NCBI GenBank assembly: GCA_048887165.1
Contig: JBHLJZ010000006.1
Span: forward strand, 8,210 to 72,209
Source: Candidatus Hodarchaeota archaeon
GTDB taxonomy: Archaea > Asgardarchaeota > Lokiarchaeia > Sigyniarchaeales > SOKP01
Reading direction: 5' to 3'
DNA length: 64,000 nt
Shown here: one piece after another, positions 1-64,000 of the stretch
Layout: the number at the start of each line of letters is the position of its first letter
How positions within the stretch are numbered: position 1 is the stretch's first letter
Made by a program: the position numbers and the translations under genes
Notes under the pieces: model-generated
Told to the model about the DNA's origin: nothing
The model's input: the letters and a program-made list of their open reading frames with translations, nothing else
The model's database searches: none

Positions 1-277
1 ATTTATTATTTAAATTTTCACATCCTAAACCTACAACAATAGCACCATAAACATTTGGATTACTTCCTAATCCAACTAATGTTCTCTGGGTATAAGAAAA
101 ATCTGGTCCAAATTGTCCACAACCAAGAGGATGAGTTATTGCAACAGCATCTTCTATTTGATTAGCAATTTGCTGTGCTACTCGGTTAACACAGACTACA
201 GAAGAGATAATCGCAATTTTGTTCCGAATGCCAACTTTACCTTTTGATCTTTCATATCCTAAAAATTCTTCACTCAT
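1..277 (-). CDS. UxaA-family sugar-acid (altronate/galactarate-type) dehydratase, large subunit, N-terminal fragment; the gene runs off the window start
   Basis: My own minus-strand translation from the ATG at 277-275 gives MSEEFLGYERSKGKVGIRNKIAIISSVVCVNRVAQQIANQIEDAVAITHPLGCGQFGPDFSYTQRTLVGLGSNPNVYGAIVVGLGCE. The GxRN...V.C and HxxGCGQ pattern is typical of the UxaA catalytic domain. Its ATG overlaps the stop of the upstream SAF ORF (ATGA). It is missing from the ORF track because it is truncated. Confidence 0.65.
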   Translation of the reverse strand, partial: MSEEFLGYERSKGKVGIRNKIAIISSVVCVNRVAQQIANQIEDAVAITHPLGCGQFGPDFSYTQRTLVGLGSNPNVYGAIVVGLGCENLNNK

Positions 278-552
278 TTATCAATCCCCTCTAAATAATG
301 ACTTTTTATATTATGAGTATGTATCCAATCCCCCTTCTTTATTTCTTCAGTAGCAAATCCTATTATCTCACCATATTTTATGATTCTTTCTCCCTTACTG
401 ATATTATTTAGTGCAAATTTATGTCCTACGGGAATATATTGAATAATTTTTATAGAATCATCATTAATTAGGATCTCTTCATCTTTTGGAATATCTTCTA
501 AAGAAGTAGCACAATTATCCTCTTTATGCATAATAATAAATTTATTCTTCAT
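274..552 (-). CDS. UxaA-family dehydratase small subunit (SAF domain)
   Basis: 92-aa ORF with the SAF-domain pattern VGHKFALNNISKGERIIKYGEIIGFATEEIKKGDWIHTHNI. It lies immediately upstream of, and translationally overlaps, the large-subunit ORF. Confidence 0.65.
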   Translation of the reverse strand: MKNKFIIMHKEDNCATSLEDIPKDEEILINDDSIKIIQYIPVGHKFALNNISKGERIIKYGEIIGFATEEIKKGDWIHTHNIKSHYLEGIDK

Positions 553-626
553 TTAAAACACATTTATTTTAGCTCTGAAACAAAAATTAACCTAATAGAA
601 ATTAAAAAAATTAAAATAATTTATTG

Positions 627-2468
627 TTAATATAAATCTTTAATTACAAATTCTAATCCAAGTTCACTTAGTGTTTGTTCTGTAGGGTATCCATTTTCAG
701 GATTCCACCCTATAGCTTCACAGTATCCTTTAAAATCTGCTTTATAGTCGACTCCAACTGTCCTTTCAGGTATCTTATTTTTAGCAATATCAACTCCTTC
801 TCGTACTGTAAAAGCTTGTCTTAGGGTTTGGATTCTTACTCCTGCTCTTAATAATTCATCCATATTTATATCCCAACCTGTAGCTGATTTAATAAAATCA
901 GTTAAAGGATACTGTTGAAAGAAATATGCGAATTGACACAAACCTACACAACTAGTTGTCTGCCAAAGTGCAGAAGAAAGCTTTAAAGCTTCATTTCTTT
1001 CTTCTCCAGGGCGTTTAAATTTTTTAGGTAAGCTAAAACCTGGAAATAGTCCATCCGGTTTCAACATAGGTCCTCCCGCCATCATATCTAAACTTCCTGA
1101 TGTATGTCTACCAGGTGTAGGATCAAAAGCAAATGACATTCCCATAGACTTATAATATTTTGGTGAATGCATCCCTAATTCTTGACCCATAGAATGGATA
1201 GCATATTCAGCACTACCTTTCCCGATTTTTTCAGCAGCAATTTTGGACCCGTCAGCTAAAATATCACCAATACCTTCACGATTAATCACTTTTTTAACTA
1301 GTTCTATAATAGCTTCTGAATTTCCCCATTTTAATTTCAATCCTTCAGTATCATCTAAGCCCAGAATCCCATTTTCAAAGCATTCTATTGCAAATGCAAC
1401 TGTTCCACCAGCAGAAATCGTGTCTAAACCTGCTCTATTACATAAGTCATTTACAATGAAGATTGACTTTAAATCATCATTAAGTAACAAATGACCAAAA
1501 CTTGCACATGTTTCATATTCAGGTCGGTGTGTTTCTTCGAGATCAAGGTCTGGAATTTTCATTAAAGCACCGCATTGAACTGGACATCCAAAACAACCAA
1601 ATTTTCTGTCTTTATATTTAACGATTTCAATCCCAGTTAATTTACTTAAATTTTCCATTGGAAAATCTTCAGCAGAAGTTCCACCCCAATTTTTTATAGG
1701 AGCGTCTCCTGTTTTAGCTACCACATCATTCATCCATGGGGTTCCTAAATCTCTCCATAATTGTATTGAACCTGCTTCAGCTGATTTGATACCCTCATTA
1801 TATTGTCTTGTTAAATCAGTTAGAGTAATTTTATCAGCGATGGAAATTGACTGATTACCTTTTAAAACGATTGCTTTTAGTTTCTTTGATCCCATTACTG
1901 CTCCTAATCCTGATCTTGCCGCAATTCTTCCTTTATCATTGACTATTCCTGAAATCAATGATAATTTTTCCCCTGCTTGTCCTATACTAGCAAATTTTGC
2001 TCCAGCAAACTTTTCATTTAGTTTATTTTCGGTTTCTACTGCATCTAAACCCCATAGATCTGAAGCATCAACAATATTCTTCTCACCATCAATTATTGTT
2101 AAAATTTTTGGTATATCCGCCATCCCTTTAATTAAAATTCCATCATACCCGCATCTCTTAATTTCTGGACCAAAAAAACCTCCACAATGTGAATCACCCC
2201 AAGTTCCAGTTAAGGGAGATTTACCAGCAACCATATATCTACCAGTCAATGGTGCTATTGTACCTGTTAATAAACCTGGGAAAAAAGCTAATATGGATTC
2301 AGCTCCCAGCGGATCTGCTTTTGGAGGCATATTTTTATAAATATACTTCGCAGCTAATCCATAACCACCTAAATATTGACGATATAAATCTTCTGGAACT
2401 TCTTCTTCATTAAAAGCACCAGTAGAGAGATCAACCCATAAAATCTTGCCCATAAAACAATTAGTCAT
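627..2468 (-). CDS. aor: Aldehyde:ferredoxin oxidoreductase (tungstopterin AOR family)
   Basis: 613 aa. It has the N-terminal GKILWVDLSTG, the GLGAVMGSKKLKAIV motif, the CFGCPVQC (CxxCxxxC) 4Fe-4S ligand motif, and a length typical of the AOR family. Confidence 0.9.
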   Translation of the reverse strand: MTNCFMGKILWVDLSTGAFNEEEVPEDLYRQYLGGYGLAAKYIYKNMPPKADPLGAESILAFFPGLLTGTIAPLTGRYMVAGKSPLTGTWGDSHCGGFFGPEIKRCGYDGILIKGMADIPKILTIIDGEKNIVDASDLWGLDAVETENKLNEKFAGAKFASIGQAGEKLSLISGIVNDKGRIAARSGLGAVMGSKKLKAIVLKGNQSISIADKITLTDLTRQYNEGIKSAEAGSIQLWRDLGTPWMNDVVAKTGDAPIKNWGGTSAEDFPMENLSKLTGIEIVKYKDRKFGCFGCPVQCGALMKIPDLDLEETHRPEYETCASFGHLLLNDDLKSIFIVNDLCNRAGLDTISAGGTVAFAIECFENGILGLDDTEGLKLKWGNSEAIIELVKKVINREGIGDILADGSKIAAEKIGKGSAEYAIHSMGQELGMHSPKYYKSMGMSFAFDPTPGRHTSGSLDMMAGGPMLKPDGLFPGFSLPKKFKRPGEERNEALKLSSALWQTTSCVGLCQFAYFFQQYPLTDFIKSATGWDINMDELLRAGVRIQTLRQAFTVREGVDIAKNKIPERTVGVDYKADFKGYCEAIGWNPENGYPTEQTLSELGLEFVIKDLY

Positions 2469-2692
2469 GATTTTTAACTCCTATTCCTTCTTTTTAATAC
2501 TATAATCTATAACTAGTTGATATTTATAGATTTGCATTTATAATTCTTTAGATAGTTTAAAAACTATTATAGAGGAATTAATTTTAAAACCTGGCTGAAA
2601 AATCTCTCTATTTACTTTTTCTTTTTTTTCTTATTTTCTAAATAAATAATTATTAAACTAAATAAAAATGAAAAAAAAATAAATTACTTTCA

Positions 2693-3070
2693 TTATAAAG
2701 AAGCAATTGCGTCTATTTCTAACATCATTGAAGCAACCGGGAGATTCGATACCTCGATGGTTGTACGAGAAGGAAAATCTTTACTAACACCATTATCTTC
2801 GAAAAACTTCTTATAGATTCTATTCATTTTACCAAAATTGTTCATATCTCTTAAGTACACTTTGATATGAGCTATATTTGAAACCTTACCCCCAGCTGCT
2901 TCTACAATTGCTTTAACATTTTCTAAAGTAGTGTATGTCTGGTCTTTTATATCAGTTGCACCTTGTTTAGGACCTTGACCTGATACAAACAATAGATTTC
3001 CAACCTTGACACCTGGAGTATAAGGTCCAGCAACAGGAGTTCCAGGATGTATATATTCATTATCTGGCAT
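2693..3070 (-). CDS. ridA: RidA/YjgF-family reactive enamine/imine deaminase
   Basis: 125 aa with the pattern AGPYTPGVKVGNLLFVSGQ...RTTIEVSNLP...LEIDAIA, typical of YjgF/UK114. Confidence 0.85.
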   Translation of the reverse strand: MPDNEYIHPGTPVAGPYTPGVKVGNLLFVSGQGPKQGATDIKDQTYTTLENVKAIVEAAGGKVSNIAHIKVYLRDMNNFGKMNRIYKKFFEDNGVSKDFPSRTTIEVSNLPVASMMLEIDAIASL

Positions 3071-3093
3071 AAATTTCTTAAGCCCCCATTATA

Positions 3094-4182
3094 TTAATAA
3101 TTTTTTCCTCTAGCAAGTATTTCCCATTTACCTATATATTCATTGTTCTTTATGACATGGACATAATCATAAAGATTAATTGTGATACATACATGAGCAG
3201 GAATTAATTCTAGTTTTTGTCCAATCTTAAAATCAGATCCAATCGCTTTTAATTGGGTATGCTCTTCATTCATGACTCTAAACTTTATTTTTGGATGATC
3301 TTTTATTATTGGCTTTCCATCTCCAATAGGAATTGCTTTTGTACCAGCATCAAGAGTAAATTCTTTTTTTCCAGTTTGGTTCTGAATTGTGCTTAAAACT
3401 GTTACAGCAGGTTCAAAAATTGGATTTACTCTATGCAAGTGTTCATCAGAAAAAACATAAGTACCTGGTTGAATTTCCGATACATCTTCAAATTTTGCAG
3501 CATACATGTATGTTGCAGAGCCTGATGTTGATACGTAATCGACATTAAAACCATTTTTACTTAACAGTTTTTTTGTTTCAACAATTTTTTTCATACATTC
3601 ATTTGTCATTAATTCTTTCTGCTCAAGATTCATCATAGGAGTCAAATGTCCTTCATATCCTTGCAATCCAACCAATTTTACCCCTGGAGTTTCTTGTATG
3701 AATTTAGCTAATTCCAACGCAGGTTCACCTGGATCCACTCCAGCTCGTCCTAATCCTAGATTTATTTCCATTAATACTTCAAGTTCTATATTTGCTCGAG
3801 TTGCGTATTTGCTTAGATCTAAAACATTTTTTTTTGAATCGACAGCACATCTTACTAATGCATATCTATTAAGCATTATCAGTCTTTTGATATGATCTGG
3901 ATCGATGACTTGATTCGCAATTAATATATCATCAATACCAGATTGAACAAAAACTTCTGCTTCTCCGACTTTAGCAACAGCAATTCCTTTTGCTCCTCCT
4001 GCTTTTAAAATCATATGTGCAATAATAGGTAATTTGGCTGTTTTTAGATGTGGTCTCAAATTTACCTTATTTTCCTTAACAAAATTTGCCATTGTCTCGA
4101 TATTTTTCTGCATAATGTCAAAATTTAGAACAAGGGCAGGCGTCGGTATTTTATCCTTCCAATTTTCGTCCAAATTTAACAA
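3094..4182 (-). CDS. Fold-type III PLP enzyme of the D-threonine aldolase / D-serine dehydratase (DSD1-like) family
   Basis: 362 aa. It has an alanine-racemase-type N-terminal barrel with LRPHLKTAK (the RPHxKTxK PLP-lysine motif of this family) and a C-terminal beta domain. Confidence 0.7.
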   Translation of the reverse strand: MLNLDENWKDKIPTPALVLNFDIMQKNIETMANFVKENKVNLRPHLKTAKLPIIAHMILKAGGAKGIAVAKVGEAEVFVQSGIDDILIANQVIDPDHIKRLIMLNRYALVRCAVDSKKNVLDLSKYATRANIELEVLMEINLGLGRAGVDPGEPALELAKFIQETPGVKLVGLQGYEGHLTPMMNLEQKELMTNECMKKIVETKKLLSKNGFNVDYVSTSGSATYMYAAKFEDVSEIQPGTYVFSDEHLHRVNPIFEPAVTVLSTIQNQTGKKEFTLDAGTKAIPIGDGKPIIKDHPKIKFRVMNEEHTQLKAIGSDFKIGQKLELIPAHVCITINLYDYVHVIKNNEYIGKWEILARGKNY

Positions 4183-4320
4183 CTCCTATAGTAGTTTATT
4201 ATTTAATATTAATTAAAACGTAATTTTCTAATTAAATTTAATCTTGAACAAAAACGTTAAATTTATTATTTAATTATTTTTTTATACCAATTAATCGAAT
4301 AATTTTGAGGTGAAATCTAA

Positions 4321-4626
4321 ATGGGAAAATTTATGATTAGAGGATGGTATCCACCAAACAAATATAAGGAATTATTGAAAGTTTATATGTCTAAGGACAA
4401 ACCTCCGTACCCAGATTTTCTAAAAAAAACTTTAAATGTAACTACTGTAAATGCAGATGGAAATTGGCAAACTTATGCATTGTATGAATTTCCAGATGAT
4501 AAAACTAAAGAGGCGACAAATGCTCTCTTGAAAAGATACGCTCTTTATACCACTGTTGAGGGTTATAGATTTGTTGTAGAAAATGTTATGGATGCTGAGG
4601 AGGGAATAAAGCTCCTTATGGGTTAA
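4321..4626 (+). CDS. Hypothetical small protein (101 aa)
   Basis: Intact ORF with ATG start and non-repetitive composition, in its own intergenic slot. I recognised no motif. Confidence 0.4.
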   Translation: MGKFMIRGWYPPNKYKELLKVYMSKDKPPYPDFLKKTLNVTTVNADGNWQTYALYEFPDDKTKEATNALLKRYALYTTVEGYRFVVENVMDAEEGIKLLMG

Positions 4627-4814
4627 ATAAAGAATATAAATTTTCTCTTCTAAAATTAACTTTTCTTTATTTTTTAATTAACAACAATCTTACAAATTTA
4701 AAAATTCTATGTTTAATTAGAATTCTATTTTGAAATAGAAAATAAAATAGAAAAAAATATTTTGTAATGTTCTTTCTTTACAATAATTTAATAATTTTTC
4801 TATGGTGTAATTAG

Positions 4815-6164
4815 GTGTCAAAAAAGTTTTCAAAAGAGCCATTGAGAGGGATGGAAGATTATTATCCACCTGACTTTCGTGAGATTAACTGGGTAATTGA
4901 GAATATCCGAGATATTGCGGAACTTTACTGTTATGAAGAGTATGAAACTCCACCGCTCGAACCTATCGAAATCTTTGCTGCAAAGTCTTCAGATGAGCTA
5001 GTAAATGAGCAATCATTCATTGTTGAAAAAAAGGAAGGAGAAAGACTAATTCTAATTCCTGAACTTACTCCTAGCTTAGCTCGTATCGTAGCTCGTAAAA
5101 GTCAAGAACTTAAAAAACCATTAAGATGGTTTTCAGTTCCAACCTGTTTCCGTTATGAACGACCTCAAAAAGGACGACGTAGGGTATTCAAACAAATCAA
5201 TTTTGATATCTTAGGTGAAAATAACCTATATGCTGATCTTGAAATATTTAATATAATAGTAGACATTTTTTCCCAATTTGGTGCAACCTCAAAACAATAC
5301 CAAATTTATTATAATAGTCGTAAGTTCATGGATGCTTTATCTAGTCTTATACTTGAAATTCCTAAAGAAAAGATTCCTTTTATTTATAAAGTATTAGATA
5401 AATCAGATAAAATGGAAGAAGAAGAGTTTGAAAAATATGTTTATGACTTTTTTGAAAACGAAATTGTTGTTCAGAATATCTTGAAATTAAAAAAATCTAA
5501 TTCAATTGAAGAGTTAATGAAAAAATTTGATAAAATTCCAGATCAATTCTATGAATCTGATGGTTATAAAGAATTAGTAAATTTTGAAAAGTTATTATCT
5601 GATGCAAACCTCTCAGAGTATTGTAGCTTCTCTTCAAGCGTTGTAAGAGGTTTAGATTATTACACGGGCATTGTATATGAAGTATATGATACTGGAAAAG
5701 AAAATATTCGTAGTATTTTTGGCGGAGGTCGATATGATGATTTACTATCCATTTTTACAGATGAATTGATACCAGCAACAGGGTTTGGATTAGGTATTCT
5801 TATGTTAACCTTATTTTTAAGAACCTATGATCTGATTCCTGAAGAAATTAAGGAGAAAGATTATACTGATACCGTCTACATAGCATCCATAAGTGAAGAT
5901 GTGTCAGTTTATGCCTTGAAATTAGCTAATTTAGTTCGTGGAGAAGATTTTCCTTGCCTTGTTGATTATCGTTTCAGCAATTTGAAAAATCAATTAAGTA
6001 AAGCTAATGAATTAGGAGTTTTGATAACATTGATAATTGGACCAAACGAAATGGAACAAAATGAAGTCACAATTAAAAATATGAAGACTCAAAAACAAAA
6101 AACTATTAAAATCGAAGATCTTATTGAAGAAATATATAATATAATAGATGAATATGAGGATTAA
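4815..6164 (+). CDS. hisS: Histidine--tRNA ligase
   Basis: 449 aa. It carries the class II motif-2 region RWFSVPTCFRYERPQKGRRRVFKQINFDILG, the motif GGGRYDDL, and a C-terminal anticodon-binding domain. The start is probably the GTG at 4815. Confidence 0.9.
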   Translation: MSKKFSKEPLRGMEDYYPPDFREINWVIENIRDIAELYCYEEYETPPLEPIEIFAAKSSDELVNEQSFIVEKKEGERLILIPELTPSLARIVARKSQELKKPLRWFSVPTCFRYERPQKGRRRVFKQINFDILGENNLYADLEIFNIIVDIFSQFGATSKQYQIYYNSRKFMDALSSLILEIPKEKIPFIYKVLDKSDKMEEEEFEKYVYDFFENEIVVQNILKLKKSNSIEELMKKFDKIPDQFYESDGYKELVNFEKLLSDANLSEYCSFSSSVVRGLDYYTGIVYEVYDTGKENIRSIFGGGRYDDLLSIFTDELIPATGFGLGILMLTLFLRTYDLIPEEIKEKDYTDTVYIASISEDVSVYALKLANLVRGEDFPCLVDYRFSNLKNQLSKANELGVLITLIIGPNEMEQNEVTIKNMKTQKQKTIKIEDLIEEIYNIIDEYED

Positions 6165-6169
6165 AAAAG

Positions 6170-6667
6170 TTGAGTGAAAATATTAGAATTGTACAATTAA
6201 AATCTATGCGTGCGGCATATTTTTACGCGTTCTCAGAGGCTCCAGAAGAGGATTCTTGGAAAAAGATGGAATTCTGGGCAATTAATTCAGGACTTTTTAA
6301 AAAAAGTTCGAAATCTCGCATTTTTGGAAGAAATATTTATCCAACAGAGAATCCAGAACCACATGGATATAGTTACTATATAACAATTACACCTGAAATT
6401 AAAGTTGATAAAGAAATATTCATTCGAATAATACCAGGAGGTCTTTATGCTCTGTCTAGATGTGAGGGTTTTGAGGAAATGAGTAATAGATGGGCTGGTT
6501 TATGGAAATGGGTAAATTCAAGTAAATATAAATACATAGGGGAAACCAAGAGCGAAGTTGGATTTGAATTAGGTTTTGAAGAACACCTTAATTGGTATCC
6601 TTTTATGGTAGAAAAAAGTGAAAAAACTATGATCTTTGATCTCATGCTCCAGTTATGGGAAGAATAG
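6170..6667 (+). CDS. GyrI-like small-molecule-binding domain protein
   Basis: 165 aa with the pattern IVQLKSMRAAYF...IFGRNIYP...YSYYITI...IPGGLYALSRCEG...W..LWKWV, typical of GyrI-like/AraC effector-binding domains. TTG start. Confidence 0.55.
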   Translation: MSENIRIVQLKSMRAAYFYAFSEAPEEDSWKKMEFWAINSGLFKKSSKSRIFGRNIYPTENPEPHGYSYYITITPEIKVDKEIFIRIIPGGLYALSRCEGFEEMSNRWAGLWKWVNSSKYKYIGETKSEVGFELGFEEHLNWYPFMVEKSEKTMIFDLMLQLWEE

Positions 6668-6723
6668 AGTCTTTTGGTAAGAATAATATTATTTAAAATA
6701 CTCATTAGAAATAAGATTATCTT

Positions 6724-7647
6724 ATGAATTTCATTGAACAATTAATCCAATCAATAAAGGAAAAACGCAGCGTTGTGTGTATGGGACTCGATCCCCGGAT
6801 AGAAAATGATGGAGAAATTCCAAAATATTTAATCGAAGAATTAGAAGATCCAAATAAAATTATATTAGAATTTAATAAAACTTTAATTGAAAATACTTTT
6901 GATCTAATCCCAATTATAAAACCTCAAATTGCCTTTTATGAAAAATATGATGCATTAACAGCATTAAAAGAAACGATAAAATTTGCGCATAAACATGATT
7001 TATTAGTCATTTTAGATTCTAAAAGAAATGACATCGCTAGCACATCTAAAGCTTATGCAGATGCAACATTTCAATTATATAATGCGGATGCTTGTACTTT
7101 GAATGCTTACTTTGGAATTGATGGGATTAGACCCTATTTAGATTATTATAAGGATAGGGGATTGTTTATTCTTGTTAAAACTTCAAACCCGAGCAGCAAA
7201 GATTTTCAAGATCTTTTTAGTGCGAGTATACGGGAAGAAATTGACTCCAAAATTCAAGTTGAAGTAACTAATATTACATTAGAGAGAAATTACATCCAAA
7301 TGGCTAAATTGGTTTATAATTGGGCAAGAGATTTACCTAAGTTTTCTGGTTTTCATAATCTAGGAGTTGTAGTTGGAGCAACTTATCCTGAGCAATTGAA
7401 AAAAGTTAGAGATCTTGTAAAAGACTCATTTATTTTGATGCCTGGCTATGGAGCACAGGGTGCACAAGCGAAGGATCTAAAATATGCATTTTTAAAAAAT
7501 GGTCTTGGTGGAATTGTTAATTCGTCAAGAGGCATAATTTATGCTTATAATAAGTCAAAAGAATACTCTCCCCATGAATTTGAAGCAGCAGCTAGAAATG
7601 AGATTATTAATATGAACAGAATTATTAATAAAGAGTTTAAACTATAA
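6724..7647 (+). CDS. pyrF: Orotidine 5'-phosphate decarboxylase, type 2
   Basis: 307 aa with VCMGLDPR, KPQIAFYE, ILDSKRNDIAST and PGYGAQG, motifs of the long (type 2) OMP decarboxylases. Confidence 0.85.
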   Translation: MNFIEQLIQSIKEKRSVVCMGLDPRIENDGEIPKYLIEELEDPNKIILEFNKTLIENTFDLIPIIKPQIAFYEKYDALTALKETIKFAHKHDLLVILDSKRNDIASTSKAYADATFQLYNADACTLNAYFGIDGIRPYLDYYKDRGLFILVKTSNPSSKDFQDLFSASIREEIDSKIQVEVTNITLERNYIQMAKLVYNWARDLPKFSGFHNLGVVVGATYPEQLKKVRDLVKDSFILMPGYGAQGAQAKDLKYAFLKNGLGGIVNSSRGIIYAYNKSKEYSPHEFEAAARNEIINMNRIINKEFKL

Positions 7648-7654
7648 AATTTTA

Positions 7655-8080
7655 TTAATAAGTGTAAACAAGGTCGCCCAATACAAAACCCATGGCAAAT
7701 AATGCCGCGGTAATAGGAACTATCAAAAATATCGCAATTATAATCGACTTTTTAATTCCGATTCTATGTAATAAATTCACAACATTTATTTCGACGAAAA
7801 CTGATATTACAATGGTGGGGATAAGCACTTCTAGAGGAGGTGGCCCACGCCAAATAAACATTCCTAACAACATCATTGGTGAACTTATAAAAAAAATTAT
7901 TCCAAATTGAATTCCAAAACTAATTGCAGTCCACTTCATACTTTTTCTTACTTGTGCTTTAGAAATAGCTAAACCGATTTTTAAAATGAAAATACACGCT
8001 ATTAACAATGAAATCATCATAATAATAGGAGTATAATTATCCATTGAACCAATTTGAGGTTGAAATAGAATTAGCAACAT
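7655..8080 (-). CDS. Small integral membrane protein (about 4 TM)
   Basis: 141 aa, strongly hydrophobic with several 20-residue apolar stretches. No motif recognised. Confidence 0.5.
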   Translation of the reverse strand: MLLILFQPQIGSMDNYTPIIMMISLLIACIFILKIGLAISKAQVRKSMKWTAISFGIQFGIIFFISSPMMLLGMFIWRGPPPLEVLIPTIVISVFVEINVVNLLHRIGIKKSIIIAIFLIVPITAALFAMGFVLGDLVYTY

Positions 8081-8278
8081 CTTAAATTCCTAAATGTATC
8101 TTTAATTTTATGTATTTAATTCATAAACTTATAAAAGATACATAAAAGATTTTTGATTTAAAGTTAATTTTTTTAATCAAAGGTTTTAAAATAAAATAAT
8201 ACATTAAACTTCATATTAATTATAAAACCAAAAAGATTGGAGGAAATTTCAAAAAAAGAAAAGAAGGAATGATATGCA

Positions 8279-10255
8279 ATGGTAGAAACTAAGAACATTC
8301 AAGTTAATGAAAGCGATGATATCCGAATTTTCATTGCAATTTGTCAATGAGGCCTAAATGTTGCAGAAATTATTGACACTGTAGCCTTATCAGAGTTTTC
8401 GAAAACATTACCAAATGTTGTCGAGGCTGTAGACTATATATCATTATGTACTGAGCCAGGAGCAGAATTTATTAAAGAAAAAATGATTGAGAGTAATGCT
8501 AATCGATTAGTAGTAGCTTCTTGTACTCCAAAAACTCATGAACCGGTCTTTAAAAGTGTTCTTGAATCAATGGAGTTAGATCCATCGTTTTTAGAATTCG
8601 TTAATATCCGTGAACATTCAAGTTTCGTTCATAGACAAGATAAACAAGGAGCACAGAGTACCGCAGAAGACGCTATTCGATCTGGAGTTGCTAGAGCTGC
8701 ACTTTTAGAGAAAATTTTAATAAAAGAAGTTGATATAACTAAAAAAGCTTTAATTATCGGTGGAGGAGTTGCAGGCTTAACTGCTGCTGTAGATTTGGCT
8801 GATGAAGGGTTTGAGGTGTACTTAGTTGAGAAAAGTCCTACTATCGGTGGAAAAATGGCGATGCTCGATCGTACCTTTCCCACTGATGACTGTAGTATTT
8901 GAATATTAGGACCAGTTATGCTAGAAGCTGCAAGAACCCCAAGATTAAATCTTTACACCTATAGTGAAATTGAAGATATATCTGGATTTGTAGGAAACTT
9001 TAAAGTAAAAATAAGGAAGAAAGCAAGATATGTAAATAATGACTGTAATGGATGCGGTTCGTGCTTTGAAGTTTGTCCTGCTTACGGGTATGATGAATTT
9101 AATGAAGGGTTGAATCCCCGAAAAGCAATATATATCTCTTTTGCTCAAGCTGTACCTTCTATTGCTCAAATTGATATGACAAGATGTATAAAATGTGGAT
9201 TATGTGAAGGTGTTTGCGAAGTCGATGCAATAGATTTTGACCAACAAGATGAAATTGTAGAAATAGAAGTTGGTTCTATTGCTGTTGCAACTGGTTGGGA
9301 TGAATATAAACCAGAAATAGGATATTTAGGTTATAATGTTTATCCTAATGTTATAACTCAAATGAAACTAGAAAGAATACTAGCTCCAAACGGTCCAACA
9401 GTTGGACATCTTGTTAGACCGTCTGATGGAAAGAAGCCAGAAAAAGTCCTATTTATTCAATGTGTAGGTTCAAGAGATTTATCAAGACAAACCTACTGTA
9501 GTGCGGGAGTATGTTGTATGATTTCAATTAAAAATACTAAGCTCATTAAACAGCATTATCCTGAAATCGATATAAGTGTTGCGTATATGGATATAAGAGC
9601 TGCTGGTAAGAATTATGAGGAATATTTTACAGCGTCTCGAAAAGAGGGCATTAAATACATACGGACTAATGTTTCAAAAATTTATGAAGATCCTGAAACC
9701 CATAATCTCAAAGTCATATTACAAAATACATTAAGTAATACTGGATTAAAAGAGTACGAATATGACATGGTTGTGTTATCTGCTGCAATGCTTCCAGCGA
9801 GAGGAGTAGAGAAAATAGGAAAGATATTGAAACTTGAAACTAGTCAAGACGGATTTTTTAAGGAATTTCACGCACGTTTAAATCCAATAGATACAAAAAT
9901 CCCTGGAATTGTACTTGCTGGAGTTGCACAGGGACCTAAATCAATCGCAGAATCAATTGCTCAAGGTAGAGCTGCAGCATCTTCTCTTGCAAGATTAATG
10001 GGAAAAGATAAATATAGAATTTTGCTGATTCGAGCTACAGTTGATACTGAAAAGTGTGCAAAATGTGGATTATGTGAATTAAATTGTCCTTACGATGCTA
10101 TTCAAACTACAGCCGAAGGTGCTGTTGTTGATGAGATCTTATGTAGAGGTTGTGGCTCATGTTTAGCTAATTGCCCTTCAGAAGCTATAACACTACGATA
10201 TTATCGAGAACCTCAATATGAAAAACAAATAGATGCTATATTAGAGGAAATATAG
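8279..10255 (+). CDS. hdrA: Heterodisulfide reductase subunit A (HdrA), a selenoprotein with two in-frame UGA codons
   Basis: ATG at 8279. In-frame TGAs lie at 8348-8350 and 8900-8902. Translation reads MVETKNIQVNESDDIRIFIAICQ[U]GLNVAEIID and RTFPTDDCSI[U]ILGPVMLEAARTP. Both TGAs sit at Cys positions of the conserved HdrA CxCG and DCSxC motifs. It also has the FAD fold GGGVAGLTAAVDLADEGFEVYLVEK and several CxxCxxCxxxC(P) clusters. The ORF track splits it into 8483-8902 and 8918-10255, which are in the same frame. Confidence 0.85.
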
Positions 10256-10268
10256 AGAGGTGGTTTAT

Positions 10269-10721
10269 ATGGCAACAAAAGATAAAGTAAAGATTTTAGC
10301 ATTCATGTGTTGGAAGTGAGGATATGGTGCTGGGGACATGGCGGGAACTATTCGTGCTCAATATCCTGCAACAATTAGACCGATTCGAATAAACTGTACT
10401 GGAAGAGTTACTCCTGGCTTAATGATGCGAGCCATTGGTAAAGGTGCTGATGGTGTAATTGTCGCAGGATGATATGAAGGAGAATGTGATTATGAAACAG
10501 GTAATCTAATAGCGGCTAAGAATGTTGAATTCACACGTGAAATATTAAAAACTGCTGGAGTTTCACCTGAAAGAATACAATTATTTCACTGCAGTGCCGC
10601 AGAAGGACAAAAATTCCAAGAAGAAGTAACTAGAATAACAGAAATTATTGAAAATTTGGGTAGCAATCCTTTAAAAAAATCTTCAGATTCAGAAGATAAG
10701 AAAAAGAAAAAAACCGAATGA
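10269..10721 (+). CDS. mvhD: MvhD/VhuD-type hydrogenase delta subunit (HdrA electron-transfer partner), a selenoprotein with two in-frame UGA codons
   Basis: ATG at 10269, terminal TGA at 10719-10721, in-frame TGAs at 10317-10319 and 10470-10472. Translation is MATKDKVKILAFMCWK[U]GYGAGDMAGTIRAQYPATIRPIRINCTGRVTPGLMMRAIGKGADGVIVAG[U]YEGECDYETGN. This matches the MvhD pattern (CxWCxY..D.AG, R..CTGRV, GADGV.V.GCxxGxCxY) with U at Cys positions. It is absent from the ORF track because of the TGAs. Confidence 0.85.
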
Positions 10722-10744
10722 ATGAATCTTATGAAAAAAAATTA

Positions 10745-10790
10745 GTCGTAAGATGACAAACCATAAAGCAATGGTCTCGGAAAAATGTTT
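10745..10790 (+). promoter_or_regulatory. Candidate SECIS-like hairpin in the 3' UTR of hdrA-mvhD
   Basis: This is the only relatively G/C-containing hairpin in the 3' flank. The parts are AUGA (10753-10756), stem ACCAU (10760-10764) / AUGGU (10771-10775), an A-rich loop AAAGCA (10765-10770), and a 3' GA (10780-10781). That GA could form tandem sheared G.A pairs with G10755/A10756. Folded by eye only, and helix I is weak. Confidence 0.3.
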
Positions 10791-10944
10791 TAAAACTTAT
10801 TTTTTGATTTTCAGATTATAATCCTATTAATAATATAATAAAAAATTGGTAAATCTTTTTAAACTCGTGATTCTAGTTAAATCCTAATTTTAATTTCATA
10901 GAAATTAAAAGACTATTGAAAATTAAATAAAAAAGTGAAAAAAG

Positions 10945-11595
10945 ATGGGTGAAGTTACAAGTACAACAGAAAAGATTACAGCACCAAAATTACTTGCTTT
11001 CATTGGTATGCTCTATACTCTTGCCTTAGGAATTACTTATTTCTATGCTGCTGCAAATCCCCTGAACATTCTTTGGGGAATAATTTGCTTAGTTATTGCT
11101 TTCTTAATCTTTGTAGCATTAGAACTGGTCGATTTTGGACCAGTTAAAATTCCTTATCAATGGTGGCTAATACTTATCTTTGGTGTAGTTTTATTGTTAT
11201 TTGCACTCTTTTTAGGAGGTAGTTATTTTCCTGCAATTCTCCTATTATTAGCAGCCTTAATTGAAGTAATAATGGAGAAGAAACCATATAAGGCTTCAAA
11301 AATGGTTCTTTTAGTCGGTATCGGTTTTTCAATCTATGAATGTTTCGATTTATTCATATCTGGAGGAGCTATTCCTATTTTAAATGGAGTTTTCGGTTTG
11401 ATTTTACTTATTATTTTACTTCTGATCTTATTTGATGTCGTAGATTTCAAAGTCATAGATTATTCCTGGTGGTTAGTTCTACTAATAGGATTTGTCATCT
11501 TTATTTGGGTATCTCCTTTAGCAACAGGTGTTCTTACTGGATTTGGAGGAACTCTTATATTAATAGCATTTGTACTTATAATGTTGGCATTATAA
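10945..11595 (+). CDS. Integral membrane protein with an internal duplication
   Basis: 216 aa, almost entirely hydrophobic. The two halves share ELVDFGPVKIPYQWWLILIFGVV and LFDVVDFKVIDYSWWLVLLIGFV. Confidence 0.55.
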   Translation: MGEVTSTTEKITAPKLLAFIGMLYTLALGITYFYAAANPLNILWGIICLVIAFLIFVALELVDFGPVKIPYQWWLILIFGVVLLLFALFLGGSYFPAILLLLAALIEVIMEKKPYKASKMVLLVGIGFSIYECFDLFISGGAIPILNGVFGLILLIILLLILFDVVDFKVIDYSWWLVLLIGFVIFIWVSPLATGVLTGFGGTLILIAFVLIMLAL

Positions 11596-11730
11596 ACAAG
11601 TTGAAAATTTAAACATAATCAATTTTTTTTTATTTTTAATTACTATTTTAGAATCAGATCAAGATTAAGAGTAATTTTTAATTTGAAATTTAATTTATAG
11701 AAGTATTCATATAGATATTGTGAATCGTGA

Positions 11731-13038
11731 ATGGGTAAAAATTTACTAGTCAAAGCTGAAAATCAATTTCTAAAAGCTGAAAAATTATTTAAAGCCAGAC
11801 AATTTAAGAAAGCAGGGAAACTTTTCCATAATTCGGGGCAAGGTTTTCTAGAAATTCACAAGTATGAATCAGCTAGAGATAGCTTCATTAATTCTGCTAA
11901 ATCTTTTTTAGAATCTGAGAAATTTGATACTGTTCTTAAACTATATAGGTTAGCCGCTAGAGCATCCTTGCATAATGAAAGGTATCTAGAAGCTAATGAA
12001 TTGTATCGTAATGCTCTTAATTATATCTCAAATTTAAAAAGTGCTAACGATCAAAATGCTCAATATTTATTATTTTCAATATTATCATACCTATGCCTAT
12101 TTATAAAGGCTCAACAAGAAGAAGCTTTGGATTTTTTAAAAAGGATTCAAAAAAAAGTTGATAATCAATATTTTAAGGAAAGTCCTTTAATAAAAATTGC
12201 AACGAATTTAACTATTGCACTAAGAGACAAAAATAAAAGTTCAATTGAGAGAGTAAAGGATAATATAAATGATTATAAATTCAATAATGTTGAAACAGAC
12301 CTTTTAAGGAAAGCTCTGATGATAGCAGAATGTCAAACTTCTCCATTAACGTCATTTGAATTAGACAAAAAGCAATATACTACGAATGATAAGATTAAAC
12401 TCAAATTGGATGTTAAAATGAAACCATTACAAACTATTTTTGAAGATGGATTTTATAACTATAAAACTGAAAATATTGAAATAAATAAAGTCAGCATTCA
12501 TCTATCAGATAATCTTACTGTAAGCAATAAACCTAATTTTCCGCTCAAACTAGAATTAACTAATGATTTTGAAATAAATTATGTAATTAAGCCTCACTTT
12601 CAGCTTGATAAACCCTATATCGGTCCTATGGATCTAATTTTTGAATTAAATGATAATTTGTTATTTATATATACAACAAATATTATTGAACCTAATATTC
12701 TCTCTCCTCCTGCAAGTCTATCTGTCTCAATTAAAAATCTAAGACCTCCGTTAATTGGACAAACATTTCCTTTAGAGATCCTCGTTGAAAATAAAAGCGA
12801 AGGTGAAGCATTAGATGTAAATATTGATGTTGAATTTCCTGATGAATTGAAAATAATGAGAGGAACTACAAATAAACAAATATATTCTCTTAGGTCTAAT
12901 GAAGATTTGAAATGGGAAACAAATTTAAAACCCACAGAAGCAGGAGATTATGTAATAAAATTTAATATTAAATTTACCGATCCTGATCAGAATATGATTG
13001 AAGAAGTTAAAGAGTTTCCATTTTCCATAAAACTCTAG
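11731..13038 (+). CDS. Cytoplasmic protein with an N-terminal TPR-like helical repeat region and C-terminal beta-sandwich (CARDB/DUF11-like) domains
   Basis: 435 aa with no signal peptide. The first ~200 aa are helical hairpin repeats (A..F..AAK.F type). The C-terminus, PLIGQTFPLEILVENKSEGEALDVNIDVEFPDELKI...TEAGDYVIKFNIKF, resembles CARDB-type Ig-like domains. Confidence 0.45.
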   Translation: MGKNLLVKAENQFLKAEKLFKARQFKKAGKLFHNSGQGFLEIHKYESARDSFINSAKSFLESEKFDTVLKLYRLAARASLHNERYLEANELYRNALNYISNLKSANDQNAQYLLFSILSYLCLFIKAQQEEALDFLKRIQKKVDNQYFKESPLIKIATNLTIALRDKNKSSIERVKDNINDYKFNNVETDLLRKALMIAECQTSPLTSFELDKKQYTTNDKIKLKLDVKMKPLQTIFEDGFYNYKTENIEINKVSIHLSDNLTVSNKPNFPLKLELTNDFEINYVIKPHFQLDKPYIGPMDLIFELNDNLLFIYTTNIIEPNILSPPASLSVSIKNLRPPLIGQTFPLEILVENKSEGEALDVNIDVEFPDELKIMRGTTNKQIYSLRSNEDLKWETNLKPTEAGDYVIKFNIKFTDPDQNMIEEVKEFPFSIKL

Positions 13039-13050
13039 AATTAAATATTT

Positions 13051-14190
13051 TTATATTAAGATTGGATCTTTTGGAGCGTAAGTTAATAGTTCACATTTCT
13101 CCTTGCCAATAATAACATCATCTTCTAATCTTAAACCCCATTTATCAATCCAATATAATCCAGGTTCATTAGTATAAACCATATTCTCTTTAAGTGTATA
13201 TTCATCAGGCATATTCCATTTTATTCTAGCTCCAATACCATGAACCTCAAAACCAATTGGATGTCCTAAACCATGAAAGAATAATTTTTCATGATCTATT
13301 CCTTTTTCAGCAAGATATTCTCGACACTTTTTAGCAGGGAGATTATTTGGAGTACCATCAATGTAATAATTGTTTGCGACTTTTTTACAATCATAGATAA
13401 GATTATACGCATTAATAAATTCCTCTGAAGGGTTATTACCAACCCAAAATGTCCATGTAATATCAGAACACATTTGATCGATTTGCAATCCAGTATCAAT
13501 TAATAAAACACCTTGTTCAATTTTTTTATTCGAAGTATTATGATGGGGATCTGCTGAGTGTGCACCACTTCCGACAATAGCATCAAATGAAGGTTTGCCA
13601 ACCTTCATATATTCATATTCCAATTTAGCCTTAACTTCTCTTTCTGTCATCCCAATTTTCACCCAATCAGGAATACTTTCTAAAATCTCAATATTTACTT
13701 TACACACATTTCTAAAATCATCTAAATCTTCTTTTGATTTAACACTTCTAAGTTCATAAATTATAGGAGCAGCAGATAAAAGCTCCGTTTGAGGTACCAT
13801 ATCTTTTATAGAGAAATAATCTCCCGCATAGATATAATCCGCATATTCAGTTCCTGTGTCAATTAAAACATGTTCTCCAAAATTTAGAGCAAGTCGCTGT
13901 TTATCAAGTAATTTACTTAAAATTCCAATTAAATCATCTGCGGTTTTGTATATTAATACTTCTACATTTATTCCTCTGTTCTTTAATGAGCGTTTAATCA
14001 TTGGTGCTTCCATTTCAACAGAAATCACTTTATGATTTCCATCACTAGCTACATATATATAATGTCTTGCATGGGATGCAACACCTAATAAAAAGCGAGA
14101 ATTAGCATCACTATCTCCACAACAAACTATTAACCAACCATCTACATTAAGTTCTTGGAGAATTTTTTGTGCTTTCTGAAATTTATTCAT
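13051..14190 (-). CDS. M24-family Xaa-Pro aminopeptidase/dipeptidase
   Basis: 379 aa. It has a creatinase-like N-domain and a pita-bread domain with the metal-ligand motifs LLIDTG...CSDITWTF, HGLGHPIGFEVHG, YTNEPGLY and LRLEDDVII. Confidence 0.85.
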   Translation of the reverse strand: MNKFQKAQKILQELNVDGWLIVCCGDSDANSRFLLGVASHARHYIYVASDGNHKVISVEMEAPMIKRSLKNRGINVEVLIYKTADDLIGILSKLLDKQRLALNFGEHVLIDTGTEYADYIYAGDYFSIKDMVPQTELLSAAPIIYELRSVKSKEDLDDFRNVCKVNIEILESIPDWVKIGMTEREVKAKLEYEYMKVGKPSFDAIVGSGAHSADPHHNTSNKKIEQGVLLIDTGLQIDQMCSDITWTFWVGNNPSEEFINAYNLIYDCKKVANNYYIDGTPNNLPAKKCREYLAEKGIDHEKLFFHGLGHPIGFEVHGIGARIKWNMPDEYTLKENMVYTNEPGLYWIDKWGLRLEDDVIIGKEKCELLTYAPKDPILI

Positions 14191-14321
14191 AATTGTTTTC
14201 CCTTTTAGTTTTAATTACATTTAAAATTTAAAATACAACACTAAATTAAAAGTTCTTTACAATAAAAATATAAATCCTCAATCTCTTATTTCTCTATAAA
14301 ATACAAAATTTAATTGAAGAA

Positions 14322-15860
14322 ATGAAACTTAAAGTAAAAAAAATTAACTTTGAAACTGGTAATACTAAAGATATCGTTTTAAATATTAAAGACGCTCAAG
14401 AAATAGGTCAAAAAGCAGGAGAACGGGTTTTTCTTAAAAATGTTAAATCAAAATCAATTGATGATAAATTTTGGGTTGCTATTGTTCAAATAGATTATTC
14501 AGGCTTTATTGTAGAACCTGGCGAGATCGGGATTTTCTCAGATATATTAAGAGAGAAGAAGGAGTTAAAAGAGGGTAATATAATATCAGTTAAACCTGCT
14601 GATCCACCTGATTCCTTTAAATATATAAAAAAGAAGATAAATGGAGAGAAAATAGACGGAGAAGAAATAAATAAAATCATTTCAGATGCCATTTCTGGCT
14701 CACTCTCTAAAATTGATCTAGCTGCATTTATTACAGGGGTCTCAATAAACGGAATGGACAATGAAGAAATGACAGCCTTAACATTAGCAGAAGTAAGAAG
14801 TGGAGAAATCTTTTATTTCGGAATGGATGTATATGATAAGCATTCAACAGGAGGTGTTCCTGGAAATAAGGTCTCTTTAATTATAGTACCAATCGTCGCT
14901 GCTGCTGGTTTAACAATTCCAAAATCATCTACAAGGGCAATAACATCTCCTTCGGGAACAGCCGATAGTATGGAAGTTTTAGCGCCTGTTGCATTTGATT
15001 CGGATGAGTTGAAAGAAATAGTGGCAAAAGAAAATGCGTGTATTATTTGGGGAGGTGCACTTAATACATCACCAGCGGATAATATATTGATTGAAATTGA
15101 GCGTCCCCTTCATATGGATCCTATGGGACTTATGATCCCTTCAATCCTTACTAAGAAATTGTCCTTGGGTGTTAAAAAGCTTATTTTAGATATTCCGGTC
15201 GGCGAAGGTACTAAATTTCCTACTCCTGATAAAGGAAAACAGTTTGCTTATATTTTCAAAGAGATTGCTAGCAATGTTGGCATTGAGGCTGAATGTGCTT
15301 TAACATTAGCCCATCAACCAATTGGACACACAATTGGGCCGGGAATAGAAGCAAAGGAAGCTCTTACATTATTAATGAATTATGATGCCGGACCAAATTC
15401 CCTGATTGAAAAATCTACAGATTTAGCAGGGATTATACTTGAAATGGGCGGTAAAGCACAAAAAGGCTTGGGACAAGCTCTGGCTAAAGATATTTTACGA
15501 TCTGGAAAAGCTTATGAAAAAATGAAAAACATTATTGAAGCTCAGGGAGGTGATCCAGATATTAAGCCAGAAGAAATAGAATTAGGACCACATATAAAAG
15601 AATTTTATGCAACAAAAGAGGGACATATCACGGGCGTTAATAATGCAATCATTAACCAAATCGCTAAAACTGCAGGATGTCCTCATTCTAAACGCTCTGG
15701 TGTGGAAATATTTAAGAAACAAGGAGCAAGAATAAAAGAAGGAGAACTAATTTTTAAGATATATTCAGAAAGTAAATCAAAACTTAATAAAGCTGAAAAG
15801 ATTTATAATTCGACTGGAGGCCCCATTATATTAGGGGGTATGATGATAGAAAGGATTTAA
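14322..15860 (+). CDS. deoA: AMP phosphorylase (archaeal DeoA-type, thymidine phosphorylase family with N-terminal extension)
   Basis: 512 aa. An ~85-aa N-terminal extension is followed by DKHSTGGVPGNKVSLIIVPIVAAAGLTIPKSSTRAITSPSGTADSMEVL, which matches my recollection of the archaeal AMP phosphorylase signature rather than bacterial TP. Confidence 0.75.
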   Translation: MKLKVKKINFETGNTKDIVLNIKDAQEIGQKAGERVFLKNVKSKSIDDKFWVAIVQIDYSGFIVEPGEIGIFSDILREKKELKEGNIISVKPADPPDSFKYIKKKINGEKIDGEEINKIISDAISGSLSKIDLAAFITGVSINGMDNEEMTALTLAEVRSGEIFYFGMDVYDKHSTGGVPGNKVSLIIVPIVAAAGLTIPKSSTRAITSPSGTADSMEVLAPVAFDSDELKEIVAKENACIIWGGALNTSPADNILIEIERPLHMDPMGLMIPSILTKKLSLGVKKLILDIPVGEGTKFPTPDKGKQFAYIFKEIASNVGIEAECALTLAHQPIGHTIGPGIEAKEALTLLMNYDAGPNSLIEKSTDLAGIILEMGGKAQKGLGQALAKDILRSGKAYEKMKNIIEAQGGDPDIKPEEIELGPHIKEFYATKEGHITGVNNAIINQIAKTAGCPHSKRSGVEIFKKQGARIKEGELIFKIYSESKSKLNKAEKIYNSTGGPIILGGMMIERI

Positions 15861-15910
15861 CTTTTTAAACATATTTTTTAATTTAGTCACCATTAACATT
15901 TAACAGAAAA

Positions 15911-17413
15911 ATGCCCTTAACTCCTAAAGCTATTTATAAAGATCTCGAAAGTAATGAATTGGATAAATCGTCTGCTATTGAACTGTTAATTGCTTTAATA
16001 GAGAATGCTGAAAATATTAATACCCGAATAGAAAGTATTGAAATATTAGAAAAGGTTAATGTAAAAGATAAAAGGGTTTTCAGTGTTTTAGAAAATCTAT
16101 TTATCTCCGACAGTAATGATAAAGTAAGATGCATTTCCTCTAAAGTGCTAAAAAATCTTTTTTTAGATGAAGCAATTCCTGTATTAAAATGGGGATTGCA
16201 GCATGAAAAATCTGTTAGTCCTCTAATCGCCATAATAACAAATTTAGGTGAAATTAATACTAAAAAAGCAAAATCAGTTCTGCTTAAAAAAATCCAAGAG
16301 ATTAATAAAAAGAAATACAAATACAACGTTAAAAATTTAATTGAACAGAAAACTTTCGATCAGCTTTCAAATAAAGAAATAGCTGAGATATTAATAAACT
16401 ATTATGTTATATCTTCATTAAAATTGAAATTTGGCTATGTTAAATTTGAATACGATAGAAATGGTACTATTATAAATCTCGACTTATCTAATGTAGAATA
16501 TCAAGGTTTAGGATTGAATAAATTAACGAATTCTCTTGAATCGATCCTATCTCTTTCTTTTCTTAAGAAATTGGATCTTAGCAATAATCAGATAAAAAAT
16601 CTACCTGAAAATATCAAAGAATCGAAAATTTTAGAGTATTTTGATATGAGTTTTAATGATCTATCTCGACTTCCAGAATCCATTTCATCATTACCAAACC
16701 TTAAAGTGTTAAATTTGAAATCTAATCATATACGATATATCCCAGAATCAATAGGTTCGCTCGTTAACCTTGAAGTGTTAATTCTGAGGGATAATTATTT
16801 AAATAAACTACCTAATGCGATTGGATTACTTTCAAGTTTAAAGCTTTTGGATCTTCATCATAACCGACTAAATCAACTTCCTCAAAATTTTAATTCTTTA
16901 GCATCTCTAATTGAGCTTGAATTAGGTTGGAATAAATTGGAAACCGTACCAAATAATTTAAAAGGACTTATTTCTATAGAAAAGTTAAATCTTGGACGAA
17001 ATCGATTAAATGAAATTCCTAATTGGTTAGGATCCTTATATAGACTCAAAGAGCTAAATCTTTATGATAATAATCTGAAAATAGTTCCTAATTCTCTCGG
17101 TAACTTATCCCACATTCAAGTAATAAATCTTAGAAATAATAAATTTAGTGACTTACCTAATTGCTTTAAAACTCTTTCTACTCTTAAGAAATTGAATTTA
17201 AGTTGGAATAAGATATCATCGCTTCCTAATTGGATTGACTCTTTATCTTCTTTAGAAGAATTAAATCTCTGGGCTAATAATTTAAAAGAAATTCCCGAGT
17301 CAATCGCGTCACTGCCAAATTTAAAAACTTTATATTTAAATTTCAATAAAATAGATGAGTTATCTAAACCTTTACGAGCTTTAAAAGATAGAGGAGTTAC
17401 TATTAAAATTTAA
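15911..17413 (+). CDS. HEAT-like repeat + leucine-rich repeat protein (paralogue 1 of 4)
   Basis: 500 aa. The N-terminal ~200 aa contain HEAT/PBS-lyase-like hairpins (ISDSNDKVRCISSKVLKNLF). About 12 23-residue LRRs follow (LxxLxxLxLxxNxLxxLPxxIGxL). The conserved C-terminal cap is LRALKDRGVTIKI. Confidence 0.85.
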   Translation: MPLTPKAIYKDLESNELDKSSAIELLIALIENAENINTRIESIEILEKVNVKDKRVFSVLENLFISDSNDKVRCISSKVLKNLFLDEAIPVLKWGLQHEKSVSPLIAIITNLGEINTKKAKSVLLKKIQEINKKKYKYNVKNLIEQKTFDQLSNKEIAEILINYYVISSLKLKFGYVKFEYDRNGTIINLDLSNVEYQGLGLNKLTNSLESILSLSFLKKLDLSNNQIKNLPENIKESKILEYFDMSFNDLSRLPESISSLPNLKVLNLKSNHIRYIPESIGSLVNLEVLILRDNYLNKLPNAIGLLSSLKLLDLHHNRLNQLPQNFNSLASLIELELGWNKLETVPNNLKGLISIEKLNLGRNRLNEIPNWLGSLYRLKELNLYDNNLKIVPNSLGNLSHIQVINLRNNKFSDLPNCFKTLSTLKKLNLSWNKISSLPNWIDSLSSLEELNLWANNLKEIPESIASLPNLKTLYLNFNKIDELSKPLRALKDRGVTIKI

Positions 17414-17478
17414 ATATCTACATTTCGATATATAACTAATTTCATTTAATTATCTCAAATAATTCAAAAGCTTTAGAA

Positions 17479-17718
17479 ATGGCAAATAAATTAAAAATTA
17501 TTACTGATGAAAATTTATGCACTGGTTGCAGAAATTGCCAACTAATATGTTCTTTTAACATCAGTGGAAAATTTTCAATAGAAAAAGCCTATATTAAGAT
17601 TGAAAATGCTTATGCCCTTCTCCCCCATATTAAGTTTCTGGACGAATGTACTAAATGTGGACTTTGTGTGCAATATTGTCTATACGGAGCTCTTAAGGAG
17701 GAAGGTGATTACACTTAG
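17479..17718 (+). CDS. Small 2x[4Fe-4S]-type ferredoxin, AOR-associated
   Basis: 79 aa with CTGCRNCQLIC and CTKCGLCVQYC. Its stop overlaps the GTG start of the downstream AOR gene (TAGTG). Confidence 0.8.
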   Translation: MANKLKIITDENLCTGCRNCQLICSFNISGKFSIEKAYIKIENAYALLPHIKFLDECTKCGLCVQYCLYGALKEEGDYT

Positions 17719-19619
17719 TGAACTTTTTCGGATTCACAGGTAAAATTTTAGACGTTAATTTAACTGACAATAAGATTATCTCATATCAAGAAGATATTGA
17801 GGACCTAAAGCGATTCATAGGAGGAATGGGGATGAATTGTCTTTTAGGCAGTCGAGTTTTGAAACCGGAGAGCGATCCGCTTTGTCCTGAAAATTATATT
17901 ATTTTGGGAGCAGGTCCTTTAGTAGGAACAATTACACCAGGTGCTTCTCGCATTGTTGGATTATCAAAATTTCCTGCAACTGGAGCAATAGCTAATTCAT
18001 GTGGAAGCATGAGTTTTGGTTTAAACCTAAAACTCTCAGGTTATGATCACATAATAATTTCAGGTAAATCAGAAAAACCATGCTATTTAGTGATTTTAGA
18101 TGATTATGTTGAAATTTTAGATGCTAAACAATTCTGGGGTAAAGACATTACTGAGACTACCAATTATTTCTGGAAAAAATATAAAAATAGTAGTGTAATT
18201 GCTATAGGTCAAGCAGGGGAAAATCTAGTTTATGGTGCTTTAACATTAATAGATAAGACATCAACATTTGGTCGAGGGGGATTAGGAGCAGTTATGGGTT
18301 CAAAACTTCTTAAGGGAATAGTAGTTAAAGGAACCGAAGATATAGAAATAGCAAATCCTCAACAATTTAAGAATTTATATGAAAAACAAATTAAGAGAAT
18401 AAAAGATTATCCCCATCGAGAATCATGGATTGAATTGGGAATGCTAAGAAATCTACCAGTAAACATAATGTTATATGCTAAAGGGGAAAAGACTAAAGCA
18501 AGAGAAACTAGTGAAAAATTTTATATAAAAAAGCTAAAAAAAAGACGTTTGGCTTGCCCATCTTGTCCAATGGGAGACAAAGACATCCTTGAAATTAAAG
18601 ATGGTGAATTTAACGGATTAATTACTTACACATCATCAGTTATTAATCCATTTATGATGCTAATAGTTGATGGCATAGACACCTCATACCAGGCAGTAAA
18701 AATTTTCGACTTAATTAGTAGATACGGATTAGATTCACTTACAATAACTTCATTGTTTGATTATTTAAGTAGATTATATGAAAAGGGTATTCTTACTAAA
18801 GAAAGGGTTGGCTTTGAATGGAATCGAGATTACAAAACTTTAACGAAATTAATTGAAATAATAGTGCATAGAGAAGGATTTGGGAATATATTAGCTAATG
18901 GTTGGAAAGATTTAGCTGAAATTAATCAAAAATTTGCGGAAGAAATGTATATAGTTAAAGGTTTAGATATTATTTGGGAACCTAGACTTACAAAACTAGG
19001 AACAATGGAATTTGAGCAAGTAGTAAATCCTAAAGGTGCTCACGTGGCTTCTGGCGGTTCACCAACATATGTTGGTGCGGCGAGTAGTATAGAAAAATTT
19101 AAAACACATTTTAAAAGAATGGGAATACCGGATTATGCTGTTAATCGTATTTTTTCTCCGCCTCGCGAAGCGATGGGTGTGAATGTTGGTAGATTAACCC
19201 GATATTCTGAGGATTGGTATACTGTTTTAACTAGTCTAGGATTATGTGTTCGAGCACAGATGAATCGTTTTTGGGGAATAGAACTAGTTACTGAGTTTTA
19301 TAATGCTGTAACTGGCTTTGATCTAAATTCTAGAGAATTAATAAAATCTGCTGAGCGTTGTTGGAATTTACTAAAGCTCATGAATATTAAGGCTGGTTTT
19401 TCTCGAAAAGATGATAAATTTCCCCAAGGTTGGTTCAAATTGCTAAAGTATGGCGATCAGAATCTCGAATTTAAAGATTTTTTTGGGGGGACAATTATCA
19501 CTAAAGAAATTGCTGATCAATTACTTGATGATTATTATGATGAGAGGGGTTGGAACAAAGACACTGGCTTACCCTCTCATGAAAAGATAAAAGAATTAGG
19601 TTTGGAGAAAAATCTTTGA
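17718..19619 (+). CDS. Aldehyde:ferredoxin oxidoreductase family protein (divergent paralogue)
   Basis: 633 aa with GKILDVNLTD, GLGAVMGSKLLKGIVVKG and an AOR-family C-terminal domain. The cluster motif is CPSCPMGD (CxxCxxxD) instead of CxxCxxxC. Confidence 0.85.
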   Translation: MNFFGFTGKILDVNLTDNKIISYQEDIEDLKRFIGGMGMNCLLGSRVLKPESDPLCPENYIILGAGPLVGTITPGASRIVGLSKFPATGAIANSCGSMSFGLNLKLSGYDHIIISGKSEKPCYLVILDDYVEILDAKQFWGKDITETTNYFWKKYKNSSVIAIGQAGENLVYGALTLIDKTSTFGRGGLGAVMGSKLLKGIVVKGTEDIEIANPQQFKNLYEKQIKRIKDYPHRESWIELGMLRNLPVNIMLYAKGEKTKARETSEKFYIKKLKKRRLACPSCPMGDKDILEIKDGEFNGLITYTSSVINPFMMLIVDGIDTSYQAVKIFDLISRYGLDSLTITSLFDYLSRLYEKGILTKERVGFEWNRDYKTLTKLIEIIVHREGFGNILANGWKDLAEINQKFAEEMYIVKGLDIIWEPRLTKLGTMEFEQVVNPKGAHVASGGSPTYVGAASSIEKFKTHFKRMGIPDYAVNRIFSPPREAMGVNVGRLTRYSEDWYTVLTSLGLCVRAQMNRFWGIELVTEFYNAVTGFDLNSRELIKSAERCWNLLKLMNIKAGFSRKDDKFPQGWFKLLKYGDQNLEFKDFFGGTIITKEIADQLLDDYYDERGWNKDTGLPSHEKIKELGLEKNL

Positions 19620-19722
19620 AATTAAGATCAATTTCGTAAAAATCAATAATTTAATTCTCTTTTTATATTTGTTTTTATTGATCTAAAATAAATTTAAAAA
19701 TTAATTCAAATTTCGAGACTTA

Positions 19723-21222
19723 ATGGAATTATCTCCAGAAATTATTTATAAAAGTTATATTAATAATGAATTAGATAAGACATCAACTATTAATCAATTA
19801 ATTTCATTAATAGATAATAGTGATGATCTCCTTACTCGAGTTAAAAGTATTAAAACCCTAAATAAAATCAAACCAACAGATGATCGAGCATTTCATGTTT
19901 TAGAAAATTTGCTTGTCTCAGATTCACATAAAGAGATCAGATATGAAGCGGCTAGAGGTATAAAAAACAACTTTTTAAATAGATCCTTAGAACCGATAAA
20001 ATGGGTGTTTGCCCATGAAAAATCACTTAAATGTCTTTTAATTATTACTGAAATTATTGGAGAATTCAACACCTCATTTTCCAAATCTCTTTTAATTGAA
20101 AAAATAAACCAGTTTGATAATGATCAATTCAAAAAAAGCATAGAAGATTTAGGTAAAAAAGATAATTTAGAATATTTATCAGGAAAAAAATTATCAAAAA
20201 TTGTTCAAAATCAATTAATTATCGATTATTTAGAAAATAAGTTTGGTCAGGTTAATTACAAACTACACAATGGGATAATAACTCAATTAGATCTATCTGA
20301 CATTAGCACTCATATTTTTGGATGGCGAGTTCTTAAGAAATTTCCTTTTTTTTTGAAATATTTGAATTCAATTAAGATTTTAGATTTAAAATTTAATAGA
20401 TTATCAATTATCCCTAAATCTATAGGGAATCTTAATTCTCTAGTATATTTAGATTTGAGTTATAACAAAATTGAAAATCTACCTTCTTCAATAGGATTTT
20501 TAACATCACTAGAATTCTTAAATTTAAGATATAATAAATTAAGCAAATTACCACACTCAATAGGGGATCTTAAAAAGCTAAAAAAGTTAGACTTAAGATC
20601 AAATAATTTAAAAACTCTCCCCAAAACAATTAAAAAGTTATCTCAACTAAAGATTCTTGATTTACATGGTAATAAGTTAGATAATATAATCTCAAACTTT
20701 AAAGGGCTCTCCTCTCTTGAAGAATTAGAATTAGGTTTAAACAATTTGACTAAATTACCTGAAAGTTTAAAATCAATAAAATCATTAAAAAAACTTGGGC
20801 TCGGAGGAAATAGATTAAAAAGACTCTCAAATTGGATTTGTTCCTTTAAAAAGCTCGAAATTTTACAACTATATGATAATAAACTTATAGAACTTCCTAA
20901 AACTATAGGAAACTTAAGTTCACTTAAAACCTTAGTCTTATGGAATAATAACTTAGAGTCATTACCAAAATCATTTAGTTCACTATATAATCTTAAATCT
21001 TTGAATTTAAGTTGGAATAACTTTACTAAATTGCCTGAATGGATAGAATCGCTAAGATCATTAGAAGAATTGAGTTTATGGGGAAATAAATTAAATAGTC
21101 TTCCACAATCAATGGCAAATCTAAACTCGCTAAAAATTTTGGATTTAAATTTTACTTTTATTATCGATATTCCTGACTTCTTAAGAGATTTAGAAAAGAA
21201 AGGATTAGTGATATATAAATAG
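19723..21222 (+). CDS. HEAT-like repeat + leucine-rich repeat protein (paralogue 2)
   Basis: 499 aa with the same architecture as 15911-17413 (VSDSHKEIRYEAARGIKNNF, about 12 LRRs, C-terminal LRDLEKKGLVIYK). Confidence 0.85.
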   Translation: MELSPEIIYKSYINNELDKTSTINQLISLIDNSDDLLTRVKSIKTLNKIKPTDDRAFHVLENLLVSDSHKEIRYEAARGIKNNFLNRSLEPIKWVFAHEKSLKCLLIITEIIGEFNTSFSKSLLIEKINQFDNDQFKKSIEDLGKKDNLEYLSGKKLSKIVQNQLIIDYLENKFGQVNYKLHNGIITQLDLSDISTHIFGWRVLKKFPFFLKYLNSIKILDLKFNRLSIIPKSIGNLNSLVYLDLSYNKIENLPSSIGFLTSLEFLNLRYNKLSKLPHSIGDLKKLKKLDLRSNNLKTLPKTIKKLSQLKILDLHGNKLDNIISNFKGLSSLEELELGLNNLTKLPESLKSIKSLKKLGLGGNRLKRLSNWICSFKKLEILQLYDNKLIELPKTIGNLSSLKTLVLWNNNLESLPKSFSSLYNLKSLNLSWNNFTKLPEWIESLRSLEELSLWGNKLNSLPQSMANLNSLKILDLNFTFIIDIPDFLRDLEKKGLVIYK

Positions 21223-21255
21223 AATTTTGATAAAAATTAAAAACTAAGATTTGGT

Positions 21256-22635
21256 ATGGAATTAACACCTAAAAAAATTTACGAGGATTTCTTTAACAAA
21301 ATTATTGATAAAGTCTCAGCAATTGAACAATTATCAACTTTAATTGAAAACAGTAACAATATTAATATCCGAGTCAAAAGCATTGAGTATTTAGAAAAAA
21401 TTGGAAAAATTGGTGACAATTCAAATAATAAAGAAGAGAATTTATTTAACCTATTCGAAAACTTGTTGATTTCAGATTCAAGTGATAAAATACGAAATAT
21501 TGCTGCTACTTTTCTAAAAACTAACTTCCTTGAAAAATCATTTGAACCAATGATCTGGGCACTTCATCATGAATCATCACCCAATTGCTTAAAAGTTATT
21601 TTTGAATCACTTATTGGTATCATAAATCAATCAATAAAGAAAGAAGATGATATCTCAAAAGTAAATTTATTTAATAAAATAAAACAAATAAATGAAAAGG
21701 CTTTTAGAATAGATATTGAGTTATGGTGCGAAGGAAAACAAGAGGATGAGATTACAATCAAAGAAATAGCTGAAATTTTAATTAATTATTTCTGTTTAAT
21801 TTATTTACAGAAAACTGTATGGCGTTTAAAATTTTCAATTGAAAATTGCAGAATTGTCCAATTAGATTTTATTTTTAAGGGATTAACTAAATTGCCAGAA
21901 GCTATAAAGCACCTCAATTCTCTTAAAGTCTTAATATTGAGGTATAATCAACTTACTATCCTTCCAGATTGGATTGGTTCTTTAAATTCTCTAGAATCGT
22001 TAAATCTCAATGTAAATAACATAATAGAACTCCCAAAAACTATTGGTTCCCTAACTTCTCTCAAAGAGTTGCTCTTATGGAAGAATGAACTTAATTTTCT
22101 ACCAGACTCAATTGGATTAATGATTTCTTTAGAAAAACTGAATCTAAGATTAAATCAATTAATTGAATTACCCTCAAATTTTGGAAATCTATCATACCTT
22201 AAGGAATTAAATCTTCATGACAATAAGTTGGTCTCTATTCCAGAAACGATAGGTTTACTCTCCTCCTTAGAAATACTTAATCTAAGTTGGAATGAATTAA
22301 AAAAGATTCCAAATACTATAGGGGCACTATCTTCGTTGAAATCTCTAGATTTAGAAAGGAACGAATTATTATCCATCCCGTTATCAATTGGAAATTTAAG
22401 TTCATTAAAAGTGTTAAATCTTAGTGATAATAAGTTAAAAAAAATCCCAAAAACTCTTGGAAACCTGAAAAATTTGGAAATTTTAAACCTTTCCAGAAAT
22501 AATATTACTGAATTGCCTGAAACAATAAAGTTATTAACTTCACTAAAAGAAATTTATTTAGGAGAAAATAATTTTAAGAGTATTCCGAGAGATTTAAAAG
22601 AATTAGAAAGAAAAGGTTTAAAGATTTTTTATTGA
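21256..22635 (+). CDS. HEAT-like repeat + leucine-rich repeat protein (paralogue 3)
   Basis: 459 aa with the same architecture (ISDSSDKIRNIAATFLKTNF, AEILINYF linker motif, about 10 LRRs, C-terminal LKELERKGLKIFY). Confidence 0.85.
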   Translation: MELTPKKIYEDFFNKIIDKVSAIEQLSTLIENSNNINIRVKSIEYLEKIGKIGDNSNNKEENLFNLFENLLISDSSDKIRNIAATFLKTNFLEKSFEPMIWALHHESSPNCLKVIFESLIGIINQSIKKEDDISKVNLFNKIKQINEKAFRIDIELWCEGKQEDEITIKEIAEILINYFCLIYLQKTVWRLKFSIENCRIVQLDFIFKGLTKLPEAIKHLNSLKVLILRYNQLTILPDWIGSLNSLESLNLNVNNIIELPKTIGSLTSLKELLLWKNELNFLPDSIGLMISLEKLNLRLNQLIELPSNFGNLSYLKELNLHDNKLVSIPETIGLLSSLEILNLSWNELKKIPNTIGALSSLKSLDLERNELLSIPLSIGNLSSLKVLNLSDNKLKKIPKTLGNLKNLEILNLSRNNITELPETIKLLTSLKEIYLGENNFKSIPRDLKELERKGLKIFY

Positions 22636-22636
22636 T

Positions 22637-24394
22637 TTATTGTGTTTCATATAACTTTTTTATTTCCTCCACTGTAGTTATATCTTTTGGACCTTTATCT
22701 GGTCTTATTCTTTGAAAAACAGGAAACCTTAGAGAATATCCCAATGAAGAGAATTTATCACTAACCGTAATCTCATCTCCGATGATCTCTATAACTAATT
22801 CTGGTTTCAACCACTGATCTGGTTTGTCATCACAAATAACACTTGGATGCTTTTTTTCTATTTCAAAATTCTTCATCTCTTCCTTTAAATTTTCCATTAT
22901 TTCATCGGTCCAACCAGAAGCTATTCGAGTGAATGCCTCAAATTTATTATTTTCAGGATCAAAAACAGCCCCTATATACGTTCCATAAACACCTTTTCTT
23001 CTGCCCCTCCCATAAAAAGCTCCAACTAAAACGACATCTATTGAATCTTTTAATTTTCCACCTTCTAATCCCTTTAATTTAAGCCATTTATAACCCCGAT
23101 TTCCTGCTTGATAAAAAGAATCATCTTTGATTGATTTTGCCATGATTCCTTCAGTTCCATTTTCCCTTGCCTCATTGAAAAAATCTAGTAGTTCATCAAC
23201 TGAATGTATTAAAACTGATTTAACTAACCGCAATTCATCTGTTTCATCAACAATTTCTTCAAGCTTTTTTCGACGAATAGGTAAAGATTTGTCAATATAA
23301 GACAAATCTTCAAATTTTAAAAGATCAAAAACAAAAAGACAAACAGGTACTTCTTTTGAAATATCTTCCACATCATATTTTCTTCTTCGCTTGCTCAACA
23401 CTTGAAATGGAAGCATTTTCTCATAAAAGGGATCCATAGCAACAACTTCTCCTTCAAATATTACATTTGTTGCTTTAATATTCTCCCTAACTTTTAGACA
23501 AACATCAGGATACTGATCTGAGATATCTAATAAGCGTCTTGAAAACAGAATAATATCATCTCCCTTTTTATGGATCTGTAATCTTTCTCCATCTAATTTA
23601 TATTCAGCTACAAATGGAACTCCTAATCTATTGATAAATTCTGTATAATTTTCTCTTGATGCCAACATACTTAATAAAGGAACACCATATTCAATATCAA
23701 TGGAGCTTAACTCTTCCAAACCCTTTTCTGCTAAGAGTTTTGTAATCTCTCCAAGATCAGGGTATAAAGTATAAGCTCGTTCAATAATATCTTTATTATC
23801 TTTTGTACCTGTGAAAGCAAGTGCTAATCCTTCTATAATTGTAGGAGATTGAATACCAACTCTTAGTGTTGATGTAATGATTCGTAGCAAGAATTTTGTT
23901 TCTAATGGAGAACATTTTCTCATCAATCCTCTTAAGATCCCAAGTTTTATATCGTGAGAACCGGAACCCTCTGTTAAAGCTATCTTTTTTAATTCTGAAT
24001 AAAGCTCAGAAATCTCTAAAGATGTTTCCCTAAACTCATCAGAATCATGAAAATCAAATAACGACTTTTGGGTTTTCTTTTTAGATAAAATCAATTCAGC
24101 TGTAATTCCAATATCTCCCTTTTTTAATAAAACTTCCTTGATTTTCTTAGGATCGATACCAGAATGTAAAGATAATGCCTCGATAATCATTTTTTCAGCG
24201 ATTCCCATTTTAGGAAACTGTTTAATATTTGAAACCAATTGACCTTGTAACAAGTAGATAATTTTATCAATATCGTCAAAGGTTGCACTTTCCTTTATTT
24301 CTCTAAAAAATTTAGATAAAATATCAATCATTTCGAGCCTTTTCGACGTGCTCTCCAATTTGGAAAATAGAATTGCTAGCTTTTTGAATTTCAT
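22637..24394 (-). CDS. lig: ATP-dependent DNA ligase (Lig1-type)
   Basis: 585 aa with the adenylation motif I AEYKLDGERLQIH, plus EGEVVA, EGIMAK and WLKLK motifs. It has an N-terminal DNA-binding domain and a C-terminal OB domain. Confidence 0.9.
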   Translation of the reverse strand: MKFKKLAILFSKLESTSKRLEMIDILSKFFREIKESATFDDIDKIIYLLQGQLVSNIKQFPKMGIAEKMIIEALSLHSGIDPKKIKEVLLKKGDIGITAELILSKKKTQKSLFDFHDSDEFRETSLEISELYSELKKIALTEGSGSHDIKLGILRGLMRKCSPLETKFLLRIITSTLRVGIQSPTIIEGLALAFTGTKDNKDIIERAYTLYPDLGEITKLLAEKGLEELSSIDIEYGVPLLSMLASRENYTEFINRLGVPFVAEYKLDGERLQIHKKGDDIILFSRRLLDISDQYPDVCLKVRENIKATNVIFEGEVVAMDPFYEKMLPFQVLSKRRRKYDVEDISKEVPVCLFVFDLLKFEDLSYIDKSLPIRRKKLEEIVDETDELRLVKSVLIHSVDELLDFFNEARENGTEGIMAKSIKDDSFYQAGNRGYKWLKLKGLEGGKLKDSIDVVLVGAFYGRGRRKGVYGTYIGAVFDPENNKFEAFTRIASGWTDEIMENLKEEMKNFEIEKKHPSVICDDKPDQWLKPELVIEIIGDEITVSDKFSSLGYSLRFPVFQRIRPDKGPKDITTVEEIKKLYETQ

Positions 24395-24510
24395 CTTGAT
24401 TCTTAAAAAATTTCTTTTTTCTAAATATAGAATTAAGTGCTTACTCTTAATAAATATTAAAAAAGCTCTTAATTTAAATTCAGATATTAAAAAAAATTAG
24501 AAAAAAAGAA

Positions 24511-25299
24511 TTATATTAATTTCGAAAGTTCTACAAATTTCTTTTGGATTTCTGTTTTTACATTCGTTGAGATCCCCTTAAAAGAATCTGCCGAAAATGA
24601 AATCTTAGAACCTTCCTTTATAGAGAATTGGCAAATTGGACCATCCATCATTTCAACAGCATAACTCCCATCATCTTTTTTTGAAACCCAAATATCATCG
24701 TAGTGATCCATTATACCCATTAATACAAATGCTATTTTTGCTTCAGTTCTTAGATCTGGTTTTTCAACTCTCTCTAGTTTGGGAGCTTCTACCTTTACTT
24801 CTAATGGTGCAGGTTCAGGTTTTACAATAGGCTCAGGTTGTACAATAGGCTTAGGTTTAGAAGCGGGTTCAGGCTTAATAACAGGTTCGGGTTTAGGTTT
24901 TTCTTTAACTACAGGTTTAATAGCTGGTTTTTCAGCTTCTCTTAATTCAAATGTAACTACATAATTATCTAATTCTTTATAATCTCGGTTTAAAAGTGCT
25001 TGGAGATCTTTATTTAATTCATCGGTAATAGGATCTCTACCGATTTTTCTTTGGTCTATTTCCTTGATGTATTTAATATCACGTCCTATAATACTTTTTC
25101 CAACTTGATAACCATGGCCTTTAAGGGATTCAGCTTGTCTTAAGGCAGTTCTTCTTGCTACTAGTCCCTGACTACTACCATACCATAACCAAACTACTTG
25201 ATTAGTTTCGTCTAAAATAATAATTGATCGATCAGGTGTTAAATTATCCATATTCCAAATAATTGGTTCGCTAACACCTCCTTCTAGAACATCAAACAT
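24511..25299 (-). CDS. Gelsolin-like domain protein with a Pro/Lys/Glu-rich linker and an unknown C-terminal domain
   Basis: 262 aa. The N-terminus, PIIWNMDNLTPDRSIIILDETNQVVWLWYGSSQGLVARRTALRQAESL, follows the gelsolin-repeat pattern (IW.i.n...yILD....iy.W.G..a...e...A...A..L). The KPEP-type linker spans aa ~125-175. Domain call made by eye only. Confidence 0.45.
   Translation of the reverse strand: MFDVLEGGVSEPIIWNMDNLTPDRSIIILDETNQVVWLWYGSSQGLVARRTALRQAESLKGHGYQVGKSIIGRDIKYIKEIDQRKIGRDPITDELNKDLQALLNRDYKELDNYVVTFELREAEKPAIKPVVKEKPKPEPVIKPEPASKPKPIVQPEPIVKPEPAPLEVKVEAPKLERVEKPDLRTEAKIAFVLMGIMDHYDDIWVSKKDDGSYAVEMMDGPICQFSIKEGSKISFSADSFKGISTNVKTEIQKKFVELSKLI
24774..24927 (-). repeat. Imperfect short tandem repeats encoding a (K/E)P-rich linker (KPVVKEKPKPEPVIKPEPASKPKPIVQPEPIVKPEPAP)
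   Basis: Reiterated aaacctgaacc-like units are visible in the DNA, and low-complexity P/K/E/V in the protein. They also create spurious plus-strand ORFs at 24636-24830 and 24779-24964. Confidence 0.6.
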
Positions 25300-25478
25300 A
25301 AGCGCAAATGAAGTAATATCTATCTCAACTCTACTAGTAATTTGAAATCATATTATTATAAAAAAAATAGGTTTGATCAATTTAAAAATTAAGTTTTTAC
25401 ATAATTTTTTAAACAATATTAATTAAGTTCAGAATCTTAGATTTATTAAATCATATATTACAATAATAGATGTGATGA

Positions 25479-26468
25479 TTGATGAATGAGAATATTTTAA
25501 AACTCACGCTTCCTAAAGGGAGTTTACAAGAAGAGATTTCATCATTTTTTGAGCGTGCAGGATTAAAATTATCTTTTTCATCAAATAGGGATTATAGACC
25601 TGCTGTAGAAGATCCCGAAATTTATATTAAACTATTAAGACCTCAAGAAATCCCCAATTATTTAATTGATCAAGATGAATTTGATTTAGGAATCTCTGGA
25701 AGGGATTGGGTTAAAGAAACAAGCGCTGATGTAGAAATTCTCTTGGATTTAGAAATTGGAAAGGTAAATATTGTACTAAGTGTGCCGAATAGATGGGATC
25801 AAATAAACTCGCTTGATGATTTAATACAGAAATTTTCGGAAGATAAAAAAGTTCTAAGAATTTCCACTGAGTATTTAACACTTTCATTGAACTATTTAAA
25901 AGATAATGAAACTTATAAAAAAATATATGGTGATAAAGCACCATTAGTGATAACACCTTGGAAATCTTGGGGGGAAAATGAAAAAGTTAAGATTTTTTTA
26001 TCTTTTGGCGCAACTGAAGCAAAACCACCTGAAGAAGTCGATGTTATTATTGATAATACTCAAACTGGAACTACATTAAGAGCTAATAACTTAAAAATTA
26101 TCGAAATTATTGATACTTCTACTGCGGTTTTAATTGCTAATAAACATGCCCTTAAGGATAATTGGAAAAAAGAAAAAATTAAAGATATTGTAGTACTTCT
26201 TATGGGAGTAATCGAAGCTTCAAAGAAATTACACATATTTATGAACGTTAAGGAAGAAAATCTAAATAAAATTTTATCAGAGCTTCCTGCTTTAAAGCGT
26301 CCTACTGTATCAAAATTGGCTAGAACAGATTTTGATGAATGGTATGCAGTTAATACAATCATTAAAAAAGAAGAATTTTTAAATTTAATACCTCTTTTAA
26401 GAAAATTCGCTCAAGGTTTAGTAGTCCATGAACCTCGACAAATACTTCCATTAGAAAAAATTAAGTAA
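25479..26468 (+). CDS. hisG: ATP phosphoribosyltransferase
   Basis: 329 aa with LTLPKGSLQEE...AGL, LLRPQEIPNYL..DEFDLGISGRDWV and IIDNTQTGTTLRANNLKIIE, typical of HisG. It directly abuts hisD. Confidence 0.85.
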   Translation: MMNENILKLTLPKGSLQEEISSFFERAGLKLSFSSNRDYRPAVEDPEIYIKLLRPQEIPNYLIDQDEFDLGISGRDWVKETSADVEILLDLEIGKVNIVLSVPNRWDQINSLDDLIQKFSEDKKVLRISTEYLTLSLNYLKDNETYKKIYGDKAPLVITPWKSWGENEKVKIFLSFGATEAKPPEEVDVIIDNTQTGTTLRANNLKIIEIIDTSTAVLIANKHALKDNWKKEKIKDIVVLLMGVIEASKKLHIFMNVKEENLNKILSELPALKRPTVSKLARTDFDEWYAVNTIIKKEEFLNLIPLLRKFAQGLVVHEPRQILPLEKIK

Positions 26469-27785
26469 TTGGAAGATGAGTTTTTAATGTTACCAAAAAT
26501 TATCAATTCAGATTTAATCTCAGAAGATGAAATAGATAAATTAATTCCTAGAAGCATAGATAATGAGGAAATCAAAAACAAAGTCTTAGAAATCATCAAT
26601 AAAGTTAAACATTTAGGAGATTTGGCTATCATCAAATTTTCAAAAGAATTTGACGATATCGAATTACATGAAGAAGAGATAAAAGTATCCGAAGAAGAAA
26701 TTCAATTTGCTTATAAAGAAATTGATAATGAATTATTAGATTCATTAAGATATGCAAAAAAAAATCTTATATATTTTCATCGTGCTCAAAAGAAGGAATC
26801 ATGGTCTATTGAAGTTGAAAGGGGTGTTTTTGCAGGTCAAATATATCGTCCTTTAGAATCAGTTGGGATCTATATACCTGGCAGAAGAGCAATCTATCCT
26901 AGTACAGTATTGATGGCTGTTACTCCAGCATATATAGCTGGTGTTAAAAATATAACAATTTGTAGCCCACCTAAAAAAAATAAAAGAATTCCTTCTGAAA
27001 TTATTGTAGCAGCTGCTGAATTTGGATATAAAGATATTTATAAAGTAGGTGGTGCTCAAGCAATTGCTGCAATGGCTTATGGTACAAAAATCATACCAAA
27101 AGTTCAAAAGATTATTGGACCAGGAAATAAATGGGTGAATTTAGCAAAGCAATTATTATCTAATGTTGTAGCAATTGATACACCTGCTGGACCTTCTGAA
27201 ATATTAATTATTGCTGATCAGAACACAGATTATGAACTAGTTATTTTAGATTTAATATCACAAATCGAGCACGACCCAGATAATATTGGGATTTTGGTTA
27301 CAGATTCTAACGAGCTTATTGAAAAGGTGAAAAAAGAATTACCTCAGTTTGTTAATAGAAACAGTAGGAGAAAGATTATAAAAAAAGCTTTGGAAAAGAA
27401 ATCTCTAATTATAAAAGCAAAAGATTTAAAAGATTGCATAAGAGTGAGTAATTTGATTGCTCCTGAACACCTTGAAATCTTAATATTTAACCCTGATAGG
27501 ATAATTGATGATATAAATAATGCAGGTGCAATTTTTTTAGGGCCCTATTCACCAGTTTCAGTTGGAGATTATTGTGCGGGTACTAATCACATCCTTCCTA
27601 CAGGTGGTTATGCAAGAACATACTCAGGTTTAAATATTTACAATTTTCTTAAAATTATTGATGTTCTAAAATGTAGCGAACAGGGACTAGAGATTTTAAG
27701 CAGATCTGCTTTAAAACTTGCCGAATTTGAAGGTTTAATAGGACATAAAAAGTCAATTGAAAAAAGACTAAAAAAGAAAAATTAA
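26469..27785 (+). CDS. hisD: Histidinol dehydrogenase
   Basis: 438 aa with GGAQAIAAMAYGT..IPKVQKIIGPGNKWV..AK, SQIEHDP, APEHLEI and AGAIFLG.YSP...GDY.AGTNHILPT. The start is either the TTG at 26469 or the in-frame ATG at 26487. Confidence 0.9.
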   Translation: MEDEFLMLPKIINSDLISEDEIDKLIPRSIDNEEIKNKVLEIINKVKHLGDLAIIKFSKEFDDIELHEEEIKVSEEEIQFAYKEIDNELLDSLRYAKKNLIYFHRAQKKESWSIEVERGVFAGQIYRPLESVGIYIPGRRAIYPSTVLMAVTPAYIAGVKNITICSPPKKNKRIPSEIIVAAAEFGYKDIYKVGGAQAIAAMAYGTKIIPKVQKIIGPGNKWVNLAKQLLSNVVAIDTPAGPSEILIIADQNTDYELVILDLISQIEHDPDNIGILVTDSNELIEKVKKELPQFVNRNSRRKIIKKALEKKSLIIKAKDLKDCIRVSNLIAPEHLEILIFNPDRIIDDINNAGAIFLGPYSPVSVGDYCAGTNHILPTGGYARTYSGLNIYNFLKIIDVLKCSEQGLEILSRSALKLAEFEGLIGHKKSIEKRLKKKN

Positions 27786-27828
27786 ATTATATAAAGTCAT
27801 TACATAAAATATTAATTTATTAAGATAG

Positions 27829-27850
27829 AGCTCAAATTGAGCTTTTTTTA
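27829..27850 (+). terminator. Possible hairpin + oligo-T transcription terminator between hisD and hisC
   Basis: AGCTCA-AAT-TGAGCT (27829-27843) is a perfect 6-bp stem, followed by T7 (27844-27850). In a genome this AT-rich it could arise by chance. Confidence 0.3.
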
Positions 27851-27872
27851 AATATTTATTTAGGTATATACC

Positions 27873-28964
27873 ATGGAACTTGATAACTTATTAAGAGATT
27901 CATTAAAGAAATATACAGCGTATGAGCCTGGTGAACAACCAGAAGAAGAAGGATGGGTTAAGTTAAATACAAATGAGAATCCTTATCCCCCTGTTCCAGA
28001 AGTAATAAAAGAGATAAAAAATGCAATAGATGGGAAAGATCAATTGAGAAAGTATCCAGATCCTTTAGCATTAGAAGTCAGAAAAGCAGTATTAAACCAA
28101 CTCTTGTTAGATAAGAAAACATTAACTAATCGAAATACAATCTGTATTGGAAATGGTTCTGATGATCTTATTGATCTAATATTCAAAATTTTCGTCGATC
28201 CAGGAGATGAGGTCGTTATATTTTATCCAACTTATGGGCTTTATAAAGTACTAGCGACTCTATATGGCGCTAAGGTTACTGAAATTAAACTAAATGATGA
28301 TTTTTCAATACCAGAGGCTGTTTTTGATGTAAAAGGTAAACTTCTATTTATTAATTCACCAAATAATCCGAATGGTAAATCATTTGATAATGAGACAATT
28401 CTAAAAATTTGTACTCATTTTCCAGGAATCGTTGTGGTTGATGAAGCTTATGCTGATTTTTCGGAGAAAACATGTCTACCTTTATTAAAACAACTAAAAA
28501 ATTTGATTGTTTGTAGATCATTCTCAAAAAGCTTTTCTTTAGCTTCATTAAGATTAGGATATGCTTTAGCAGATGCACAAATAATAAAACTAATGAATGA
28601 GGTTAAATTACCCTTCAATACAAATTATTTAGCACAAAAGGCAGCATTATCTTGTATTAAACATCGAAAAAAAATTTTTGAACAAAATAAAAAAATTATT
28701 TCAGAAAGAAAAAGATTAACCGAAAATTTGAATGAATTTAATGGAGTGAGTGTTTTACCTTCTGACGCTAATTTTATCTTTATAAAATTTGACGACAAGT
28801 CAACAACATTAAAATTTTTGTGGGATCTAAAAGAGTTAAAGATTCTTGTAAGACATTTCAGTAAACCAGGTCTCTATAATTACCTTAGAGTTACTATTGG
28901 AACTGAGGTTGAAAATAATAAATTTTTGTCTGCTTTCCAAGAAGTAGCTAAAAAATATCTATAA
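27873..28964 (+). CDS. hisC: Histidinol-phosphate aminotransferase
   Basis: 363 aa, class II aminotransferase pattern: LNTNENPYPP, YPDP, GNGSDDLI, VDEAYADF and the PLP-lysine motif RSFSKSFSLASLRLGY. Confidence 0.85.
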   Translation: MELDNLLRDSLKKYTAYEPGEQPEEEGWVKLNTNENPYPPVPEVIKEIKNAIDGKDQLRKYPDPLALEVRKAVLNQLLLDKKTLTNRNTICIGNGSDDLIDLIFKIFVDPGDEVVIFYPTYGLYKVLATLYGAKVTEIKLNDDFSIPEAVFDVKGKLLFINSPNNPNGKSFDNETILKICTHFPGIVVVDEAYADFSEKTCLPLLKQLKNLIVCRSFSKSFSLASLRLGYALADAQIIKLMNEVKLPFNTNYLAQKAALSCIKHRKKIFEQNKKIISERKRLTENLNEFNGVSVLPSDANFIFIKFDDKSTTLKFLWDLKELKILVRHFSKPGLYNYLRVTIGTEVENNKFLSAFQEVAKKYL

Positions 28965-29059
28965 ATTTTTAATCAAAATTCAAAAGTTTTATATTTTTTT
29001 AAATCAAATTATTTTATGTATTCTTTCAAATTATTAATAGGGCTTTTCCACATGCGGAG

Positions 29060-30235
29060 TTGAATAATAATATGTTCCCTACAAATAAGGATAAGGTAAA
29101 ATGTGAGCATTGTGGATATACTATTGTAAAACCTTATCCAAAAAATCAACTTTGTCCAAAATGTAATAAATTTTTAGCTAACTTATTTGAATACAAGGAT
29201 GATAATATTAATTCTACTAAAATCAAACCAAAAAATTTTGAAACAAAAACTACTACAGTTTCATCAAGGTTAAAGGGAGTTAGTGTCAAGAGTAAACAAC
29301 CTCAGTTTTCATTAGAAGATGAAATCATTTTTTTAAAAGATGAGGAAGAATATGTCAAATTTTGTGGGGTTACCTCTGTTGATCGAAAACAACTATTTCA
29401 TAGTAATCAGAAATATAAATATTTATTAGAATTGACTAATAATTTGGACTTTATAGCGACGGGTATTCTTGGAGGAGAACTTGATAAGATGCTTCTCATT
29501 TCTAAAGATTATAAAGAAGAAAAAGGCCAATTTTACGTCAAAAATGGAATAATCTATATAGTATATGGTGTGTTTCCTGATAAAAAAGGAAAATGGATAC
29601 TTGAACAAATGGCAAAATTTTATTCTGATTTAGTAAAAGGAAAGGATGTAAATAATCTTAATAAACTTGAAGAAAGTGAGATTAAGAGAGATTATAGAGG
29701 GATTCTAAAATCTATTTTAAAAGAATATTTAGCTTTACAAGATGTCTTTACAGACCAGGATCTTCCCTATTTAGAAGATTGGATAAGAATTGATTATCTT
29801 GGTCTATCTTCAATGTCGATTGGAGTGATTTCTCTTCTTTTAGATCAAGGGGAATATTTGCAAATTGAAGCACCTGAAGAATATGATAATCCTGCTGAAG
29901 AAATTGAAATGAAAGAGTCATTATTAACCGCAAAAATCGAAGCAATTGCAGCAAATACTTTAGGTAATACTGGTGCCTATCCTCGATGGATAGCGGTTAA
30001 ATTAGGATTTCAAAATTATAGATTCCTAACTTTTAAGAAGTATCAAAATGATTATTTTCTTTCTTTTCTTTCTGAAGGAAATTTAAAAAAGATTGAAAAC
30101 GTTGAAAAAGAATTAGAACCTTTATTACATCATGGTATTGATTCACCCTTTTCAGGTAATTTAAAACCTTTCAATAGATTAAAAGCGACTCTAACGGAAA
30201 AATTCAAAAATGTACCAGAAAGGAAATTCTCATAA
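29060..30235 (+). CDS. Hypothetical zinc-ribbon protein with two putative roadblock/longin-like alpha/beta modules
   Basis: 391 aa, with ATG at 29072 the likelier start. It has an N-terminal CEHCG...CPKCN zinc ribbon. The later segments YIVYGVFPDKKGKWILEQMAKFY and YRFLTFKKYQNDYFLSFLSEGNLKKIENVEKEL have a roadblock/longin-like pattern. That pattern is an inference by eye. Confidence 0.35.
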   Translation: MNNNMFPTNKDKVKCEHCGYTIVKPYPKNQLCPKCNKFLANLFEYKDDNINSTKIKPKNFETKTTTVSSRLKGVSVKSKQPQFSLEDEIIFLKDEEEYVKFCGVTSVDRKQLFHSNQKYKYLLELTNNLDFIATGILGGELDKMLLISKDYKEEKGQFYVKNGIIYIVYGVFPDKKGKWILEQMAKFYSDLVKGKDVNNLNKLEESEIKRDYRGILKSILKEYLALQDVFTDQDLPYLEDWIRIDYLGLSSMSIGVISLLLDQGEYLQIEAPEEYDNPAEEIEMKESLLTAKIEAIAANTLGNTGAYPRWIAVKLGFQNYRFLTFKKYQNDYFLSFLSEGNLKKIENVEKELEPLLHHGIDSPFSGNLKPFNRLKATLTEKFKNVPERKFS

Positions 30236-30288
30236 TTATATATATATTTTAATGCATGAAATAAACATTTACTACTAATTTATGGAAA

Positions 30289-31248
30289 ATGGCTTCATCT
30301 CCCAAGAAAATTTATGAAGATTATATTGAAAATTATGTAAATAGAACTATTGCTATAGAGTTATTGATTTCAATAATTGAAAATTCAGAGAATGAATCTA
30401 ATAGGTTTGAAGCTATTGAAATTTTAGATAAAATCAAGGCAAGTAGTCCGGAGATTTTTAAATTATATGAAAATTTGATGATTAGTGACTTAAATTCTAG
30501 AATCAGAGCACGTGCTATTTTATATCTTCCAAAATATTTCGTAGAAGAAGCTTTACTTCCATTAAAATGGGCAATTAGACACGAAGATTCATATGAATGT
30601 TTAATCAATATTATTAAAACTCTTGAAAACTACTATCCAAAGGAATCCCATTCAATCTTTTTAGAAGAAATAAAAAAAATCAGGAAGATTCGCTATTTAA
30701 ATTATGAAAAAAGGTATGAGAATAGAAAATTCAAAAAAGCATTAAAAAAGTTAATAAAATCGAGTCAAATTAAAAATTTTTCAAAAAACAAATTAGCTGA
30801 AATTTTAATCAATTATTTCACCATTCAAAATCTCTCTAGTAAATTCCCTAATATGTTTTTTGAGTTAGAATCGCAAAATGCTTTAGTAAGGGAATTAGAT
30901 TTATCTGATTACTTAGAGCATGAAGTTAAAGGAACTCCTTGGGGCTGGAAGAATAATATTCAATCAATTTCAGAAATAACTGGATTGGAAAATTTAAAAA
31001 ATCTAAAAAGTTTAGATTTATCTAATAATCTAATAAACGATATAAAAGATTTAATCGAATTAAAGAATTTAACTCATCTAATTTTGTCAAATAATAAGAT
31101 TAGTCATCTTGAAAATCTTGACTATATAAAAAAATTACCAAATCTTAAAGTTATAGATCTTAGTGGAAATGATATTGTTAATTTTTTTAATCCTGAAGAC
31201 TTTAAGACAAAAACTAGAATTCTCGTAAGAAGATCACTTATAGAATAG
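30289..31248 (+). CDS. HEAT-like repeat + short LRR protein (paralogue 4, SDS22-like 22-residue LRRs)
   Basis: 319 aa. The N-terminus is homologous to the other three (PKKIYEDY...AIELLISIIENSENESNRFEAIEILDKI, ISDLNSRIRARAILYL, AEILINYF). About 4-5 LRRs follow (LKSLDLSNNLINDIKDL...). Confidence 0.75.
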   Translation: MASSPKKIYEDYIENYVNRTIAIELLISIIENSENESNRFEAIEILDKIKASSPEIFKLYENLMISDLNSRIRARAILYLPKYFVEEALLPLKWAIRHEDSYECLINIIKTLENYYPKESHSIFLEEIKKIRKIRYLNYEKRYENRKFKKALKKLIKSSQIKNFSKNKLAEILINYFTIQNLSSKFPNMFFELESQNALVRELDLSDYLEHEVKGTPWGWKNNIQSISEITGLENLKNLKSLDLSNNLINDIKDLIELKNLTHLILSNNKISHLENLDYIKKLPNLKVIDLSGNDIVNFFNPEDFKTKTRILVRRSLIE

Positions 31249-31281
31249 AAAAAATAAAAGTATAAAATAAAAATTAATTTA

Positions 31282-32628
31282 TTATTCTATTAACTGTGTT
31301 TTCCCAGTACCCCATATTCCAAGAGCTTTACCTAATTCTTCATGATCCTTGGCATATTTACTAACCGAAATACCTTGCATAACCGCATCAATTGCTTGTC
31401 TAAACGCCTTTGCACCAGAAATGGGACCATCGGGATGACTATGAATACCTCCTCCACTTCCTATAAGTATGTCCAATCCAGCTTCTTTTATACATTTTTC
31501 TACCATACCTTGCGTTATTCCACCACTAGGCATTGGTAAGGTAGGTTTTATATGTTGGAATGGATACCTAAGAGCTTTTAAATTTTGTTCATATCTTTCT
31601 TCAAGAATTTCTGCCTTTCCATAAGGGGCGGGGATTACAACAGTATCTGCTCCACACATCCTAGGGAATTTTGCAAGTACTAACATCGAAGTCAGTCCAG
31701 TCCACTCACCTCCAATATATGCCCCACCAAAATCCATATGCCCTAAAATCGGTACTTTTATTGAAGGATCTTCGGCAATCGCTCTCAATGCTTCAAAACC
31801 TGAAGTTAGATAATTAAGCATTAATGCATTAGCTCCAAGTTCTATCATTTTATCAGCATATTCAAACATTTCGGGAAACTTTGTGGTAATATTAATAGTA
31901 TAAAGTGTTTTTTCTCCTTTTTCTGAATCTGCTCTGTCAACAGCTTCCATTACCTTCACAATTCTATCTTCTAACCTGTTAAAAGAAGGATCCGAAATCA
32001 ATTCGTCATCTTTCACAACATCACAGCCACCAACAGCTGCTTTATATACTAAATCAGCAGCAACTTCACAAGTGTGACCTGTACATGGTTTAACCATATT
32101 GTTTAATAAAGGGCGCTCTGGTATTTTCATAAGCTTTCTTATACCATCAATTCCAAATTTGGGTCCTTTAAATTCTTCAAGATATTCTTTTGGAAATGCT
32201 AAATCAACTAATTTTAAACCATGAGTTAAACTAATATTACCAATTACTGTAGTAAGAAGCATTGGGATTCCCATTCCTTTAATATTTACAATAGGGAAAC
32301 CAATCTGAGCGAAATAATATCGTTCTTTCACATCCTTTGGTATAACGTATTCATAATGAGGTAATTCATACACTCCAAGTACTCTTGCTACATGATATTT
32401 TCTAACTTCTTCGGTTTCTGCAGGAACTCTAACCCATGTTCCTGTTGATTGTTCTATTGCTGCAAATCTAGATAAGTAATTAACATTCATTCCTTTTGGT
32501 CTTTTAATAATGAAGCTTGCAATTATATATTTCTCCAAATCAATGCCGTCTAAGCCAATAGCTTCTGGGATATCAAAATATTTTTCTGTACTGTCCATAA
32601 TTATATCAAGAAAGTGTAATTTTTTCAA
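31282..32628 (-). CDS. RuBisCO large-subunit family protein, probably a RuBisCO-like protein (form IV-like) rather than a carboxylase
   Basis: 448 aa. EQSTGTWV, GNIS, VKDDE and the C-terminal GSGGGIHSHPDGPISGAKAFRQAIDAVMQG are very close to archaeal RbcL. However, VKPCTG replaces KPKxG, GHMDFGG replaces GHRAMH, and VVIPAPYG replaces LHVGT. The comparison is from my memory of form III sequences. Confidence 0.7.
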   Translation of the reverse strand: MKKLHFLDIIMDSTEKYFDIPEAIGLDGIDLEKYIIASFIIKRPKGMNVNYLSRFAAIEQSTGTWVRVPAETEEVRKYHVARVLGVYELPHYEYVIPKDVKERYYFAQIGFPIVNIKGMGIPMLLTTVIGNISLTHGLKLVDLAFPKEYLEEFKGPKFGIDGIRKLMKIPERPLLNNMVKPCTGHTCEVAADLVYKAAVGGCDVVKDDELISDPSFNRLEDRIVKVMEAVDRADSEKGEKTLYTINITTKFPEMFEYADKMIELGANALMLNYLTSGFEALRAIAEDPSIKVPILGHMDFGGAYIGGEWTGLTSMLVLAKFPRMCGADTVVIPAPYGKAEILEERYEQNLKALRYPFQHIKPTLPMPSGGITQGMVEKCIKEAGLDILIGSGGGIHSHPDGPISGAKAFRQAIDAVMQGISVSKYAKDHEELGKALGIWGTGKTQLIE

Positions 32629-32692
32629 CTTGAAAAATATTATGATTATCTATAATAGAAAAAAATTAAAAAAAAGGAAAACGTAATTGAAA

Positions 32693-33796
32693 TCAGTCTT
32701 TAGATTTAGTTCTGGATTTTAAATTCATATAAGTATTTTCGAGAACATTCAAATATTCAATTAGTACTTTATCTGCTTTAGATTTTTTCTCGTATTCTGC
32801 TTTAATGATATTCAATAGATATTTTGGAAAGATGAGATCTAAATAGAAATCCGTGAGTAAAGCATAATATTCATTACCTCTTTCATCTTGAAAAACTTGG
32901 ATCATTTGACTCTCCCAGAGCATTCTTAAAACTTCGTTTATATCTTCAACTCCTTTCTTTTTAAGCTTTTCAAGGTCATTCTTAGTAACTATCGCTGTTC
33001 TTAATAGCCTTAGAGTCTCATAAACTTGAGGATTAATGATAACATCGATAATTCTAAGATTATCTTGTTCTGAGGGTTTATATCCTTGGAAGAATTTCTT
33101 TGTTTCAGTTCTATAATCTTCAGCAAGTCGTATAGGCAAACCTCTATCAGCAGGATCTTTTAGAAGTTGTACAGGAGGAACTCTTAAGATTAAGATGTCA
33201 TTTGTCAAGAAAATTAATTCAGAAGGCATACCTTTTACTGATGTTTCCTTAATTATTTCTCGTTTAGTTAATTCAATTAGAACACTCTCTAAATTTAAGA
33301 ATCCTTGTTTATATTTATCTTTTAACCATAACATTAATTCTGATTTAGAAACTACACCCTCGTCTCTAAGCCGATTAATTATCATTCTCTTTATCTCATC
33401 TTGAAATATCATGGCCAATCTCTGTTCAGCATTAAGAGAAGGGTAAACTGATAGACTTCGGAATAATGAAGGAACCATCGTCAAATAATTATCATCTTCA
33501 AGATTCTGTAAAATAATCCTTGAAGTGTCAATTAAACCACCTTCATAAGCGTCGGGATCATCATCTAAGTTTAATAATAAAAGAATATAATAACCATTTT
33601 CTGGACCGGTATAATATGAAGCTATGTTCAATGAACCTACCATTAGACTTATCATTCCTGATTCTCCACTGTACTCATGAGTACTATATACCTGCATCAA
33701 AGTTTTTTCAGTTACAATAATTTCTTCAGGATATTTTGCCAGTATTTCAGTACCGATTCTTTCATTCCATTTCATTAAGACTAATCCTACAGGCAT
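32693..33796 (-). CDS. Cassette A, gene 2: cytoplasmic protein with an N-terminal longin/roadblock-like domain and two winged-helix-like domains (paralogue of 35734-36843)
   Basis: 367 aa, about 60% identical by eye to the 369-aa ORF at 35734-36843 (MPxGLxLMxW, MISLMVG.LNIAS.YTG, INRLRDEGVVSKSEL, SVKGMPSEL, KKGVEDI, EYYALL). Its ATG overlaps the stop of the upstream membrane-protein gene (TAATG). Domain assignment is by pattern only. Confidence 0.5.
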   Translation of the reverse strand: MPVGLVLMKWNERIGTEILAKYPEEIIVTEKTLMQVYSTHEYSGESGMISLMVGSLNIASYYTGPENGYYILLLLNLDDDPDAYEGGLIDTSRIILQNLEDDNYLTMVPSLFRSLSVYPSLNAEQRLAMIFQDEIKRMIINRLRDEGVVSKSELMLWLKDKYKQGFLNLESVLIELTKREIIKETSVKGMPSELIFLTNDILILRVPPVQLLKDPADRGLPIRLAEDYRTETKKFFQGYKPSEQDNLRIIDVIINPQVYETLRLLRTAIVTKNDLEKLKKKGVEDINEVLRMLWESQMIQVFQDERGNEYYALLTDFYLDLIFPKYLLNIIKAEYEKKSKADKVLIEYLNVLENTYMNLKSRTKSKD

Positions 33797-34227
33797 TATA
33801 TAACGCCTCCTCTTGATTCACCCATTTGAGGTAATTTCTTCTTTTTTTTTGATTCTAATCCTAATATAACTTCCAAAGATAAGCCTAGCATCGCCCATTT
33901 ATCTCCGAATTTCTTAACCATATGTTCTTGTTTTGAGGGATATAAAAGGGAATCTGATATTGACTTTCTACTCTTTATATTTTTACTTATTTCTCTTGCT
34001 CTTTTTACGAATATTGGAATTTTTGCTTTTTGAATTGCTATGTATATGACTAAACTCCCTACAACTGCAACTACTACAATTACTATCATTAGGAAGTAGA
34101 ATATTGGAAATCCAAACATTTCTACCATATCGACAATAACCGTCGAAAATAGTGCTAGCGTTGTAATTATTAATACTAAGAAAAGTAAGATTAAATATTT
34201 AGATTTTGAATTCGTTTTAAAACTCAT
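33796..34227 (-). CDS. Cassette A, gene 1: small two-TM membrane protein carrying the conserved TM + basic cytoplasmic tail module
   Basis: 143 aa with two hydrophobic helices. The tail, IQKAKIPIFVKRAREISKNIKSRKSISDSLLYPSKQEHMVKKFGDKWAMLGLSLEVILGL, is homologous to the C-terminus of the 1443-aa protein at 36843-41174. Confidence 0.6.
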   Translation of the reverse strand: MSFKTNSKSKYLILLFLVLIITTLALFSTVIVDMVEMFGFPIFYFLMIVIVVVAVVGSLVIYIAIQKAKIPIFVKRAREISKNIKSRKSISDSLLYPSKQEHMVKKFGDKWAMLGLSLEVILGLESKKKKKLPQMGESRGGVI

Positions 34228-34600
34228 ATATTCAGAACCATTTTTTATAAGTTAATATTACTTTATAAGTTATTCTTTCAAATAAGAATTTTTTATCACT
34301 ATTAATGAAAATTCAAATTTTAGGAATTTCTTAAATTTTTCAATTTCGTATAATTTATAAAAAAAATATTGAGGTTAATAAAATTTTATGATTTTTCATA
34401 ATCTTTTAATACTCATATTTTCTGAAATCTATAATTAAAATCTCCTAATCTTTTAGCATTCACACTTATAAGAGATATTTAGCTTTTATAAAAGTTTAAA
34501 TATTTTAATTTAGATTGAAATATCAAAGAAAAGGTTATCTATAATCTTACAAAAACTTTAATAATATAAGATTTTTAAATTGCAATTTAGGTACTGAAAA

Positions 34601-35644
34601 ATGCTAAGACAAATTTATATCTTAAAAGACGGTAATGTTTTATACGAAAAGAACTTTGGAAAAGCGTTAACCCATGAGTCATTTCAAAATATTTCTCAGG
34701 AGATTTTAAAAGAGGCATCTCGAGGTTTGGGAAAGGATTTCGGAAGCACTTATTTTTTTAAACACAAAATCGTATATTCTTACGAGAAAGAATGCGGTTT
34801 ATTATTTATATTAATAGTGGGTTTAAACGATGAGATGAATCAAGTAAAATCAGAGATAACAAAGTTAAAAAATGAGTTTATAAACATTTTTGGAGATAAT
34901 CTTGATAATCTTGATACTTCTCTCATTGAGTTATTAAATCCTTTAATCTTTTCAATATATAAAAATATTAAAACAAAAATCTCTTTAGTAGGTTTTTCTG
35001 GAGTTGGGAAAACAACCATCACAAAATTAATCAGATCAGAAGAAATACCTGATGTACATATCCCTACCATAACTGGAAAAGTGTCAGCAATAAAGATAGG
35101 AAAATTGTATTTTCATTTATGGGATTTTGCTGGACAGGAACAATTTAGTTATTTATGGAATGATTTTATATATGGAAGTGATGCTGTTCTCGTAATAACT
35201 GATTCTTCATTAGAAAACGTTGAAAAGAGTAAATTTTTCATTGAATTACTAAAAGAAAATGCGCCAGATGCTCATGCTGCAATTATTGGAAATAAACAAG
35301 ATTTACCGGACGCCTTAAGTGTTGAAAAAATAGAAGAAATTCTTAAATTAAAAACTTATTCAATGATTGCTATAGATCCGGATAATCGCAATAAAATGAT
35401 TCAAATTATAGCAGACATATTAGAAATTAATACAGAGATATCACCATTACTAAAACCCCTTTTTGAAAGAGATTCTTTAATTTCTCAAGCTGAAACTTAT
35501 TTGAAAGAAGGAAACATGGTAAAAATTCACGAATCTTTTGAGAAAATCTCTGAGTTATGCTATGAACTAGGAGATTTCATTCTCTATAAAGAATTTCGTG
35601 AAAAAGCTGATAAAATTAAAGGACATTTAGGATATATTTTATGA
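34601..35644 (+). CDS. Longin-like domain fused to a Ras-superfamily small GTPase, with a C-terminal helical extension
   Basis: 347 aa. G-domain motifs are G1 GFSGVGKTT, switch-I PTITGK, G3 WDFAGQEQF and G4 GNKQDL. The N-terminal ~115 aa (IYILKDGNVLYEKNF...YFFKHKIVYSYEKECGLLFILIVGLNDEMNQVKSEITKLKNEFINIF) follow the longin profile. An ~80-aa helical tail follows the G domain. Confidence 0.65.
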   Translation: MLRQIYILKDGNVLYEKNFGKALTHESFQNISQEILKEASRGLGKDFGSTYFFKHKIVYSYEKECGLLFILIVGLNDEMNQVKSEITKLKNEFINIFGDNLDNLDTSLIELLNPLIFSIYKNIKTKISLVGFSGVGKTTITKLIRSEEIPDVHIPTITGKVSAIKIGKLYFHLWDFAGQEQFSYLWNDFIYGSDAVLVITDSSLENVEKSKFFIELLKENAPDAHAAIIGNKQDLPDALSVEKIEEILKLKTYSMIAIDPDNRNKMIQIIADILEINTEISPLLKPLFERDSLISQAETYLKEGNMVKIHESFEKISELCYELGDFILYKEFREKADKIKGHLGYIL

Positions 35645-35733
35645 GAGATTATATACTCATTAATTCTCTAATTGCAAAGGGAAATTCCTAAATTTAATAA
35701 AAATTTTTAACAATTAAAAAAAATAAGAAAAAA

Positions 35734-36843
35734 TTATTTTTCTGATTCTGATTCTATTGGTAATTTAGTATGTCGGTAAGTATCTTCAAGTACTTTTAAA
35801 TATTCCAATAGAACGTTTTCAGATTTAGATTTTACCTCATATTGGTGCATTACCGTATTTAAGACATACTTAGGATATATTAAAGACATATGAAAGTCAG
35901 AAAGTAAAGCATAGTACTCAATACCGCGATTGTCTTGAAAAACATGAGCAAATTTATTTTCCCATAGTTTTCTTATTCCTTCATCGATATCTTCAACGCC
36001 CTTCTTTCTAAGTTTTGCTAAAGCGTTTTTAGTTACAACAGCAATTCTTAATAGTTTTAAAATTTCATAGATTTGTGGATCTGTAATTAAATCAATAATT
36101 TTTAAACTATCCTCTTCAGATGGGCGGTATGTCTGGAAAAAGCTCCGAACTTTTGACTTGTATTCACTTATAAGGCTTTCAGGAAGGCCTCTCTCTTCTG
36201 GCTTTTTTAACAACTTTATTGGAGGTCTCCTAATTATTAATGGATCATTAATAAGAAATAATAATTCTGAAGGCATCCCTTTTACTGAGGCTTCTTTTAT
36301 TATTTCTTTTTTAATTAATTCCATTAAAGTTGCATCTATATCAAAAAATCCTTTTCGATATTTATCCTTAAGCCATACTTTTAGCTCTGATTTCGAAACT
36401 ACACCTTCATCTCTTAATCTGTTGATTATCAATCGATTTACATCATCTTGGTAAGTTAAAGCTAAATTCTGCTCATCAGTTAAATAAGGATATGCGGAAA
36501 GTCTTTGAAATAGAAATGGTAGCATCTCCATATATGCATTATCTTCAATGTTTTGCATAATAATCCGAGAGATATCTGTCAGCCCTCCTTCATAAAGATC
36601 CGGATCATCTTCCAAACTTAAGAGAACAATTATGTATAATGATCTTTCTTTTCCTGTATAAAATGATGCTATATTCAAATGACCAACCATCAGACTAATC
36701 ATTCCTGGCTCTCCTGTATATTCATGAGCAGCATATATTTGCATTAAGGTTTCATCAGAGACTATTAATTCTTCAGGATATTTAGTAACAATTTCCGTTC
36801 CTACTTTAGGATCCCATCTCATCAATATTAATCCTAATGGCAT
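35734..36843 (-). CDS. Cassette B, gene 2: longin/roadblock-like + double winged-helix-like protein (paralogue of 32693-33796)
   Basis: 369 aa, full-length paralogue of 32693-33796, with the same TAATG stop/start overlap with the upstream gene. Confidence 0.5.
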   Translation of the reverse strand: MPLGLILMRWDPKVGTEIVTKYPEELIVSDETLMQIYAAHEYTGEPGMISLMVGHLNIASFYTGKERSLYIIVLLSLEDDPDLYEGGLTDISRIIMQNIEDNAYMEMLPFLFQRLSAYPYLTDEQNLALTYQDDVNRLIINRLRDEGVVSKSELKVWLKDKYRKGFFDIDATLMELIKKEIIKEASVKGMPSELLFLINDPLIIRRPPIKLLKKPEERGLPESLISEYKSKVRSFFQTYRPSEEDSLKIIDLITDPQIYEILKLLRIAVVTKNALAKLRKKGVEDIDEGIRKLWENKFAHVFQDNRGIEYYALLSDFHMSLIYPKYVLNTVMHQYEVKSKSENVLLEYLKVLEDTYRHTKLPIESESEK

Positions 36844-39800
36844 TATTCAGTATCTCCTCCATTTTTAATTAATTTATCCTTCCTTTTTGACATTTTAATC
36901 CTCATATCCTTTACTCCATAAACATCATCTAAAGAAAGACCTAACTCTTTCCATTCCTCTCCGAATAATTTTATCAAAGTCTCATCTTTCGAAGGAATAG
37001 AAATAGTTTCAGTTATAGGCTTTTTAGATTTTATATAGCCTTTCACTTTCCTGATCTTCTTAATATGTTTTGGAATTCGAGCTTGTTGAATTACTCTGTA
37101 TCCTACAAGACTACCAACAATACCTAAGGATCCAGCAACTATCAAAATGAAATAAAATGTAGGCATTCCAGGAAATACTTCTTTCATCTTTATTGTTATG
37201 GTGATATCGATTTCCTGAGTAGTAAAATTCGCTTTTTGAGCAAAGATTGTTCCTGGAAAAGTTTGTGAAATGAAGAAAGCTTGAATTTCATCAGTCTCAA
37301 AATTTAGTGTATAAGTACCAGGTGATTGTTCCTCGAAATAATAATCAATTTCTTGAGCGCGTAAAAAGACTGTAGCGTTTTCAAGAGGTATATATCCTCT
37401 AGATTCATCCATTAAATTGATTGTAATTTCGATATCATTTCCCTGAACGGCGCTAACTTGCTTTCCTTTAATATTAGTGGCATCAAGAGTATAATCAATC
37501 TCTCGATACCTAATTTCTAAATTAATAAGAGCAAATCTAGATTCGTAATTATTCTTTTGGAGATTGATATACAGAAAATAGAATCCAACACTCCTTATTT
37601 CAGTATTGAAATCCAATGAATAAGTTTTGTCTGCTTTTTGACTTAATATTCCAGAGCCATCAATTCCGGGGATAATTGATCCATTCGAATATAATTTTTG
37701 CCATGTATAAGAAGCAATATCTAAATCTCCAAGTATTTGACCACCTAATAACGTATCAGCATAGGAATAAGTAAAGTTTATTTCATCCTCAACCCATATC
37801 CAAGGGTTAGAATATGCGATAAATGAACTTCCATTTATAGTTGTTGGTCTCTCTAGAACTTCAAGAAATGTGTTAATTGTCTTTGATGTATAATTTTCTT
37901 TCAAGGCTGTTATTGTGATTGGATACTTACCAACATTTATCGCTAAACTTGTATTAATAGTACAGTAATAATAGTTATCATCAATAGGATCTTCAATAAA
38001 ATAAATGAGTGGTTGAGTAAGCCAATCAAATGTAATTGTTGCTCCATCTAATTTACTATCTGGAGGTACATAATATCTAACTGTAATATTAATGATTTCA
38101 CTAAACTCTTTTTCTAGTTCTGATATTTGTAGATGTGTAGCATAATCGTATAAATCTAGACTTGTTGCTGTAGCATTCACTCTTACCTGGTGATAATAAG
38201 GTTCTGGAGATTCATATCCTGGTACTAAGCCATCAATTATAAACCAGTAGTTTTTATAATTATTTCCAGCAGATAATTTACTTGAATTAATAGTAAGAGA
38301 ATAATTCATTAAAGTAAGGCCTTCATAATTTGCTGTTAAATCTACTATTAATACTGTTTGACCAGTATCCCAATCTTCTATATAACATGTAAAGAATCCT
38401 TCATCAGGCACTAAGTACCAATTAGTTCCATCGTCAGAATATGATATATTAATAGTTATATGTAAATCTCCAATACCCCATATTGCTTGCGAAATTTCAG
38501 CAATTATATCTATCTGAGTTTCTAATGTAGGTGGTGGGGGAGTTGCTTCATAATCAAGTATAATAGATGAATTTTGGTTCAATGTGTAATTATATTCAGA
38601 AACTTCTCCAAGAGGTTCCCATTGTTTTGGAGATGTGTTATTTACTGTAAAGTTAGCTGCAACTCCAATTCTCCTAAGTGTTATATTATAACTAAATCCA
38701 ATTCGAAATATAAAAGGTTCATATTCAGTATCGCTATGAGACGCCCAGCCATCGTTGTTTGTAGTTAAAGTTGTGATAATTGTTGTACCATTCCAGATTC
38801 TTACACTAACAAAAGGAACGGGATTATATGAATCATCATCATCAATAACCCTTACATTCATTTTAGATAAAGCTGTTTTGTTATAGATGTTAGTTAATTC
38901 TGTAGTATTGATCTTTATTATACCTGTATGAGCTCCAGCATTATAACCTTGAACATCAACTAATATACCATAAACTTCGTAATTCTCTCCCTTTAATTTA
39001 TCATTATCAACTGTTCCAATATCGATAGATTTAAAATATGATGTGCCTGACATAGATAGATTTTGATAAATTATATTCCCTGATGTTTGATTATATTTGT
39101 CAATATAGTAAATTGTCATATTATCAATCTGTTGATCCATCGATTCCAACGTTATATTAAAATTAATCAGCTTCTTATTGCTAAAATCACTCATCGATCC
39201 TCCGGTGTAAATACGTTCATTAACTTTATAATAATCTCCAGGATCTTGGTCGTAAATATTTAGGGATAATGAATGGTCAAAATACTTATCATATTGGGTG
39301 TAGTCAGATCGGTAAATGTAGCTTGAATTCAAAAGAAAATCATTAACATTATATCTTGTGTTATAGAAGAAAACCTCATAATAGTAAAATGATGCATTAT
39401 TCCATCGAAATCTTGCTGTACCATTAACTAGTGATATCTGCTTTAATAGAGTACCTCCACTATCATTGTAGACCTTCACGTATCCATCATCAAAAAGATC
39501 ATCATCCCAATCTACTATTTCAAAATCAATTGTCCAAATGTCCAGATATAAATCATATATATGGGATAATTCAGATACATTGTATAAATTCCAACTAGAT
39601 GTTCCAAAATTATCTCTTGTACTATTGAATACTTCATCTTCATAACTAGGGATAAAAGTATAATTCACAGAGAAGTTATATATGCCAAAATTTAAACCAG
39701 TAAAGATTGTTTGACCTGTTTGATCAGTAGTTTGCTTTTTTATTAATGTTGTATCCTGCATTAATGAAACTTCGGCATTTGGAACAATCATACCATCAAT

Positions 39801-41174
39801 ATCCCGAGCTATAACAGTAATATCGGATTTTTGTGTCTGTATCTCATTTAATTCAACTGTTATATCATCACTATAAGTGAATTCAACATCATCAACTTGG
39901 ACAAAAGCAGTATCATAATTACCCACAGTATTTTCATCACCATACATTCCAAATTCTAATGAAATGTTTTGACCCATATAATTACTTAGATCAAATGTTA
40001 CTAAACCTGTTAAATCACCTTGGGATGTATCAAAAGTTCCTGTTATTATACCAGTAGTGTAATTTTGTAATGAATAATAACCTTTATTATTATGAGTAAT
40101 TCCCTTAAAATATTCTAAATACTCACCAATTTGTTGATGTTGATCTGGATCGACGAATAGATTGGAAGCATTAATTACTCGAACAAAATATCCATCATTC
40201 CAAGCCTTAGATGAACTCCCATCAAATCCCCAAGTTTTAACGTTCTGCCAGAATCTTATATAAATACTCCCACTACCATCATTAACAATTGGAACGGTAA
40301 ACGGGTTGGTATAAAAAACTCCAGCATATTGATCGTCGTTACCCACACTTTCAGTTATTGAAGTTTGATTCGAACCCCATTTATAAGTATATGTTCCTCT
40401 TACTTGTTCTACGCCTCCAGGTACGTCAATTAAACAATTTTGCCACCATTCAGTTGCTTGATCTTCAGTTTGTGAATCTTCTCCCACATCTGGAGGTCTG
40501 GGTGCAATATCATCAGGTACATCATCAGACCAATTCCATCCTACTGGATTATAATAGTGAGGTGTTATTGACGGATCACCAGTTGGATCGTCCCCACTCG
40601 GCACATATTCGAAGTCCCCATTTTTTACTAATCCAATACCATACTCAACTGCAGTAGTCTCAACATCCATATTTCCATAGTATAAATATACATCAGTTTC
40701 GGTATTACTAGAGGCAGAAAGATTTGTATTGAAATATATTGCTGCGTCGCCTATTGAATAATCTTCACCATTGAAATCTTGAAAAATGTAAAACTCTCTT
40801 TCAATCGGTTCATTATTGATATATTCTATGACTCTTATATCTTTTAAAGTATCATTTACTTTACCTTGATATTCAGGATCTCCATAAGGAAGATTTACAA
40901 CAACTCCATAATTTTTTAGGTCTACACCAGCTAGATTTGTTATATTTACTAGTGACCTATAAGGCCAATCAGAATCCCACCATGGATGATCACCAGCAAT
41001 ACTTGATCTAGGATTTAATATTGTATCATCAAACTCATTCTCACCTATAGGATTCAACTCAAAGAGAAATGGAGCTAAACTATAGTAAATGCTCCCAGAA
41101 GTTATCGCTATTAATATAACCGACAGTGAAAGTAGTTTTGTAATCTTTTTTTTTCTATTCATAGTTTCTATCAC
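36843..41174 (-). CDS. Cassette B, gene 1: giant type-I surface glycoprotein (DUF2341-like, carboxypeptidase-regulatory-like and Ig-like beta domains) with the conserved TM + cytoplasmic tail module
   Basis: 1443 aa from the GTG at 41174; ATG at 41162 is more likely (MNRKKKITKLLSLSVILIAITSG, a signal/anchor). WWDSDWPYRSLVNITN...DIRVIEY...VYLYYGN resembles DUF2341. DITVIARDIDGMIVPNAEVSL...TDQTGQTIFTGLNFGIYNF resembles a CarboxypepD_reg fold. There are dozens of NxS/T sequons. The C-terminal TM is FYFILIVAGSLGIVGSLVGY, followed by the basic tail. Confidence 0.6.
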   Translation of the reverse strand: MIETMNRKKKITKLLSLSVILIAITSGSIYYSLAPFLFELNPIGENEFDDTILNPRSSIAGDHPWWDSDWPYRSLVNITNLAGVDLKNYGVVVNLPYGDPEYQGKVNDTLKDIRVIEYINNEPIEREFYIFQDFNGEDYSIGDAAIYFNTNLSASSNTETDVYLYYGNMDVETTAVEYGIGLVKNGDFEYVPSGDDPTGDPSITPHYYNPVGWNWSDDVPDDIAPRPPDVGEDSQTEDQATEWWQNCLIDVPGGVEQVRGTYTYKWGSNQTSITESVGNDDQYAGVFYTNPFTVPIVNDGSGSIYIRFWQNVKTWGFDGSSSKAWNDGYFVRVINASNLFVDPDQHQQIGEYLEYFKGITHNNKGYYSLQNYTTGIITGTFDTSQGDLTGLVTFDLSNYMGQNISLEFGMYGDENTVGNYDTAFVQVDDVEFTYSDDITVELNEIQTQKSDITVIARDIDGMIVPNAEVSLMQDTTLIKKQTTDQTGQTIFTGLNFGIYNFSVNYTFIPSYEDEVFNSTRDNFGTSSWNLYNVSELSHIYDLYLDIWTIDFEIVDWDDDLFDDGYVKVYNDSGGTLLKQISLVNGTARFRWNNASFYYYEVFFYNTRYNVNDFLLNSSYIYRSDYTQYDKYFDHSLSLNIYDQDPGDYYKVNERIYTGGSMSDFSNKKLINFNITLESMDQQIDNMTIYYIDKYNQTSGNIIYQNLSMSGTSYFKSIDIGTVDNDKLKGENYEVYGILVDVQGYNAGAHTGIIKINTTELTNIYNKTALSKMNVRVIDDDDSYNPVPFVSVRIWNGTTIITTLTTNNDGWASHSDTEYEPFIFRIGFSYNITLRRIGVAANFTVNNTSPKQWEPLGEVSEYNYTLNQNSSIILDYEATPPPPTLETQIDIIAEISQAIWGIGDLHITINISYSDDGTNWYLVPDEGFFTCYIEDWDTGQTVLIVDLTANYEGLTLMNYSLTINSSKLSAGNNYKNYWFIIDGLVPGYESPEPYYHQVRVNATATSLDLYDYATHLQISELEKEFSEIINITVRYYVPPDSKLDGATITFDWLTQPLIYFIEDPIDDNYYYCTINTSLAINVGKYPITITALKENYTSKTINTFLEVLERPTTINGSSFIAYSNPWIWVEDEINFTYSYADTLLGGQILGDLDIASYTWQKLYSNGSIIPGIDGSGILSQKADKTYSLDFNTEIRSVGFYFLYINLQKNNYESRFALINLEIRYREIDYTLDATNIKGKQVSAVQGNDIEITINLMDESRGYIPLENATVFLRAQEIDYYFEEQSPGTYTLNFETDEIQAFFISQTFPGTIFAQKANFTTQEIDITITIKMKEVFPGMPTFYFILIVAGSLGIVGSLVGYRVIQQARIPKHIKKIRKVKGYIKSKKPITETISIPSKDETLIKLFGEEWKELGLSLDDVYGVKDMRIKMSKRKDKLIKNGGDTE

Positions 41175-41357
41175 TTTTATAAAATGTTTTCAATTTGATT
41201 CTTTTTTTTTTTAAAAATTTTTTTAAAAATATTTTAAGAATGTTGTAACCACATAGTATAAAATGTGTTATTTAAATACTTATAAAAGGAAAAGCTATCA
41301 ATCTCATAAAAAAGTAAAATATTAACTTTACAACTAAAACACTTTTTATATCAATAT

Positions 41358-41987
41358 TCACTTTTTTAGTAATAAAAAAATCTTACGCTTTTTAGGGCTA
41401 TTCGGATTATCAATTATTAAGTTTCCTTTAAAATTAGTATTATTTATGATAATTTTACTCAAATTATCTAATATCTCTTTACTTTTCGGATAAAATTGAA
41501 TTATAGCCTTGGTATTAGGTCTAAGAATTCGAAAAAAGGACTTAGCTAAATCTATCATTTTATTCTTCATAATTTCATCATTTGAATCTCTATATATCCA
41601 TTGTAACGCTGAAATTGAAATAATAGCATCAAAAGAATTAGGCTTAAAAGGAGAAAAACACATATCTGCTGTTATAGGGTTTAATTCTTTAATATCATAG
41701 AAATATAGGAATCTTGGAATAAGATCGAGTGCCACAGTCTTAAATCCTTGTTCATTTAAATAAATTGTTGTAAATCCAGGACCACAACCAGCATCCAATA
41801 TTAAAGAATCTTTTTTTTTGAGATCCAAGATTTCAAGAGCTCTTATTGTAATTCTTTCTTGGATCTTCATCATATTTTTTGATTTTGCGTATCTGGAAAG
41901 AGTTTCTTCATCATAATAGTCTGTGACTTTATTAAACAATTCCTCTGGTCGTTTTCTTTTTATATTAAAATCATAATTGTTATTCAA
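41358..41987 (-). CDS. BUD23/WBSCR22-like class I SAM-dependent methyltransferase (putative SSU rRNA m7G methyltransferase)
   Basis: 209 aa. PEELF...YDEE...Y......IQERITIRALEILDL...LILDAGCGPGF, PFKPNSFDAIISISALQWI, IIQFYP and the C-terminal IIDNPNSPKKRKIFLLL are collinear with my recollection of eukaryotic BUD23. Confidence 0.65.
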   Translation of the reverse strand: MNNNYDFNIKRKRPEELFNKVTDYYDEETLSRYAKSKNMMKIQERITIRALEILDLKKKDSLILDAGCGPGFTTIYLNEQGFKTVALDLIPRFLYFYDIKELNPITADMCFSPFKPNSFDAIISISALQWIYRDSNDEIMKNKMIDLAKSFFRILRPNTKAIIQFYPKSKEILDNLSKIIINNTNFKGNLIIDNPNSPKKRKIFLLLKK

Positions 41988-42142
41988 ATTACTTATACCA
42001 ATTTTATTTAAACCAAATAATTCTTATTGTATAAACAAATCATAATTCTAATCATAAATCAAAAATTTTATTAAATTTTAAATATTTACTATTTTATCAA
42101 GCTTTCAATTCTAATTGGTTTTAATTTAAAATGTGATAAGCA

Positions 42143-42442
42143 TTGTCTGAAAAAGAAGAAAAATTAATGGTAAGAAAAGCTACATTAAATTTAAGGAGAA
42201 AATATGGAAGAACTAAGCAAATTGATATTGTAGAACGTGATGCTTTTATTCCTAGTGCTTTAGAAAAAGAAATAAGAGAATCAATTACTAAGAAGAAATC
42301 AATTCTCGCATCAGACATTGCCTTAAAATATGATATTAGAATCTCTACTGCTAATAACTTACTGAAGCAATACGCTGAAGAAGGATTGATAAAACTTCTT
42401 GATCCTTCCCTAAAGGTAAAAATTTACGTTCCTAATTCTTGA
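42143..42442 (+). CDS. rps25e: Ribosomal protein eS25 (S25e)
   Basis: About 91-99 aa (TTG at 42143 or ATG at 42167). It has a basic N-terminus and a winged helix, ILASDIALKYDIRISTANNLLKQYAEEGLIKLL, as in archaeal S25e. Confidence 0.7.
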   Translation: MSEKEEKLMVRKATLNLRRKYGRTKQIDIVERDAFIPSALEKEIRESITKKKSILASDIALKYDIRISTANNLLKQYAEEGLIKLLDPSLKVKIYVPNS

Positions 42443-42563
42443 GTTTTTAATTTTTAAAGAAAAATTGGTTTATTTTATTTTTAATTTAGACTAAATCCTA
42501 TAGGTAAAAAATTTATATTTTTTATCATTTATCCATAGTAGATATAGTATTAAAATATCTAAA

Positions 42564-42667
42564 GCAGATGTAGCCTAGATGGTAAGACGCCGGCCTCGAG
42601 TGTTCTTAAATGTACCTAGAGAGCCGGTGCGTGTAAGCGCGCGGGGGTTCGAGTCCCTCCATCTGCG
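42564..42667 (+). tRNA. tRNA-Ser (anticodon CGA) with a 21-nt intron at the canonical 37/38 position
   Basis: Cloverleaf drawn by hand. Acceptor stem GCAGATG / CATCTGC (42564-70 / 42660-66), discriminator G42667. D-loop GG at 42581-82. Anticodon stem CCGGC / GCCGG (42590-94 / 42623-27). The loop CTCGAG|A carries anticodon CGA at 42597-99, with the insertion at 42601-42621. There is a ~15-nt variable arm (class II) and the T-arm GGGGG-TTCGAGT-CCCTC. No CCA is encoded. The region stands out as a G+C-rich island. Confidence 0.85.
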
Positions 42668-42699
42668 CTAATTAATTTTTATAACTTGGTGATTTATTA

Positions 42700-43785
42700 A
42701 TGGCACAAAATTTAATTGTTTTAGGAGAACTCCATCAAGATTTATATTATGAAACTGATTTTTATGAGGATCTAGTAGAAAAAATTGTTTCTAATATTAC
42801 AAACTTTGTAAGATACAATCCTGATGATATAAGTAAAAAAATTCTTGAAAAATTGGTGCAAAGAGGATTCTCAGATACTCCAAAAAAAATTGAAGGCCGC
42901 TGTTTTTTCAAAAGAGGAGGTAATGGAAATAACTCTTCTGAATATTTTGCAAGTTTGGGAGTTCCAACTAAACTTATATCTGTGATTGGAAGGGGAAGTG
43001 AATGGATGATTGATGAACTGAAGGAACTAGGGATAAATACTGACTCAATATTTCAGATAGATGAAATAACACCTGTAAGTACCATTATTAAATCAAAATT
43101 TACTACAAAAATACATTTAGCTCCAAACCTAAAAGAAAAGATGAATTTTGATGGATTGAATATATCTAATGGATTATTGGATAATGCAAAGTTAATATTT
43201 TCAACTCCTATAGCACAAAAATTTATAAATTTATTTAATAGAGGTGCAAATTCTGGATTAATTACCGCCTTTAATATTGAAAGACAAAAAATTCATACTT
43301 TAGAAGAACTCTCAGAATTAATTAAGGAGAAAAAACATTTATCTTTTCTTAATGTAAAAGATGCCTATCGAATTTTAGATAAAAAACTTTCAATAGATGA
43401 AGTAGATGAAATCTTTAAACAATTTGCACAAATCCGAATTTATACTGCAGGGAAAGATGGCTCCTATGTGTTTACAGACTATCTGAAGATTTTTTATCCC
43501 GGGATAGAAGTAGAAGCAATAATTGATAGAACGGGTGCAGGCGATTGCTATGCTGCGGGTTTTTTAACTAAATTATATGAACTTGTCGAAGATAAAAATC
43601 ATTTAGAACAATTACTTAAAAAGGAAAAATTAGAAATAACTAAGAAAATTCTAACTTCATGTATTGAATACAGTACTCATGCAGCAATATATAAAATAAC
43701 TAAACAAACTACTCCAACCAAAATTGAAATGGATAATTTTATTAAAACTTTTAAAATTAAGAATAAATTAAATGTTATTGAATAA
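42700..43785 (+). CDS. PfkB-family carbohydrate/nucleoside kinase
   Basis: 361 aa with GGNGNNSS (GG motif region) and the C-terminal IDRTGAGDCYAAGF (DxxGAGD motif). Confidence 0.75.
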   Translation: MAQNLIVLGELHQDLYYETDFYEDLVEKIVSNITNFVRYNPDDISKKILEKLVQRGFSDTPKKIEGRCFFKRGGNGNNSSEYFASLGVPTKLISVIGRGSEWMIDELKELGINTDSIFQIDEITPVSTIIKSKFTTKIHLAPNLKEKMNFDGLNISNGLLDNAKLIFSTPIAQKFINLFNRGANSGLITAFNIERQKIHTLEELSELIKEKKHLSFLNVKDAYRILDKKLSIDEVDEIFKQFAQIRIYTAGKDGSYVFTDYLKIFYPGIEVEAIIDRTGAGDCYAAGFLTKLYELVEDKNHLEQLLKKEKLEITKKILTSCIEYSTHAAIYKITKQTTPTKIEMDNFIKTFKIKNKLNVIE

Positions 43786-44707
43786 TCTGTAAGATAAGAT
43801 TCTCCATTTGGGGTTTTGCAGCTTCAATCTTATCTAATACTTCAACAGTCTGTCCTAAATCTTCTTCATTTTCTTCAATTATGAATAATAAGTAGAAATC
43901 TAAATTTCCAAACTTTAGAACCTCAACTACACCAGAATATCTGTCTCCATTTTCAAACTTATCAGAAAATTCAAATAATGTCCTATTTTCATCAATTATT
44001 TTCTTTTGAGCTTCCAAATATTTATCATAAATTCTCATTTTTTCGGTAAGATGCAGATGAGGGCGGTAAAATTCTCCAATTGTTATTCCTTTTACATCAA
44101 ACAATGAAATCATAATAGCATTGTAATTTTTACTTATTTCAGCAAATAATTGTGATACCATCTCTATTTTGTCAAACAGTAAAGAAAGCCCACTTGAAAA
44201 TGCATCCATTACAGATTTAATGTCATATATAGTTGTTTCAAAGAAAAAAATATCAAAATCATGACTATATCGTGTTAAAGCTTGCTTAATTGTCAAAATT
44301 CTCTGATTTATAACTCTATCTTTAACAAGTTGGGGATCAAATTTGTGGAACAATATACAAATCGGAGGATATTCTTGCTCTTCTTTAAAGTAAAGTAATA
44401 ATCGATCAATATAATCTATAGATTCAACATATCGATCGAAATCTTGTGCATCAATGACATAAAAAACTAAATCTGTTCCTGCAATATACTTATTAGGCTT
44501 TTTTAAGTATTCTTCTCTATATTGCGATTGACCTCCAAAATCCATCCTTACAAACTCAACACCTAAAAATTTAAAGGCGTCTCGAGCAACTTTTCTTGTT
44601 GGCATTAATTTCGAGACTTCCTCTTCAAATCCAAATCTTTTTGTGATAACAGTAATTATACTAGTTTTACCTGCATTATCTAATCCTAAGAAAGCAATTT
44701 TTTGCAA
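43775..44707 (-). CDS. Rag/Gtr1-family GTPase (G domain + C-terminal roadblock domain)
   Basis: 310 aa. G-domain motifs are G1 GLDNAGKTS, G3 DFGGQSQY and a Rag-type G4 HKFD (ICILFHKFDP, compared with RagA CLVHKMDL). TTIYDIKSVMDAFSSGLSLL is collinear with RagA [19 protein letters not shown]. The C-terminal ~130 aa alpha/beta domain has the size of the Rag roadblock dimerisation domain. Confidence 0.8.
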   Translation of the reverse strand: MQKIAFLGLDNAGKTSIITVITKRFGFEEEVSKLMPTRKVARDAFKFLGVEFVRMDFGGQSQYREEYLKKPNKYIAGTDLVFYVIDAQDFDRYVESIDYIDRLLLYFKEEQEYPPICILFHKFDPQLVKDRVINQRILTIKQALTRYSHDFDIFFFETTIYDIKSVMDAFSSGLSLLFDKIEMVSQLFAEISKNYNAIMISLFDVKGITIGEFYRPHLHLTEKMRIYDKYLEAQKKIIDENRTLFEFSDKFENGDRYSGVVEVLKFGNLDFYLLFIIEENEEDLGQTVEVLDKIEAAKPQMENLILQIIQ

Positions 44708-44856
44708 TTAAATACATCACCAAAGTAACCGGATAAATGATTCCTAATTATATAATCTGCAAATTAATTATGGCACTATGGACTAATAAATACTTACATT
44801 TCTTGGGAAAAAAGGGATCTTTTTATAATAAGTTCTAATAATTAAAACGATACAGA

Positions 44857-45138
44857 TTAACCGCCTGAAATTGGAAATGATAAATAAATTTTATCTCCAT
44901 CAGTAAGTTTTGTTTTGTAATTTTTTAAATAAGTAATATTTCTACCATTTAACAAAATTACCATCTGAGGATTTAACTTTGTCTTATTTTTGTTCAATAT
45001 ACTATCATCCAAATTTTCTTTATAATCTTTAAGAAATTGTGATATAATATCTCCAACCGTCTTACCTTCATATTCAATAGTATTTTTCTTAACTTTCAAC
45101 GCAAATATATTCAGAAGATTTAATTCGACTCTTGCCAT
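44857..45138 (-). CDS. MoaD/ThiS/SAMP-type ubiquitin-like beta-grasp protein with a C-terminal Gly-Gly
   Basis: 93 aa ending in ILLNGRNITYLKNYKTKLTDGDKIYLSFPISGG. The pattern (vN......L.dGDei...PpvsGG) is characteristic of sulfur-carrier/Ubl proteins. Confidence 0.8.
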   Translation of the reverse strand: MARVELNLLNIFALKVKKNTIEYEGKTVGDIISQFLKDYKENLDDSILNKNKTKLNPQMVILLNGRNITYLKNYKTKLTDGDKIYLSFPISGG

Positions 45139-45243
45139 ATTATTTCACTTCACTAAAGCGTAATTTAGATTTTTATAATCTTCATTTCATATAAAAAATA
45201 GCTTACTTTTAAGTTTAATTTTAATATTAGATAAGATATATTG

Positions 45244-46482
45244 TTATAAAATTTTAATTTCTTCAACATCTTCAATATATTTACTAATTAAATCATCAAG
45301 TTTCAAGGAATAATATATCTCTTTCAATTTTTCATAATTAAATTCTTGATTTCTCGGTTTGAAATGGCAATAATCAAATTTTTTGAATTCGGTTGAGATT
45401 TGATTTGAAATTTCAGTGATCTTTTCAAAATCTGATCCAATATTGGGAGTAAATATTGGAAAATGGGAGAATAAGTAATTAAGAGATATTGTCTCTAGTT
45501 CTATTTCATCTGGACATAAGGTTGATTTATTTAGACTAACACCATCTATTATTCCCACTGATTTACGTAAATCAAGAAATTTAGAAATTTCCAATAATCT
45601 TGCTAAAATATTAAGCCTAACTAGCTTACAGATACTACAATAATGTTGTTTATCCTCAATTCTTTCAAAAATTCTTTCTAAAATGTGAAATAAATCCACT
45701 TTTAATAATCTAAAGTTATTTAACGGAAAATAATCTCTTATGATTTCCCAATTGGATACCCAATTTTTAAAATAATTATTATTGTTCATATTATCAAATA
45801 ATACAGGATAAATCACACAACCTCTTCTCATCATTAAAAATCCAGCAACGATATCATTTATTCTACCAATATCCATTACTATTACTTTCTTCGGAGGTTC
45901 TATCGGTAAACCTCCCCAATTATTTCTTATAATTTGGGAGAAAATGTAAGCAAATTCATCTCTAACTTCTATATATATTTTTTTGTTAGGATTAGTTAAA
46001 TTTACTTTTAAATTCAATTCTTTCATATTATCTAAAATTTCTTGTCCAACAACTTTGGCAATTTCCAATGAATTATAATCATGTTTACCAGATCTTTTTA
46101 TTCTAAGAGCGAATGAATCATGATGCTGTAAAATCTCTTTCGCTGCTTCAATTGTTCTCTCTGAAATATTTTTAAGGTTGGATGAGGTTCTAAGTGCAGG
46201 ACTTATAGAATATATTCCAAATACATTTTTTAAAATGTTAATAGCATCAATTAAATCCTCATTGTTAAAAAAAAAGAAAATTCGTGAAGAATCTTTACTT
46301 AATTGATATTTATGAAAAGAAATGTTATTGCGATTGAGTACTTTCTTAATATTATTCATTAATATCTTCAACATTCGAATCTTAACTTTTTGAGATTTAA
46401 GCCAAATTTCTCCATATCGGATTAAAATTAAATTATATTGCTTTAAAATCTGTATTTTATCCATGTTTAACATGAAATCCAA
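45244..46482 (-). CDS. ThiI-like THUMP-domain protein with a degenerate PP-loop
   Basis: 412 aa. The N-terminal ferredoxin-like and THUMP domains are present (LILIRYGEIWLKSQKV, FALRIKRSGKHDYNSLEIAKVVGQ, GGLPIEP). Where ThiI has LLSGGIDSPVAGYLMMKRG, this protein has VMDIGRINDIVAGFLMMRRG. A CxxC motif is retained (HYCSICK). Confidence 0.7.
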   Translation of the reverse strand: MDFMLNMDKIQILKQYNLILIRYGEIWLKSQKVKIRMLKILMNNIKKVLNRNNISFHKYQLSKDSSRIFFFFNNEDLIDAINILKNVFGIYSISPALRTSSNLKNISERTIEAAKEILQHHDSFALRIKRSGKHDYNSLEIAKVVGQEILDNMKELNLKVNLTNPNKKIYIEVRDEFAYIFSQIIRNNWGGLPIEPPKKVIVMDIGRINDIVAGFLMMRRGCVIYPVLFDNMNNNNYFKNWVSNWEIIRDYFPLNNFRLLKVDLFHILERIFERIEDKQHYCSICKLVRLNILARLLEISKFLDLRKSVGIIDGVSLNKSTLCPDEIELETISLNYLFSHFPIFTPNIGSDFEKITEISNQISTEFKKFDYCHFKPRNQEFNYEKLKEIYYSLKLDDLISKYIEDVEEIKIL

Positions 46483-46497
46483 ATGTTAATTGAAGAT

Positions 46498-48093
46498 TTA
46501 AATTAATGTTGCAATATGATAATTTCCTATGATCTTTACTTCTCCTGTTATTAAGTTATGCTCCTTTAAGACAACTAAACCTTTTTTATAGATTTCAATT
46601 TCATTAATAACAGCATCAAAATGTTTCGAACCAAGATTTCCTCCATTTGAAAAAATAGTATTCTCAATTTTCACATTAAATGAAATGCTCGGTGAACTAT
46701 TTAATACTAAATCTATCTGAGAACGAGCAAATTGAGATAAAACATCACCAGAGTCTATTAACTCCGTTCTCCAAACGCTCAGGGGTGTAGGAATAAGGCT
46801 ATGAAAACAACACACACCAAAAATTTTTTGATGACTAAGTGATAAAACCTTTTCAATAAACTTATTCAATCTCTTTCTTCCTATAAATCCTACATTCGAA
46901 TCCCGAGTAGTAGAATTCATTCCTTGAAAATAAAAAATATCATTCTCAAATAAAGGGTCAAAATCTCCGATATATTGACTCCAGTATTCCCAAGCTGGGG
47001 GGATAGAATCTGTATAACCCGGAACAACTATATATGGATAATTTAATTGATCCAATTTCTGCTTAGCGATTTTAAATTCCTCTCTTAAACTGTTTTTTGT
47101 CAGATTTCCAGCATGAACTACTAAATCAATATCTTTTAGCTTATTGATTTTTTCAATTGCTCTATCAAAATTAGTAGTTTTATCTTCAGAATCCTCTGAA
47201 ATTAGAGAATTAGATATTTGAATAAATCTACTAATAGGTTTTTTATGTTTATCAAGATGTAGTGGAATATAATAGTCTACTTCTCGATGTATCTCTCTCT
47301 TTGAATTATTGTCTAGAATAGGAATAATTTTAAAACTAAGATTATTACCTTCTATATCAATAATAGCGTAGCTAAACAAGTCTCGATATCTTGTTTTATT
47401 ACAAGAAAAGGTTCCTGCATTAAATATTAATAAATCTTTCTCACTACTACTTACAGTGTATAGATTAGAAGTGTGCCTATGACCATTTAAAACTAAATCT
47501 GCTTTTGTTTCTAAAAGCATCTTGAGCATATCTCCTGAATCGTCAATTGCAGAACGCTCCTTTCCAGTATTAGGAATGGGTATAAGTTGATGATGAAAAC
47601 AGACAATTTTGAATTTTTCTTCTCTTTCTTTTTTTTCCAGTCTTTCTCTAACAGCTCTAATTACATTATGATGAATAACTCCCCCTGGTAGATCAGGTTT
47701 AGTACTATCTATTCCAATTACATATATATCTTCATCTTCATACTCGTAATGCCTTCTACCAATCATTTCTTCGAAGAGTAAATATCCTACATTTAAAGCA
47801 TCATGATTTCCTATTAAAACCATAATTGGACTTTTTGAGATTGGTTCAAACTTCTTAAATTGTTCTAGCGCAAATTCATAATCTAATAAAGTCCCTAAAT
47901 GAGTCACGTCGCCCAAATGAAGATAAAGCGCAACATTCTTTATATTATTTACTTGTTCAATTCCTAAGTTAAAAGCATGCAGATTAAAAGCGCCCTCAGC
48001 ACGAGTAATATGGGTATCTGAAATAATAACTAACCTTTTTCTAGATTTAGGGCGATCCTGTGATTTTAATTTTACACTTTGTTCAGTTATCAT
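46498..48093 (-). CDS. Tandem (double) calcineurin-like metallophosphoesterase
   Basis: 531 aa. The first domain has VIISDTHI, HLGDVTHLG, LIGNHD, CFHHQL and NGHRH. The second domain is more degenerate (VVHAGNLT, VVPGYTD, CCFHSL). It overlaps the upstream gene by 11 nt. Confidence 0.75.
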   Translation of the reverse strand: MITEQSVKLKSQDRPKSRKRLVIISDTHITRAEGAFNLHAFNLGIEQVNNIKNVALYLHLGDVTHLGTLLDYEFALEQFKKFEPISKSPIMVLIGNHDALNVGYLLFEEMIGRRHYEYEDEDIYVIGIDSTKPDLPGGVIHHNVIRAVRERLEKKEREEKFKIVCFHHQLIPIPNTGKERSAIDDSGDMLKMLLETKADLVLNGHRHTSNLYTVSSSEKDLLIFNAGTFSCNKTRYRDLFSYAIIDIEGNNLSFKIIPILDNNSKREIHREVDYYIPLHLDKHKKPISRFIQISNSLISEDSEDKTTNFDRAIEKINKLKDIDLVVHAGNLTKNSLREEFKIAKQKLDQLNYPYIVVPGYTDSIPPAWEYWSQYIGDFDPLFENDIFYFQGMNSTTRDSNVGFIGRKRLNKFIEKVLSLSHQKIFGVCCFHSLIPTPLSVWRTELIDSGDVLSQFARSQIDLVLNSSPSISFNVKIENTIFSNGGNLGSKHFDAVINEIEIYKKGLVVLKEHNLITGEVKIIGNYHIATLI

Positions 48094-48835
48094 ATTTTTT
48101 CTTGTTTTTCAATTTAGCTGGATGACCCGAATATATTATATTTTCTTCTAAAATAGAATTATAATTTGTATAAGAATGAGCGGACATTTTTGCTCCTTTT
48201 TTAACTATAGTACCAGGTAAAAGCACACATTTTGCTCCTATTAAAACATCATTTTCAACAATTATTCTTTTTAATATAAACTTTTCTTGTTCAATACCAA
48301 AACTGATCAACGTGCTATTCATTCCAATAATCACATTTTTTCCGACCTCTACAAATTCAGATGATATCCAACTATTATCGCAAATTGTATTTTTTCCTAT
48401 TTTGACTCCGAAAAATCGCAAAGTAAAGCGGTTTTTAAACCAAGGAAAAGGATTTGAAGCGTTAAGAAACAACGGCCACTTTTTTATTATATTCCTTATA
48501 TTCCAATAGAAGTAATCATTATCAGATATATCCCTTTTAAATTGGCCTTCTTTGGGTAAATGGATCAGATTAACAATCTTTAACAATAAACTTGAAACTA
48601 AAATTGCACTCGATAAAAGAATATAAATAGAAATTATCGCATTTAAAGGTATGAGTAAAAGAAAAAACCAATAAAACCCTTCTTTCCATAATACTATAAT
48701 CAATAAATATTCAAATAAAGCTAGTGGAAAGCTACTTAAGACTATGATTAATACATAGAGAAAAAAATATTTCTTTCTTAGTTTTTCATCAAAAGGTACA
48801 GGTGATTCTCCTTTTAGACTTGCAGGTTGAAACAT
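48083..48835 (-). CDS. Membrane-anchored hexapeptide-repeat (left-handed beta-helix) transferase-like protein, paralogue 2
   Basis: 250 aa with N-terminal TM helices, then FGVKIGKNTICDNSWISSEFVEVGKNVIIGMNSTLI...IVENDVLIGAKCVLLPGTIVKKGAKM (hexapeptide periodicity). Confidence 0.65.
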   Translation of the reverse strand: MFQPASLKGESPVPFDEKLRKKYFFLYVLIIVLSSFPLALFEYLLIIVLWKEGFYWFFLLLIPLNAIISIYILLSSAILVSSLLLKIVNLIHLPKEGQFKRDISDNDYFYWNIRNIIKKWPLFLNASNPFPWFKNRFTLRFFGVKIGKNTICDNSWISSEFVEVGKNVIIGMNSTLISFGIEQEKFILKRIIVENDVLIGAKCVLLPGTIVKKGAKMSAHSYTNYNSILEENIIYSGHPAKLKNKKKYDN

Positions 48836-49690
48836 TTATTTTTTCTCCTCCTTTGATCCGCTTATTTCAAATCCATCTTTTACTTTTTTAATACGCTCTG
48901 CTTTTTCTTGAGATTCTTCAACAGATTGGATTGGTAGGGTCACACTTACAGGAAGACCTACATGAATTAAATCCCCTTCTAGTTCCTGTCCAATGGAAGT
49001 ATAACTATTAACTCCTAAAACCGCTCTGTCTTGCATAATCGTACCAGGAGTAATAATAGTATGGGGTCCAACTACACAAGCTTCTCCTATTTTAACTCTT
49101 TTTATTAACACTTTATCATGATATAATAAATGCGAAAAAATACATATGTTTAATGAAGTCATAGTAAAATTGCCAATTTCTACAAAAACAGGATCTATAT
49201 AACCTTCATACAACACTACGTTTTTTCCTATCCTGATACCGAAAAAACGATACACTATTATATCTAACCAAGGTAAAGGTAAGGCTCTAGCAAGCCAAAT
49301 AGGAAAATAAGCAGTCCAGAACCTTCTATGCATGTATTTCCAATCTTTACTCCCTCTTTTAAAAATGCCTTCTCTTGGACGTGAAATCTTGTTTATAAGT
49401 CTAAAAATTAACGCTGAAACCGCTATGACTGAAAATGTAAATAAAAAAATATTCCCATATATATTCAATGGCAGTAATAACCAGTAATACCATTCTGGTC
49501 TCATTATTAAGGGATAAAAATTATTCCCCGTCAGAAGATAATATAGACCATTAAAAAACCACGCATTGACAAAAACAATTATTAATCCACCAATAAATAA
49601 TTGAAGAATGATAATTAATGTAAATGGTGTCTTGTATACTCCTGAACTTGAGATATATTCAACTTCATAATCTAATTTCATTTCTCCCAA
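48836..49690 (-). CDS. Membrane-anchored hexapeptide-repeat (left-handed beta-helix) transferase-like protein, paralogue 1
   Basis: 284 aa with the same layout as 48083-48835 (FGIRIGKNVVLYEGYIDPVFVEIGNFT...KIGEACVVGPHTIITPGTIMQDRAVLG). It directly abuts its paralogue. Confidence 0.65.
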   Translation of the reverse strand: MGEMKLDYEVEYISSSGVYKTPFTLIIILQLFIGGLIIVFVNAWFFNGLYYLLTGNNFYPLIMRPEWYYWLLLPLNIYGNIFLFTFSVIAVSALIFRLINKISRPREGIFKRGSKDWKYMHRRFWTAYFPIWLARALPLPWLDIIVYRFFGIRIGKNVVLYEGYIDPVFVEIGNFTMTSLNICIFSHLLYHDKVLIKRVKIGEACVVGPHTIITPGTIMQDRAVLGVNSYTSIGQELEGDLIHVGLPVSVTLPIQSVEESQEKAERIKKVKDGFEISGSKEEKK

Positions 49691-49910
49691 ACTAACCTAC
49701 TCAAATCTATCATGAATTATTAATTATATTTTATTCCCATTAAATAAATATATTTTACATAATTGTTTTTTTAAATTTTTGATATTTTTTGATAGGATTA
49801 ATTTAAATATTTAAACTCTTATATAAAAAACAATTAAAAAACTGTTGATTTATAATATATATAAAATTAAAAATAAATTCAAGATAAAAAGATAAAAATA
49901 ATTATAAGGT

Positions 49911-50765
49911 GTGAGATTCGTGTCGATTGACTGGGCTAAAGCTGAAGAAAAGCCTGATAAGAAGCAACCTGTCGAGGGAAGATTCTTATTAGATCTTAGG
50001 GCAAAGGTAAATGATTTAGAAAAACAATTGAGTGAAACAAAGAATGAATTGAATCAGACGAAGAATGAATTAGGCTCTACAGCAAGTGAATTGCAGAAAG
50101 CAACAAACAATCTAAAATCAACAAAAACTACACTAGAGGGAACTAAATCAGAGCTTGATAATACGAAATCAGCACTATTAGAAGCTCAAAATGAACTTGC
50201 CAGTTTAACCAAACAAATCGAAAGTCTTAATTCCCAGCTTTCTGAGGTAAATACCAAAGTAAGTGAACTGGAAAGCAGTTTAGGCAATAAAGAGAGTGAA
50301 ATATCTAATTTAACTTCAGAATTAGACTCTCTTAAAAAATTGGAGAGCCTTCCGGATGAATTAGCTAGCCTGAATGCTCAAATTGAAGAATTAAACAATA
50401 AACTTGCAGAAGAAACCGAAGAGAAAAACAATCTAAATACTCAATTAGGTGAATTGAATAATTTATTATTACAAAAAGATTCAGAGCTAGAAGAATTGAA
50501 AGTTACTTTAGGTGATAAAGATAAATTAGTTGCTGCTCAAACAGCTCGTTTAGAAGAAGTAGAAGGTGAATTACAAGAGTTAAAACCTCCAGACATGGGT
50601 GCAGGAGGTTTTGCTAGTGAAGAGAGGATTACATGCCCAATGTGTGGAGCTGTTGGTCAGAATATAAAATCTGTAGAAGATAAGTCCAAAGTTTTAAGTT
50701 ATGTTGGTCATATTCCGATGTATGCTAAGAAACATGTTTGTAAAAAATGCGGATATGAATTTTAG
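49911..50765 (+). CDS. Coiled-coil protein with a C-terminal zinc ribbon
   Basis: 284 aa with a GTG start. About 200 aa form a heptad-like repetitive coiled coil (TKNELNQTKNELGSTASELQKATNNLKSTKTTLEGTKSELDNTKSALLEAQNELASL). The C-terminus carries CPMCG...CKKCG. Confidence 0.55.
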   Translation: MRFVSIDWAKAEEKPDKKQPVEGRFLLDLRAKVNDLEKQLSETKNELNQTKNELGSTASELQKATNNLKSTKTTLEGTKSELDNTKSALLEAQNELASLTKQIESLNSQLSEVNTKVSELESSLGNKESEISNLTSELDSLKKLESLPDELASLNAQIEELNNKLAEETEEKNNLNTQLGELNNLLLQKDSELEELKVTLGDKDKLVAAQTARLEEVEGELQELKPPDMGAGGFASEERITCPMCGAVGQNIKSVEDKSKVLSYVGHIPMYAKKHVCKKCGYEF

Positions 50766-50929
50766 CTAAAATTGTAAGTTTTTCTCATTTTTTTATTTAT
50801 TCTTTCTTTTATTATTTAATAGATTTGACTATTTAGGAAATTAATTTTGGGATTATTTATTGAGAGTAAAAAATTCAAGAAAGAAATTTAAAAAAATTAT
50901 AATAAACTCTGCGATTTAATCTATCTATT

Positions 50930-52237
50930 ATGGATTATAAGAAAAAATTCATCGGCTCTTTACCTCAAAAAGAGTTACTTAAATTATATGCAAAACACGT
51001 AAATGCTCCTAAAGTTAAGTTCTTTAAAAATATTGGTTTGGGTTTAATTCCTGGAGAACGAAATGGGATAAAGTTAAAGACATTAGCGGGTCCAAAGCAG
51101 ACAGATCCACCCTTAGAACTGTTTAATTGCAGAACTTCCGGCGGTGTATATAATTTAGGGCATTGTAATCCTAGAATCTTTCAAATTGTTAAAGACGCTT
51201 TGGATGCAGGTTTAGATATTGGTGATCATATTCTATTATCTGAGCAAAGAGCGCTTTTAGGAAAAAAGTTAGCAGACTTGCTACCCGGCGATATTAGTAA
51301 AACCACCTTTGGAGTTAGTGGAGGAGAGGCAATCGATTGCGCTATAAAATTTTCTAGAGCCTATACTAAAAGAAAAGGATGTATATCTGCTATTGGTGGT
51401 TATCATGGACACACTGGTTTCGCTTTAGCAACAGGAGATCCGAGTTTTAAAGATCATTTTCTGTGGAGTCTGCCAGAGTTTAAGCAAGTTCCATTTGCTG
51501 ATATAGAAGCATTAAGGAAAGCTATCACAGAAGAAACAGCATGTGTTATTTTAGAAACAATTCCTGCCACAGCGGGTATCTTGATCGCACTAGAGGGATA
51601 TTTTACAGAGGTAAGAGAAATTTGTGATGATTCAGGTACCATGATGATTATCGATGAGGTACAAGCAGGTCTTGGTAGAACTGGTGAATTATGGGCTATA
51701 TATGGTGGATTACACCCAAATGAAAAAGTTATTCCCGATTTCATGGTATTAGGAAAAGGAATGAGTTCTAGTATTTATCCAATATCCACTTGTAGTTATA
51801 AGCCATTTATAGAAAAATCTGTATTTAAAGAAGATCCATTTATTCACATTTCCACCACAGGAGGTTCTGACATCGGCTGTGTTATTGCATTAGAAATGTT
51901 AGAAATTCAATCTGATCCGAAATTTTTAAATCATGTCAAAGAAATGGGTAAAGTTTTTAAGAACGGATTGGAAGAAATAAAAGAGGATTTCCCGGATTTA
52001 ATTAAAGATGTACGAGGAAGAGGTCTTATGTGGGGAGTAGAATTTTATAATGACGATGATAGTCAATTTGCTATGCTTTATATGATTAGAGAAGGGGTTC
52101 TACTTGATTATTGCGGAAATAAAAAAGATACTCTTAAAATTTTGCCCCCGTTAATCGTTCAAAAGAATGATCTTGAAGAAATTCTTTCACGAATAAGAGT
52201 GGGAGTTTCGAATTTGAAAAAACTTAAAAATAGATAA
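50930..52237 (+). CDS. Class III PLP-dependent aminotransferase (ornithine/GABA/acetylornithine aminotransferase-like)
   Basis: 435 aa with SGGEAIDCAIK, GGYHGHT, IIDEVQAGLGRTGELWA and the PLP-lysine LGKG. The substrate is not inferable. Confidence 0.8.
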   Translation: MDYKKKFIGSLPQKELLKLYAKHVNAPKVKFFKNIGLGLIPGERNGIKLKTLAGPKQTDPPLELFNCRTSGGVYNLGHCNPRIFQIVKDALDAGLDIGDHILLSEQRALLGKKLADLLPGDISKTTFGVSGGEAIDCAIKFSRAYTKRKGCISAIGGYHGHTGFALATGDPSFKDHFLWSLPEFKQVPFADIEALRKAITEETACVILETIPATAGILIALEGYFTEVREICDDSGTMMIIDEVQAGLGRTGELWAIYGGLHPNEKVIPDFMVLGKGMSSSIYPISTCSYKPFIEKSVFKEDPFIHISTTGGSDIGCVIALEMLEIQSDPKFLNHVKEMGKVFKNGLEEIKEDFPDLIKDVRGRGLMWGVEFYNDDDSQFAMLYMIREGVLLDYCGNKKDTLKILPPLIVQKNDLEEILSRIRVGVSNLKKLKNR

Positions 52238-52254
52238 AAAATAAAAAGTTATTT

Positions 52255-53646
52255 TTAAACTCTTTCTTTCTTTGTAGTATGAATTTCTTGGAGCTTTTCT
52301 TTAACAGCTTTTAATTTTTCTCCATCTAAAGGATATTTATATATGGCTAAAATAGCAATTGCTAAAGCTATAACTGGAAATAGAAACATCAGTATTCTTA
52401 ATCCAAGTACCACATCGGCTATTAACGGAAAGGCTTCAAAAGTTGTCCAACCAACAGTACTGAATACAGATCCTATTGCAAAGATCACTAAAACATTTGA
52501 AAATCTCAATATAAATGCATTTACACCATAATAACCAGCTTCTCTTCTCATCCCTGTCGCAATTTCGTCTTCATCAACGATATCAGCAACAACTAAATCG
52601 ATAATATATAATGATCCTGCTAAACCAATCCCTAGTAAAAAGAATGCTATGATACCTGAAGTAAAATCTGCTATAAACATAAATGGTACCAAACCCAAAA
52701 TCCAAACAAACATTGAGAGCATCCATGATTTTCTATTACCAATTCTTTTAACAACGGGTCTCCATAGTATAGTTATAAAAATGGTTGCTGAAATAAATGT
52801 TAAACCCAACAATACTGAAGCCAAGAATGCATCTGTAACATTAAGAACGTATTTTGAATAAAGTGGGACTATGGTTGGAAGCATACCAAACACAAACCAA
52901 TTCGCAGTTTCCGATATTATATACCATCGAAATGATTTACTTTTCAGGCAAAATTTTATTGTATTGAAGAAACTAAACGCATTTTTATAATCCTCTGAAA
53001 ACTCTGGTTTTTCCTTTGGTCCCAAAAATAGAAGAACTAAAGCTGCTATTATAATTATTATTCCTGCTATAATTCCAAAAACTTGATATTGGGGCAATGA
53101 TGCTGGATTTGCATAATCAGAGATTACTAAACCTGGTAAAATGAAGGCAAATATTAAAGCAACTATAGTAAATATTTGCCGAATATTATTACCTTTTGTC
53201 CGTTCTTCTTTAGACATAAACACTTCTGGGAAAAGTGAGGTATAATTTAGGCTAAATGTAGTATATATGAGTTCAAAGACTAAAATTATTATAAAAAAGT
53301 AAATAAAATTGCCAATTTGATTCGCTGGATCAACTGGTAATGGTGGTGTAAATAAGAGAAACGTTACAATACCTAGAGGAATAAAAAAAATCATAATATA
53401 AGGTAAACGACGCCCCCATCTTGTATGTGTTTTATCTGAAAAATAACCTATAAGAGGGTCATTAATAGCATTCCACACAGCCCAGATCGCATAGCCAAGA
53501 GTAATTAACCACACATCAATTCCCACAACAGCAAAATAAAATGTAAAAATCAACAGAATAAACGATTGATAAGCAGTTTGATCGCTAATTTGTCCGAAAC
53601 TATAGAAAACAGCTTTTTTCATTATACCTGATTCTTTTTTACTCAT
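52255..53646 (-). CDS. GPH-family (MelB/UidB-like) glycoside-pentoside-hexuronide:cation symporter
   Basis: 463 aa, about 12 TM, with the signature GYFSDKTHTRWGRRLPYI. Tandem paralogue of 53788-55200. Confidence 0.8.
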   Translation of the reverse strand: MSKKESGIMKKAVFYSFGQISDQTAYQSFILLIFTFYFAVVGIDVWLITLGYAIWAVWNAINDPLIGYFSDKTHTRWGRRLPYIMIFFIPLGIVTFLLFTPPLPVDPANQIGNFIYFFIIILVFELIYTTFSLNYTSLFPEVFMSKEERTKGNNIRQIFTIVALIFAFILPGLVISDYANPASLPQYQVFGIIAGIIIIIAALVLLFLGPKEKPEFSEDYKNAFSFFNTIKFCLKSKSFRWYIISETANWFVFGMLPTIVPLYSKYVLNVTDAFLASVLLGLTFISATIFITILWRPVVKRIGNRKSWMLSMFVWILGLVPFMFIADFTSGIIAFFLLGIGLAGSLYIIDLVVADIVDEDEIATGMRREAGYYGVNAFILRFSNVLVIFAIGSVFSTVGWTTFEAFPLIADVVLGLRILMFLFPVIALAIAILAIYKYPLDGEKLKAVKEKLQEIHTTKKERV

Positions 53647-53787
53647 AAATCATCACGAGACTAATTTTTAGTTAATTTTAATCACTAAGATATTTTTTAA
53701 AGAAATTTTAGTTAATTTTAATTAGATGTTATTTTAATTAATAGCCTAAATAAAAACCATTCTAATTAAAAAAAAAAATGAAAAAGA

Positions 53788-55200
53788 TTAGAGTTTTGCT
53801 TGCTTTTCTAAATGGATTTGAGAGCGCTTCTCTTTAACTAAAGTTAATTTATCCCCATCTAATGGATAAAAATATATTGCAATTATTGCAATAAGCAACG
53901 CAATTGCTGGATAAATAAACATTAAACTTCGCAATTCGAAATCAGGTATATCAATTGGATTGAATTGGCCCCAATCGGCGATGAGAAAGACTGGACCGAT
54001 AATAAGAAACACAAATACCGTAGCAAAACGTTGAAAGAAAATGTTTACTCCATAATATCCTCCTTCTCTACGAATGCCCGTCTTCACCTCATCTTCATCA
54101 ACTATATCAGCAATAATTATGTCTATTATGTATATAGAACCAGAAAGTCCAATTCCTATTAAAAAGAATACTATAAAAGCAATTATTTCTAACGAAGGCA
54201 TCGTTGTATTGAGAAAGAACAATGGAGCAAGAGTAATTATCCAAATAGTCATCGATATCAACCATGATTTTCGAGGACCAATTCTTTGAACTAAAGGTTT
54301 CCAGAGGATCGTCATAAAAAGAGCTGCTGATAAAAAAGTAACTCCTAATAAAAGAGAAATCATTAAAGGATCTTCAAATCCTAAAATAAATTCACCATAT
54401 AGAGGCACTATTGTCGGTAACATTCCATAAACGAACCAATTTGCGATTTCAGCAGGAATATACCTCATAAAACTTTTACTTTTTACACAAAACTTAAGCG
54501 TATTAAAGAAATTAGGAGCAGTTTTATAATCCTCAGTAAATTCACTCCTTCCCTTTGGAGAGAATTTCAAAAATAAGAGTCCAGGAATGATGATTATAAT
54601 ACCTACAATAAATGCGAATAAAGGATATTCTCCTGGATTTGGAGCAGTATAACTTGAAATAAAAATACCAGGTAAGATAAAAGCGGAAATTAATCCAACT
54701 ATAGCGAATAATTGTCTAGTATTGTTTCCTTTAGTCCTCTCTTCAACAGATATAAATATTTCGGGAAATAACGAAGTAAAGTTGATATCATACATAGTAA
54801 AGAACAGTTCGAAGAGAATAATGATAATAAGAAAATATATGAAATTTATAATATCATTAGTGACTCCGAAAGTAAAGGGTGGAATGAATAGCAAGATCAG
54901 AATAACTGCAATCGGAATTAACGAAAGCATTATCCATGGAAATCTACGACCCCATCTTGTGTGGGTCCTATCTGATAAATAACCGATAAAAGTATCGTTA
55001 AAGCTATTCCATATTGACCATATGACAAATCCAATAGATATCAATAAGATATCAATTCCCACAACAGCAAAGTAAAATGTGAAAGTTAAAAATGTAAATG
55101 CCTGATACGATGCAATGTCTGATAATTGACCAATACTATAAGCAACCGCTCGCTTATATGAAAATTTTTGTTCTGTTGAATCTAATTCAATTTTGCTCAT
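53788..55200 (-). CDS. GPH-family glycoside:cation symporter (paralogue)
   Basis: 470 aa with GYLSDRTHTRWGRRFPWI, collinear with 52255-53646. Confidence 0.8.
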   Translation of the reverse strand: MSKIELDSTEQKFSYKRAVAYSIGQLSDIASYQAFTFLTFTFYFAVVGIDILLISIGFVIWSIWNSFNDTFIGYLSDRTHTRWGRRFPWIMLSLIPIAVILILLFIPPFTFGVTNDIINFIYFLIIIILFELFFTMYDINFTSLFPEIFISVEERTKGNNTRQLFAIVGLISAFILPGIFISSYTAPNPGEYPLFAFIVGIIIIIPGLLFLKFSPKGRSEFTEDYKTAPNFFNTLKFCVKSKSFMRYIPAEIANWFVYGMLPTIVPLYGEFILGFEDPLMISLLLGVTFLSAALFMTILWKPLVQRIGPRKSWLISMTIWIITLAPLFFLNTTMPSLEIIAFIVFFLIGIGLSGSIYIIDIIIADIVDEDEVKTGIRREGGYYGVNIFFQRFATVFVFLIIGPVFLIADWGQFNPIDIPDFELRSLMFIYPAIALLIAIIAIYFYPLDGDKLTLVKEKRSQIHLEKQAKL

Positions 55201-55371
55201 AATTTAACTACAAATTTTTGTTTAAATGATCATATTTCCCTCTATTCAAATAAAAAACTTCCTTTTCTTCAATAGAGTTTTATTAGATATTAATATTAGA
55301 CAAAAATAAATATTGTTTTAACATTCTAAAAGAATATAACTATATATGATTCCAAAAAAGATATATTAAAA

Positions 55372-56811
55372 ATGAATTTAAACAAATTATTTAAACCACA
55401 ATCTATGGCCGTTGTAGGAATTTCCAAAAAAAATCCTTTAAGCCCTGGACGAATTGTAATGCTAAAGAACGAATTTGAGATGCAAGTAAAAGTTTATGGA
55501 ATTTATCCTGCTGGAGGGGAAATAGAAGGAATTTCTTTATACGATCGTTTAGATAATTTACCAGAAATACCTGATCTCCTAGTTATTGCGGTTGGACCTG
55601 ATGATACCATAGGATATATTCAAGATTGTGCTAATCTGGGTATTCCCGCAGCAGTGATAATTGGTGGCGGTTTTGCGGAAACAGGAATTAAAGGAAAAAA
55701 AAGACAAGACAAATTAGAAAAGATCGCATTTGAGAATGATATTGCAGTTGTTGGTCCAAATTGCCTTGGCGTATATGCACCTCCACTTGTAGATACTATA
55801 TTTTTACCTACAGAACGTATCACTCGCCCACCAAAAGGCTCTGTAGCGCTAATAAGTCAATCTGGAGGCGTGCTCGTTGATCAATTCTTCGTAAAATTCC
55901 AAGAGAGACATATTGGAGTCTCCACGGCAGTATCGATTGGTAATCGGGCTGTTGTTGATGAGGTAATGCTATTGGATTATTTTAGCAAGGTTGATCCTGA
56001 AACCTCCAATATCGCATTTTATTTAGAAGGATTTAAGGAGGGTCGAGCGCGTGAATTTATAAGATTAGCCAAGGAATCTGAAGACACTGTTATTGTCTTT
56101 TTTGGAGGAAAGACTCGTGAGGGAAAAGTGGCTACACTTTCTCATACTGCAAGTTTAGCTGGTAATTTTAAAATAACATATGCGGCTTTAAGGCAAAATT
56201 ATGTTATTCAACCACATTCAGAAAGAGAATTATTAACCTCTTTGAAAGTTTATGATGTTCTTTCACATCGCAAAAATCCCTTTGGCAAAAATGTAGTAAC
56301 ATTTGGTAATGTGGCTATCGTATCTGTTTCAGGTGGACATGGAGTACTTGCCGCAGACATGTTGAAAACATATGGTTTGAATCGTGTAGATTTTACAAAA
56401 GAAGAAAAATATGAAATGGAAAGTTTAATAAATCCTGTTGCTCGTGAAATCGCATCATTCAATAATCCAATAGATCTTACTGGATCAGTTTTAGATACGG
56501 ATATTGAAAACATTATTCGTTATTTATCTGATATTGAACGAATAGAGTGCATTATTCTTCTCTTATTACCTTATCCACCAAATATATCCTTTCAAATAGG
56601 GAGAAGGATTGCTAACATTGTTTCAACTAAAAGAAAACCAACCGTGTGTTTTGTTCCTTATGTTCCAAAATATTCATTAATCATTGAATCATTAGAATTG
56701 GCTTATATTCCTGTATTTCATTCAATAAAAGAGACGGTCCAAGCGGTTTCTGCTCTAAAACACCGGACGAGAATTGATAATGTGAAAAAAGGAAATGTAT
56801 ATTGGGAATAA
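55372..56811 (+). CDS. ADP-forming acyl-CoA synthetase alpha-type subunit (CoA-binding + ligase-CoA domains)
   Basis: 479 aa with LFKPQSMAVVGISKK, ALISQSGG and VATLSHTASLAG (phosphohistidine loop). There is no ATP-grasp beta subunit adjacent. Confidence 0.7.
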   Translation: MNLNKLFKPQSMAVVGISKKNPLSPGRIVMLKNEFEMQVKVYGIYPAGGEIEGISLYDRLDNLPEIPDLLVIAVGPDDTIGYIQDCANLGIPAAVIIGGGFAETGIKGKKRQDKLEKIAFENDIAVVGPNCLGVYAPPLVDTIFLPTERITRPPKGSVALISQSGGVLVDQFFVKFQERHIGVSTAVSIGNRAVVDEVMLLDYFSKVDPETSNIAFYLEGFKEGRAREFIRLAKESEDTVIVFFGGKTREGKVATLSHTASLAGNFKITYAALRQNYVIQPHSERELLTSLKVYDVLSHRKNPFGKNVVTFGNVAIVSVSGGHGVLAADMLKTYGLNRVDFTKEEKYEMESLINPVAREIASFNNPIDLTGSVLDTDIENIIRYLSDIERIECIILLLLPYPPNISFQIGRRIANIVSTKRKPTVCFVPYVPKYSLIIESLELAYIPVFHSIKETVQAVSALKHRTRIDNVKKGNVYWE

Positions 56812-56887
56812 ATTTATAATTTTTCTTCAATAATTTTCAATAGAGAAATTGAATCAAATTATTATTTAAAATAGGAGAAATTTAGAA

Positions 56888-57775
56888 ATGGAAGAAAAAA
56901 TAGGTTGGATTGGAACAGGAGTTATGGGTAAGTCCATGTGTGCACATCTTATTGATGCCGGTCATGAAGTTTCAGTATACAATCGAACGAAAGAAAAAGC
57001 GCTTGATTTAGTTAATAAGGGCGCTACTTGGTGTTCAAGCCCTAAAGATGTCTCTGAGAAAAGCGACATTGTTTTTACAATTGTAGGATTCCCTCAAGAT
57101 GTAAAAGAAGTATATTTTGGAGAGGAGGGAATTCTCAAAGGAATAAGAAAAGGAGGAATTATCGTTGATATGACCACTTCTGAGCCAACTTTAGCAAAAG
57201 AGATATATGATAAAGCAAAAATGATTGGAGTATCATCTATTGATGCTCCTGTCTCAGGTGGAGATATTGGTGCTCGTGAGGGGACTTTAGCAATTATGGC
57301 AGGCGGAGATAAAGATATATATGATAAGATTTTCCCACTTTTTGAACTAATGGGTAAGAATATCGCATATATGGGTAAAACAGGAGCAGGACAACACACT
57401 AAAATGAGTAATCAAATTCTTATAGCCTCAACCATGATTGGCGTTGTAGAGTCTCTTCTATACGCTTATAAAGCAGGAAATGATTTAGGAGAGGTAATTA
57501 ATGTTATAGGGAAAGGAGCTGCCGGCTGTTGGTCAATTAACAATCTTGGTCCAAGAATTGTTGATGGAAATTTCGACCCAGGATTTTTTATAAAACATTT
57601 TGTTAAAGATATGGGGATAGCATTACAGGAGGCAAAACAGATGAACCTTTCATTACCTGGTTTGGCTCTTGCTTATCAGTTCTATGTTTCTGCCATGGCA
57701 GTAGGTTTAGAGAATCTTGGAACTCAAGGACTCTACAAAGTATTTGCAAATATGAATGGTATCGAACTTAAATAA
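56888..57775 (+). CDS. NAD(P)-dependent 3-hydroxyacid dehydrogenase (HIBADH / tartronate-semialdehyde reductase family)
   Basis: 295 aa with the Rossmann motif GWIGTGVMGKSMCAHL, then DAPVSGG..GA.EGTLAIMAGG and KMSNQIL. Confidence 0.8.
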   Translation: MEEKIGWIGTGVMGKSMCAHLIDAGHEVSVYNRTKEKALDLVNKGATWCSSPKDVSEKSDIVFTIVGFPQDVKEVYFGEEGILKGIRKGGIIVDMTTSEPTLAKEIYDKAKMIGVSSIDAPVSGGDIGAREGTLAIMAGGDKDIYDKIFPLFELMGKNIAYMGKTGAGQHTKMSNQILIASTMIGVVESLLYAYKAGNDLGEVINVIGKGAAGCWSINNLGPRIVDGNFDPGFFIKHFVKDMGIALQEAKQMNLSLPGLALAYQFYVSAMAVGLENLGTQGLYKVFANMNGIELK

Positions 57776-57928
57776 AATTTCTATCTATATTTTAATAGGA
57801 ATTTAAGTTATATGGTATCGAAATCTAATCAAACATTTTTATTTACCCTTTTTTGATAATAATGTATAAAAAAGTGTATTGCTTAAGAAATCCTTAATTA
57901 AATTCGTTCAATATTCAAGGTTTTTATA

Positions 57929-58201
57929 TTGGGAAAGAAAAAGTGGGAAGATGTAATAATTAGTGATAATAATGTTGTTCTAGGAAAAAAGATTATTAAA
58001 ACATTAGGTGGAGTAAAAGTTATATGTAAATCTCAAAATGTTTTAGTGGGTGCAAAATGGAGAGTTAAAGCTCCAAATGAATTGAAGAAAATTGCTTATA
58101 AGTTAGGTGCTAATGCTATCATAAATGCGGGATTTAGAGGAATCAGAGATCAACACTTGTATTACAATGGAACTGCGGTAGTAATAGAGGATGAAGAGTG
58201 A
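57929..58201 (+). CDS. Small YbjQ/UPF0145-like protein (tentative)
   Basis: 90 aa, TTG start. LKKIAYKLGANAIINAGFRG...GTAVVIE resembles the YbjQ family core. Weak call. Confidence 0.35.
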   Translation: MGKKKWEDVIISDNNVVLGKKIIKTLGGVKVICKSQNVLVGAKWRVKAPNELKKIAYKLGANAIINAGFRGIRDQHLYYNGTAVVIEDEE

Positions 58202-58223
58202 TTTTTCTCTACAAACTAAGAAT

Positions 58224-59039
58224 TTAAGTCACATCTATAATTTTATCAATTTGTTCGATTGATTTTTTCACATAATCATTATCTTTTATTAATAAAGTAA
58301 TTGCTTTTTGAGGACAAATATCAACACAGCGTCCGCATCCTCTACATTCATCAGAAATTACAGCTCGATTATCAATTAGATGAATAGCATCAACAAAACA
58401 TATCCCTTTACTACATGTTCCACAACCGATGCATTTGTCTGTAACTTTAACTTCTATACCATGCATTCTTTGAATTTTTGTCCCAATTTTGGGATCTAGA
58501 ATCGGAGAGATACGCCATAGACAACAACATGGATCGCAATTACATATGCTCAATAATTTGTATCCTGGTTTTACCCCTAACCATTGCTTGTCCAATAAAT
58601 TTCTGCCAATCATATGAACTAAACCCGCTTCTTTGCATTTTTTAATATGCTCAATAGCTTCTTTCTTTGAGACAAGTTTACCTAATTGAGGATTAATTCC
58701 CAGGACTGCCTCACCAAGAAAAAGACACCCTAAATCGATGGGATAATCTTTACAGTGCATTGATTCTCTGCATATACAGAAATTCATAACCCAATGGTAG
58801 TTTGCTTTCTCAATAAAGTAGTTTAAAACTTCTGTTGGTAAAATTGTGTCTGATTCCTTATCTAATTCTTTATTAATTGAAATGACAGTATCTTTTGGTA
58901 AATATATTATATCATCCCCCTCAAATAACAGTTTGTCAAAAACTCGACCTAGAATCGGTATTTTTGTTAATTTTGCGATAAATTTTATGTTTGGAAATGT
59001 TTTTTCTAAAATATTTACAAACCAGAGTGGTCTTGCCAT
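58224..59039 (-). CDS. Cys-rich Fe-S protein with a C-terminal 2x[4Fe-4S] ferredoxin domain
   Basis: 271 aa with CIGCGTCSKGIC and CRGCGRCVDICP, plus upstream Cys clusters (FCICRESMHC, ICNCDPCCC). Confidence 0.65.
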   Translation of the reverse strand: MARPLWFVNILEKTFPNIKFIAKLTKIPILGRVFDKLLFEGDDIIYLPKDTVISINKELDKESDTILPTEVLNYFIEKANYHWVMNFCICRESMHCKDYPIDLGCLFLGEAVLGINPQLGKLVSKKEAIEHIKKCKEAGLVHMIGRNLLDKQWLGVKPGYKLLSICNCDPCCCLWRISPILDPKIGTKIQRMHGIEVKVTDKCIGCGTCSKGICFVDAIHLIDNRAVISDECRGCGRCVDICPQKAITLLIKDNDYVKKSIEQIDKIIDVT

Positions 59040-59101
59040 ACTATTTCATCAAATTATTGTTTAATTAGATTTATTTTTAAATCTATATAATAACTAATTT
59101 T

Positions 59102-62257
<3,156 letters not shown>

Positions 62258-62311
62258 TCAAAAAAACTCTATTCTATATCCAAAAGTAAAATCAAAAATC
62301 GATGAAGAGTG

Positions 62312-62959
62312 TTACTTTACTTCTGATTTAATTATTGATAACGCAACCTCAGTTAACCTTTTAATCTCATCATAATTCCGGGACGAAATTAACTCTTTTT
62401 TTACAATCCAACTTCCAGCACATGCAATAACATTGCTTAATTTAAGATAATCTATTAAAGAACCAGTATTTATTCCTCCTGTAGGTATAAATTTCGCATT
62501 TGAGTAAGGACCTGCTAAGGTTTTAAGCATTTTAGGCCCTCCAGATAAATCAGCTGGAAAAAACTTAAATATTTTCAGTCCTCTTTCAAGACCCCATTCT
62601 ACCATAGTTGGTGTATTGAGACCAGGAATAATTAAGATCTTTTCCTTTAAGCAATAATCTACAACTGTAGGATTAAAACCAGGTGTAACAATAAATTTTG
62701 CTCCTGCATTAACAGCTTTTTTAATTTGCTCGACCTTTAATATGGTACCTGCTCCAACTAATATATTGGGCATCTCCTTCGCGATATTTAATATTGCTTT
62801 TTCAGCAGCTTCAGTTCGAAAGGTTACTTCAATAATTGGTAGCCCAGCTTCTTCTAGAGTTTTAGCAAGAGCAATAGCGTTATCACTATTCTCTATAGTT
62901 GCAACAGGTACTAGCTTACAGTGTTCAATTACTTCAAATACATCCAAAATAAATCCCAA
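62312..62959 (-). CDS. eda: KDPG/KHG aldolase (Eda family)
   Basis: 215 aa with LVPVATIENSDNAIALAKTLEEAGLPIIEVTFRT, GAGTIL, AGAKFIVTPG, KFFPA and IPTGGI. Confidence 0.85.
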   Translation of the reverse strand: MGFILDVFEVIEHCKLVPVATIENSDNAIALAKTLEEAGLPIIEVTFRTEAAEKAILNIAKEMPNILVGAGTILKVEQIKKAVNAGAKFIVTPGFNPTVVDYCLKEKILIIPGLNTPTMVEWGLERGLKIFKFFPADLSGGPKMLKTLAGPYSNAKFIPTGGINTGSLIDYLKLSNVIACAGSWIVKKELISSRNYDEIKRLTEVALSIIKSEVK

Positions 62960-63013
62960 AATATTGAATAAAAATAATGTTAAATGAACAGAATATTTAA
63001 AAAATAATAATCT

Positions 63014-63610
63014 TTATTGTTTTAGTTTGATCTTCCATCTTGGATTATCAATAATCTCCGGTTTACCACTTTTTTCAATCACTAGTTTTTTAAATCCTTT
63101 TGTTTCAATCGTTTTATAATCATGACCCGCATCCGCTCTAAAAGCAAAAAAAGAAACTAAAGGTTCATCATCAGATATATTTATACTTCTATGAGCATAA
63201 TTAGGTGGGACATAAACTGAAACTCCCGGTTCCATTTCCTGAATTTCCACATTTCCTTCTAAATCTTCCATTAATAAATATCCATGACCTTTAATACAAT
63301 AATAAACCTCTGCAGTCTCTTGTATAGAATGAAAATGCCCTTTAGTCATAAAATATTCGTTTCCTACTTTACCAGGATAAAGAATAGTTGTTCCAAATGC
63401 TATATGCTCTGGTTCTTCTGGTAATCCAATTTCATAAAATTCGTAAACTAAAATGTCTTGCTTATTGACTATTTTTTTTAGAGTTTTATTATCTAAATAC
63501 ATACCATCCATATCAGAGAGCATCCTTTTTTTTGACTCTCTGTCAGGAGATAACCCATTACTTAAATTAAACCTAATTTTCATCGATTTAACATAATTTT
63601 TTTCATCCAA
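63014..63610 (-). CDS. pgiA: Cupin-type glucose-6-phosphate isomerase (archaeal cPGI)
   Basis: 198 aa with GNEYFMTKGHFH, EVYYCIKGHGYLLM, and the cupin metal ligands VPPNYAHRSIN. Confidence 0.75.
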   Translation of the reverse strand: MDEKNYVKSMKIRFNLSNGLSPDRESKKRMLSDMDGMYLDNKTLKKIVNKQDILVYEFYEIGLPEEPEHIAFGTTILYPGKVGNEYFMTKGHFHSIQETAEVYYCIKGHGYLLMEDLEGNVEIQEMEPGVSVYVPPNYAHRSINISDDEPLVSFFAFRADAGHDYKTIETKGFKKLVIEKSGKPEIIDNPRWKIKLKQ

Positions 63611-63629
63611 ATTTCAAACACCTGTTGAT

Positions 63630-64000
63630 TTATTTTACATTTAGAGCTATTTTTGAGATCTCTTCAAATTTGGGTCCACTTGTAGGGATTTTAATGTGAA
63701 ATACTTCAGCTATAGCTCTTGTCCATCCATGAAGAAAATAAACCCAACCATCTTCTATATGAAGATTTTTTTCTTTTTGTTGATTTTTTGCTTGCCTAAG
63801 AAAAAGCAAGTCTCCTCTATAATTATAATCCCATACAAAACCGTTTATTGGGAATTCAGCAGCGTCAGTTAAAGGAGATCCTGGAAAATCCTTACCTGAT
63901 CCAGTACCGTTTATCACTAATGAACCACTCTTCAAATTATTTACAATCTTATCATTATCCGCAGAATAAGGGTGATGTAAATATTCTATAGGAATTCCGG
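63630..64000 (-). CDS. Shikimate/quinate dehydrogenase-family protein, C-terminal part (the gene runs off the window end)
   Basis: The frame stays open upstream of the ORF-track Met all the way to position 64000 (..GIPIEYLHHPYSADNDKIVNNLKSGSLVINGTGSGKD..). LVINGTGSG...VWDYNYRG.LLFLRQA......IEDGWVYFLHGWTRAIAEVF matches the AroE-type NAD(P) domain pattern. Confidence 0.5.
   Translation of the reverse strand, partial: GIPIEYLHHPYSADNDKIVNNLKSGSLVINGTGSGKDFPGSPLTDAAEFPINGFVWDYNYRGDLLFLRQAKNQQKEKNLHIEDGWVYFLHGWTRAIAEVFHIKIPTSGPKFEEISKIALNVK

Follow-up and report, generated by a model that had tools for sequence, protein, structure and literature searches.

The conserved tail of a giant Asgard-archaeal surface glycoprotein family as a probable docking site for a longin/winged-helix partner encoded near Arf-like and Rag-like GTPases

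Why should a membrane protein of 143 aa and one of 1443 aa, encoded in the same stretch of an Asgard-archaeal genome, end in a common transmembrane (TM) helix and cytoplasmic tail, and what might that tail do? We addressed this question in the window, by which we mean the whole 64-kb stretch of DNA analysed here. Directly behind each of the two tail genes, and overlapping it by 1 nt, lies the gene of a cognate partner on the same strand (pairs A and B). The relevant features are as follows, with the source of each assignment in brackets:

32693..33796, minus strand: pair-B cognate partner, 367 aa (BLASTP, partner profile)
33796..34227, minus strand: ectodomain-less member of pair B, 143 aa (ORF)
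33806..33812, minus strand: Shine-Dalgarno-like GAGGAGG within the final codons of the 143-aa reading frame, preceding the partner ATG at 33796 (junction sequences)
34601..35644, plus strand: divergently transcribed GTPase, 347 aa (Pfam Arf)
35734..36843, minus strand: pair-A cognate partner, 369 aa (AlphaFold2 (AF2), Foldseek)
36843..41174, minus strand: giant surface protein of pair A, 1443 aa (ORF)
36843..37190, minus strand: C-terminal part of the 1443-aa protein, with juxtamembrane motif, TM helix and conserved tail
36854..36860, minus strand: Shine-Dalgarno-like GGAGGAG within the final codons of the giant reading frame (junction sequences)
43775..44707, minus strand: Gtr1/RagA-family GTPase, 310 aa, upstream of pair A (Pfam)

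Paralogous giants and loss of the ectodomain

The C-termini of the 143-aa and 1443-aa proteins align by BLASTP over 122 aa with 42% identity and 66% positives (E 5e-28), a match that spans the last TM helix and the entire tail and that is, judged by sequence, far above chance. The common C-terminus proposed in a first-pass annotation of this DNA is thereby confirmed, as are the motifs it listed (FYF, VGSLV.Y..IQ.A+IP and PSK.E...K.FG..W..LGLSL, all found in the tails) and a basic C-terminal end, the two tails having net charges of +9 and +12. Throughout the tail family an invariant Y-R-x-I directly abuts the TM helix. Searches by tblastn found no tail copies in the 64-kb window beyond these two proteins, and the tail had no match in Pfam, NCBIfam or PADLOC scans, nor was there a relevant match to the PADLOC models, which represent anti-phage defence systems.

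By hydropathy the 1443-aa giant begins with a signal/anchor and carries a C-terminal TM helix (aa 1335-1362, ~37089-37172) followed by the basic cytoplasmic tail (aa 1363-1443, ~36846-37088, net charge +9). It contains 41 N-x-S/T sequons against 16.6±3.4 expected, and its ectodomain shows weak CarboxypepD_reg/Big_1 matches and 81% identity to that of L007, the corresponding locus of the nearest relative; in homologues of the giant, Laminin_G_3 exceeds the Pfam cut-off. The ectodomain type of the giant family is LamG plus Ig-like, and rich in N-glycosylation sequons.

The 143-aa protein, on the other hand, consists of a signal-anchor, a 5-residue loop, a TM helix and the tail. Its N-terminal 27 aa and C-terminal 121 aa (78.5% identical) correspond to both ends of L007:12991-17373, the product of which is a 1460-aa paralogue that is intact in this relative, and DNA collinearity with L007 breaks at window positions ~34140-34143 versus L007 13081/17026, leaving a clean gap of ~3.94 kb. 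As read from these sequences, the 143-aa protein is the pair-B giant after an in-frame ectodomain deletion of ~3.9 kb. The deletion in the window is recent relative to L007. We also considered an origin of the 143-aa protein by module transfer, and rejected it on the grounds that both ends match the 1460-aa L007 orthologue across a clean DNA gap. The first-pass annotation had described the TM helix and tail as a portable module with swapped ectodomains, a description that did not hold up: 103 of 103 ectodomains in 71 loci are homologous to that of the window (BLASTP E 1e-13 to 0), with LamG/Ig-like content in common, so that module shuffling is unneeded and the tail is common to the two proteins because they are paralogues.

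The ectodomain has been lost, and the tail kept, in at least three independent events. Three independent deletions are all in frame, each keeping the signal-anchor, TM helix and tail, with the partner gene retained, and natural mini-proteins of this kind measure 132-147 aa. The dN/dS of the 143-aa gene against the L007 tail is 0.10, with a range of 0.10-0.32 across ectodomain-less members; these are under purifying selection, including a 147-aa clade that has diverged to 79-86% identity at a dN/dS of ~0.3.

A dedicated partner behind the tail

A tail profile (A2) retrieved 274 representative clusters, nearly always with the tail at the extreme C-terminus, and, in species-representative genomes, 170 matching stretches, of which nearly all carry an Asgard label. 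In almost all of ~190 related loci the longin/winged-helix partner comes next after the tail or is fused to it. In 71 genome loci a partner ORF lies 0-21 nt downstream of all but 5 of 106 tail ORFs, the exceptions being 2 contig ends, 2 fused giants and 2 ORFs where an adjacent partner was not detected (one exception is counted in two groups). Conversely, in 80 loci chosen through the partner, a tail ORF is directly upstream for 85 of 99 partner ORFs, while 7 lack room upstream and 2 have no tail ORF; two of these loci keep the partner without any tail gene. Direct adjacency thus holds for ~97% of the tail or partner genes with room in two independent samples, one for each direction. The first-pass annotation predicted further tail members adjoining a longin-WH gene, and would have been contradicted by a tail that was confined to the two proteins or never adjacent to that family; what was found is many further members, nearly all beside a partner.

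The two genes have also travelled together in evolution. Tail and partner distances correlate with a Mantel r of 0.83 over 155 pairs (permutation maximum 0.08), and giant and partner genes are duplicated jointly and diverge in step. In at least 38 clusters (90% identity) the ectodomain, TM helix, tail, a ~30-aa linker and the partner form a single ORF, and one locus (L068) has two such fused giants in tandem. Such natural fusions of tail and partner strongly suggest the docking role that the annotation had ascribed to the tail.

The gene junctions carry coupling signals. In pair A the stop and start codons overlap as TAATG, and the GGAGGAG at 36854..36860 encodes the terminal 'GG' of the giant 10 nt upstream of the partner ATG. 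Among ~100 homologous junctions the stop likewise overlaps the partner start and GGAGGTG lies 8-14 nt upstream of it, within the last codons of the tail, and the terminal GG-x-x is conserved because these codons double as the ribosome-binding site of the next gene. An alternative role of GG-x-x as a processing or ubiquitin-like signal was rejected, as it is encoded by GGAGGTG and as the fusions do not have this ending. The arrangement suggests, at the level of sequence, that the partner would be made by translational coupling to the giant gene.

The 367-aa and 369-aa partners are 62% identical, and a partner profile matches the 367-aa protein together with 106 ORFs in the genome loci; the 648 partner homologues are all unnamed. 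In an AF2 model (pLDDT 83) the pair-A partner comprises an acidic longin domain, two winged-helix domains and C-terminal helices, with no TM segment. By DSSP of AF2 models (pLDDT 81-93) the longin topology is bbabbbaa (E4-11, E15-22, H30-43, E47-53, E56-62, E70-75, H81-97 and H103-116), and it recurs in the model of a natural fusion. The best Foldseek matches of the partner are GATOR1 chains, Fuzzy, VAMP7, AP sigma and zeta-COP. VAMP7 (4afi, 4b93, 2vx8) superposes on the longin domain with a TM-score of 0.46-0.53 per target and an rmsd of 3.5-4.6 Å, and AP sigma, zeta-COP, Ykt6 and MglB match it as well, the superposition E-values being only 0.02-0.1. The whole-protein matches are marginal (best E 4e-4, TM-score ~0.2 overall). 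Together the AF2 topology and Foldseek matches back the 'longin-WH' fold call of the annotation. At the sequence level no curated longin family in Pfam or NCBIfam matched, whether the window proteins were scanned at E<=0.1 or 60 members at E<=10; PADLOC models gave no match to the partner, and PDB sequences nothing significant.

Two properties of the partner bear on its relation to the tail. Its longin domain has a net charge of -11, complementary to the +9 and +12 of the tails. The C-terminal helices rise from a pLDDT of ~51-64 when the partner is modelled alone to ~91-93 in the fusion model, where the tail segments, coil included, reach 77-93.

GTPases at the locus

The divergently transcribed 347-aa GTPase has a longin-like domain of ~115 aa, an Arf-family-like G domain (aa 122-256; PF00025 (Arf) 77.5 bits versus a cut-off of 22.3) and a helical C-terminal extension. 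Its nearest solved structures are Arf1/Arl5/Arl8 (E 1e-15), and its N-terminal profile gives weak in-register matches to the VAMP7/SYBL1 longin in the PDB (E 0.4-1.1). The amphipathic, myristoylated N-terminal helix of Arf GTPases is absent, and a conserved 115-aa domain stands in its place. A common origin of this domain and the partner longin was rejected, as hhalign finds no relation between them. The Arf-like GTPase lies between two pairs in 48 of 71 genome loci and is absent from the other 23, some genomes having a single pair without it; GTPase coupling is therefore not obligatory. The 310-aa protein scores 81 bits for Gtr1_RagA in Pfam against a cut-off of 22. Of the 46 loci with room, 35 have a Rag-like homologue no more than 6 kb upstream of their first giant gene, and the Rag-like GTPase is a conserved context of the pairs. 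The broader conserved synteny includes a RuBisCO-like gene and a methyltransferase.

The 347-aa protein fits the 'longin-GTPase, Rag/Arf-like' architectures reported for Lokiarchaeia (Tran et al. 2024, PMC10933270). The same study found that MK-D1 GTPase genes generally lie outside longin/roadblock operons, so that genome layout cannot match regulators to them (PMC10933270); the present cluster is a conserved exception to that layout, and adds membrane anchors.

What the tail may hold in place

We consider it fairly probable that the tail is a membrane docking site for its cognate longin partner, which would serve as a platform or regulator for a GTPase. The 143-aa and 1443-aa proteins are paralogues within a single Asgard-archaeal family of giant surface glycoproteins anchored at their C-termini. 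The conserved TM helix and ~80-aa basic tail of this family would form a membrane anchor that docks a dedicated cytoplasmic longin/two-winged-helix protein, which would be translated from the adjoining downstream gene by translational coupling and is fused to the tail in one subfamily. In most genomes two such pairs flank the longin-like/Arf-like GTPase, and the tails may tether two paralogous longin partners to the cytoplasmic side of the membrane, where these would act on that GTPase and so connect the cell surface with a switch in the cytoplasm. The 143-aa protein would keep the part needed for anchoring its partner. We infer direct tail-partner binding, partner heterodimerisation, GTPase action and the biological role from this arrangement; adjacency, co-divergence and fusion are also expected if the partner is a split-off cytoplasmic domain, an origin that is compatible with docking and silent on regulation.

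Such an arrangement has parallels in eukaryotes. In the SRP receptor the SRX longin domain of SR-alpha is bound to the membrane-anchored, Arf-like SR-beta, and both this receptor and Ragulator-Rag place a longin/roadblock platform on a dedicated membrane anchor, paired with an Arf- or Rag-like GTPase. The anchor here differs in being the tail of a giant glycoprotein, rather than the GTPase itself or a lipidated scaffold, and SRP-related domains were not found.

A more specific version of the docking reading, which we regard as unlikely, is that two NPRL2/3-like partners, each anchored at the plasma membrane by the tail of a giant adhesin-like glycoprotein, form a heterodimeric GAP or GEF platform for the longin-Arf-like and/or Rag-like GTPase, as a forerunner of eukaryotic GATOR1-Rag or adaptor-Arf machinery. 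The partner resembles NPRL2/NPRL3 of GATOR1 in having a longin followed by two winged-helix domains (AF2), and GATOR1 chains are its top whole-chain Foldseek matches (9o5d_D, E 4.4e-4; 9v0j_A; 7t3b_B/C) over 327-346 columns. A paralogous partner pair near Arf-like and Gtr1/RagA-family GTPases recalls the longin heterodimers of GATOR1, FLCN-FNIP and C9orf72-SMCR8 that act on Rag/Arf GTPases. Longin GAPs are defined by a GP motif before strand 2 and a catalytic arginine finger, with W33-D34...G38 in C9orf72 (PMC12290439). The partner has an invariant W10-D11 with G/S at +5 among 106 partners, a spacing equal to that of C9orf72 (PMC12290439). The equivalent of the GP motif is, however, [GS]-T instead of G-P (76 G, 30 S; T in 100 of 106), and at the candidate loop residue, 13, 71 partners have R and 35 have K, hence not a strict arginine; no strictly conserved arginine was located at a finger position. 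Sequence searches found no match between the partner and the NPR2, NPR3, Folliculin and C9orf72 Pfam families, and none among PDB sequences. Further differences from GATOR1 are overall TM-scores of ~0.2, the lack of any DEPDC5-like subunit seen here, and membrane attachment via a surface-protein tail rather than KICSTOR/Ragulator.

The first-pass annotation had also named a sorting signal, and one could picture the longin partner and Arf-like GTPase sorting or clustering the giants into membrane domains, protrusions or vesicles, which we judge distinctly improbable. A conserved TM-protein tail, a longin cytoplasmic protein that matches AP sigma, zeta-COP and VAMP7 at the fold level, and an Arf-family-like GTPase in the same cluster do recall eukaryotic cargo tails with AP or COPI and Arf1; one Asgard culture is reported to contain internal vesicles (10.1101/2025.11.06.686947), and Y-R-x-I follows the TM helix invariantly. 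YXXphi and dileucine signals, however, lie at least ~7 residues from the membrane and are read by a mu-homology or adaptin domain, whereas Y-R-x-I sits at its very boundary, and neither mu-homology, appendage or coat-like domains nor a large adaptin were found. One dedicated partner per giant, covalently fused to its would-be cargo in at least 38 clusters, is unlike shared and reversible sorting machinery, and the ectodomain-less versions have nothing to sort, yet are kept under selection.

Membrane-sequestered regulators are known from Mlc-PtsG sequestration and ToxR/CadC-type membrane regulators. By analogy the winged-helix partner might be a DNA-binding transcription factor, held inactive by the tail and released or cleaved upon ectodomain contact or ligand sensing, an idea to which we give little credence. 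Its two winged-helix domains match ArsR/SmtB, CodY and Phr regulators in Foldseek, a fused member (P0314) is named 'ArsR family regulator' by JGI, and a weak eWH_GTF3C1 match occurs in 26 of 60 partner members. Against this, the winged helices are near neutral (net +1 and +1/-3) and the whole partner is acidic (pI 5.1-5.4); tandem winged helices beside a longin domain are protein-interaction modules in GATOR1, ESCRT-II and CPLANE, the source of the best whole-chain matches, and ectodomain-less anchors, unable to sense, nonetheless persist. Least probable of all is paralogy alone, with a slowly evolving cytoplasmic segment, a 143-aa ORF that is a decaying remnant and a neighbour kept by synteny without physical interaction, for homologous ectodomains, the recent deletion and the wide synteny would fit, but not three deletions that keep exactly the same parts in frame, a diverged 147-aa clade at dN/dS ~0.3, or fusions and overlapping stop/start codons with an internal Shine-Dalgarno sequence, which exceed passive synteny.

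On the docking reading, the cluster of tail, partner and eukaryote-like small GTPases suggests a connection, so far undescribed, from the cell surface to a GTPase switch; we found no description of the cluster, tail or partner family in the literature. Longin, roadblock and small-GTPase proteins number in the dozens in Asgard archaea; at this locus one particular longin/winged-helix protein is tied to one particular membrane anchor, and both to specific Arf-like and Rag-like GTPases. Lokiarchaeum cells show a 'complex surface protein' and no S-layer (PMC9834061), and a giant LamG/Ig glycoprotein is the kind of surface protein seen there. The mini-proteins and natural fusions offer ready-made reagents for binding, GTPase regulation and membrane recruitment, for which a short tail peptide and the soluble 369-aa partner suffice. 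Should the platform reading be true, a cytoplasmic GTPase switch would respond to what is bound at the cell surface, and the locus would be the first in a prokaryote to show receptor, anchor, longin regulator and client GTPase together. If the link between surface and GTPase holds, the coupling of a transmembrane receptor tail to a longin/GTPase module would predate eukaryotes.

Shared tail and its ectodomain family

Within the AT-rich window (about 30% G+C), one giant and one very short protein end alike:

36843-41174, minus strand: ORF of 1443 aa, the giant surface protein of pair A
33796-34227, minus strand: ORF of 143 aa, the ectodomain-less protein of pair B

Residues 22-136 of the 143-aa protein align to residues 1318-1439 of the 1443-aa protein (BLASTP, 42% identity, 66% positives, E 5e-28) over the juxtamembrane motif, the last TM helix and the entire cytoplasmic tail, which confirms the first-pass annotation in its claim that both proteins share this tail; tblastn returned no third copy in the window. 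Each gene overlaps the next by one base, and the downstream products (369 and 367 aa, respectively) are 62% identical. The 143-aa sequence has a public database entry (P0001), annotated as hypothetical and assigned to a 'Candidatus Hodarchaeota archaeon' MAG.

A word-indexed search with a profile built on both window tails retrieved 36 proteins, mostly contig-end fragments. In an exhaustive search of 1.84 billion representatives with profile A2, built from 26 tail sequences, 274 proteins passed E<=1e-3 and 96 of these also passed E<=1e-30; 170 tail-encoding stretches were found among species-representative genomes, so that the expectation of further members was borne out. Nearly all full-length A2 matches are proteins of 1200-2500 aa that end with the tail. 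The MAGs carrying the 170 stretches are labelled Promethearchaeota, Hermod-, Hod-, Thor- and Odinarchaeota, some just 'uncultured archaeon', and one a bacterium. Phylum labels look inconsistent among Asgard MAGs bearing near-identical clusters. Locus L047 (DATKTW010000037.1), a contig filed as the bacterium Candidatus Nanopelagicaceae, holds a typical pair of giant and partner, and its bacterial name is probably a binning error.

A few members depart from the usual form. Two proteins (P0214 and P0283) continue beyond the tail into a long acidic extension of E/D/Q-rich repeats (150-250 aa), their tails neither ending there nor fusing to the partner. In the 152-aa P0263, an N-terminal CxxC-type zinc-ribbon-like motif replaces the signal-anchor ahead of the TM helix and tail; by its sequence this protein may have both ends in the cytoplasm, or may be a mis-assembly.

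The first-pass annotation also took the tail for a portable module behind swapped ectodomains, a view our data do not support: every ectodomain found N-terminal to a tail in the 71 genome loci (103/103) is homologous to that of the window (BLASTP E 1e-13 to 0), with conservation best over the membrane-proximal 250-900 aa. Homologues contain Laminin_G_3 above the Pfam cut-off as well as CarboxypepD_reg/Ig-like domains. The 1443-aa protein has an acidic ectodomain and 41 N-x-S/T sequons, against 16.6+-3.4 expected. The tail-bearing proteins form a single family of giant surface glycoproteins.

Linkage of tail and partner genes

Tail ORFs and partner ORFs are equally numerous in the 71 genome loci (L001-L071), at 106 each. 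The partner ORF lies 0-21 nt (usually 0-3 nt) 3' of the tail ORF in all but five of the 106, the exceptions being two at contig ends, two fused giants of locus L068 and two for which no adjacent partner was detected (L021 and L057), groups that overlap, as one L068 giant is also near the locus end. An independent sample chosen by way of the partner (80 metagenome loci, 99 partner ORFs) gave a tail ORF directly upstream in 85 of 99, with no room in 7 and no tail ORF in 2. The predicted adjacency to a longin/winged-helix gene therefore holds from both sides.

At about 100 junctions of L001-L071 the stop codon of the tail gene overlaps the partner ATG (TAATG), and the last tail codons contain a Shine-Dalgarno sequence of the GGAGGTG type, 8-14 nt ahead of that ATG. 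In the window, the junction sequences place it as follows:

36854-36860, minus strand: Shine-Dalgarno of the pair A junction
33806-33812, minus strand: Shine-Dalgarno of the pair B junction

Because these nucleotides also encode the conserved terminal GG-x-x of the tails, an RNA-level signal accounts for the protein-level motif.

Fusions also occur: in several MAG lineages, at least 38 clusters at the 90% identity level encode one polypeptide that runs from the ectodomain through TM helix and tail and, by way of a linker of about 30 aa, into the partner. Locus L068 (Hodarchaeota DZ1B.338) has tandem giants of about 2660 aa with the partner fused to the tail (L068:3410-11443 and L068:11605-19581), beside a 674-aa GTPase of twice the usual length (L068:1103-3127), and represents a distinct, larger form of the cluster. 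Over 155 unique pairs, tail and partner distances were correlated with a Mantel r of 0.83, against at most 0.08 in permutations, and subfamily assignments matched almost one-to-one. When the two pairs of one locus are compared, the partners are the most alike (63% identity), followed by the tails (48%) and the ectodomains (34%).

Loss of the ectodomain

In L007, the nearest relative (80-85% DNA identity to the window), a 1460-aa protein occupies the position of the 143-aa protein. Both ends of the 143-aa protein have counterparts there: the N-terminus matches the first 28 residues of the L007 protein, MSFKTNSKSKYMLIFLFLLLTSTTLAFF, and residues 23-143 share 78.5% identity with its last 121. Window positions 45998->34140 are collinear with L007 1221->13081, and 34143->30871 with L007 17026->20309; since the two blocks abut in the window but not in L007, the window is without about 3.94 kb, in frame. 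This comparison identifies the 143-aa protein as a deletion derivative of a full-length paralogue.

Ectodomain reduction occurred at least twice more, in a 147-aa clade (L009, L024, L030, L098 and P0278) and a 132-aa clade (L076 and L089), each with its own N-terminal signal-anchor, that of the 132-aa clade resembling those of full-length position-B proteins. The nearest relatives of the 143-aa protein and of the 132-aa clade are likewise full-length position-B proteins, not other short forms. For the 147-aa clade, which has diverged further, the scores against the 143-aa protein and the full-length L118 protein are nearly the same (106-107 bits). The dN/dS values are low (0.30-0.32 inside the 147-aa clade; 0.10 when the window 143-aa tail is compared with L007), which indicates that signal-anchor, TM helix and tail were kept under selection after the ectodomain was lost. 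The whole giant gene was lost, leaving the partner alone, in 2 of 94 cases with room; these sites (L094:9178-9542 and L132:1053-1108), where the giant/tail gene is wholly gone and the partner gene kept, extend the deletion series from full length through ectodomain-less to none.

Partner fold, neighbouring GTPases and interpretation

The partner has no sequence match in Pfam, NCBIfam or PDB, and its 648 homologues lack a functional name, those named being 'hypothetical' or 'uncharacterized'. AlphaFold2 models of the window 369-aa partner alone (pLDDT 83) and of a natural tail-partner fusion (pLDDT 87, pTM 0.70) both have a longin topology (beta-beta-alpha-beta-beta-beta-alpha-alpha), two winged-helix domains and two C-terminal helices. 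Foldseek scores against PDB were marginal and the match list coherent: GATOR1 complex chains (best E 4.4e-4) and Fuzzy/Inturned for the whole chain, VAMP7, Ykt6, AP sigma, zeta-COP, DENND1A and MglB for the longin domain, and ArsR/SmtB and ESCRT-II for the winged helices. The N-terminal motif MP[IV]GL..M[RK]WD.[RK].[GS]TEILAKYPEE, with its invariant Trp (106/106), has the W-D...G spacing of the C9orf72 motif W33-D34...G38-P39 (PMC12290439); since the partner has G/S-T in place of 'GP', we regard this likeness as a lead and not as membership.

The partner longin domain carries a net charge of -11, versus +9 and +12 for the tails. Tail helices and intervening coil reach pLDDT 77-93 in the fusion model, where the C-terminal partner helices are far more confident than in the partner-alone model, a pattern that would fit packing of the tail against the partner. 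The reading with most support is that each dedicated longin/winged-helix partner docks on, and is anchored to the membrane by, a TM helix plus tail. Independent lines of evidence thus favor the docking half of the earlier proposal of a docking or sorting signal; the sorting half persists as a minority alternative, because a shared sorting machinery is hard to reconcile with partners that are dedicated and at times covalently attached. In view of charge, fusion and selection, a membrane-sequestered winged-helix transcription factor, or mere paralogy with the short form as a decaying remnant, is less likely.

Between pairs A and B, on the opposite strand, lies a gene for a 347-aa protein whose Arf-family-like G domain scores 77.5 bits against Pfam Arf and is closest, among solved structures, to Arf1/Arl5/Arl8; the protein also has a conserved 115-aa N-terminal domain whose profile matches VAMP7-type longins weakly, in register. 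Homologues occur in 48 of the 71 genome loci and are absent where a single pair fills the same syntenic site. Other neighbours are:

43775-44707, minus strand: Gtr1/RagA-family GTPase, 310 aa (Pfam 81 bits), 2.6 kb upstream of the giant gene
31282-32628, minus strand: RuBisCO large-subunit homologue, 448 aa (Pfam 165 bits), directly downstream of the cluster
30289-31248, plus strand: HEAT and leucine-rich-repeat protein, 319 aa, just past the RuBisCO gene
29060-30235, plus strand: 391-aa protein with N-terminal zinc-ribbon-like CxxC...CxxC, also just past the RuBisCO gene

The last three have homologues in 42, 28 and 19 of the 71 loci, respectively. Of the 46 loci that extend far enough, 35 have a Rag-like homologue no more than 6 kb upstream of their first giant gene; this GTPase is possibly a client of the NPRL2/3-like partners, or mere conserved synteny. 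In MK-D1, GTPase genes as a rule do not share operons with longin or roadblock genes (Tran et al., PMC10933270), a pattern to which this cluster would be an exception.

Giant and partner genes evolve as one unit, and under the docking interpretation two anchored partners could form a platform for the neighbouring GTPase(s), an arrangement akin to the known one of receptor tail, adaptor and longin platform for small GTPases. We infer binding, stoichiometry, GTPase regulation and biological role from computation throughout. Our full-text literature searches found no description of the tail family, partner family or cluster, and four HMM libraries held no curated family. Lokiarchaeum cells have no S-layer and bear complex protruding surface proteins (PMC9834061). 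The giants described here may correspond to such densities. The cluster clearly matters to Asgard cell biology, since it supplies simple, testable reagents.

Follow-up and report, generated by a model that had tools for sequence, protein, structure and literature searches.

A conserved single-copy protein of probable Rag/Gtr GTPase type with a C-terminal roadblock domain in Asgard archaea

The locus and its neighborhood

The window analyzed here is a stretch of 64 kb (64,000 nucleotides) from an Asgard archaeon of the Promethearchaeota/Lokiarchaeia lineage. On its minus strand, an open reading frame at 43775..44707, with a TTG start codon and a product of 310 amino acids, corresponds to a Rag/Gtr-family small GTPase gene; both its limits and the presence of the string FFETTIYDIKSVMDAFSSGLSLLFDKIEMVSQLFAEI within its translation agree with the original prediction made from this DNA. 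The public entry MFX0056839.1, which is labeled "ADP-ribosylation factor-like protein" at NCBI, is 100% identical to the encoded protein. Orthologues that are 71-91% identical occur as a single copy in at least 80 Promethearchaeota species genomes; the loci were retrieved by a genome scan with a 12-sequence alignment, and the count covers only the orthologues among the loci listed. The identical deposited entry and the at least 80 genomes with an orthologue mark this as a genuine gene that evolves under selection. As had been claimed, it is the sole Rag-type ORF of the window, a phmmer search against all six-frame ORFs returning only the query itself.

The upstream neighbor (44857..45138, minus strand) encodes a SAMP/MoaD/ThiS-like ubiquitin-fold protein of 93 amino acids ending in GG, recognized by Pfam ThiS and by the NCBIfam models moaD_arch (49.8 bits) and SAMP1 (44.5 bits). 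This gene lies directly upstream of the Rag gene, on the same strand, in 76 of 77 orthologous loci, with a median gap of 159 nt. Downstream, a convergent gene on the plus strand (42700..43785) encodes a PfkB-family sugar/nucleoside kinase (Pfam PfkB), which scores best in NCBIfam, though far under the cut-offs, with the models for nucleoside kinase and ribose-1-phosphate kinase. The 3' end of the Rag gene overlaps it by 11 nt (43775..43785), as originally noted. The adjacency of the PfkB gene is sporadic: it is seen at 31 of 74 orthologous Rag loci and again beside a 33%-identical Rag relative in locus L089, and it is absent beside five other relatives (P0207, P0154, P0133, P0135, and P0139). 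P0133 and P0135 each have a small convergent gene next to them, but these genes share no relationship and neither gives a significant Pfam match; no roadblock or longin gene adjoins the Rag genes in the loci inspected.

An alignment of upstream regions revealed a TATA/BRE-like element, GTAAGTATTTATTAG, about 77 nt before the start codon (44783..44797, minus strand), which is a putative promoter. It occurs once in the window and is conserved across the aligned orthologous upstream regions; ATTTATTA is present in 31 of 40 of these regions and, in 30 of the 31, is located 64-92 nt before the start. A Shine-Dalgarno-like GGTGAT stands 8 nt before the TTG codon (44716..44721, minus strand), and a GGTGA-like motif was found in 24 of the 40 regions. 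A conserved TATA-type promoter of its own is predicted to drive the Rag gene. Joint transcription with the SAMP-like gene was considered and appears unlikely, because a T-tract behind that gene and then the conserved TATA-like box separate the two. A scan for sigma-70 promoters and intrinsic terminators yielded 13 sites against 13.2 expected, such models being uninformative for an archaeon.

Nucleotide-binding motifs

The GTPase (G) domain spans residues 1-180 (44168..44707; this and all following features of the protein are on the minus strand) and is delimited by its modeled Ras-like alpha/beta fold, by a profile alignment to the RagA G domain and by the tree described below. Gtr1_RagA (PF04670) is the top Pfam model (81.2 bits for a cut-off of 22, residues 3-209) and is matched by all 81 diverse members of the family that were compared; Arf ranks second with 55.6 bits. 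The P-loop (G1) reads GLDNAGKT (residues 8-15, 44663..44686), in which G8, G13, and K14 show little or no variation among the 81 members. Switch I contains P36-T37, nearly invariant across the family, and G3/switch II reads DFGGQ (residues 56-60, 44528..44542) with Gln60 at the catalytic position, a residue kept in 77/81 members. The G5-equivalent TTIYD (residues 158-162, 44222..44236) is collinear with TSIWD of RagA. With G1, the switch I threonine, the DxxGQ of G3, G4, and G5 all intact in sequence, the nucleotide-binding site is complete. The chain begins with MQKIAFLG, its strand beta1 being modeled from residue 2, and has neither an N-terminal amphipathic helix nor a C-terminal lipidation motif.

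The G4 motif is HKFD (residues 121-124, 44336..44347), a Rag-type variant of NKxD whose histidine is present in 75/81 family members. The original prediction had taken HKxD as a hallmark of Rag GTPases, and the sequences checked bear this out: the motif is HKMD in RagA and Gtr1, HKVD in RagC and Gtr2, HKFD in LokiRagO, and HKID in LokiRagM, the two last being Lokiarchaeal Rags of known structure, whereas the reference sequences of Arf1, Sar1, Arl3, Arl8, Ras, and Rab7 all present NKxD. The histidine is not indispensable, since P0132, the closest outgroup orthologue (56% identical and with the same synteny), carries NKFD. The collinearity with RagA claimed for the region following G4 was also recovered, as the RagA string that had been quoted is found in the actual PDB chain of RagA and keeps a collinear alignment to the profile of the family.

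The C-terminal roadblock domain

Residues 181-310, together with the stop codon (43775..44167), form a C-terminal roadblock domain (CRD), as indicated by DSSP on the model, by the profile and by Foldseek. The AlphaFold2 model of the whole protein has a pLDDT of 93.3 and a pTM of 0.90. Within it, residues 182-309 (pLDDT 81-94) adopt the order alpha-beta-beta-alpha-beta-beta-beta-alpha, DSSP assigning helices to 182-195, 220-239, and 284-309 and strands to 197-204, 209-214, 244-250, 256-266, and 269-278. The family profile aligns to the RagA CRD as far as residue 297. The whole modeled chain overlays RagA, Gtr1, and RagC with TM 0.75-0.78 over about 300 aligned columns in Foldseek (e.g., RagA 6s6a_A, E 1e-19, TM 0.75; 6u62_B, TM 0.78), while Arf/Arl structures match the G domain alone (TMq 0.44-0.47). 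The roadblock fold originally proposed for the C-terminus is therefore supported both by the topology of the model and by the full-length overlay.

A roadblock fold is common to MglB and to the C-terminal domain of Rags, and Asgards do encode MglA-like GTPases (PMC10933270), so that the protein might be read as a polarity module of the MglA/MglB type in one chain, with a GTPase and its own roadblock-fold regulator in cis. This reading is very improbable: MglA was the most distant sequence compared (local score of 39) and falls as the outgroup in the tree, the modeled orientation of the two domains is that of Rag/Gtr chains (with the TM values given above), and there is no MglA/MglB entry among the best 50 fold matches.

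Placement within the Rag/Gtr family

When the family profile was compared with PDB sequences, the best matches were the two Loki Rag structures (310 and 230 bits), followed by RagA with 135 bits over profile positions 4-297, Gtr1 with 115-122 bits, Gtr2 and RagC with about 100 bits, and Arl3 with 87 bits over positions 5-128 only. The G-domain chains of RagC and RagD reach 83-84 bits, which is no better than Arl3, and it is hence G4, G5, the C-terminal domain, and the tree that discriminate between Rag and Arf. At the level of single sequences, local scores against the window protein are 140 for Sar1b, 129 for Arl3, and 118 for RagA, and over its N-terminal half the G domain resembles Sar1/Arl3 as much as it does the Rags, which accounts for the deposited Arf-like label.

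In a neighbor-joining tree restricted to the G domain (179 columns, 40 taxa, MglA as outgroup), the Asgard family and the eukaryotic RagA/RagC/Gtr1/Gtr2 formed a clade in 82 of 100 bootstraps, whereas a grouping of the Asgard family with Arf/Sar/Arl was obtained in 1 of 100. This is a distance tree with a small sampling, and its outgroup sequences were entered by hand; the RagC, Gtr1, and Gtr2 references were checked and are 100% identical to PDB chains. The grouping agrees with a published maximum-likelihood tree (bioRxiv 10.1101/2024.02.28.582541), and the placement of the protein in the Rag/Gtr clade, on which the original prediction had staked itself, is upheld.

According to the public annotation, the protein would rather be an Arf-like GTPase (ArfL/ArfR-type) carrying an extra C-terminal domain. 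Over its first 130 or so residues (G1-G3), the G domain is indeed very similar to Arf/Sar/Arl proteins, including Asgard ArfR, the P-loop is the same as in Arl3 and Sar1, and no non-Asgard PDB entry matches better than Sar1b in single-sequence comparison; the NCBI name and the Pfam Arf score point in the same direction. However, the Arf matches end at about residue 130, ahead of G4, where NKxD is replaced by HKFD. The N-terminal amphipathic helix of Arf/Sar/Arl proteins is missing from a chain that starts two residues before strand beta1, and these proteins have no counterpart of the fused 130-residue roadblock domain. The full-length fold fits Rag/Gtr, and Arf/Sar/Arl proteins stand apart in the tree. 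The Arf-like reading is thus very improbable and largely refuted, and the label "ADP-ribosylation factor-like protein" is misleading for this Rag protein.

Longin-like proteins at a distance

Two longin-like proteins of 367 and 369 amino acids, paralogues with 62% identity, are encoded at 32693-33796 and 35734-36843, that is, 7-11 kb from the Rag gene. They had been presented as longin/roadblock-type proteins that might be functionally linked to it. The first half of this description is partly retained: in the model of the 367-aa protein, residues 1-116 adopt a longin-type beta-beta-alpha-beta-beta-beta-alpha-alpha topology (pLDDT about 77-91), but neither protein has a Pfam match at E<=1, including to NPR2/NPR3, or an NCBIfam match. 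After the longin-type domain, two helix/beta-hairpin, winged-helix-like modules are modeled, with a pTM of 0.41 for the whole chain. The four best PDB fold matches of the 367-aa protein in Foldseek are all chains of GATOR1 whose lengths correspond to NPRL2 and NPRL3 (E 1e-3 to 3e-3, TM about 0.21), while the profile of the longin-like family retrieves nothing among PDB sequences at E<=10. The resemblance of these proteins to NPRL2/NPRL3 is weak. As for the functional link, its one basis is lineage-wide synteny.

The Rag and this longin-winged-helix pair could be imagined as an archaeal GAP/GTPase module similar to GATOR1-Rag. In addition to the confidently modeled longin-type domain followed by winged-helix-like modules and to the fold matches, the presence of two paralogues close to each other echoes the NPRL2/NPRL3 pair, synteny with relatives extends over the wider region, and NPRL2-like proteins are reported from Asgards in the literature. 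Several observations nevertheless render such a module very doubtful. The Foldseek E values are marginal, the TM is low, the whole-chain model is poor, and even a profile finds neither a Pfam NPR2/NPR3 nor a PDB sequence match. The pair flanks an Arf-like GTPase gene (34601-35644), to which it is much closer and which would be a more natural partner, and four unrelated genes, encoding a 1443-aa surface protein, a methyltransferase, the ribosomal protein S25e, and the PfkB kinase, lie between the pair and the Rag gene. Moreover, distant relatives of the Rag have no such neighbors. Finally, no conserved arginine was seen in the putative counterpart of the longin beta4-beta5 loop, which carries the arginine finger (Arg78) in NPRL2. 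With loops taken as equivalent by secondary structure only, the 367-type loop reads TGPEKG, in which Pro65 is invariant; in the 369-type loop, position 65 is Arg in 71/113 sequences and position 67 is Lys/Arg, so that no single invariant arginine emerged.

A broader scheme would give the Rag the part of the GTPase in a sensing axis for nutrients or metabolism that pre-dates eukaryotes, regulated by the NPRL2/NPRL3-like pair as a GATOR1-like GAP and wired not to TOR but to SAMP/MoaD-like and ThiI sulfur-carrier/tRNA-thiolation genes and to the PfkB kinase; it is likewise very doubtful.

Oligomeric state and proposed function

In eukaryotes, Rag GTPases are obligate heterodimers and act above TORC1 as the switch that senses amino acids. 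The original prediction had pointed out that a single Rag gene is present here. Only one is indeed found in the window, but the concern is weaker than implied, because the RagA/RagC duplication post-dates the split from Asgards and because the crystallized Loki paralogues are, by their PDB titles, a homo-tetramer and a monomer. In our neighbor-joining tree, the RagA/RagC split is internal to eukaryotes (cf. bioRxiv 10.1101/2024.02.28.582541).

The window protein may instead heterodimerize with a second Rag paralogue whose gene lies at another place in the genome. Lokiarchaeal genomes encode several Rag-like paralogues, and one operon pair of MK-D1 is predicted to heterodimerize through its roadblock domains (PMC10933270). 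With 1035 clusters at 50% identity, the family is a large one, and LokiRagO and LokiRagM are located on other branches than the window protein, and hence are paralogues of it. On the contrary, no second Rag is adjacent in the window or present among the flanking-gene homologues of the at least 80 orthologous loci, the A/C split arose within eukaryotes, and the sole Loki Rag structure that is oligomeric contains four copies of one chain (homo-tetramer). Heterodimerization is thus possible but rather unlikely, and a homo-oligomer resembling the crystallized LokiRagO is the likeliest state, as the protein pre-dates the duplication that formed RagA and RagC.

We consider it very probable that the gene encodes a Rag/Gtr small GTPase. 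This protein would cycle between GTP and GDP as a switch, probably form homo-oligomers, be expressed from its own promoter, and hold a core regulatory role. The roadblock domain would mediate self-association or pairing, as in Rag C-terminal domains, and targeting to membranes or effectors would occur only via partner proteins. The core regulatory role is suggested by the strong constraint on the gene and by its single copy in its lineage. A eukaryotic type of output cannot be assumed, since Asgard archaea reportedly lack TOR kinase, the literature reporting no mTOR kinase homologue in this group.

Relation to known Rag proteins

Most Asgard small GTPases are patchy in distribution and evolve fast. 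Compared with these, the orthologue described here is a Rag paralogue that at least 80 Promethearchaeota species keep as a single copy in a fixed neighborhood, with the conservation of a ribosomal protein, which makes it a good choice for functional studies in cultured Lokiarchaeia. This conservation and the demonstration that the public Arf-like annotation is misleading are of practical use; the new details, which also include the upstream SAMP/MoaD-like gene, the TATA-like element, and the longin-like folds of the proteins 7-11 kb away, are modest. The occurrence of Rags in Asgards is one argument that parts of the eukaryotic signaling and membrane machinery pre-date eukaryogenesis, a picture that this gene leaves unchanged, as it is already established by the literature and by the crystal structures of two Lokiarchaeal paralogues.

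The "RagGtr" group of Asgard archaea goes back to Klinger et al. (2016) and was used by Vargova et al., in whose work it is an established group of Asgard GTPases with the eukaryotic Rags nested inside (bioRxiv 10.1101/2024.02.28.582541), and Rag-like architectures combining a GTPase and a roadblock domain were modeled in MK-D1 (Tran et al., 2024; PMC10933270). The window protein fits the definition of the group and this architecture, including the switch II insert noted in the forms that combine a GTPase and a roadblock domain. These studies deal with the group in general, and in the texts consulted neither the window orthologue nor its fixed neighborhood is singled out. The gene thus adds a well-conserved member to a published and crystallized class and is not a new kind of system.

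With the eukaryotic RagA/B-Gtr1 and RagC/D-Gtr2, the protein shares the HKxD G4, a G5 of the form T(S/T)I(W/Y/F)D, the switch II insert, the C-terminal roadblock domain, collinearity over the full length (with the overlay reported above) and a place in the same clade of the tree. It differs from them by an identity of only 25-30% and by its Arf/Sar-like P-loop, which is GxSGSGKT or GxRRxGKS in the eukaryotic proteins. In addition, a Ragulator/EGO scaffold is not evident beside the gene, and a protein that pre-dates the A/C duplication would have no dedicated heterodimer partner.

The closest proteins of known structure are LokiRagO (PDB 8yl2), titled [quoted passage not shown] and LokiRagM (PDB 8zla/9m28), titled "monomeric Rag-like small GTPase." Both belong to the same family and archaeal lineage and consist of a G domain with HKxD followed by a roadblock domain. 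They are the best PDB sequence matches of the window protein (E 6e-38 and 3e-23, respectively), and 8yl2 is also the best fold match of its model (E 1e-25, TM 0.76-0.82 in Foldseek). Their identities of 39.5% (LokiRagO) and 33% (LokiRagM) compare with the 71-91% of true orthologues. Relative to the window protein, LokiRagO has about 40 extra N-terminal residues, whereas LokiRagM has about 75 extra C-terminal residues and a different orientation of its domains (TM 0.42).

Gene, Motifs and Deposited Copies

The window is AT-rich (G+C of about 30%) and presents an archaeal gene content, including ribosomal protein S25e, RuBisCO, ThiI and a SAMP/MoaD-like protein. As originally predicted, the ORF at 43775-44707 (minus strand) translates into a 310-aa protein with an HKFD G4 motif at residues 121-124; its TTG start is preceded by a Shine-Dalgarno-like GGTGAT. 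The translation also contains GLDNAGKT (residues 8-15), DFGGQ (residues 56-60) and TTIYD (residues 158-162), and its predicted GTP-binding site is complete and harbors a Rag-type G4. Inspection of the C-terminal end, LQIIQ, revealed no C-terminal Cys motif, and the Arf-type N-terminal helix is absent from the protein. A deposited MAG protein (MFX0056839.1 / MFX0175127.1) is 100% identical to this Rag protein and publicly labeled "ADP-ribosylation factor-like protein," and assembly GCA_048886165.1 shows the same contig context around the gene.

Family Assignment

The top Pfam model was Gtr1_RagA (81.2 bits for a gathering score of 22, residues 3-209), followed by Arf (55.6 bits), which covers residues 3-130 only. 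In a single-sequence search of PDB chains, two Lokiarchaeal Rag paralogs recorded as "GTP-binding proteins," LokiRagO (8yl2) and LokiRagM (8zla/9m28), led by a wide margin, followed by Sar1/Arl (about 1e-8) and Gtr1/RagC (about 1e-5). An exhaustive representative search with the Rag protein yielded 1035 clusters at E ≤ 1e-3 (49 of them at E ≤ 1e-30) and provided a family alignment of 81 sequences, all of which (81/81) matched Gtr1_RagA. The profile of this alignment scored 310 bits with 8yl2, 230 bits with 8zla, 135 bits with human RagA (positions 4-297, C-terminal domain included), 115-122 bits with Gtr1 and about 100 bits with Gtr2 and RagC; Arl3 reached 87 bits, confined to positions 5-128. 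The G4 motif is HKxD in RagA, RagC, Gtr1, Gtr2, LokiRagO, LokiRagM and 75 of the 81 family members, and NKxD in the Arf1, Sar1b, Arl3, Arl8b, HRas and Rab7a references. The "Arf-like" database label arises because, up to residue ~130, the protein resembles Sar1/Arl3 and Rags equally, and its P-loop is identical to that of Sar1/Arl3. The features discriminating Rag from Arf sit downstream of residue ~130, and the "ADP-ribosylation factor-like" annotation of the deposited protein is imprecise.

Predicted Structure and Function

The AlphaFold2 model of the Rag protein had a pLDDT of 93.3 and a pTM of 0.90, with every residue at 70 or above. Residues 182-309 follow the order alpha-beta-beta-alpha-beta-beta-beta-alpha of a roadblock domain, and Foldseek searches against the PDB ranked 8yl2 first (E 1e-25) and aligned about 300 columns with RagA (6s6a_A, E 1e-19, TM 0.75; 6u62_B, TM 0.78), RagC (6ulg_G, TM 0.78) and Gtr1 of S. 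pombe and S. cerevisiae. Both this topology and the extent of the RagA/Gtr1/RagC match bear out the C-terminal roadblock domain of the original prediction, all factual elements of which hold, and the modeled domain adopts the Rag geometry. Arf/Arl structures matched the G domain alone (TMq 0.44-0.47). LokiRagM, described as a "monomeric Rag-like small GTPase," matches in sequence but differs in domain orientation (TM 0.42).

The Rag protein would be a GTP/GDP switch, with the roadblock domain used for self-association or for pairing. Its likeliest state is a homo-oligomer, since the eukaryotic A/C duplication came later and the oligomeric Lokiarchaeal paralog (LokiRagO) is a homo-tetramer. Localisation and output would have to be provided by partner proteins; a TORC1 output is not to be assumed, because no mTOR kinase homolog has been found in Asgards according to the literature.

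Phylogeny and Place Among Asgard Rags

A neighbor-joining tree was built on the G domain only (179 columns, 40 taxa, 100 bootstraps). The RagC, Gtr1 and Gtr2 references were 100% identical to PDB chains 6ulg_G, 4arz_A and 4arz_B, the RagA, LokiRagO and LokiRagM sequences were taken from alignments to PDB chains, and the outgroups (Arf1, Sar1b, Arl3, Arl8b, HRas, Rab7a and MglA) were provisional sequences. With these outgroups, the Asgard family was monophyletic with eukaryotic Rag/Gtr in 82/100 bootstraps, against 1/100 for its grouping with the Arf family, which places the protein in the Rag/Gtr clade as had been proposed. Eukaryotic Rag/Gtr was itself monophyletic in 86/100 bootstraps of the same tree. 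This topology agrees with a published ML tree, where eukaryotic RagGtr, with two pre-LECA paralogs, nests among Asgard relatives (bioRxiv 10.1101/2024.02.28.582541).

The Rag/Gtr interpretation of the ORF is supported. Asgard Rag/Gtr GTPases are an established group (bioRxiv 10.1101/2024.02.28.582541; PMC10933270), with two Lokiarchaeal members deposited as crystal structures in 2025-2026 (8yl2; 8zla/9m28), and the present gene adds a well-conserved member, with little new in kind. Given its identity of 39.5% to LokiRagO and 33% to LokiRagM, and its position on a different branch from them, the protein is a paralog of both.

Its ortholog group is unusually tight. The best 120 database matches share 75-93% identity, and a scan of species-representative genomes retrieved at least 80 loci at 71-91% identity, each from a different Promethearchaeota genome, one of these being a complete 3.3-Mb chromosome. 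Over the same loci, median identity was 79% for S25e and 76% for the Metallophos protein, and identity was 55-63% for the methyltransferase, PfkB and ThiI; the Rag protein is thus conserved about like a ribosomal protein. Near-identical orthologs are labeled Hodarchaeota, Thorarchaeota, Odinarchaeota, Heimdallarchaeota and Hermodarchaeota in NCBI, and even "Candidatus Nanopelagicaceae bacterium," most being Promethearchaeota; phylum names given to these MAG submissions seem unreliable.

The next relative, P0132 (L086:5001-5930), shows 56% identity and the same synteny. This closest outgroup ortholog carries NKFD, not HKFD, so the Rag-type histidine can revert without gene loss. Other relatives, at 33-43% identity, were found in other gene contexts. 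Two of them, P0134 (507 aa) and P0136 (501 aa), retrieved by the representative search at 41-43% identity, combine in one chain an N-terminal DUF4062 with the Rag G and roadblock domains, an architecture of which no mention was found in the Asgard GTPase literature examined; P0136 also has a weak TIR_2 match. Further relatives of about 400 aa harbor an N-terminal extension of about 100 residues without Pfam match.

Neighborhood and Putative Promoter

Immediately upstream lies a SAMP/MoaD/ThiS-like gene (44857-45138, minus strand), encoding a 93-aa ubiquitin-fold protein that ends in GG (NCBIfam moaD_arch / SAMP1; Pfam ThiS) and also has a weak Urm1 match. It is adjoined by ThiI (45244-46482, minus strand). 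Among the 80 orthologous loci, 77 were testable for the SAMP-like gene, which directly precedes Rag in the same orientation in 76 of them (median gap 159 nt). S25e is downstream and convergent in 76 loci; ThiI occurs in only 40. The 149-nt spacer between the SAMP-like gene and Rag begins with a T-tract right after the upstream gene, followed by a conserved TATA/BRE-like element, GTAAGTATTTATTAG (44783-44797, minus strand). Of 40 orthologous spacers, 31 contain its core, ATTTATTA, which in 30 of these precedes the start codon by 64-92 nt. We infer that GTAAGTATTTATTAG is a putative archaeal promoter of TATA/BRE type, from which Rag is probably transcribed as a separate unit.

On the other side, the 3' end of Rag overlaps that of a convergent PfkB kinase gene (42700-43785, plus strand) by 11 nt, as first described. 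This kinase belongs to a distinct subfamily (motif DTPKKIxGR...KRGGNGNNS) and scores far under all NCBIfam equivalog cut-offs. PfkB is present in 31/74 orthologous loci, and one relative of 33% identity also has a convergent PfkB (L089:3441-4439, 10-nt gap), 40% identical to that of the window (E 1e-78). The adjacency was not found beside five other distant Rag relatives and is therefore regarded as sporadic.

Predicted Longin-Winged-Helix Paralogs

The original prediction pointed to longin/roadblock-type proteins 7-11 kb away as possible partners of the Rag GTPase. These are two predicted longin-winged-helix paralogs of 367 aa (32693-33796) and 369 aa (35734-36843), both on the minus strand and 62% identical, without match in Pfam, NCBIfam or PDB sequence searches. 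Both families comprise hundreds of Promethearchaeota sequences at 64-89% identity, all annotated "hypothetical." Each gene is tightly coupled to its upstream gene, whose stop it overlaps. For the 367-aa paralog, this is a 143-aa protein gene (33796-34227, minus strand), with sub-threshold Pfam matches only, chiefly to families of membrane proteins; for the 369-aa paralog, it is a 1443-aa protein gene (36843-41174, minus strand) with Ig-like and CarboxypepD_reg matches.

The whole-chain model of the 367-aa protein had a pLDDT of 75 and a pTM of 0.41; its N-terminal domain was better modeled (10-residue block means of about 77-91), with a longin-type beta-beta-alpha-beta-beta-beta-alpha-alpha topology followed by two winged-helix-like modules. 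The longin description is thus reasonable, and the link to Rag amounts to lineage-wide synteny only. The four best fold matches, all marginal, were GATOR1 chains of lengths fitting NPRL2 and NPRL3 (E 1e-3 to 3e-3, TM about 0.21), with generic longin domains close behind. Asgards have been reported to encode NPRL2-like proteins. Neither paralog has an invariant Arg in the loop that we take to be equivalent to that carrying the NPRL2 arginine finger. The modeled NPRL2/3 resemblance is a lead; a GATOR1-like/Rag module uniting this pair with the Rag GTPase seems very improbable. An Arf-like GTPase gene (34601-35644, plus strand), with an NKQD G4 and a 120-residue N-terminal extension, is flanked on both sides by the two longin-winged-helix genes and is their more obvious partner than Rag. 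Directly beside this cluster, a RuBisCO large-subunit homolog (31282-32628, minus strand; Pfam RuBisCO_large, 165 bits) is presumably of the archaeal form III or RuBisCO-like type.

Follow-up and report, generated by a model that had tools for sequence, protein, structure and literature searches.

In Thermus, the TtuA-TtuB system relies on a PP-loop ATPase that adenylates the target base, and its E1 gene is unlinked, as it is in the locus described here. The Pls/PosA enzymes (epsilon-poly-L-lysine and delta-poly-L-ornithine synthetases) consist in their polymerisation domain of three fused repeats, each with a transmembrane (TM) helix pair, a beta-strand, two helices and a five-turn left-handed beta-helix (LbH), and their C-terminal domains make amide bonds from a carrier-bound thioester. 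In archaeal ThiI/TtuI proteins, the CxxC+C cysteines ligate a [4Fe-4S] cluster (PMC9825150). A precedent for a THUMP adaptor paired with an acetyltransferase is that of Tan1/THUMPD1 and Kre33/NAT10 (PMC11109946).

Here we describe a gene cluster in a 64,000-nucleotide stretch of Asgard archaeal DNA (the window). The cluster had no match among described pathways in the profile libraries or literature searched, in keeping with an initial annotation of the window in which the companion genes fitted no familiar thiolation pathway. From its spacing and motifs, the most plausible reading of the conserved block is a set of three neighbouring transcription units rather than a single five-gene pathway.

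Results

Gene content and organisation

The initial annotation had described five co-oriented genes together with their coordinates and junctions, and all five open reading frames were found on the minus strand (Table 1). A Rag/Gtr1-like GTPase (Gtr1_RagA profile, 81.2 bits; Arf, 55.6 bits) is a sixth co-oriented gene of the block and follows Ubl in all loci that reach far enough downstream. In the window, LbH1 directly adjoins LbH2, the end of LbH2 shares 11 nt with the start of MPE, and 105 nt separate the ThiI-like gene from Ubl. The gap between MPE and the ThiI-like gene is 15 nt when measured to the mechanically called start (TTG at 46482) and 33 nt when measured to the ATG at 46464; the ATG is probably the true start, because the orthologues are 406 aa long. 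Profile searches returned the annotated domains, namely ThiS/MoaD_arch, ThiI_fer with THUMP and ThiI, two stretches of Metallophos, and Hexapep twice. Two hydrophobic segments each are present in LbH1 and LbH2 and in no other of the five proteins, consistent with the membrane anchoring that had been annotated. The cluster contains no gene for an E1, MoaE, rhodanese or desulfurase, and the annotation had likewise listed an E1-like activator, a rhodanese and a cysteine desulfurase as missing.

Table 1 Genes and candidate promoter elements of the block in the window.
Feature	Position	Strand	Description
LbH1	48836..49690	−	284 aa; membrane-anchored hexapeptide-repeat (left-handed beta-helix) acyltransferase-like protein; gene 1 of the putative operon
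LbH2	48083..48835	−	250 aa; second membrane-anchored hexapeptide acyltransferase-like protein
MPE	46498..48093	−	531 aa; two-domain calcineurin-like metallophosphoesterase; predicted catalytic N-domain and degenerate C-domain
ThiI-like	45244..46464	−	406 aa; NFLD, THUMP and PP-loop-fold domain without PP-loop
Ubl	44857..45138	−	93 aa; SAMP1/MoaD-type ubiquitin-like protein; C-terminal GG
Rag/Gtr1-like small GTPase	43775..44707	−	310 aa; co-oriented, downstream of Ubl
BRE/TATA-like element ATGTAAAATATATTTATTTAA	49740..49760	−	upstream of LbH1; start codon 49 nt away
BRE/TATA-like element TTAAAAGTAAGCTATTTTTTATAT	45189..45212	−	spacer between ThiI-like and Ubl; Ubl start codon 50 nt away
BRE/TATA-like element AAATGTAAGTATTTATTAG	44783..44801	−	spacer between Ubl and Rag; Rag start codon 75 nt away

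Conservation and modularity across Asgard loci

The order LbH1-LbH2-MPE-ThiI-like-Ubl-Rag recurs in 56 Asgard MAG loci at species level, of which 31 have the complete set of six in this order. The initial annotation had proposed a check of neighbourhood conservation, and the neighbourhood is conserved among these relatives. Synteny extends to the same degree to unrelated genes on the flanks (those for ribosomal protein S25e, a PfkB kinase and a coiled-coil protein, often with an MFS transporter and an aminotransferase), so that synteny by itself is no proof of a common pathway and may stem from common ancestry in a single clade. Across ~50 loci, the intergenic distances are 0–59 nt for LbH1 to LbH2, −32 to +27 nt for LbH2 to MPE, 16–75 nt for MPE to the ThiI-like gene, 35–176 nt for the ThiI-like gene to Ubl, and 122–255 nt for Ubl to Rag, with one locus at 573 nt. 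The tight packing of the genes is therefore no peculiarity of the window genome, and from LbH1 through to the ThiI-like gene the junctions still overlap or abut in loci whose ThiI-like proteins share 44–75% identity. In one locus (L015), LbH1 and LbH2 are separated by a 3.7-kb insertion.

Individual modules have been lost in several loci: MPE in six, the LbH pair in three and Ubl in three (L048, L052 and L056). Mapped on the ThiI-like tree, these correspond to about five separate losses of MPE, one of the LbH pair and two of Ubl. The three loci without the LbH pair retain Ubl, and the three without Ubl retain the LbH pair, with the ThiI-like and Rag genes both intact on either side. Where MPE is missing, the ThiI-like gene has moved up against LbH2 rather than drifting apart from it, and the motifs of the ThiI-like protein are unaltered in every locus with a module loss. 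The block is best read as modular and conserved within one Asgard lineage (Lokiarchaeia-type, low GC).

Candidate transcription units

Promoter and terminator calls were made from motif statistics on related AT-rich sequences, whose relatedness inflates the counts: a BRE/TATA-like motif precedes LbH1 in 29/48 loci (shuffle mean 14, maximum 23), the motif TTAAAA-N5-14-TTTAT precedes Ubl in 22/50 loci including the window (shuffle mean 1.9, maximum 7), and a motif precedes Rag in 30/44 loci (shuffle mean 9, maximum 16), mostly 60–92 nt before the start codon. The Ubl-type motif occurred in none of the 52 spacers between MPE and the ThiI-like gene, and a GTAAG...TTTAT element is common to the upstream regions of Ubl and Rag. 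Subject to the same inflation, runs of five or more T within 60 nt downstream were counted in 2/50 loci for LbH1, 0/51 for LbH2, 33/55 for the ThiI-like gene and 36/48 for Ubl.

The spacing and the promoter-like motifs suggest that LbH1, LbH2, MPE and the ThiI-like gene form a four-gene operon. Given the gap in front of it, the conserved upstream element and the T-runs that follow the ThiI-like gene, Ubl probably lies outside the operon proper and has its own candidate promoter; in four loci, just 35–41 nt precede Ubl, which fits co-transcription there. The Rag gene, too, is probably a separate transcription unit with its own candidate promoter. Of the five-gene operon proposed initially, the first four members are upheld by spacing, and Ubl, with its promoter-like element, is probably set apart.

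The LbH pair and the phosphoesterase

LbH1 and LbH2 are paralogues (32% identity over 187 aa, E 9e-35). LbH1, conserved in 49 loci, has hydrophobic segments at residues ~18–54 and 71–102 and matches Hexapep at 19.4 bits, under the Pfam cut-off, and the Pls/PosA terminal domain (TIGR02353) at E 7.9e-9. LbH2 matches Hexapep at 31.2 bits (cut-off 27), TIGR02353 at E 4.5e-13 and the YvoF-type model NF058585 at E 1.2e-12. In the AF2 model of LbH2, two long TM helices (residues 24–51 and 62–91) are followed by a beta-strand, two helices and the LbH, which is the layout of the Pls/PosA repeat. TIGR02353 is the top NCBIfam match of both proteins, at 48 and 34 bits against a family cut-off of 423. Unlike Pls/PosA, the pair is encoded by two separate genes and has neither an adenylation nor a carrier domain, and its likeness to ordinary O-acetyltransferases (YvoF-type, WcaF, maltose/galactoside) is as good; among PDB structures, Foldseek ranks maltose/galactoside O-acetyltransferases first for LbH2, 3NZ2 (E 9e-3) being one of them.

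MPE matches Metallophos over two stretches (73.9 bits) and, narrowly above the cut-off of 56.25 bits, the YfcE family (56.5 bits). Its N-domain carries a complete set of predicted metal-binding motifs (D26-x-H28, G61-D62, G95-N96-H97-D98, H167-H168 and G204-H205-x-H207), as in YfcE/MJ0936-type phosphoesterases; these are invariant in 14 aligned orthologues and fully conserved in a 44-locus alignment. At the corresponding places the C-domain has SNS, GN, GYTD and SSPS. Judged by these motifs, MPE pairs an active domain with a pseudo-domain, and the double metallophosphoesterase of the initial annotation holds for the two Metallophos stretches, with the metal-binding motifs confined to the N-terminal one. 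The sole PDB sequence match of MPE, through a C-domain segment, is to the glycerophosphodiesterase-type (GpdQ-type) phosphohydrolase 2DXL/2ZO9. In contrast to both of these phosphoesterase types, MPE combines an active and a pseudo-domain in tandem in a single 531-aa chain and has no close solved or named relative.

The ThiI-like protein

The ThiI-like protein matches the Pfam families ThiI_fer, THUMP and ThiI, and reaches 153.7 bits with the ThiI equivalog TIGR00342 (cut-off 264.5). Its AF2 model (pLDDT 81) has the full ThiI fold, with Foldseek TM-scores of 0.72–0.78 to the bacterial ThiI structures 2C5S and 4KR6, and its catalytic domain also reached TtuA-TtuB complexes (E ~1e-4). The order NFLD, THUMP, PP-loop-fold is that of archaeal ThiI/TtuI of the [4Fe-4S] class (Methanococcus maripaludis, Pyrococcus furiosus), whose CxxC + C lie at equivalent alignment positions; C276, C279, C317 and C366 are invariant in 55 orthologues. 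Unlike archaeal ThiI/TtuI, the protein has an extra invariant cysteine (C317) and no SGGxDS PP-loop, which is replaced by D-x-G-R-x-x-D (D198...D204 in the window) in 55/55 orthologues. The annotated THUMP/PP-loop fold is thus present, while the SGGxDS motif is not, and classical adenylation-dependent thiolation is unlikely on these grounds.

The top PDB sequence match (E 6e-26), PH1313 of Pyrococcus horikoshii (1VBK), likewise combines NFLD and THUMP with a Rossmann-type domain lacking a PP-loop motif. At 307 aa, however, it is without the C-terminal part of the ThiI-like protein, the match ends at residue 235, before the region with CxxC and the other conserved cysteines, and the loop sequence is unrelated to D-x-G-R-x-x-D.

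Several residues may bear on RNA recognition. In the alignment, R16, K23, K26 and K28 fall in the NFLD loop through which Thermotoga ThiI contacts RNA, and the THUMP-strand motif R-S-x-K-H is common to the ThiI-like protein and Bacillus anthracis ThiI. By alignment, several of the CCA-end contacts of Thermotoga ThiI are changed (K104>A, Y119>L, S123>K and R141>T), so that tRNA binding is not assured. The family forms a tight clade apart from other ThiI-like proteins (480–628 bits inside, the next at 234 bits). The only distant relatives that share the motifs, two in number, have neighbourhoods free of Ubl, phosphoesterase, LbH and Rag genes; they lie near a GNAT acetyltransferase and a GDPD phosphodiesterase, which hints at a recurring functional association.

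The Ubl

Ubl resembles SAMP1 and archaeal MoaD as a ~90-aa beta-grasp protein ending in GG, a terminus invariant in 49 orthologues. It scored 28.4 bits with ThiS, 49.8 with moaD_arch (TIGR01687, cut-off 49.5) and 44.5 with the SAMP1 equivalog, below the cut-off of 60; its PDB matches were Ta0895, Haloferax SAMP1 (2M19), a Thermus MoaD-related protein and a Methanosarcina SAMP1 homologue. Unlike SAMP1, it has no MoaE or E1 gene within 10 kb in any locus, and its fixed position between the ThiI-like and Rag-like GTPase genes is unusual. Ubl probably acts as a general carrier of sulfur or as a modifier, with an unlinked E1 as its activating enzyme.

Discussion

Our tentative reading, to which we give a probability of roughly 0.4, is that the block comprises an LbH1-LbH2-MPE-ThiI-like operon with a membrane acyltransferase, a separate Ubl and a separate Rag-like GTPase. 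The paralogues LbH1 and LbH2, each with two TM helices and an LbH on the plan of a single Pls/PosA repeat and with maltose/galactoside O-acetyltransferases as the nearest match of the soluble part, would assemble into a membrane-anchored hexapeptide acyltransferase, with soluble MPE as an accessory that can be lost. The ThiI-like protein keeps the CxxC+C cysteines, which in archaeal ThiI hold a [4Fe-4S] cluster, and has one further invariant cysteine. With the PP-loop swapped for D-x-G-R-x-x-D, the known PP-loop route to U8 adenylation would be closed to it, and it would most likely be an RNA-recognition or Fe-S module without an adenylation step. It may be a THUMP adaptor for the acyltransferase, comparable to Tan1/THUMPD1 for Kre33/NAT10. 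The logic shared with that pair is limited to an acyl- or acetyltransferase encoded together with a THUMP protein that lacks the catalytic motif expected of it: Kre33/NAT10, a soluble GNAT-helicase, is not homologous to the membrane LbH proteins, and RNA acylation here would be an analogy only. We know of no precedent for a membrane acyltransferase working with a tRNA-binding protein.

Since the flanks are equally syntenic, the operon members, too, might be functionally independent. It is unlikely, yet deserves serious weight, that the genes are neighbours by descent only, with LbH1/LbH2, with or without MPE, modifying a membrane lipid or surface glycan, and with the ThiI-like protein, Ubl (an ordinary MoaD/SAMP) and Rag unrelated to them. 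In one variant, a polyprenyl-glycerol-phosphate-type lipid could be dephosphorylated and O-acetylated in the manner of the PcrB/YvoF route of Bacillus. The constant order of the flanking genes across the clade speaks for such independence, as do the LbH matches to the YvoF-type heptaprenylglyceryl-phosphate O-acetyltransferase model and to sugar O-acetyltransferases, the glycerophosphodiesterase-type match of MPE and the independent loss of single modules; in one locus (L067), a different degenerate ThiI-like gene has a MoaD-like Ubl and MoaE as neighbours, an arrangement that seems fortuitous. It is harder to reconcile with junctions that stay tight from LbH1 to the ThiI-like gene despite sequence divergence, with the closing up of the ThiI-like gene to LbH2 after loss of MPE, with the lack of a promoter-like element before the ThiI-like gene in most loci, and with the recurrence of GNAT and GDPD genes near the two distant ThiI-like relatives.

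A thiolation pathway appears rather improbable. Ubl, thiocarboxylated by an unlinked E1, would act as sulfur donor to the ThiI-like protein at its Fe-S site, and the ThiI-like protein would thiolate tRNA or another substrate by TtuA-TtuB or NcsA-SAMP2 logic, with MPE and the LbH proteins performing further steps. As in TtuA-TtuB and NcsA-SAMP2/Urm1, a GG-terminated MoaD/ThiS-fold gene stands beside a PP-loop-superfamily gene with Fe-S-type cysteines: in 47/50 checkable loci the gene immediately after the ThiI-like gene is Ubl, the GG terminus and the archaeal-ThiI-type cysteines with the fourth loop cysteine are invariant, Foldseek reaches the TtuA-TtuB complexes, and the lack of a nearby MoaE means that Ubl is not obviously half of a molybdopterin synthase pair. 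A functional link between the two proteins would fit this adjacency and cysteines suited to a sulfur-transfer role. The TtuA-TtuB analogy drawn in the initial annotation is nevertheless weakened at the PP-loop, since the element that would adenylate the target is replaced in every orthologue and the score falls far under the ThiI equivalog cut-off; in addition, the ThiI-like protein has a THUMP domain where TtuA has zinc fingers. The adjacency is broken in three loci with an intact ThiI-like gene and is not found in the distant relatives, Ubl has a promoter-like element of its own, and rate covariation between Ubl and the ThiI-like protein, a crude and weak test, gave no positive signal.

Very improbable is a membrane conjugation in which a Pls/PosA-like LbH1/LbH2 would join the activated Ubl C-terminus (thioester or acyl-adenylate) by an amide bond to an amine acceptor (lipid head group or protein), as an Atg8-like lipidation without E2 or E3 that is possibly tied to the Rag-like GTPase: amide-bond formation by the Pls/PosA C-terminal domains, the resemblance of their repeats to LbH1/LbH2, the invariant GG and the element common to the Ubl and Rag upstream regions favour it, but the LbH likeness to Pls/PosA does not exceed that to ordinary O-acetyltransferases, the cluster lacks an activating enzyme, the LbH pair and Ubl are each retained in three loci without the other, and Ubl is apparently a separate transcription unit.

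Rather than a recognisable tRNA-thiolation pathway, the gene cluster is an uncharacterised and modular one.

Composition of the gene block

An ORF check of the window recovered all five reading frames that the initial annotation had described as one operon, at the same coordinates and on the minus strand, and the junctions were as it had given them: the genes of the two left-handed beta-helix proteins (LbH1 and LbH2) abut, LbH2 overlaps the gene of the two-domain metallophosphoesterase (MPE) by 11 nt, and gaps of 15 nt and 105 nt follow before the ThiI-like gene and the gene of the ubiquitin-like protein (Ubl), respectively. Pfam and NCBIfam searches agreed with its domain content for all five proteins. 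It had left out the gene directly downstream of Ubl, which encodes a Gtr1/RagA-like GTPase (Rag) that matches PF04670 over residues 3–209 (81.2 bits, cut-off 22). Because the orthologues are 406 aa long, the ATG at 46464 is the probable start of the ThiI-like protein; an exact database look-up of the version with the TTG start returned no record, which fits a shorter annotated start. The spacers of the cluster gave no match to known RNA elements in Rfam, the sole match being a tRNA outside the cluster that was missed by ARAGORN and is probably an intron-containing archaeal tRNA.

Table. Positions of the block genes, promoter-like elements, neighbouring features and related loci (window coordinates unless a locus is named)
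Feature	Position	Strand	Description
LbH1	48836–49690	−	284 aa, hexapeptide repeats
LbH2	48083–48835	−	250 aa, hexapeptide repeats
MPE	46498–48093	−	531 aa, Metallophos, two matched stretches
MPE, C-terminal half	46498–47250	−	
ThiI-like	45244–46482 (mechanical ORF)	−	ThiI_fer, THUMP and ThiI
Ubl	44857–45138	−	93 aa, C-terminus ISGG
Gtr1/RagA-like GTPase (Rag)	43775–44707	−	
BRE/TATA-like element upstream of LbH1	49740–49760		
BRE/TATA-like element upstream of Ubl	45189–45212		
BRE/TATA-like element upstream of Rag	44783–44801		
Spacer between Ubl and Rag	44708–44856		
Coiled-coil protein	49911–50765	+	284 aa, C-terminal CxxC...CxxC zinc ribbon
tRNA	42564–42667	+	104 nt, 43.6 bits (Rfam), between the S25e and PfkB genes
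Insertion in locus L015	L015 3963–7456	reverse	two genes, between LbH1 and LbH2
Locus of distant relative L064	L064 9376–15675		
Locus of distant relative L065	L065 501–6292		
Metagenome contig L067	L067 6556–10411		52% GC

Conservation and modularity of the block

A scan with the ThiI-like protein that sampled one genome per GTDB species retrieved 56 loci at 44–75% identity and one canonical crenarchaeal ThiI. The order LbH1-LbH2-MPE-ThiI-like-Ubl-Rag ran throughout the loci in tBLASTn searches with the window proteins, with all six genes present in 31 of them. Conservation extends to the flanks: a divergently oriented gene for a coiled-coil protein precedes the block, and those for PfkB and ribosomal protein S25e follow it. 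The coiled-coil neighbour of LbH1 was found in nearly every locus and is duplicated in some (L001, L029 and L059). Hundreds of close homologues of the ThiI-like protein were found, all of them from Asgard MAGs among the matches listed. The NCBI labels of contigs with a nearly identical gene order conflict across loci L006–L061 and protein matches P0001–P0240 (Hodarchaeota, Heimdallarchaeota, Thorarchaeota, Odinarchaeota, Hermodarchaeota, Lokiarchaeota and even 'Nanopelagicaceae bacterium'), which suggests mislabelled or mis-binned MAGs; we took the loci together as one low-GC, Lokiarchaeia-type lineage whose name is not firm.

Several genes can be absent from the block. In six loci LbH2 is followed by the ThiI-like gene, MPE being cleanly absent; three loci lack the LbH pair upstream of MPE, and three lack Ubl, their spacer from the ThiI-like gene to Rag leaving no room for it. 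Mapped onto a neighbour-joining tree built from the ThiI-like protein, the absences of MPE, the LbH pair and Ubl come to about five, one and two events, respectively. None of these loci has altered ThiI-like motifs, and the motifs are likewise intact in L015, where two genes, encoding a 939-aa cysteine/histidine-rich protein and a 225-aa protein, are inserted with the operon genes intact. In a mirror-tree comparison of rate covariation among the block proteins, the residuals followed evolutionary rate classes and showed no grouping by function.

Proposed transcription units

Intergenic distances across the loci separate the block into parts. Within LbH1-LbH2-MPE-ThiI-like they range from −32 to +75 nt, while 35–176 nt precede Ubl and at least 122 nt precede Rag. 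A BRE/TATA-like element was enriched upstream of LbH1 (29 of 48 loci, shuffle mean 14) and Rag (30 of 44, shuffle mean 9), and the pattern TTAAAA-N5-14-TTTAT occurred upstream of Ubl in 22 of 50 loci against a shuffle mean of 1.9; none was found in the spacers between MPE and the ThiI-like gene. Runs of five or more T, which are frequent by chance in AT-rich spacers, lay downstream of the ThiI-like gene (33/55), Ubl (36/48) and Rag (29/44), and hardly ever after LbH1 or LbH2. As the sequences are related, both the promoter and the T-run counts overstate independence. From these sequence patterns, we infer a four-gene operon (LbH1-LbH2-MPE-ThiI-like) and two separately promoted genes, Ubl and Rag.

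The spacer between Ubl and Rag and its orthologues contain a GTAAG-N-ATTTATTA element and, in many loci, a second conserved block, CTATAAATA..TTGTAG. The leader of ~60–90 nt before the Rag start codon is also conserved in many loci, and together these features could be a 5'-UTR regulatory element. A GTAAG...TTTAT element resembling that of Rag precedes Ubl. A scan for sigma-70 promoters and hairpin terminators, unsuited to an archaeon, gave nothing above shuffles.

The ThiI-like protein keeps the fold and cysteines of ThiI

The ThiI-like protein matched the Pfam families ThiI_fer (59.1 bits) and THUMP (54.3 bits) and scored 153.7 bits with the TIGR00342 equivalog, under its cut-off of 264.5. 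Its AF2 model (pLDDT 81) gave Foldseek TM-scores of 0.72–0.78 to Bacillus anthracis and Thermotoga ThiI and matched 2C5S and 4KR6 over the full length. The designation 'PP-loop-fold protein' in the initial annotation was thus right about the fold and wrong about the motif: the sequence reads DIGRIND where ThiI has SGGIDS. The window protein and all 55 full-length orthologues have D-x-G-R-x-x-D in place of SGGxDS, and Cys276, Cys279, Cys317 and Cys366 are invariant in the orthologues as well. Given this joint invariance of loop and cysteines, the loop looks like a selected replacement rather than a product of decay. [quoted passage not shown]

The CxxC and single Cys of canonical archaeal ThiI (that of locus L062) align with Cys276/Cys279 and Cys366. 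In Methanococcus and Pyrococcus ThiI/TtuI, a CxxC and a Cys hold a catalytic [4Fe-4S] cluster (PMC9825150), and at the residue level the ThiI-like protein appears to carry this same set. In the NFLD, a basic loop is invariant, with Arg16, Lys23, Lys26 and Lys28 aligning with Arg10, Lys17, Asn20 and Lys22 of Thermotoga ThiI, and so is an R-S-x-K-H strand of the THUMP domain; several CCA-contacting residues of Thermotoga ThiI differ in the ThiI-like protein. The best sequence match in the PDB was PH1313 (1VBK), which is likewise ThiI-like, lacks the PP-loop and has no assigned function.

A profile search of 1.84 billion representatives revealed a sharp family boundary, with three full-length 50% clusters at 480–628 bits and the next match at 234 bits or below. 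Of the 150 representatives with the best profile matches, only about one in four has SGGxDS. Among the matched proteins P0248–P0389, many PH1313-like (~300 aa) and ThiI-like (~380 aa) proteins have degenerate PP-loops, indicating that a ThiI without a PP-loop is a broad archaeal phenomenon. The GRxxD loop recurs, with all four cysteines, in two distant GC-rich Asgard proteins (27% identity). Their loci, L064 and L065, hold no Ubl, MPE, LbH or Rag gene, so the linkage of the ThiI-like gene to Ubl is not kept there; at both, a Pat-like GNAT acetyltransferase lies upstream and a GDPD phosphodiesterase downstream. This recurrence is suggestive and, coming from two related loci, serves as a lead. 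In L065 only, genes for a PHP-type phosphoesterase and a DUF2284 protein and three tRNA genes lie directly downstream, at the place of a low-GC insertion in L064. A metagenome scan seeded with the two relatives yielded canonical haloarchaeal ThiI, another ThiI-like protein with a degenerate loop (SGSPQSS), and nothing else. The gene of the latter, on metagenome contig L067, keeps immediate company with a MoaE-MoaD pair, the gene of a TATA-binding protein and AroA; here, an ordinary molybdopterin-synthase Ubl lies beside a degenerate ThiI-like gene, apparently by chance.

The LbH proteins and MPE

LbH1 and LbH2 are paralogues (32% identity, E 9e-35) and are the only members of the five-gene set with hydrophobic segments, two apiece. 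LbH2 scored above the Hexapep cut-off of 27 bits (31.2) and LbH1 below it (19.4). Hexapeptide acyltransferases are trimers with active sites at the subunit interfaces and use an acyl-CoA or acyl-carrier donor. In the AF2 model of LbH2 (pLDDT 74), the beta-helix is preceded by long helices at residues 24–51 and 62–91, a short strand and two further helices, in that order, and the soluble part is nearest to maltose and galactoside O-acetyltransferases. A single repeat of the Pls/PosA membrane polymerisation domain has its elements in the same order, a transmembrane pair being followed by a beta-strand, two helices and an LbH (PMC10522769). TIGR02353 (Pls/PosA) was the top NCBIfam match for both proteins, with scores (48 and 34 bits) far short of the cut-off of 423, and a model of YvoF-type lipid O-acetyltransferases scored them equally well. 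Whereas Pls/PosA fuse adenylation and carrier domains to three tandem repeats, LbH1 and LbH2 are separate proteins of one repeat each and lack both A and T domains.

The N-domain of MPE contains all of the metal motifs (DxH, GD, GNH(D/E), H and GHxH), which are invariant in 14 aligned orthologues and fully conserved in an alignment of 44 loci. The C-domain has lost four of five, retaining a lone His, and the occurrence of SNS, GN, GYTD and SSPS at the equivalent positions marks it as a pseudo-domain. It keeps invariant residues of its own, such as H327-x-G-N-L, P358-G, D447-x-G-D and N465..P468-S..S471-F-N, which points to conservation as a pseudo-enzyme domain and not to decay. PDB profile searches with MPE and LbH2 returned nothing past generic family matches. 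Distant contexts of LbH and MPE were not reached among the 120 matches listed each for the ThiI-like protein and LbH2, almost all of them orthologues.

Ubl and its candidate partners

Ubl matched the ThiS and archaeal MoaD families (Pfam, NCBIfam), scoring 49.8 bits for TIGR01687 (moaD_arch), just above the cut-off of 49.5, and 44.5 bits for the SAMP1 equivalog, below the cut-off of 60, and its C-terminal GG is invariant in 49 orthologues. With the MoaE of contig L067 as the probe, no MoaE was detected anywhere along the 64-kb window, nor within 10 kb in any locus. In a weak test with a MoeB probe, no MoeB/ThiF-like E1, the activity that forms the thiocarboxylate in TtuA-TtuB-type thiolation, was detected in the window or the fetched loci.

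Interpretation of the block

We favour a block of three units, with a probability of roughly 0.4, and are more confident of the gene organisation than of the biochemistry. The first unit would be the four-gene operon, in which LbH1 and LbH2 may form a membrane-anchored two-subunit hexapeptide acyltransferase, MPE would be a dispensable accessory phosphoesterase, and the ThiI-derived module, without an adenylation loop, would recognise RNA or carry an Fe-S cluster. The second would be a general SAMP1/MoaD-type Ubl and the third the Rag-like GTPase.

Because the whole neighbourhood is syntenic in one clade, its conservation alone is no proof of shared function, and common ancestry might be all that keeps the genes together, in which case the LbH pair and MPE would work on a lipid or glycan; we consider this main rival rather unlikely. 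The thiolation model of the initial annotation, in which Ubl would donate sulfur in the manner of TtuA-TtuB, draws on the Fe-S-type cysteines kept in the ThiI-like protein, on its near-constant adjacency to Ubl and on the C-terminal GG that a TtuB-type sulfur carrier needs. However, the analogy fails at the ATP-binding PP-loop, the defining feature of a TtuA-type partner, and Ubl has its own promoter-like element, loci without Ubl exist, and the distant ThiI-like relatives have no Ubl nearby; we consider thiolation improbable. A long shot is that the four-gene operon encodes a membrane-bound machine unlike any described: its Fe-S ThiI-derived protein, devoid of the ATP-binding loop, would offer the acceptor end of a tRNA (perhaps an aminoacyl-tRNA) through a THUMP/NFLD 'ruler', a Pls/PosA-like two-subunit acyltransferase would carry out acyl or aminoacyl transfer at the membrane, and Ubl and Rag would link these steps to sulfur or nutrient status. 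Membrane conjugation of Ubl deserves hardly any credence. An anti-phage defence system was rejected, since PADLOC gave only marginal partial matches (PDC-S10 for MPE, LeoA for the GTPase) and the surroundings of the block are those of a stable housekeeping region.

Searches of defence systems, RNA families and the literature yielded no account of the cluster or the ThiI-like family, and the block proteins at present carry generic names only. We regard the block as known families in a new variant; a new pathway is possible and unproven. If common ancestry alone explains the neighbourhood, the finding is routine: a conserved block of genes with poor annotation. Should the four genes of the operon cooperate, an Asgard lineage would clearly have re-used a tRNA-thiolation scaffold and coupled it to a membrane acyltransferase, swapping the ATP loop for a strictly conserved new loop and retaining the Fe-S cysteines. 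The ThiI-like family also offers a handle on the wider group without a PP-loop, in which PH1313, solved in 2005, is still without a function. Rag functions in Asgard archaea are not established (PMC10933270), and a SAMP-like Ubl and a Rag-like GTPase in a fixed neighbourhood provide a cheap lead for eukaryote-like signalling in these organisms.
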